The notes beneath the pieces were generated by a model, which saw only the letters and a list, made by a program, of their open reading frames with translations, was not told the origin of the DNA and did no database searches. Position numbers and translations under genes: made by a program. From positions 1-12,598 of the forward strand of contig JAAZEM010000207.1 of NCBI GenBank assembly GCA_012512265.1: DNA of 12,598 nt, in the 5' to 3' direction. How positions within the stretch are numbered: position 1 is the stretch's first letter; each line of letters begins with the position of its first letter. This stretch comes from Armatimonadota bacterium (GTDB taxonomy: Bacteria > Armatimonadota > JAAZEB01). Positions 1 through 12,598 of this stretch are shown piece after piece.

Positions 1-374
1 GGCGAATCCTGGTCGTTGAGGACGAACTAAATGTTCGGCTCACCCTGGCACAGATGCTGCGGCTTTCGGGCTACGAGGTGCTCGAAGCGGCCACCGGAGA
101 TGACGCGATCGCGCTGGCGCGCGGTACAAACCTCGATCTCTTGCTGAGCGATATCCGTCTCCCAGGGATTGATGGCTACGAGCTGCTCCGGAGGATCCGC
201 GTGCTGCACCCGGAGATCCGCGGCGTGGCGATGACGGGTTACGCGGATGGCGCTTCTCAGCGCCTGGCCCTGGAGGCGGGCTTCGATTGCCTCCTCCGCA
301 AGCCCTTCCCCTTCAACGTGCTGCTTCAGGCCATCGCGTCGTGCCTGGGCTCGCCTCCCGCGGGCAATGCGTGA
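1..374 (+). CDS. Response regulator receiver domain protein (CheY-like, single domain), 5'-partial. Codons are in frame from nt 3; the stop is TGA 372-374.
   Basis: Reading frame 3 upstream of the listed ATG gives RILVVEDELNVRLTLAQMLRLSGYEV..., the canonical receiver N-terminus. The phospho-acceptor context is LLLSDIRLPGIDG. The ORF stops directly after the receiver domain, so no output domain lies in this window. Confidence 0.85.
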   Translation, partial: RILVVEDELNVRLTLAQMLRLSGYEVLEAATGDDAIALARGTNLDLLLSDIRLPGIDGYELLRRIRVLHPEIRGVAMTGYADGASQRLALEAGFDCLLRKPFPFNVLLQAIASCLGSPPAGNA

Positions 375-617
375 GCCGGGCCGGAGAGCGGCACTGGCGC
401 GATCAGGGAGGCAAAGCTCGACAGTCAGACGCGAGGCAGGAAGCGGGTGGGGAACACGGCGGCGGGGTGCCCCGGAGCGTCGCGCCGGGGGCCCGGCGCT
501 GCCATCCCGCATCGCCCGCACGCCAGCGTGTCTGGCCGGACCCTAAGGGATGCACAGAGGCCCCGGGCCTGGCGGCGTGCCTGCCTGTCGGCAGCCCTTC
601 CTGGCGGAAACGCTCGT

Positions 618-917
618 CTATTGGGGAATCAGCTCGGCTTCCTCCACCAGAAAGTTGGGACCATTCATGCGGCGTTCGGCGCGATCGAACAGCTCGTCGG
701 CGCGCCGCAAGTCAGCGTCGAACTCGCGGAGTGCAACCTCCATCGCGCGAATGCGGTGGAGCAGGCGGGCGTGCACGTCGGCAAGCTGCCTCGCCTCGAC
801 CGGATCCGGGACGGCACGGAGCATCCCCTCCCGGATCGAGGCATCTACCAGGTCTCGCATGGTTGCCGCGATGGAGATCAGTGTCTCATTCACCTGGCTG
901 CTGTGATCAGATAGCAT
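618..917 (-). CDS. Hypothetical 100-aa protein, predicted helical and charged (MLSDHSSQVNETLISIAATMRDLVD...)
   Basis: The ORF-track frame is trimmed to the internal ATG at 917-915 because a Shine-Dalgarno GGGAGGG (complement of 922-928) lies 4 nt upstream of it. No family recognised. Confidence 0.55.
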   Translation of the reverse strand: MLSDHSSQVNETLISIAATMRDLVDASIREGMLRAVPDPVEARQLADVHARLLHRIRAMEVALREFDADLRRADELFDRAERRMNGPNFLVEEAELIPQ

Positions 918-1186
918 ACGTCCCTCCCTCAATTTCCCCGGGTCCTCCCGAGATGGGCACCTGTCAGGCATCTGCTGTGCCATTCTTCCCCCTCCCAAGT
1001 GGGGCTAAACGCCCGTCATGGCTCATGGGATGCCTCCTGGCAGGCCCGGCAGCTCGTGTCAGCGGGCGCCAGAGCCGTTCGCCGGCAAGGGCAATGCCTG
1101 GGTGCGCCCGGCCAATGCCCCCTGGATAAGACGTCCGGTGGCCGTGCCCGGCCTCCCTGGAGAGCCCCGCAGGCCCGCTCCTTTCC

Positions 1187-1216
1187 TTGACAGGGCAACA
1201 GCCTCTGTGCTATACT
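1187..1216 (+). promoter_or_regulatory. Sigma70-type promoter P1: TTGACA (1187-1192), 18-nt spacer, TATACT (1211-1216)
   Basis: Exact consensus -35 hexamer and a near-consensus -10 at canonical spacing, inside a 600-bp intergenic region. The predicted transcription start is near 1223. Confidence 0.5.
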
Positions 1217-1390
1217 CGCGCCAACCAGGTGGGCGGCTGTCACTCGCGAGCGCGGCTGGGTGCCGTGCCCGTCACCGCTCCTTTCAGGGCCAGGAGTGGC
1301 GCTGCGAGCAAGGAGGTGCTCTTCGGACAGCCGGCCCGACCCCGATCAGAGTCCACAACGGATACCACCGCTGTCGGATGGTAACGGAAA

Positions 1391-1468
1391 ACCCGTCTAG
1401 CGAGAATAGAAATCCAGTGAGAGCAGCCGCTCGTACCCTTGACACCTTTTTGTGGGGTATGCTATACT
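1391..1468 (+). promoter_or_regulatory. Sigma70-type promoter P2 with an A-rich UP-like element: TTGACA (1439-1444), 18-nt spacer, TATACT (1463-1468); A-rich tract 1391-1435
   Basis: Same hexamers and spacer length as P1. The sequence ACGGAAAACCCGTCTAGCGAGAATAGAAATCCAG lies at about -60 to -38, a local AT-rich island in a GC-rich genome. The predicted start near 1475 leaves a 5'UTR of about 55 nt to the ATG at 1530. Confidence 0.55.
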
Positions 1469-1529
1469 ACCGCAAGCGTGTAGGGGGTAGGGGTGGCTTG
1501 CAGGCAGGGAGAGGCCTCAAGCCATCAAG

Positions 1530-2855
1530 ATGTTCATGACGTCGCGTCTTCACATTGCGCCGGGCCTGCGGGGCCGGCGGAGTTCGGAACCCGCAGCGGG
1601 CCATCGCCGCGCTTATCACAAGCTCCCGAAGCGCCGAAGGTGGACCTGGATAACCGCGTTGGCGTGCGCTCTGGCCATTGTTCTGCCAGGTGCCGCGCGC
1701 GCCGAACAGACGCCAGCCGAGTTGCTGGCCGATCTGGAAGCGGAAGGTTTTGAGAATCTGAGCGTCGAGAAGATCTCGGACGGCCAGGGCGTGGTGATCA
1801 CGTTCGAGAACCGCCGCTACCGGTGGGAGGTGGTTGGTCTGGGGGTTGCCCTGGGCCTTGCGACTGCCCACCAGGAGGGGCGGGTGATCCTGGTGCCGAT
1901 GCACACGGGGGTGCCGATGGGGCGCATCGAGGTGGATGCCTCTGATTACCGCGCCTTCCTCCGTGGCGAGCTGAGCGAGGAAGAGATCTTCTCGCGCATG
2001 GTGATATCGAGTGAGGCCGGGCCATACCAGCCGGGGCCGCACAGCAGCTCCTTCGGGAAGGTGGATCTCACCTTCGCGCCGGGCGTGCGGATTAACCTCG
2101 TAACGCCAGCGCCTCCGGGGGTCTTCCGGGGCGGGGAGCTGCGCCTGAGCCCTGGGGTTTACTCGAACTTGTGGCGCGGGCTCTCGTTCGATGCGACCTA
2201 CGTCTACCCGCTGAGTAGCAGCGAGCCGGTGGTTGGCCGCGCCACCGGAAGTATCAACGCGCGCGTGGGCACCGAGGGCTTTTTCCAGGCGCAGGCCGGA
2301 CGGCTCTCCGAAGGCCTGGATGGGTTTGCGGCCGCATTGGTGTACCCCAGCAAAGATGGGCGGCACCTGCTCGGGGCATCCATCGCGCAGGCGGCCTACC
2401 CGGGCTGGGATCGCACCGGTAGCTATCAGGCGTTTTGGACGTGGCGGCCGACGCGCTATGATGCCACGGCAACCTTTGCCTGGGGGAAGTTCCTGGCAGG
2501 CGACACGGGCTATTCGCTCACCCTGATCAGCGGCTTCAGGGAGAGCAACATCGAGTTCAGTTACACGAAGACATCGCTGAGCGAAGTTCTTGCCGCCGGG
2601 TTTACCGTGCCCCTGGGATGGGAGCGCCAGCCACGGCCCGCTCCAGTACGGTTTCGCTTCCGGAACGCGTTCCGGTTTATGTATTATGACGAGAACCCGC
2701 GTCCGCTGGACGGCGGGCTCTATGTTCCTTTCATGGATGGTTACCAGACGGCAATCCGCCGCTGGAACAGGGCCTATCTGCGCACTTACGCACACGAGTT
2801 GCGCGAGGCCGCTAAAAGATGGTTGCCTGCGGAGGTAACGGAATCGAGAGAGTAA
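1530..2855 (+). CDS. Secreted 441-aa hypothetical protein (signal peptide ...WTWITALACALAIVLPGAARA|EQ). It may be an outer-membrane or envelope beta-rich protein; a weak recollection of a YjbH/DUF940-like protein is unverified.
   Basis: High GC3 in this frame, whereas the antisense frame translates as Arg/Pro-rich junk. An N-terminal signal peptide is present. The sequence is rich in Tyr/Phe/Trp/Gly with alternating patterns (NIEFSYTKT, ATYVYPLSS). Confidence 0.75.
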   Translation: MFMTSRLHIAPGLRGRRSSEPAAGHRRAYHKLPKRRRWTWITALACALAIVLPGAARAEQTPAELLADLEAEGFENLSVEKISDGQGVVITFENRRYRWEVVGLGVALGLATAHQEGRVILVPMHTGVPMGRIEVDASDYRAFLRGELSEEEIFSRMVISSEAGPYQPGPHSSSFGKVDLTFAPGVRINLVTPAPPGVFRGGELRLSPGVYSNLWRGLSFDATYVYPLSSSEPVVGRATGSINARVGTEGFFQAQAGRLSEGLDGFAAALVYPSKDGRHLLGASIAQAAYPGWDRTGSYQAFWTWRPTRYDATATFAWGKFLAGDTGYSLTLISGFRESNIEFSYTKTSLSEVLAAGFTVPLGWERQPRPAPVRFRFRNAFRFMYYDENPRPLDGGLYVPFMDGYQTAIRRWNRAYLRTYAHELREAAKRWLPAEVTESRE

Positions 2856-2973
2856 ACTTCCGCCGGCAGCGCTTCCCGCCAGGGAAGTGAGTCACCGGTC
2901 GGACTTAGGCGGCCGGAATGGACGGCAGGAGATCGTGTGCGCAGCAGGCTATCGAAAGGAGATGAGCGAAAGC

Positions 2974-4410
2974 ATGGACTTCGCACGTTTTCGACCCAGA
3001 ACGGCAGTGCTCCTGACGTTGGGTGCCCTTGCCCTGGCCGCGTTGCTGGCTGGTGGCTGTGCGGCGCCTGACGACGACGAGCGCGCTCGGTTCGCAGTTG
3101 TCACCGGTGTGGTCCTGGATCAGAACAACAATCCGGTCCCCGGTGCCGTTGTCTCGGTGGTGCCCCCGCTTGAGGCGCCAGTGGCTGGCGGCCCGCTTGG
3201 CACCCGCAACTTCTTCGGGAGCCCCGGCCCGTTCGTGACCGGTCCGGATGGCCGCTTCTTCATCCCCGGCGTCAAGCTCGCCCAGTCGGCTTCCGATGTG
3301 GTGGTCCTGAACCTTCAGGCAACCGCTCCGGGCTTCCTCCCCGCTTTCGTCGTGGCGCCTGCGCCGGAGACGGGCACGATTCTTGGCCGCCCGTTTGTCG
3401 CCGGTGTTGAGACGCGCGACATCGTCATCACCCAGGAGACGGTGAGCAGCCTCGTCGCTCGCCTTGTTCCCCCTGGCCAGACGCAGACCGTTGGCTCCGG
3501 TGGAATCCAGAACCTCACCGTGCCCGTGGTTGATGCCGCAACGGGTGGCACGACGGGCAACGCGACCGTCAACATTCCCGCCGGTGCGATCTCCGGACAG
3601 CCGGTGCAGCTGGCTGTGACGGGTGTGACGGGCACCTCCCTGGCCTCCGTGGCTGCGCCCGCGCCGAGCCAGGTTCCGACGGTGGGCAGCCCGGCGGCTC
3701 CGGCGGCCAACGCCGCTCTCGGTTCGGGCACCGTTCCTGCGACGCTTCCGCTCGCGGGTATCGACATTCGCGCTCTGAACGCTTCGGTGAGCTTCACCGG
3801 CCCCAAGCCGACGGTTACGGTTCCGCTTCCCGCGGGCCTGATCGTCACGGGCCTCAGCTCGCGCCAGATTCCTGCGGACGCGCTGGCCGTGGTCTTCTTC
3901 AACGAGCAGCGTGGCGCATGGGAGCTGGTTCCCGGTGCGATCGTCAACGTGACCTCCACTCAGGTCACCTTCGCCATCGGTGAGTCGACGGGCACCTACG
4001 CCCTGATCGTCCCGGCCACCTGGACGCTGCCGGCGCCGGTGCAGACGGGCGAGAACGTCGTGTTCCCGCCGATCGCTGGCTTCAACGGCTACGTCTCGAT
4101 CGGCCGCATCAGCCAGTCGCTGGACTTCCCGACCGTGAGCGAACCGGTGGAGACGCTTCTCCTCAGCGCTTACGCGGCGCTCACCGGTGAAGTGCCCAAC
4201 GGGCCCTTCGTCGTCCAGGTGCCGCCCGGAACCACGACGGGCCGCTCGGCCAGCGAGGTGACGGCCACCGTGAGCGTGAACTTCGGAACCTTCGGCACCG
4301 TTCAGGGAACCCGGACGACCTGGCAGGTCGAGGATGTCGAGGTGCCTGAGGCGCCCGAGATCCCGCCGCACCTGCAGGGCCACGTCCAGGGTGGTGGCGT
4401 GGGCGGATAA
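2974..4410 (+). CDS. Putative lipoprotein, Thr/Gly/Val/Pro-rich, with an N-terminal carboxypeptidase-regulatory-like (CarboxypepD_reg-like) stretch. The alternative start is ATG 2962; the ORF-track GTG at 2887 is unlikely.
   Basis: The N-terminus MDFARFRPRTAVLLTLGALALAALLAGGCAAPDDDE has an n-region, an h-region and a Cys in a lipobox-like position. FAVVTGVVLDQNNNPVPGAVVSVV resembles the carboxypeptidase regulatory-like fold. The rest is long low-complexity T/G/V/P/A sequence predicted beta-rich. The gene sits 118 bp downstream of the 1530 gene on the same strand, so co-transcription is likely. Confidence 0.7.
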   Translation: MDFARFRPRTAVLLTLGALALAALLAGGCAAPDDDERARFAVVTGVVLDQNNNPVPGAVVSVVPPLEAPVAGGPLGTRNFFGSPGPFVTGPDGRFFIPGVKLAQSASDVVVLNLQATAPGFLPAFVVAPAPETGTILGRPFVAGVETRDIVITQETVSSLVARLVPPGQTQTVGSGGIQNLTVPVVDAATGGTTGNATVNIPAGAISGQPVQLAVTGVTGTSLASVAAPAPSQVPTVGSPAAPAANAALGSGTVPATLPLAGIDIRALNASVSFTGPKPTVTVPLPAGLIVTGLSSRQIPADALAVVFFNEQRGAWELVPGAIVNVTSTQVTFAIGESTGTYALIVPATWTLPAPVQTGENVVFPPIAGFNGYVSIGRISQSLDFPTVSEPVETLLLSAYAALTGEVPNGPFVVQVPPGTTTGRSASEVTATVSVNFGTFGTVQGTRTTWQVEDVEVPEAPEIPPHLQGHVQGGGVGG

Positions 4411-4426
4411 CGCTCGCGAGATATGA

Positions 4427-4448
4427 GCTTCCGCTTGACGGCGGAAGC
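4427..4448 (+). terminator. Hairpin GCTTCCGC-ttgacg-GCGGAAGC (8-bp stem), the first of two tandem hairpins after the lipoprotein gene
   Basis: Perfect inverted repeat 17 nt after the stop codon. There is no U-tract, so it probably acts together with the downstream hairpin. Confidence 0.35.
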
Positions 4449-4460
4449 GCCACTTCCCAC

Positions 4461-4497
4461 GAAGCCCCCGGGCGTTGCCCGGGGGCTTCGTGATTCT
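4461..4497 (+). terminator. Probable intrinsic terminator: GAAGCCCCCGGGC-gtt-GCCCGGGGGCTTC (12-13-bp GC stem) followed by GTGATTCT
   Basis: Perfect 13-nt inverted repeat followed by a weak T-containing tail, at the end of the 1530-4410 two-gene unit. Confidence 0.6.
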
Positions 4498-4641
4498 CCG
4501 ATGTGCCGTTTGCTCCATCTTCCCGAGGGGTAGGCCTCTACATTGGGAGTGATGGCCGAAACGGCGGCGAATCGGATGCACGAACGCAGAGCGCATTTCG
4601 CCTTCTGCCCGTTGATGCCCGGCTTCCGTAATGGAGGAGCG

Positions 4642-4872
4642 ATGCGGCGTAATCTGGGGATAGCTCTCGGTGTCGCGGCGGGTGCGATGGCAGGACTCTT
4701 TCTCGCCTCCCGGCGGGGGAAAGAGACGAGCGCCCGCCTGCGGGAGTTTGGTCAGGGCATGGCCAGGCGCGCGGCGACGCCGTTACACACGCTCGCGGCC
4801 GCCGCGCGGGTGTGGCACGCTGGCCAGGAGCCTGCCACCCGTGCGCCCGGGCCTTGCGAGCCCACACTATGA
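4642..4872 (+). CDS. Small membrane protein, YtxH-like (DUF948/YtxH family). The N-terminal Gly/Ala-zipper helix is followed by the motif ...LFLASRRGKETSARLRE...
   Basis: ATG 4642 is preceded by GGAGGAG (4633-4639). MRRNLGIALGVAAGAMAGLFLASRRGKETSARLREFGQG matches the YtxH signature (GxxxGxxxGAAxxLLFAPKSGKExRE). The C-terminal third is low-complexity. The ORF-track TTG start at 4543 gives an implausible N-terminal extension. Confidence 0.5.
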   Translation: MRRNLGIALGVAAGAMAGLFLASRRGKETSARLREFGQGMARRAATPLHTLAAAARVWHAGQEPATRAPGPCEPTL

Positions 4873-5141
4873 GCGCCTGCTGCGGAAGCGCGGGAAGTCT
4901 GCGGTTCCCCGTTCCGATGTGAGAGGATACCCCGCTGGCCTGAAGCAGGGGATGCCCCCCGAATGTGCCCCCGCCTTCTTCCGTGAGCTGCCACCGCGCG
5001 CGATGGAGAGGAGTCCGCTGAGAGGTGGCGAACGGATCATTTTGGGTGTGCCTCCCGGCGCGCGCGGAGCCTTTGGCGCGGGAGGGGCGCTCACGGCGTG
5101 CGGTCCGCCGGGCCAGCGACGCCCGCCACCTGGAAACGGGT

Positions 5142-6524
5142 ATGAGTGTCAACGCGGTGGAGTGGTTGGGGGTTGTGGCGGTCGTCACTCTGGTGGGTGT
5201 GGCTGGGGCGTTAGGGCACGTCGTCCTCGCAAGTGAATTAGGCCTGCTGAGTTACCTCGTCCTTGGCTTGATCGCGGTCGTGATCGCCCTTGGCATTGGT
5301 CATGTAGCCGTGGAAGTGGGTCGGCGTCACCAGCGGGAGATCAAGCGGCACAACGAGGAACTCGCGGCGCTGAACGCGGTTGCGGTGACTGCGAGCCGGT
5401 CACTCGAGCTCACTGCCGTGCTCCGTGATTGTCTGGACAAGACGCTCGAGGTGATGGGACTCGACGCGGGTGCGGTCTTCCTGGCCTCGCAGGGAGAGAT
5501 CGGATCGCTGGCGGCGCACCGTGGTCTGACGGATCACTTCCTGGATGGCCTCGCCCGAATGAAGATGGGCGAGAACGTTCCCGGATCGGTGATTTTGCCA
5601 GACTCCCCCTTGCTTACCCCGGATCAGGAGGGCGAGACGCATCGCGAGTGGATCCGGGCATCGGTGAGCGTGCCGATGCGCTCCGAGGGCCGCGTGGTGG
5701 GGACGATGTATCTCTTTGCGCGCGGCCATCGTGATTTCTCCCAGCGAGAGGTGCAGATCCTGGTGGCCATCGGCGACGTGATCGGCATGGCGGTGCAGAA
5801 CGCGAAGCTGCATGCACAGGTGATCGAACTCGCCGCGCGCGACCCACTCACGGGGCTATACAATCGCCGCCGATTCGAGGAGGTCTACCGCCAGGAGGTG
5901 GCGCGTGCCCGCCTCTATCGGGCGCCCCTGACCGTGGCGATGATCGACGTAGACTGCTTCAAGGAGGTCAACGATCGTTTCGGGCATGCCGTCGGGGATC
6001 GGGCGCTGGAAGCGATTGCCAGGATTCTCCTCAAGGGCCGCGCGATGGATGTTGCCGCGCGCTACGGCGGCGATGAGTTTGTCATCCTGATGCCAAACAC
6101 GGAGCTGCAGGGCGCTCAGGTGGTCGCGGATCGGATCCAGCGCGCCGCTCGTGCCGTGGTGTTTCCAGATATCCCGTACTATCGCCTCAGCCTCAGCATC
6201 GGCCTGGCAGATAGCTCTGCCGGCTATGAGGGCATTCTGGAGCGCGCGGACGCGCAGATGTATGCCTGCAAGCGGGGTGGGGCCAACCATCCGCTCTCCA
6301 CTCCCCGATCAGAACGCCCCGGACCGGCAAAGATGGAACACGGAGGGCATCCGCGTGCGCATTCGGGGGGCCTATCGGTGATCGCTCACTCCCACCTGGC
6401 GGCAGAGCGTCAACAGGGGGCAGTCGTTGCAGCGCGGCCGCTGGCCGGTACACACGAACTTCCCGAAAGGCACCAGGCGCTCGTTGATCTCCACCCAATA
6501 CTGCCGCGGCAGCCTCGCGCGTAG
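5142..6524 (+). CDS. Membrane-anchored diguanylate cyclase: two N-terminal transmembrane helices, a GAF domain and a GGDEF domain. The active-site motif RYGGDEF is intact and an RxxD I-site (RAMD) is present.
   Basis: The GGDEF-domain signatures are: DPLTGLYNRRRFEE, VAMIDVDCFKEVNDRFGH, GGDEFVIL and RADAQMYACKRGG. RxxD lies 5 residues before GGDEF. Hydrophobic helices occupy residues 8-60 counted from ATG 5142. The start was chosen at the first ATG preceding the transmembrane region, because the ORF-track GTG at 5025 adds an Arg-rich extension. A 78-aa low-complexity C-terminal tail runs into the convergent nth gene. Confidence 0.88.
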   Translation: MSVNAVEWLGVVAVVTLVGVAGALGHVVLASELGLLSYLVLGLIAVVIALGIGHVAVEVGRRHQREIKRHNEELAALNAVAVTASRSLELTAVLRDCLDKTLEVMGLDAGAVFLASQGEIGSLAAHRGLTDHFLDGLARMKMGENVPGSVILPDSPLLTPDQEGETHREWIRASVSVPMRSEGRVVGTMYLFARGHRDFSQREVQILVAIGDVIGMAVQNAKLHAQVIELAARDPLTGLYNRRRFEEVYRQEVARARLYRAPLTVAMIDVDCFKEVNDRFGHAVGDRALEAIARILLKGRAMDVAARYGGDEFVILMPNTELQGAQVVADRIQRAARAVVFPDIPYYRLSLSIGLADSSAGYEGILERADAQMYACKRGGANHPLSTPRSERPGPAKMEHGGHPRAHSGGLSVIAHSHLAAERQQGAVVAARPLAGTHELPERHQALVDLHPILPRQPRA

Positions 6525-7112
6525 CTGCTCCTCGGTCTTCTCCGGGGTGCGGGCATCCGTATACCCCCAGCGCCGCGTGATCCGGTGGACATGGATATCG
6601 ACGGCGATGGCCGGCTGGTGGAAGGCGGTGGCCAGGACGATGTTCGCCACCTTGGGGCCGACCCCCGGGAGGGCGCGCAGTGCCCTGGCGTCGCTCGGAA
6701 CACAGCCACCATGTCTCTCCAGCAGGATCGCGCTGATCTGACGGATGTGGCGTGCCTTCGTCTCCGCGAAAGTGGCGGGGGAGAGGAGCGCGGAGAGCTC
6801 CTCTTCGGGGAGGGCCAGCATCTCCTCGGGCGTGCGCGCCCGGTCGAGGAGCGCCGGGGCCACGCGAATGGTCACTTCGTCGCGCGTGCGCACGCTAACC
6901 ACGGCGGCCACAAGCAGCTCGAAGGGGCGCGCGTATCCCCGGTCGCGCAGCTCGAAGAGCGCCGCGCGGGGCAAGCGGGCGCAGTGGACCCGCAATCGCC
7001 GAAAGAGCTCGTCAATGTCGAAGGCCTGCTTGGGCAGGCAATCGGGGCCGGCGCGTTCCACGGCCCAGGGCGGCAACGGCTCATCCATACCCTGCCGGAG
7101 TGCACGCACCAT
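6372..7112 (-). CDS. nth: Endonuclease III (base-excision-repair DNA glycosylase/AP lyase) with a C-terminal [4Fe-4S] cluster loop
   Basis: The HhH-GPD core (PFELLVAAVVSVRTRDEV..., LPGVGPKVANIVL, AVDIHVHRI) matches E. coli Nth along its length. The C-terminus carries C-x6-C-x2-C-x5-C (CTGQRPRCNDCPLLTLC). The start could be the internal Met at about 7088. Confidence 0.9.
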   Translation of the reverse strand: MVRALRQGMDEPLPPWAVERAGPDCLPKQAFDIDELFRRLRVHCARLPRAALFELRDRGYARPFELLVAAVVSVRTRDEVTIRVAPALLDRARTPEEMLALPEEELSALLSPATFAETKARHIRQISAILLERHGGCVPSDARALRALPGVGPKVANIVLATAFHQPAIAVDIHVHRITRRWGYTDARTPEKTEEQLRARLPRQYWVEINERLVPFGKFVCTGQRPRCNDCPLLTLCRQVGVSDHR

Positions 7113-7132
7113 GCCATGCCCACTGGCGATGC

Positions 7133-8080
7133 CTACAGCACCTGGCGCTGGATGCCCCCGAAAAGCTGGCGCAGGCGATGGAGCCGGTCAGGATCGAGAT
7201 AGGGGGGATCCACGGCGCGCAGATTCTCGCGCAGCCGTTCCGGACTGCGGGTGCCAGCGCAGCAGACGCTCACATCATGGGCCAGCACGAAGCGCAGCGC
7301 TGCCTCCGGGATGGAGTAGGGCTTCAGGAAATCGAAGAGGCCCGGGTCCCGATAGATCGGGTCGTCGGGTAGAGTGCCCTTCTCAATGTGCCGGCGGACG
7401 CACTCCAGCGCCGCGGGCACGCTCACCAGGCCAGAGACCTTCGAGGCCTGGTTGAGCGGCATCATCACCACGGTGCCCACGCCGTGTTGAGCGCAGAGAG
7501 GGAGCACGGAATCCGCTGCCGTCTGCAACAGGAAGTTCAAAGTGAGCATCACCACGTCAAACGCACCCGTGGGCACGGCGCGTTGCAGGACTTGATGGGT
7601 GCCATCCCCCTCCGAGAGCTCGCTGATCCCGATGAAGCGCACCTTCCCCTGATCCCGCAGTTTCACCATCGCGTCATAGCAGCCATCGCTCATGAAGCGG
7701 TCAAAGCTCTCGATGGTGCGCATGCCGTGGCCCAACAGAATATCGAGCCGGTCGCGGCGCAGGCGGCGCAGGCTCTCCTCCACGGAGGCGGTCAGCGCCT
7801 GGGGGGTGCCGATGTACGCGGCCCCAACGGCATACGTCTCGTAGGGGCAGTACTTGGTTTCTACCAGCACATCGTCATGGCCTTGCAGCGCCTCGCCCAG
7901 CGCGCGCTCGCTCTCGCCGCCATCATAGCCCGACGCGGTGTCGATGAAGTTGATGCCGGAGTCGATCGCGGCGCGCACCGTCGCAATGAACTGCGCCCGC
8001 TCTTGACGGGCGCCCCGGGCCGCGCCGTAACCCAACTCGGAAACCTGCAGGCCGGTCCGGCCGAGTGTCCGGTAACGCAT
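7133..8080 (-). CDS. Aldo/keto reductase family oxidoreductase
   Basis: The N-terminus MRYRTLGRTGLQVSELGYGA is typical of the AKR family. INFIDTASGYDGGESE (Asp/Tyr catalytic region) is present. The Shine-Dalgarno AAGGAG sits 6 nt upstream of the ATG, and the protein is 315 aa. Confidence 0.88.
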   Translation of the reverse strand: MRYRTLGRTGLQVSELGYGAARGARQERAQFIATVRAAIDSGINFIDTASGYDGGESERALGEALQGHDDVLVETKYCPYETYAVGAAYIGTPQALTASVEESLRRLRRDRLDILLGHGMRTIESFDRFMSDGCYDAMVKLRDQGKVRFIGISELSEGDGTHQVLQRAVPTGAFDVVMLTLNFLLQTAADSVLPLCAQHGVGTVVMMPLNQASKVSGLVSVPAALECVRRHIEKGTLPDDPIYRDPGLFDFLKPYSIPEAALRFVLAHDVSVCCAGTRSPERLRENLRAVDPPYLDPDRLHRLRQLFGGIQRQVL

Positions 8081-8118
8081 CTTCTTCTCCTTGCTTGCTC
8101 CCCGCGGGGGGCATGAAG

Positions 8119-9108
8119 CTACAGCGTGATGACCGCCTCCTCGCGCGCGGACCGGCGGATGGCGTCCACGATCCGCTGGCCGGCGAGCCCGTCCTCCATG
8201 GTGGCGTAGGGACGGTGGCCCTCTCGAATGGCGCGCACGAACTCATCCACCGCGGCGGCATCGCCTGTGAGCGCCGGCTTCTCGACGGGGACGCGCTCCT
8301 CCTCTTTGCCCCGGGCGATTACGATGCAGGGTCCGTTCTCATCCTGGGCGGGCCACCCGCTCGCCTCGGTGCCGACCACGTACTGGCGTTGCGGGAGGAA
8401 GGGCACCGTGAAGTAGCCGAGGCTTCCCATCACGCCTCCCTCATGCGTCGTCACGGCAGAGATCAGCTCTTCGTTCCAGGGATCCTCCCCCGTCGTCACC
8501 GTTCGGGCGTAGACGCTCTTCACCTCGCCCCCCATGAAGCGGAGCCACTCGCAGATGTGGACGCCGTCGTGAAGGATGAGCGAGCCCCAGGTCGCCGGGT
8601 CGAGCGTTGCCTTATGCCCCTTGCCCTGGCACAACAACCCGGAGATCTTGGGATGGGTGGCGCCGACGGCGAGGAGCCGGCCGAAAACACCCTGCTGCAC
8701 CATCTCGCGGAGCTTGCGATGCTGGGGCATGAGCCGCATGCTCAAATTGACCACGGTGGCCACGCCGGCCTCCCGACACGCCTGTGTCATCGCCTCGGCA
8801 TCCGCCACCGAGAGAGCGATCGGCTTCTCGCAGTAGACGTGGCAGCCCTGGCGGACCGCGGCGAGGGTGATCTCGGCGTGGACGTTGTTATCGGTGTTGA
8901 TGCAGACCGCATCCAGGCCCTCGGCGAGGAGGTCGGGGTAGTGGGTGAACCCAGGGGCGGTGATCCCCTGCCGGGCGCACTCCTCGAGGCGCTCGGGACG
9001 AATATCGCACACGCCAACCAGCTCTATATCCGGCCGCGCGGCAACGGCGCGCGCGTTGCAGATGCCGCGAGCGCCCACTCCGATGATCCCGAACCGAAGC
9101 CGTTCCAT
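8119..9108 (-). CDS. Gfo/Idh/MocA family NAD(P)-dependent oxidoreductase
   Basis: The N-terminal Rossmann motif is RFGIIGVGARG...VGVCD. The sequence then runs ...EKP into a C-terminal alpha/beta domain. The Shine-Dalgarno GAGGAG is 6 nt upstream. This is the first gene of an apparent three-gene minus-strand operon with the AKR and nth. Confidence 0.88.
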   Translation of the reverse strand: MERLRFGIIGVGARGICNARAVAARPDIELVGVCDIRPERLEECARQGITAPGFTHYPDLLAEGLDAVCINTDNNVHAEITLAAVRQGCHVYCEKPIALSVADAEAMTQACREAGVATVVNLSMRLMPQHRKLREMVQQGVFGRLLAVGATHPKISGLLCQGKGHKATLDPATWGSLILHDGVHICEWLRFMGGEVKSVYARTVTTGEDPWNEELISAVTTHEGGVMGSLGYFTVPFLPQRQYVVGTEASGWPAQDENGPCIVIARGKEEERVPVEKPALTGDAAAVDEFVRAIREGHRPYATMEDGLAGQRIVDAIRRSAREEAVITL

Positions 9109-9161
9109 CCGCTGTTCTCCTCTTCACAAGGTTGTTCTGCACCCATGGGCGGGTATAGTAG

Positions 9162-9190
9162 CGGTATCGCCATTATAGCGGCGGCAAGGG
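9162..9190 (-). promoter_or_regulatory. Promoter for the Gfo/Idh/MocA-AKR-nth operon: TTGCCA (complement of 9185-9190), 17 nt, TATAAT (complement of 9162-9167)
   Basis: The minus strand reads ...CCGCTTGCCAtttccccttgccgccgcTATAATggcGATACC.... This gives a perfect -10 and a 5/6 -35 at 17-nt spacing, about 50 nt upstream of the ATG at 9108. It sits in a local AT-rich island. Confidence 0.5.
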
Positions 9191-9553
9191 GAAATGGCAA
9201 GCGGAGGGTATAGGCCATGACCGGGCGATGAACAGGCGCGCGGGCGCTGCATGCGCGCGACGCCGGCAAGCAAGGTCTCGAGTTCTTATCAGGCAGGCGT
9301 AACGCTCCGGCGTATTGGAGTGTGGAAAGGGCGCCAGCGCCCTTCTGCCAGCGTGTAAACCGGGGCGATAGCGTCGGGAGCGTGGGGGGGAGTCCGGAGT
9401 GGCATGGAGGATGCGGGTGGCTGGATGGATCTTCCTATCCCAAGCTCTCGCACGCGCGGGAGATGGCTTGTGACGCGGGCGGCTACCTTGGGAATGGATA
9501 GCCGCTGCGCCGCGTCCTGTCTGTCGGGGGCCTCGTGGAGGGAGGAGCGGGCA

Positions 9554-9862
9554 ATGCAGATCACAGAGACGCCGTGTCCGTGGTGTCATAAGGGCCGGGT
9601 GATCATCCATGCGGCCGACGAGCCGTGGATCGTCAAGGAAGACACCGGTGAGATTGGCCGGCGCGGTCCAAAGGGGCGCCCTGCGCGTTTCCGAACGTCA
9701 CCGGTCGATTGGTTCTCGTGCACCGAATGCGCGATGAACGGCACGGTCTCGTACCTGCGCATGCTGCTCAGCGGGGGGGTGCGGCGTTATCTGCAAGAGG
9801 CCGCACTGCGGCAGCGGGCCACAATCCGTCCCTGCGGTGGAGAGAGCGTTCGCCCGGATTGA
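9554..9862 (+). CDS. Small (102-aa) zinc-ribbon protein of unknown function, with CPWC ... CTEC motifs about 58 residues apart
   Basis: ATG 9554 is preceded by an 11-nt Shine-Dalgarno GGAGGGAGGAG (9537-9547) with a 6-nt spacer. GC3 is high in this frame. Two CxxC pairs are present (TPCPWCHKG and FSCTECAMNG). The ORF-track start at 9404 adds 50 non-protein-like residues and is rejected. Confidence 0.5.
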   Translation: MQITETPCPWCHKGRVIIHAADEPWIVKEDTGEIGRRGPKGRPARFRTSPVDWFSCTECAMNGTVSYLRMLLSGGVRRYLQEAALRQRATIRPCGGESVRPD

Positions 9863-9893
9863 GCCACTGGCCACTGGGGCAGGAAGTTGGGGA

Positions 9894-9925
9894 GGGCGGT
9901 CGTGAGACGCCTCGCACGACCGCCC
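9894..9925. terminator. Bidirectional hairpin between the convergent zinc-ribbon and encapsulin genes: GGGCGGTCGTG-agacgcctcg-CACGACCGCCC (11-bp stem)
   Basis: Perfect 11-nt inverted repeat centred in the 109-bp gap between the two stop codons (9862 and 9972). There is no strong U-tract on either side. Confidence 0.45.
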
Positions 9926-9971
9926 GGTCAGTCTAAGCGCGCCCGAGAAGGGATCGCTTTAGGCGGCCTGA

Positions 9972-10826
9972 CTACTCCGCGCGCTCGATGGTGCAGATTG
10001 CTCCCGGCCGCTTGATGCGCAGCGCCAGGACCTCGAAGACGCGGAAGCGGTGGTTCATGGCGCTCGTCTCCAGGAACGCCGTGATCAGATCCTGCGCGAC
10101 CGCGAGGTCCATATTCTCGGAACCCACCGAGAGGACGACTGCCACGTTGTTCCCCAGCACGGGCGTCTGGTAGACGCCGGCGGTGGCGATCTTGCGCACC
10201 TGCTCCAGCTCCAGAACGCCGGTGCCGTCGTGGATGCGGTTCAGGCCCGCATAGAGCGCCGGGCTCACCACCAGCGCGAAGGGGCCATAGAACTCGTTGG
10301 ACACCAGCATCTGCGTGGCCTCCACGACGTCTCGGAAGGCATTCCCTGTCTCTGCCCAGTCGCGCATGGCGATGGCGTTGCGCCCCGGCGCGTTCGTCAG
10401 GCCGGCGTACTCGTGCCCATTGGCTTTGTGCCCGTTGAAGATCAGGTTATCCTCGGTTCGGGCGCAGAAAGCGGCGGACGCCGCGGCAGGGCTCACATCC
10501 AACGGCAGGTGAAGCTGAGAGGCCGTCTCCAGGTCTCGCCAGTGAATCTGGAAGTCCTTATAGATCATCGGCAAGGGGACGTGATCGCGTTTGCTGGCCA
10601 TCACCGTTCCCGCCTCGTCTTCGCCCATCAGACTGATCGCTCCCTGCTCTCCCCCGGTGAGCTGATCGACGTGAATGGTCTGCACGCCCAGGCCGAACGG
10701 TCCAAAGAGCGGGATCACGCGGCGCCCCACCAGATTGCGCCGTGCCACGTCCATCACTGTAACATCGATCTGATCCCACTGTTCCTCGCTCAAGGGTACT
10801 TGATCCCGCATGAGGTAGTCCGCCAT
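9972..10826 (-). CDS. Encapsulin nanocompartment shell protein, family 1 (Linocin_M18 / HK97 fold), 284 aa
   Basis: The N-terminus MADYLMRDQVPLSEEQWDQIDVTVMDVARRNLVGRRVIPLFGPFGLG aligns with the T. maritima and M. tuberculosis encapsulins (F.PLTEKQWQEID....L.GRKFVDVEGPYG). Later blocks GPFALVVSPALY and SENMDLAVAQDLITAFLETSAMNHRFRVFEVLALRIKRP match the GGDFxLxLGQDLxIGY...ETFTFxV region. The start was moved to the ATG at 10826 because GGGAGGGAG lies 4 nt upstream; the ORF-track start at 10841 overlaps that Shine-Dalgarno site. Confidence 0.88.
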   Translation of the reverse strand: MADYLMRDQVPLSEEQWDQIDVTVMDVARRNLVGRRVIPLFGPFGLGVQTIHVDQLTGGEQGAISLMGEDEAGTVMASKRDHVPLPMIYKDFQIHWRDLETASQLHLPLDVSPAAASAAFCARTEDNLIFNGHKANGHEYAGLTNAPGRNAIAMRDWAETGNAFRDVVEATQMLVSNEFYGPFALVVSPALYAGLNRIHDGTGVLELEQVRKIATAGVYQTPVLGNNVAVVLSVGSENMDLAVAQDLITAFLETSAMNHRFRVFEVLALRIKRPGAICTIERAE

Positions 10827-10911
10827 ATCGCTCCCTCCCATGGTAGCTGCTCTTCCGCCCGCATGCCGGCCCCACGCGCTGGCCTAGCGTCCGCAGGGCG
10901 GGGGTATCAGT

Positions 10912-10941
10912 AATATATACCCGAAACCGGCGCGAGGTAAA
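10912..10941 (-). promoter_or_regulatory. Candidate encapsulin promoter: TTTACC (complement of 10936-10941), 18 nt, TATATT (complement of 10912-10917), inside an AT-rich near-palindrome GGGTATcagtaatatATACCC (10902-10922)
   Basis: The minus strand reads TTTACCtcgcgccggtttcgggtaTATATTactGATACCcccgccc, with a 4/6 -35 and a 5/6 -10. The AT-rich island stands out from the GC-rich surroundings. Confidence 0.35.
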
Positions 10942-11129
10942 CATCCGGGTGTTGCCTTACCCGAGCGGCGCGATGCCGCCAGATCGGGGAGGAATCGCTG
11001 CCGGAGAGACGGAACTGCCGACTATGCCGGGGAGCCGCGAGAGTGCGCCGGCGCATCCGAAGTTGCTTGCTGGCCTGGGGCGGTCTACCGCGGCTGCTCC
11101 AAGCTCGCGGCGTTGAGGAGGGCGAGGAG

Positions 11130-12485
11130 ATGCCTGATCCCACGAATGTGCTCTTCATCTTGAGCGACGACCAGGGCGTTTGGGCCGCCGGGTGCTATGG
11201 CAACCCAGAGATCCGCACGCCGAATATCGACCGGCTGGCTGCCGGAGGCGTCCGCTTCGAGAACTTCTTCTGCGCCACGCCGGTCTGCTCGCCCGCCAGG
11301 GCGACGCTGCTGACGGGGCGCCTCCCCTCGCAACACGGCGTGCATGACTGGATCCGCGCCGGCAACGTTGGCCCGGACGCGATCCGCTACCTGGAAGGCG
11401 AGCTGACTTACACCGATATCCTTGCGCGCGCCGGATGGAGCTGCGGCCTCAGCGGCAAATGGCACCTCGGCGATAGCCAGATCCCCCAGCATGGCTTTAC
11501 CGACTGGTTTGCCCATCAGTTCGGTGGCGGCGACTACCACAACGCCCCCATGGTGCGCAACGGGCAGTTGATCCAGGCGCCCGGCTACGTCACCGACGTG
11601 ATCACGGACGAGGCGCTGGCGCTTCTCGAACGTTACGCCGACGCGGGCGCCCCCTTCTACCTCAGTGTTCATTATACCGCGCCGCATAGCCCCTGGACCG
11701 GCCACCCACAGGAGATCGTCGACTCGTATGCCGATTGTCCGTTCAACTCGTGCCCGCAAGAGGAGCGGCACCCTTGGGCAATTAGCCTGACGGACGAATG
11801 CCTGGGCAACCGCGCGATGCTCCAGGGCTACTTCGCGGCGGTCACGGCGATGGACATGGGGATTGGCCGGCTGCTTGATCGACTAGAAGGGCTGGGCCTG
11901 CGAGAGCGCACGCTGGTCGTCTTCATGAGCGATAACGGCTTCTCCGCCGGGCACCACGGCTTTTGGGGTAAGGGGAACGGCACGGTTCCGCGCAACATGT
12001 ACGAGAACTCCATTCGCGTGCCGGCGATCCTCAGCCACCCCGGCGTGATTCCGGCAGGGCGAGTGGAGCGGGGATTGGTCAGCGCCTACGACTTCATGCC
12101 CACGCTGCTCGACTACTTGGGGCTTCCGGTGCCGGGCGACGGCAATCTGCCAGGGCGTTCCTTTGCCCCCCTCCTGCGCGGCGAGGAGATGCCCGAGCGC
12201 GAGAGTGTCGTCATCTACGACGAGTATGGCCCGGTGCGCATGGTGCGAACCCGCGAGTGGAAGTACGTCTACCGCCACGCCTATGGCCCCCACGAGCTCT
12301 ACGACCTGGTGAACGACCCCGACGAGCGCGTGAACCGGGCGGAGGATCCGGCGATGGCGGCGCGAATCCGGGAGTTGAAAGGCCTGATGGAGGAGTGGTT
12401 CACTCGCTACGCCAATCCGTGCCGCGATGGTTTGCGGGAAGATGGCGCGGCGATGGGCCAGACGCGCTTCCTGCCTCGGGCATGA
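11130..12485 (+). CDS. Cys-type sulfatase (formylglycine-dependent arylsulfatase family), apparently cytoplasmic with no signal peptide
   Basis: NVLFILSDDQG is followed by the sulfatase signature CATPVCSPARATLLTGR (the C-x-P-x-R formylglycine motif) and GKWHLG. ATG 11130 has GAGGAGGG 7 nt upstream. The ORF-track GTG at 11043 adds an Arg-rich extension that is not a convincing Sec or Tat signal. Confidence 0.88.
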   Translation: MPDPTNVLFILSDDQGVWAAGCYGNPEIRTPNIDRLAAGGVRFENFFCATPVCSPARATLLTGRLPSQHGVHDWIRAGNVGPDAIRYLEGELTYTDILARAGWSCGLSGKWHLGDSQIPQHGFTDWFAHQFGGGDYHNAPMVRNGQLIQAPGYVTDVITDEALALLERYADAGAPFYLSVHYTAPHSPWTGHPQEIVDSYADCPFNSCPQEERHPWAISLTDECLGNRAMLQGYFAAVTAMDMGIGRLLDRLEGLGLRERTLVVFMSDNGFSAGHHGFWGKGNGTVPRNMYENSIRVPAILSHPGVIPAGRVERGLVSAYDFMPTLLDYLGLPVPGDGNLPGRSFAPLLRGEEMPERESVVIYDEYGPVRMVRTREWKYVYRHAYGPHELYDLVNDPDERVNRAEDPAMAARIRELKGLMEEWFTRYANPCRDGLREDGAAMGQTRFLPRA

Positions 12486-12518
12486 GAATGCCCGGCGGCC
12501 CGTGATGGGAGGGATCCC

Positions 12519-12598
12519 ATGAGTCCATGGCTTTTGCTGGCATTGGTGGCTGCCGCCGGAGCGCCAGAGCAGCCGCTCGTTTGGAGCTTTGAAGACCC
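12519..12598 (+). CDS. Start of a signal-peptide-bearing protein (MSPWLLLALVAAAGAPEQPLVWSFED...), 3'-partial
   Basis: ATG 12519 is preceded by GGGAGGGA (12507-12514). The N-terminus is hydrophobic, followed by AGA|PE. The gene runs off the window end. Confidence 0.4.
   Translation, partial: MSPWLLLALVAAAGAPEQPLVWSFED

Follow-up and report, generated by a model that had tools for sequence, protein, structure and literature searches.

Tandem promoters that feed a single operon are textbook knowledge in E. coli, where rrn P1/P2 and gal P1/P2 are the standard examples. In the Armatimonadota, transcription signals have to our knowledge been little studied. For a cultured member of this phylum, Chthonomonas calidirosea, non-operonic, dispersed genes and many ECF sigma factors have been described (PMC4959169). 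Here we analysed a 12,598-nucleotide stretch of Armatimonadota DNA (the window), which contains two promoters, P1 and P2, that resemble the rrn and gal pairs. Like these, they are co-oriented, of the sigma-70 type and a few hundred bp or less apart, and they have no terminator between them; the GC-rich discriminator of P1 (CGCGCC) can be likened to those tandem promoters as well. Comparison with related loci led us to an account to which we assign a probability of roughly 70%: P1 and P2 form a conserved pair, a SIS-domain gene that once lay between them has been lost, and P1 now serves as a tandem promoter. From left to right, the locus comprises the following features.

618-998, minus strand: small conserved hypothetical gene, divergent; left-hand syntenic anchor of P1
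1187-1216, plus strand: P1, predicted sigma-70-type promoter with extended -10 (TTGACA 1187-1192, TATACT 1211-1216)
1217-1244, plus strand: P1 discriminator and initial transcribed region (CGCGCCAAC...), moderately conserved
1245-1351, plus strand: fast-evolving filler with CTCGCGAG, the SD-like AAGGAGGTG and one arm of a proposed helix; position of the SIS gene in relatives
1352-1438, plus strand: P2 control region, about 85 nt, conserved, with a core block at 1372-1412
1439-1468, plus strand: P2, predicted sigma-70-type promoter with extended -10 (TTGACA 1439-1444, TATACT 1463-1468); proximal promoter of the yjbH-like operon
1469-1529, plus strand: 5' UTR ahead of the yjbH-like gene, about 55 nt long when counted from the expected start site, with a conserved GGCAGGGAGAGGCC (SD) segment
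1530-2855, plus strand: yjbH-like gene (Pfam match to PF06082), first gene of the operon

As the initial annotation had stated, TTGACA-N18-TATACT occurs twice on the plus strand, with identical 18-nt spacers and at a distance of 252 bp. TGC directly precedes TATACT at P1 and at P2, and each promoter reads TTGACA-N15-TGCTATACT. The claim that such a pair is beyond chance was borne out: the window holds this 15-position motif at these two sites only, and in 200 shuffles that preserve dinucleotides it never appeared. A promoter scan returned four promoter-like sites in 12.6 kb, with P1 and P2 scoring 11/12 each with the TG. Also in loci of up to 21 kb, P1/P2 was the sole pair of such motifs. Both sites combine the marks of a sigma-70-type promoter, namely TTGACA and near-TATAAT hexamers 16-18 nt apart, a TGn element and a phylogenetic footprint. 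We regard P1 and P2 as real promoters of the strong housekeeping type, each with an extended -10 and with predicted activity.

The gene to the left of P1 (618-998) encodes a conserved protein of about 99 aa, and its true start is probably the ATG at 917. Its product matched no Pfam or NCBIfam family, and homologues adjoin P1 in the related loci L001, L002, L004, L034 and L035. To the right of P2, the operon runs in the order yjbH-like, CarboxypepD_reg-like, YtxH and GAF-GGDEF, with synteny seen in relatives. The PF06082 match of 1530-2855 covers only part of the profile (positions 472-598 of 658; E = 1e-05). Further downstream, Pfam identified the GAF-GGDEF diguanylate cyclase and a sulfatase. 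The ATG at 1530 aligned with GTG or ATG in relatives, all of which are uncultured Armatimonadota (MAGs). An exact protein look-up with the 441-aa product of this gene gave no record, because gene callers picked later starts. An identical locus is present on the contigs Ga0116167_1000266 and ERZ795045 NODE-1209. ARAGORN found no tRNA or tmRNA, and plasmid blastn with 1000-1700 as query gave no match.

To compare P1 and P2 across relatives, we listed all matches to TTGACA-N16-19-TAYAMT in the fetched loci. Every orthologous locus contained this pair of promoters and virtually no further ones. The pair was kept in eight uncultured Armatimonadota lineages (the window, L001, L034, L002/3/8/13, L025, L004-7, L009 and L030/31), with fixed hexamers and variable spacers. 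Around P1, the segment 1178-1216 was identical to L001 at 39/39 positions. All 15 specified positions were unchanged in L034, L002, L004 and L030, and also in L025, where the spacer is 1 nt shorter; in L009, TGT replaces TGC. The CGCGCC after P1 recurs in L002, L025 and L034, and close variants follow P1 in L004, L009 and L030. The hexamers of P2 were kept in all eight lineages, the TG-adjacent base being T in L025. Downstream of P2-type promoters come ACYGCAGGCG or a sequence like it, a conserved 5' UTR (alignment of the stretches downstream of P2 from nine lineages) and the yjbH start codon. In L026 and L027, a single promoter with the hexamers of P2 precedes yjbH.

Three of the pair-carrying lineages (the L002 group, L025 and L009) have a 204-aa SIS-domain gene between the same two promoters, at these positions of the related loci:

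L002, 2713-3327: SIS gene, between P1 and P2
L025, 1686-2300: SIS gene, between P1 and P2
L009, 2271-2885: SIS gene, between P1 and P2

The start of this gene lies at a normal 5' UTR distance from P1 (60-97 nt), and P2 follows 38-118 nt after its stop. In these relatives, P1 is the predicted promoter of the SIS gene and P2 that of the yjbH-like operon. The best NCBIfam matches of the SIS protein were to the phosphoheptose isomerase GmhA (E ~1e-35), with a score of about 123 bits that stays below the GmhA equivalog cut-offs (209-320 bits). We regard its product as a probable sedoheptulose-7-phosphate isomerase, as predicted from these matches. With native GC3, the SIS genes share 72-76% identity among themselves, a divergence broadly in line with that of YjbH, whose identity to the window is 63% in L002/L003/L008/L013, 64% in L025 and 54% in L009. 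The gene is absent, with both promoters present, from the window, L001 and L034, from L004-L007 and from L030/L031. Where it is present, P1 and P2 are 759 (L002 group), 742 (L025) and 860 bp (L009) apart; where it is absent, the distances are 252 (window and L001), 254 (L034), 156 (L004-L007) and 313 bp (L030/L031). Flanked by orthologous P1 and P2, the interval of the window is the syntenic slot of the intact SIS gene.

Remains of the gene in this slot were sought by tblastn of the three SIS proteins against the SIS-less intervals. At the protein level, the SIS gene and the window interval share only a 12-residue match at the extreme C-terminus (E = 0.005), which lies inside the DNA-conserved block upstream of P2. 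Since this block is conserved as DNA, coding or not, the match proves no deletion. Other weak matches had E 0.02-0.04 overall. An alignment of SIS residues 34-62 with window 1243-1332 (E 0.035-0.043) was rejected: it is Ala/Arg/Gly-rich and absent in L001, and the SIS start would precede P1. We also discarded AAGGAGGTG as an orphaned SIS ribosome-binding site. Its position would suit this role, since it lies about 94 nt downstream of the P1 -10 and the relatives have the ribosome-binding site of SIS at roughly 60-85 nt, but its frequency is that expected by chance and L034 lacks the motif.

To read the conservation of the interval, we used two benchmarks. L001 is close to the window (YjbH 95% identical, third-codon identity 0.78-0.86) and L034 is more distant (small protein 81% identical, third-codon identity 0.55). 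The identities along the window were as follows.

1061-1177, just upstream of P1: 0.35 to L001, with large indels
1178-1216, P1: 39/39 to L001
1217-1244: 0.96 to L001; 0.79 to L034
1217-1300: 0.89 to L001
1245-1300: 0.66 to L034
1301-1351: 0.45 to L034
1301-1370: 0.81 to L001, with two 2-nt indels
1352-1385: 0.71 to L034
1371-1438: 0.96 to L001
1386-1412: 0.81 to L034
1413-1438: 0.96 to L034

Because its segment identities about match the third-codon benchmarks, the stretch 1245-1351 (~110 nt) appears to drift at a nearly neutral rate. It showed no similarity to the intervals of L004 or L030 or to the SIS-bearing loci. The only sequence common to the intervals of different lineages, SIS-less or SIS-bearing, is the block just upstream of P2. 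P1 behaves differently from the filler: its 15 positions are unchanged in L034 against a third-codon identity of 0.55, for which neutrality would give 0.55^15, or ~1e-4. P1 thus appears to be still under selection in the lineage of the window.

In the account that we favour, a fuller module existed in this Armatimonadota clade, in which P1 would drive the GmhA-like SIS gene and P2 the yjbH-like exopolysaccharide/outer-membrane operon. The lineage of the window, L001 and L034 would have lost the SIS gene, most probably by deletion. What was left would be P1 with its first ~28 transcribed bases, ~110 nt of drifting filler and the ~85-nt P2 control region. P1 would now be the distal promoter of a tandem pair, with transcripts running through P2 into the yjbH operon behind a leader of ~307 nt without any conserved function. 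We infer an active P1 whose transcripts continue into the operon, because no terminator precedes P2 and P1 is intact while neutral sites diverged by ~45%. A search for plus-strand terminator-like sites between P1 and P2 found none in any lineage (rho-dependent or processed ends lie outside this test). Of the two options that the initial annotation had offered for the interval, tandem P1/P2 control of the downstream operon thus seems the best-supported description of the present locus, with the pair conserved and no terminator between. As an observation apart, P1 is perfect in three SIS-less lineages, and a transcript function invisible to conservation tests could exist.

The same distribution of the SIS gene could also have arisen in the opposite direction. 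In that case SIS-less tandem P1/P2 would be the ancestral state, the SIS gene would have been inserted in some lineages, and the window would keep the original long leader. We consider this order of events unlikely. It is compatible with the YjbH tree insofar as this is poorly resolved and two gains could compete with three losses, and with the lack of a clear SIS coding remnant in the window. Moreover, the C-terminal tail of the SIS gene in L002 and L025 runs into the conserved block and uses its TAG, while the stop in L009 lies ~70 nt earlier, as if the ORF had been fitted in. However, insertion calls for the repeated entry of an orthologous gene with native GC3 at the same place and with P1 at 60-97 nt, which is less parsimonious. 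In the YjbH tree (NJ with bootstrap), the SIS-less lineages form no single clade: SIS-less L030 and SIS-bearing L009 are sisters (90% bootstrap), and L002 and L025 are closer to L004 than the window is, by YjbH distances and the NJ tree. In addition, the SIS-less intervals are unlike in length and sequence, which agrees with independent deletions and not with one ancestral leader. Since the SIS-less lineages are not closest kin, the interval lengths differ, the filler is unrelated and the SIS GC3 is native, deletion is the more parsimonious event. We therefore infer deletion in the SIS-less lineages rather than insertion in the relatives, and probably more than one such event, although the YjbH tree is too weak for a confident count of losses.

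Three further explanations concern what P1 transcribes today. The initial annotation had seen in the interval a discrete sRNA or a structured regulatory leader. A small RNA of ~150-215 nt driven by P1, or a functional leader such as an attenuator or riboswitch, would suit a promoter that is perfect and under selection with no protein gene behind it. The moderate conservation of the first ~28 transcribed bases points the same way, as does a 9-bp helix between 1231-1239 and 1423-1431 that is present in the MFE structures of the window and L001; the ends of this helix, however, erode in L001 and L034 without compensation, and we rejected it. The other RNA tests argue against this explanation. The Rfam covariance-model scan that had been proposed returned nothing for the whole window at the gathering threshold; for 1000-1700 at E up to 10 it gave only chance-level matches, all to CRISPR models or eukaryotic ones. 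Scans of six related loci returned nothing from the intervals themselves, the single hit elsewhere being an unrelated tRNA. The fold of 1223-1440 is not unusual, contrary to the description of the interval as structured (MFE z-score -0.75; an equal or better fold in 35 of 200 shuffled sequences), and neither are those of the equivalent intervals of L001 (-1.37), L004 (-0.17) and L030 (+0.87). Compensatory changes, which the annotation had suggested looking for in orthologous intervals, did not emerge either: RNAalifold on the window, L001 and L034 gave a covariation term of +0.8 and many broken pairs (three sequences, low power). With no Rfam match, intrinsic terminator, unusual fold, covariation or conserved middle, the central ~110 nt being neutral with indels and the L004 and L030 intervals being unrelated, a functional RNA in this interval is improbable.

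The individual sequence elements that had been listed in its favour fared no better. The interval 1217-1438 has 65.3% GC versus 66.1% for the window, and not the reported ~55%; only its last 100 nt (1339-1438) are lower, at 56%. The palindrome CTCGCGAG does lie at 1243-1250, but two copies in the window versus 0.83 expected, and its loss in L034, give it no significance. Likewise the SD-like AAGGAGG (1310-1316) occurs twice in the window versus 1.3 expected and is not conserved in L001 or L034. The long-range complementarity involves GACAGCCG, which is present at 1326-1333 rather than at 1325-1332; its 8-bp pairing with 1234-1241 is at chance level (blastn E ~2). This helix is broken in L001 without compensation, and its 5' arm is altered in L034 too. 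In contrast, the statement that the interval contains no credible ORF held, since no frame or start codon is kept among the window, L001 and L034. A small protein encoded there, for example by the 46-codon ORF 1260-1400 or from the GTG at 1316, is hardly credible. Open frames do exist, and 1316-1351 has the same length in the window and L001, where two 2-nt indels compensate each other. However, at 65% GC all frames are mostly open, no start codon is properly spaced from the SD-like motif, frames and stops differ in L034 with unrelated peptides, and substitutions in the conserved tail show no third-position bias. A last explanation holds that P1 is a non-functional relic that has yet to decay and that only P2 matters. 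The gene that P1 served is gone, and L026 and L027 manage with a single promoter. Yet the deletion predates divergence to a third-codon identity of 0.55, and the 15 positions of P1 are still intact (p ~1e-4 under neutrality); the DNA upstream of P1 is scrambled relative to L001 (0.35 identity) while P1 itself is identical; and two further SIS-less lineages carry a perfect P1 as well. A decaying P1 is accordingly very improbable, and we return to P1 as a probably maintained distal promoter left behind by gene loss.

The conserved block upstream of P2 deserves separate consideration. Its core (1372-1412) reads TGTCGG-N8-GGAAAAnCCGTCTAG-N2-AnAnnAGAAA. The block is unique in the window and absent from the single-promoter loci L026 and L027. 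The distance from the first base of CCGTCTAG to the P2 -35 is 46 nt without exception in the eight pair-carrying lineages. In L002 and L025, the final SIS residues and the TAG stop are encoded within the block, which in the window would read LSDGNGKPV*. In L009, where the SIS stop lies ~70 nt earlier, it is non-coding yet conserved. A coding role was rejected, given substitutions without third-position bias and the non-coding state in L009, and so was an RNA hairpin, for which seven lineages offered only a 4-bp stem and no covariation. The A-rich, UP-like element that the initial annotation had placed before P2 is present within this block; with coordinates of about -63 to -103 relative to the expected start, however, it lies beyond the classical UP position. 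Because it shows no third-position bias and no RNA structure and is conserved where non-coding, we take the block to be a putative cis-element of P2 at the DNA level, with its centre ~70-85 nt ahead of the expected start. Such a cis-element at a fixed distance from the promoter of the yjbH operon could provide a handle for seeking its regulator.

One lead in this direction comes from ECF41 promoters, whose consensus is TGTCACA-n16(+/-1)-CGTC (PMC3426412). The block contains TGTCGGA-N15-CGTC (1372-1399), that is, a TGTC-type -35 and a CGTC -10 at compatible spacing, which differs from the ECF41 consensus at two of the seven -35 positions; we take this likeness as a lead only. GGAAAA in the would-be spacer is equally conserved, and TGTC is missing in L009 and L030. 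The conservation of GGAAAA would fit a putative protein-binding site better than an ECF-type promoter. It is conceivable, if rather unlikely, that P1 transcription across the 41-nt block and P2 is itself regulatory, whether by promoter occlusion or interference or by displacing a factor that is bound to the block, or that the block is the site or promoter of an undescribed Armatimonadota regulator or ECF sigma factor. If so, P1 transcription over the block and P2 would tune the exopolysaccharide operon.

Taken together, the locus is real as a promoter pair and ordinary in meaning. It offers a footprinted example of strong promoters in uncultured Armatimonadota, TTGACA-N15-TGYTATACT, and it carries a caution: textbook promoters around an ORF-free interval can mimic an sRNA gene or a riboswitch leader, and here the relatives show a gene slot.

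Set against known systems, the locus departs from rrn and gal P1/P2 in that the distance between its promoters is probably a by-product of the missing gene, the two having once served two adjacent genes. It differs from rrn also in its downstream genes, which form an exopolysaccharide/outer-membrane operon and do not encode rRNA, and its tandem role is predicted from sequence. As in the E. coli yjbEFGH/gfcABCD-type loci (YjbH/GfcD family), there is a PF06082 gene, here beside a diguanylate cyclase gene. Its partners, however, are CarboxypepD_reg-like, YtxH and GAF-GGDEF genes, no yjbE/F/G homologues were identified among them, and the host is an Armatimonadota MAG. GmhA, the SIS-domain D-sedoheptulose-7-phosphate isomerase, is the best match of the gene that fills the slot in relatives and is absent from the window. 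Like the internal promoters of gene clusters, P2 is internal in those relatives, where it directly follows the SIS gene. Finally, the window resembles a gene-loss scar: the orphan promoter P1 remains, and the stretch between the promoters evolves like a pseudogene remnant. In contrast to such scars, no coding remnant is recognisable here, and P1 is apparently kept by selection instead of decaying.

Besides P1 (1187-1216, plus strand) and P2 (1439-1468, plus strand), the paired sigma-70-type promoters, we recorded the following features in the window and in L030, a related locus from an uncultured Armatimonadota bacterium:

618-998, minus strand: gene for a small conserved hypothetical protein, conserved core of about 99 aa
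1372-1412: 41-nt block TGTCGG-N8-GGAAAAnCCGTCTAG-N2-AnAnnAGAAA, conserved in eight lineages
9172-9200, minus strand: third near-consensus promoter, TTGCCA-N17-TATAAT
L030 2797-2826, minus strand: TTGACA-N18-TATACT promoter, back-to-back with P1

The block upstream of P2 is conserved independently of coding status, and in eight lineages its spacing to the P2 -35 hexamer is fixed at 46 nt. The block probably serves either as a binding site for a regulator or as an ECF-like promoter. In the related locus L009, AATCTGA-like short tandem repeats (2900-2950) lie between the stop codon of the GmhA-like SIS gene and this block.

P1 is always adjoined by the small hypothetical gene in divergent orientation, whose product had no match in Pfam or NCBIfam. 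Relatives begin at an ATG equivalent to 917, so the TTG at 998, listed as the start, is probably wrong. The element ATTCTTCCCCCTCCCAAGTGGGGCTAAACGCC (983-1016), kept in the related loci L001, L034 and L035, is located in the 5' region of this gene and probably represents its promoter or leader. Compared with L001, positions 1061-1177 are hypervariable (35% identity, large indels) and immediately adjoin P1, which is itself identical at 39/39 positions. In L030 the minus-strand promoter beside P1 is directed at a Multi_Drug_Res gene, so promoters of this type are seen repeatedly at divergent genes in these genomes.

Downstream of P2, in the stretch 1530-1600, the most likely start codon of the yjbH-like gene is ATG 1530, matched in the alignment by GTG or ATG of relatives; gene callers placed the starts in relatives about 20-40 codons further downstream. 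The N-terminal ~35 residues of the protein are variable and are followed by a conserved RRRWTW signal-peptide region. The gene order yjbH-like, CarboxypepD_reg-like, YtxH, GAF-GGDEF is shared by the window (1530-6524), L002, L025 and L030, which points to a c-di-GMP-linked module for exopolysaccharide or the envelope.

What the first reader, a model, noticed from the sequence alone, without database searches (positions are those of the whole stretch)
9972..10826. Family-1 encapsulin shell gene with no recognisable cargo gene in its neighbourhood
The 284-aa protein is a clear Linocin_M18/HK97-fold encapsulin. Family-1 shells are normally encoded directly downstream of their cargo (DyP peroxidase, ferritin-like Flp/IMEF, hemerythrin, rubrerythrin), which carries a C-terminal targeting peptide of the GSLxIGSLK type. 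Here the gene has its own Shine-Dalgarno site and a candidate promoter with an AT-rich operator-like palindrome. No co-oriented gene lies upstream: the 300-bp upstream region is shared with a divergent sulfatase. None of the neighbouring proteins (zinc-ribbon, sulfatase, Gfo/Idh/MocA, AKR) ends in a recognisable targeting peptide. Either the cargo is encoded elsewhere in the genome, or it is a new cargo type with a non-canonical targeting signal.
Basis: partly seen in the sequence, partly recalled or inferred. Interest (0 to 1): 0.7.

Follow-up and report, generated by a model that had tools for sequence, protein, structure and literature searches.

The report
Encapsulin shell that lost its cargo gene
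This is a real protein-nanocompartment (encapsulin) shell gene in an uncultured Armatimonadota bacterium whose usual partner, a double ferritin-like iron enzyme encoded just upstream in all of its closest relatives, is missing from the locus, yet the shell gene is intact and still under selection; shells without an adjacent cargo gene are already on record, so this is a modest curiosity, not a new kind of system.

Summary
Window 9972-10826 (-) encodes a 284-aa family 1 encapsulin shell: PF04454 E 1.9e-70; NCBIfam encap_f1 283 bits against a cut-off of 100; 290 bits to M. xanthus EncA. No gene from 10 kb upstream to 20 kb downstream carries a targeting peptide.

Comparison explains the origin. 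Every related shell with enough upstream contig (62-69% identical, Armatimonadota clade) lies directly downstream of a 308-334-aa double ferritin-like protein (DFLP, the "Bfr-type" cargo). These DFLPs end in GWTVGSLLGRKQE, a canonical targeting peptide. Two relatives share the window's downstream gene order. So this lineage lost or displaced its cargo gene, and a sulfatase/heparinase/glycosidase cluster now abuts the shell.

The shell has not decayed:
- dN/dS is 0.20 between two cargo-less alleles.
- 68 of 69 family-conserved columns are kept.
- The three tested peptide-contact positions match those of cargo-bearing relatives.
- It has its own promoter-like site and ribosome-binding site.

The most likely reading is that cargo is encoded elsewhere in the genome. 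I could not test this. A 102-aa zinc-ribbon gene, convergent downstream, stays with the shell across the clade and is the only unexplained partner.

Shells with no assignable cargo, and distal cargo genes, are documented. Verdict: a new member of a known kind, of low-to-moderate interest.

The parts
9972..10826 (-). Family 1 encapsulin shell gene, 284 aa, probably a T=3-type shell like M. xanthus EncA
   Evidence: PF04454 E 1.9e-70. NF041155 283 bits against cut-off 100. EncA 4PT2 E 1.1e-85 over the full length. Identical protein on 22 contigs. dN/dS 0.20 against the L012 allele. 68 of 69 conserved columns kept.
10831..10839 (-). Shine-Dalgarno sequence GGGAGGGAG, 4 nt upstream of the ATG at 10826
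   Evidence: Read directly from the sequence.
10912..10941 (-). Sigma-70-like promoter candidate TTTACC-18-TATATT, about 86 nt upstream of the start codon. It differs from the TGGTAGAAT promoter that precedes the cargo gene in relatives.
   Evidence: Only match in 9400-11250, against 0.3 expected. Relatives' promoters. Function is inferred, not shown.
10898..10933 (.). AT-rich imperfect palindrome (core GGGTAT-N9-ATACCC) overlapping the -10 element. Possible operator.
   Evidence: I1, 71% complementary. By eye, a similar inverted repeat (TGGGAAT..ATACCCA) is present in the diverged L012 allele. Function untested.
9894..9925 (.). GC-rich hairpin (14-nt arms, 93% complementary, 4-nt loop) between the convergent shell and zinc-ribbon genes. 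Candidate bidirectional terminator.
   Evidence: I3. There is no T-run, so the terminator scan did not call it.
9554..9862 (+). 102-aa zinc-ribbon protein (CPWC...CTEC) of unknown function, convergent with the shell gene. It is the only neighbour that stays with the shell across the clade.
   Evidence: Present convergent and downstream in L013, L014, L016-L020 and L111. The family has only 9 clusters in 5.8 billion proteins and 13 hits in 1.84 billion representatives. No Pfam or NCBIfam match above cut-off. AF2 model pLDDT 58.6.
11130..12485 (+). Divergent cytoplasmic Cys-type sulfatase (451 aa), the first gene of a sulfatase/heparinase II-III/GH cluster that occupies the place where relatives have the cargo gene. 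Context only, not part of the system.
   Evidence: PF00884 E 7.9e-52. Extended context in L001-L003 and L012. Absent next to the shell in all relatives.
7133..9108 (-). Gfo/Idh/MocA oxidoreductase (8119-9108) and aldo-keto reductase (7133-8080). They are inserted between the zinc-ribbon gene and nth relative to L014 and L019. Context only.
   Evidence: Pfam. Synteny comparison with L014 and L019, where the zinc-ribbon gene is followed directly by nth.

Best explanation
The gene encodes a genuine, functional family 1 encapsulin shell. It descends from a two-gene operon of a double ferritin-like protein (DFLP) followed by the shell.

In this Armatimonadota lineage a rearrangement removed the DFLP cargo gene from its position directly upstream. 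A polysaccharide-degradation cluster (sulfatase, heparinase II/III, GH) now abuts the shell gene in divergent orientation. A second insertion placed Gfo/Idh/MocA and AKR genes downstream.

The shell gene gained or kept its own promoter and ribosome-binding site, and it has stayed under purifying selection in the cargo-less arrangement. The most likely mechanism is therefore that the shell still assembles (probably T=3, EncA-like) and loads one or more proteins that carry a C-terminal xTVGSL-type peptide and are encoded elsewhere in the genome. In this clade the system's role is iron oxidation, iron storage or oxidative-stress protection.

Shown: the family assignment; the absence of cargo from -10 kb to +20 kb; the ancestral operon in relatives; the selective constraint.
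Inferred: shell assembly; promoter activity; the existence and identity of a distal cargo.
For: Family.

No cargo nearby:
- Gene content of L001-L003 and L105-L108.
- No motif at any protein end.
- No tblastn remnant of DFLP.

Ancestral operon:
- Every related locus that extends upstream of the shell has a 308-334-aa tandem ferritin-like gene directly upstream and co-oriented. These are L013, L014, L016-L021, L102 and L104, with shells 62-69% identical. Every one of these genes whose sequence I read ends in WTVGSL[LF]G.
- Both ferritin domains were confirmed.
- L014 and L019 share the window's order shell - zinc-ribbon gene - nth - GAF-GGDEF - YtxH - ... - YjbH-like.

Constraint after the loss:
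- The L012 allele has the same cargo-less, sulfatase-adjacent layout. It differs by 29 synonymous and 20 non-synonymous changes, dN/dS 0.20. The probability of so few non-synonymous changes under neutrality is 2e-7.
- The neighbouring sulfatase gives 0.12.
- The shell keeps 68 of 69 columns that are at least 90% conserved in 118 homologues. Cargo-bearing relatives deviate at 0-9 columns.
- At the EncA positions that contact the peptide (D39, D214, Y217; PMC11126975) the window has P39, A216 and Y219, as do five of its six cargo-bearing clade relatives.

Own expression signals.

Precedent for distal cargo: in T. minervae the DFLP and the encapsulin are at separate loci (bioRxiv 10.1101/2025.09.13.676036).
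Against: No distal cargo was found.
- In a search of 5.8 billion proteins with a relative's DFLP, six of the seven clade-level hits (at least 53% identity) were placed next to another organism's shell; P0123 was not looked up and only shares its contig length with shell P0008. None of those looked up came from samples that hold this species.
- A scan of JGI metagenomes, a collection that also holds the sample (3300010338) with this species' 114-kb contig, gave no hit above 47% identity.

Both searches are incomplete. Absence is therefore only weak evidence. It does leave open that the ancestral cargo is gone from the genome.

Promoter activity and shell assembly are untested.
Confidence: 0.5

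Rival explanations
1. The cargo has been lost from the genome altogether. The shell persists as an empty compartment. Either it is a young relic, or it is kept for a cargo-independent role, for example direct binding of metal or nucleic acid by the shell.
For: No clade-type DFLP attributable to this species turned up in the protein search or in the metagenome scan. This is despite the species being well sampled: the shell is on 22 contigs, and a neighbouring gene is listed in 78 blocks of the contig index. A cargo-independent DNA-condensing activity has been reported in vitro for M. xanthus EncA (PMC9321382, title and abstract only).
Against: dN/dS of 0.20 across 49 substitutions in the cargo-less state argues against a decaying relic. 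The tested peptide-contact positions and the N-terminal helix are unchanged relative to cargo-bearing relatives, which would be unnecessary for an empty shell. The searches that failed to find cargo are demonstrably incomplete. Other cargo classes were not searched at all.
Confidence: 0.27
2. The conserved zinc-ribbon protein is itself a shell client or a functional partner. It could be a secondary cargo with a non-canonical signal, an electron-transfer or metal-handling accessory, or a regulator. It would be what the shell works with in this lineage.
For: It is the only neighbour retained with the shell, in five different downstream contexts: Gfo here, nth in L014 and L019, an NHL protein in L013, a Na/Ca exchanger in L016, and a membrane protein in L111. 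The family is tiny and nearly clade-restricted. Four Cys, one His and two Trp are invariant or nearly invariant across distant members. Firmicute IMEF systems have a small ferredoxin as secondary cargo with an N-terminal signal (PMC8346489).
Against: It is transcribed convergently, not in an operon with the shell. It has no [LF]x[VI]Gxx[LI] motif at either end. The one similar stretch, GTVSYLR, lacks the invariant Gly and begins a predicted long helix. Its C-terminal tail is not conserved in this species. In relatives it coexists with a canonical cargo, so it need not be a cargo at all. The structural model is of low confidence and the fold search was empty.
Confidence: 0.1
3. One of the adjacent enzymes (sulfatase, Gfo/Idh/MocA, AKR, heparinase) is a new cargo type with a cryptic signal.
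For: Adjacency only. The sulfatase shares the 303-bp control region with the shell gene, and the sulfatase-shell adjacency is kept in the L012 allele.
Against: None of these genes accompanies the shell in any relative. None has a targeting-peptide-like end. The sulfatase is part of a separate divergent polysaccharide-degradation cluster. The shell's tested peptide-contact positions are those of shells that bind WTVGSLLGR.
Confidence: 0.03
4. The gene is a prophage or HK97 capsid remnant and not an encapsulin.
For: Weak PHROG hits to major head proteins (38 bits, E 1e-9) and a below-threshold PF09950 match.
Against: The encap_f1 equivalog score is 283 bits. The protein aligns over its full length to EncA, including the N-terminal helix. 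No phage genes lie within 30 kb. The closest relatives sit in cargo-shell operons with targeting peptides.
Confidence: 0.01

Closest known systems
DFLP ('Bfr-type', two four-helix-bundle) family 1 encapsulin systems, e.g. Caldanaerovirga acetigignens CaDFLP-encapsulin (bioRxiv 10.1101/2025.09.13.676036); listed as Bfr cargo in Andreas & Giessen 2021 (PMC8346489)
   Same: All of the nearest shells with known upstream context (62-69% identity) are encoded directly downstream of a DFLP with a C-terminal xTVGSL peptide. The window's shell belongs to that shell clade and keeps its tested peptide-contact residues.
   Different: The DFLP gene is absent from this locus and from at least 30 kb around it. 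The shell has its own promoter-like site. Armatimonadota are not among the phyla listed for this cargo type in PMC8346489.
Thermocrinis minervae TmDFLP and encapsulin at separate loci (same preprint); also M. xanthus EncC/EncD and M. tuberculosis BfrB/FolB, which are encoded away from the shell gene (my own knowledge for the gene positions; BfrB is mentioned in PMC8346489)
   Same: A family 1 shell whose cargo is not adjacent. Loading relies on a portable C-terminal peptide, so linkage is dispensable.
   Different: In those cases the distal cargo is known. Here none has been identified. M. xanthus and M. tuberculosis also still have one adjacent primary cargo.
Myxococcus xanthus EncA (PDB 4PT2, 7S5K, 8VJO), a T=3 iron-storage shell
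   Same: It is the best solved-structure match (E 1.1e-85, full length). Both belong to ferritin-like cargo systems with an xTVGSL peptide.
   Different: The two Asp residues that bind the peptide's Arg in EncA (D39, D214) are Pro and Ala here, and also in five of the six clade relatives aligned (the sixth has Ser at 39). This fits the clade's different peptide tail (SLLGRKQE, not SLRR).
[quoted passage not shown]
   Same: A family 1 shell in a neighbourhood without a recognisable cargo.
   Different: Here the ancestral cargo type can be named from close relatives, and selective constraint after the loss can be measured.

Membership tests
Family 1 (classical) encapsulin shell | Match to the Linocin_M18 / encap_f1 profile above the curated threshold | tested here: met
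   PF04454 237.5 bits against 24.3. NF041155 equivalog 283.4 bits against 100.
Family 1 (classical) encapsulin shell | HK97-type protomer with an N-terminal helix (in place of an N-arm) that forms part of the peptide-binding pocket | tested here: inconclusive
   The sequence aligns from residue 1 to EncA residues 1-281, including the N-helix. The N-helix is almost invariant in the clade. I did not model the fold itself.
Family 1 (classical) encapsulin shell | Primary cargo with a C-terminal targeting peptide encoded directly upstream | tested here: not met
   No such gene from -10 kb to +20 kb. Met in every related locus that extends upstream of the shell. This is an operon convention and not a property of the protein, and exceptions are documented (PMC8346489).
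Family 1 (classical) encapsulin shell | Self-assembly into a 60-, 180- or 240-mer icosahedral shell that encloses cargo | not testable with these tools
   Needs expression followed by EM or mass photometry. A T=3-like shell is inferred only from the closest structure.
Family 1 (classical) encapsulin shell | Not part of a prophage | tested here: met
   No phage-like genes in about 30 kb. The neighbours tested have no PHROG hits and the shell scores only 38 bits to head proteins.
DFLP/Bfr-type encapsulin system | Shell groups with shells of DFLP operons | tested here: met
   Every closest non-conspecific shell with known upstream context is DFLP-linked.
DFLP/Bfr-type encapsulin system | A DFLP with a targeting peptide is present in the same genome | tested here: inconclusive
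   Not found at the locus, and not found by the protein search or the metagenome scan. Both searches were incomplete, and the genome itself could not be scanned.

The most novel reading that the evidence does not exclude
The shell is maintained by selection in a genome that no longer encodes any canonical targeting-peptide cargo. Two versions are possible. In one, the clade-specific zinc-ribbon protein is its real functional partner, as a new accessory or client class for ferritin-type encapsulins. In the other, the shell has a cargo-independent role. Either version would make this a natural example of an encapsulin repurposed after cargo loss.
Probability: 0.15. Interest if true: 0.6.

Novelty: new member of a known kind. 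Interest (0 to 1): 0.3.

Why it matters
Encapsulin function is read from the cargo, so a shell without one is uninterpretable on its own. Here the close relatives supply the answer. The shell comes from a double-ferritin (iron oxidation/storage) system, and the cargo gene was removed by a local rearrangement.

The case is a clean natural example of a cargo-shell operon being uncoupled while the shell stays under purifying selection. That supports the view that peptide-mediated loading makes genetic linkage dispensable.

It also extends DFLP-type encapsulin systems to Armatimonadota. It flags a small zinc-ribbon family as a conserved, uncharacterised companion of these systems.

None of this changes what is known about how encapsulins work.

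Tried and rejected
1. Remnant of the cargo gene in the 303-bp upstream region or anywhere in about 30 kb: tblastn with three relatives' DFLPs gave nothing below E = 1.

2. A simple deletion that kept the ancestral promoter: rejected. Relatives share TGGTAGAATGGG upstream of the DFLP gene, and the window has a different TTTACC/TATATT site.

3. Displaced DFLP in the same species:
- The protein search was followed by context look-ups of five of the seven closest DFLP clusters (P0124-P0127, plus P0129 from the next tier). Two more had been placed earlier (L014, L016-L018). Each of those seven sits beside another organism's shell. P0123 was never looked up.
- The result is inconclusive. One search also missed L013's known DFLP.

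4. The GTDB genome scan for the source genome returned only Thermotalea (51% identity), so no reference genome could be scanned.

5. Hemerythrin cargo: a ScdA_N + hemerythrin (RIC) gene lies 13 kb downstream, but it has no targeting peptide.

6. TP-like GIALGGL in the in-frame continuation past the zinc-ribbon gene's stop codon (9863-10015 +): judged chance. It lies in the shell-zinc-ribbon intergenic spacer, within a stop-free frame that runs on antisense into the shell gene's 3' end, and there is no support for read-through.

7. Zinc-ribbon structure: the AF2 model is of low confidence (pLDDT 58.6) and Foldseek against the PDB gave no hit below E = 4.

8. Rfam: no RNA family in the window.

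9. Phage capsid: rejected.

Full report
**1. Observation**

The ORF at window 9972-10826 on the minus strand encodes 284 aa.
- It matches Pfam PF04454 (Linocin_M18) at E 1.9e-70.
- It matches the NCBIfam equivalog model NF041155, 'family 1 encapsulin nanocompartment shell protein', at 283 bits against a cut-off of 100.
- It aligns over its whole length to M. xanthus EncA (PDB 4PT2, E 1.1e-85).
- Similarity to phage head proteins is marginal (38 bits), and the neighbours tested have no phage-family hits.

- A GGGAGGGAG Shine-Dalgarno sequence lies 4 nt before the ATG.
- The only sigma-70-like site in 9400-11250 is TTTACC-18-TATATT at 10941-10912 (-), against 0.3 expected by chance.
- It overlaps an AT-rich imperfect palindrome at 10898-10933.
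- The 303-bp upstream region is shared with a divergent sulfatase that starts at 11130.

No neighbouring protein ends in a targeting-peptide-like motif.

**2. Is a cargo just outside the window?**

The identical shell protein occurs on 22 public contigs. Together, these extend the view to about 10 kb upstream and 20 kb downstream of the shell gene.
- Upstream, all divergent or unrelated: sulfatase, a CBM-heparinase II/III protein, an MGH1-like glycoside hydrolase, two small ORFs, BacA and an aminotransferase.
- Downstream: the zinc-ribbon gene, Gfo/Idh/MocA, AKR, endonuclease III, GAF-GGDEF, YtxH, two envelope-type proteins, a response regulator, AIRS and GATase genes, a RIC (ScdA_N + hemerythrin) protein, and a MEDS histidine kinase.

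None of these has a targeting peptide.

**3. What the relatives show**

Source names on the near-identical proteins place the organism in Armatimonadota.

The nearest non-conspecific shells are 62-69% identical (L013, L014, L016-L021, L102, L104). Every locus that extends upstream of the shell carries a co-oriented 308-334-aa gene directly upstream.
- That gene has two ferritin/rubrerythrin-like domains.
- Every one whose sequence I read ends in an Ala/Pro-rich linker followed by GWTVGSL[LF]GRKQE.
- This is the canonical family 1 targeting motif [LF]-x-[VI]-G-S-L.

The cargo class itself is known.
- It has been characterised as heme-binding, ferroxidase-active double ferritin-like proteins, DFLPs (bioRxiv 10.1101/2025.09.13.676036).

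L014 and L019 also share the window's downstream order: shell, zinc-ribbon gene, nth, GAF-GGDEF, YtxH, a large envelope protein and a YjbH-like gene.

Relative to that ancestral layout, the window's lineage has two changes.
- It lost the DFLP gene. A sulfatase/heparinase/GH cluster now lies there, in divergent orientation.
- It gained Gfo/Idh/MocA and AKR genes between the zinc-ribbon gene and nth.

No DFLP remnant is detectable. The ancestral promoter, TGGTAGAATGGG in five relatives, is not the one now in front of the shell.

**4. Is the orphaned shell decaying?**

It is not.

MAG contig L012 carries a second allele in the same cargo-less, sulfatase-adjacent arrangement.
- It differs from the window by 29 synonymous and 20 non-synonymous changes, giving dN/dS 0.20.
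- Under neutrality the probability of so few non-synonymous changes is 2e-7.
- The adjacent sulfatase gives 0.12.

The window's shell matches 68 of the 69 columns that are at least 90% conserved among 118 homologues. Cargo-bearing relatives deviate at 0-9 columns.

At the EncA positions reported to contact the peptide (D39, D214, Y217; PMC11126975), the window has P39, A216 and Y219. Five of the six cargo-bearing clade relatives aligned have the same three residues (the sixth has S39 and F219), and the N-terminal helix is almost invariant.

So the shell has been kept functional, with its tested peptide-contact positions unchanged, since the cargo gene left the locus.

**5. Where is the cargo?**

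I could not answer this.
- A search of 5.8 billion proteins with L014's DFLP returned seven clade-level clusters (at least 53% identity). Six were placed beside another organism's shell, and none of those came from samples that hold this species. The seventh, P0123, was not looked up and only shares its contig length with shell P0008. The next-best targeting-peptide-bearing hit, P0129, is also beside its own shell.
- A JGI metagenome scan gave nothing above 47% identity.
- Both searches are incomplete.
- The species' genome was not retrievable.

Other cargo classes could not be searched genome-wide.

The strong purifying selection and the conserved peptide-contact positions favour a distal cargo. 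I give this about 0.5. Precedents are T. minervae, M. xanthus EncC/EncD and M. tuberculosis BfrB. Complete cargo loss with an empty or repurposed shell remains a serious rival, at about 0.27.

**6. The zinc-ribbon gene (9554-9862, +)**

It is convergent with the shell gene. A GC-rich hairpin at 9894-9925 separates the two.

It is the only neighbour that stays with the shell in every clade locus long enough to show it, across five different flanking contexts.

The family is very small.
- 9 clusters in 5.8 billion proteins.
- 13 hits in 1.84 billion representatives.
- CPWC, His19, Trp25, Trp53 and WFSCxxC are invariant or nearly invariant.
- No curated family matches it above cut-off.

It has no targeting-peptide-like terminus. 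Its model is of low confidence and has no structural neighbours.

In relatives it coexists with the canonical cargo. It is therefore more likely an accessory or a regulator than 'the' cargo. I give any direct functional partnership about 0.1-0.15. It is still the most interesting loose end.

**7. Other neighbours**

The sulfatase, Gfo/Idh/MocA and AKR genes never accompany the shell in relatives. They belong to inserted blocks, so they are poor cargo candidates.

**8. Novelty and score**

Family 1 shells with no assignable cargo are documented: 90 of 2,383 in PMC8346489. Distal, peptide-tagged cargo is also documented, including DFLPs (the 2025 preprint). The cargo type missing here is a known one.

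What this case adds:
- a well-resolved natural example of operon uncoupling with measurable constraint on the orphaned shell;
- DFLP-type systems in Armatimonadota;
- a conserved zinc-ribbon companion of unknown function.

Verdict: a new member of a known kind, interest about 0.3.

Noticed in passing
window 9554-9862 (+); L013 6416-6727, L014 6148-6459, L016 9245-9559, L019 3436-3747, L111 748-1059: A 102-104-aa zinc-ribbon protein (CPWC...H...W...WFSCxxC) is always convergent and downstream of the clade's encapsulin genes. The whole family has only 13 hits in 1.84 billion representative proteins, and its function is unknown. In this species its C-terminal tail (TIRPCGGESVRPD) differs from the relatives' tail (SAYLREGDVALxxD).
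   Followed up: partly
window 10200-10999 and 11300-11899, compared with L012: The window and MAG contig L012 are almost identical in the heparinase and GH genes (dS 0.002-0.005). They diverge by about 10% in two islands: the 5' two-thirds of the shell gene plus its promoter, and the middle of the sulfatase gene. Between the islands the DNA is identical. This looks like mosaic recombination between strains. L012's sulfatase also lacks about 260 nt near its 3' end.
   Followed up: partly
L013 5147-5296; L016 7454-7618: In two relatives the spacer between the DFLP and shell genes holds short tandem repeats. L013 has GATTTCA units. L016 has CAGTGAC/CAGTAAT heptamer arrays that form a long inverted repeat. 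They might set the cargo-to-shell expression ratio.
   Followed up: no
L013 about 4150-4175; L014 about 4180-4200; L016, L019 and L021, upstream of the DFLP start: Five relatives share a nearly identical extended -10 element, TTT(G/A)TGGTAGAATGGG, upstream of the DFLP gene. The window's shell gene does not have it.
   Followed up: partly
window 11130-12485 and L001 3288-9679: A cytoplasmic Cys-type sulfatase (CSPAR motif, no signal peptide), a CBM4_9-heparinase II/III protein and an MGH1-like GH form a cluster for degrading sulfated polysaccharide. The cluster lies where relatives have the cargo gene.
   Followed up: no
L105 13854-14567 and 19034-20300 (13-20 kb downstream of the shell gene): A RIC-type di-iron protein (ScdA_N + hemerythrin) without a targeting peptide. 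Further on, a 460-aa protein with a DVTHAFRNLP (DxTHG-like) motif, reminiscent of CRISPR-associated proteins.
   Followed up: no
window 9863-10015 (+): The reading frame that continues past the zinc-ribbon gene's stop codon encodes GIALGGL, which resembles a targeting peptide. The motif lies in the intergenic spacer just before the shell gene's stop codon, and the frame then runs antisense into the shell gene's 3' end. I judged it a chance match.
   Followed up: partly
window 2974-4410 (+) and 1659-2855 (+): Two large envelope-type proteins with little or no family match: a 478-aa protein with a lipoprotein-like N-terminus, and a 398-aa protein weakly similar to YjbH. Both are syntenic with L014 and L019.
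   Followed up: no
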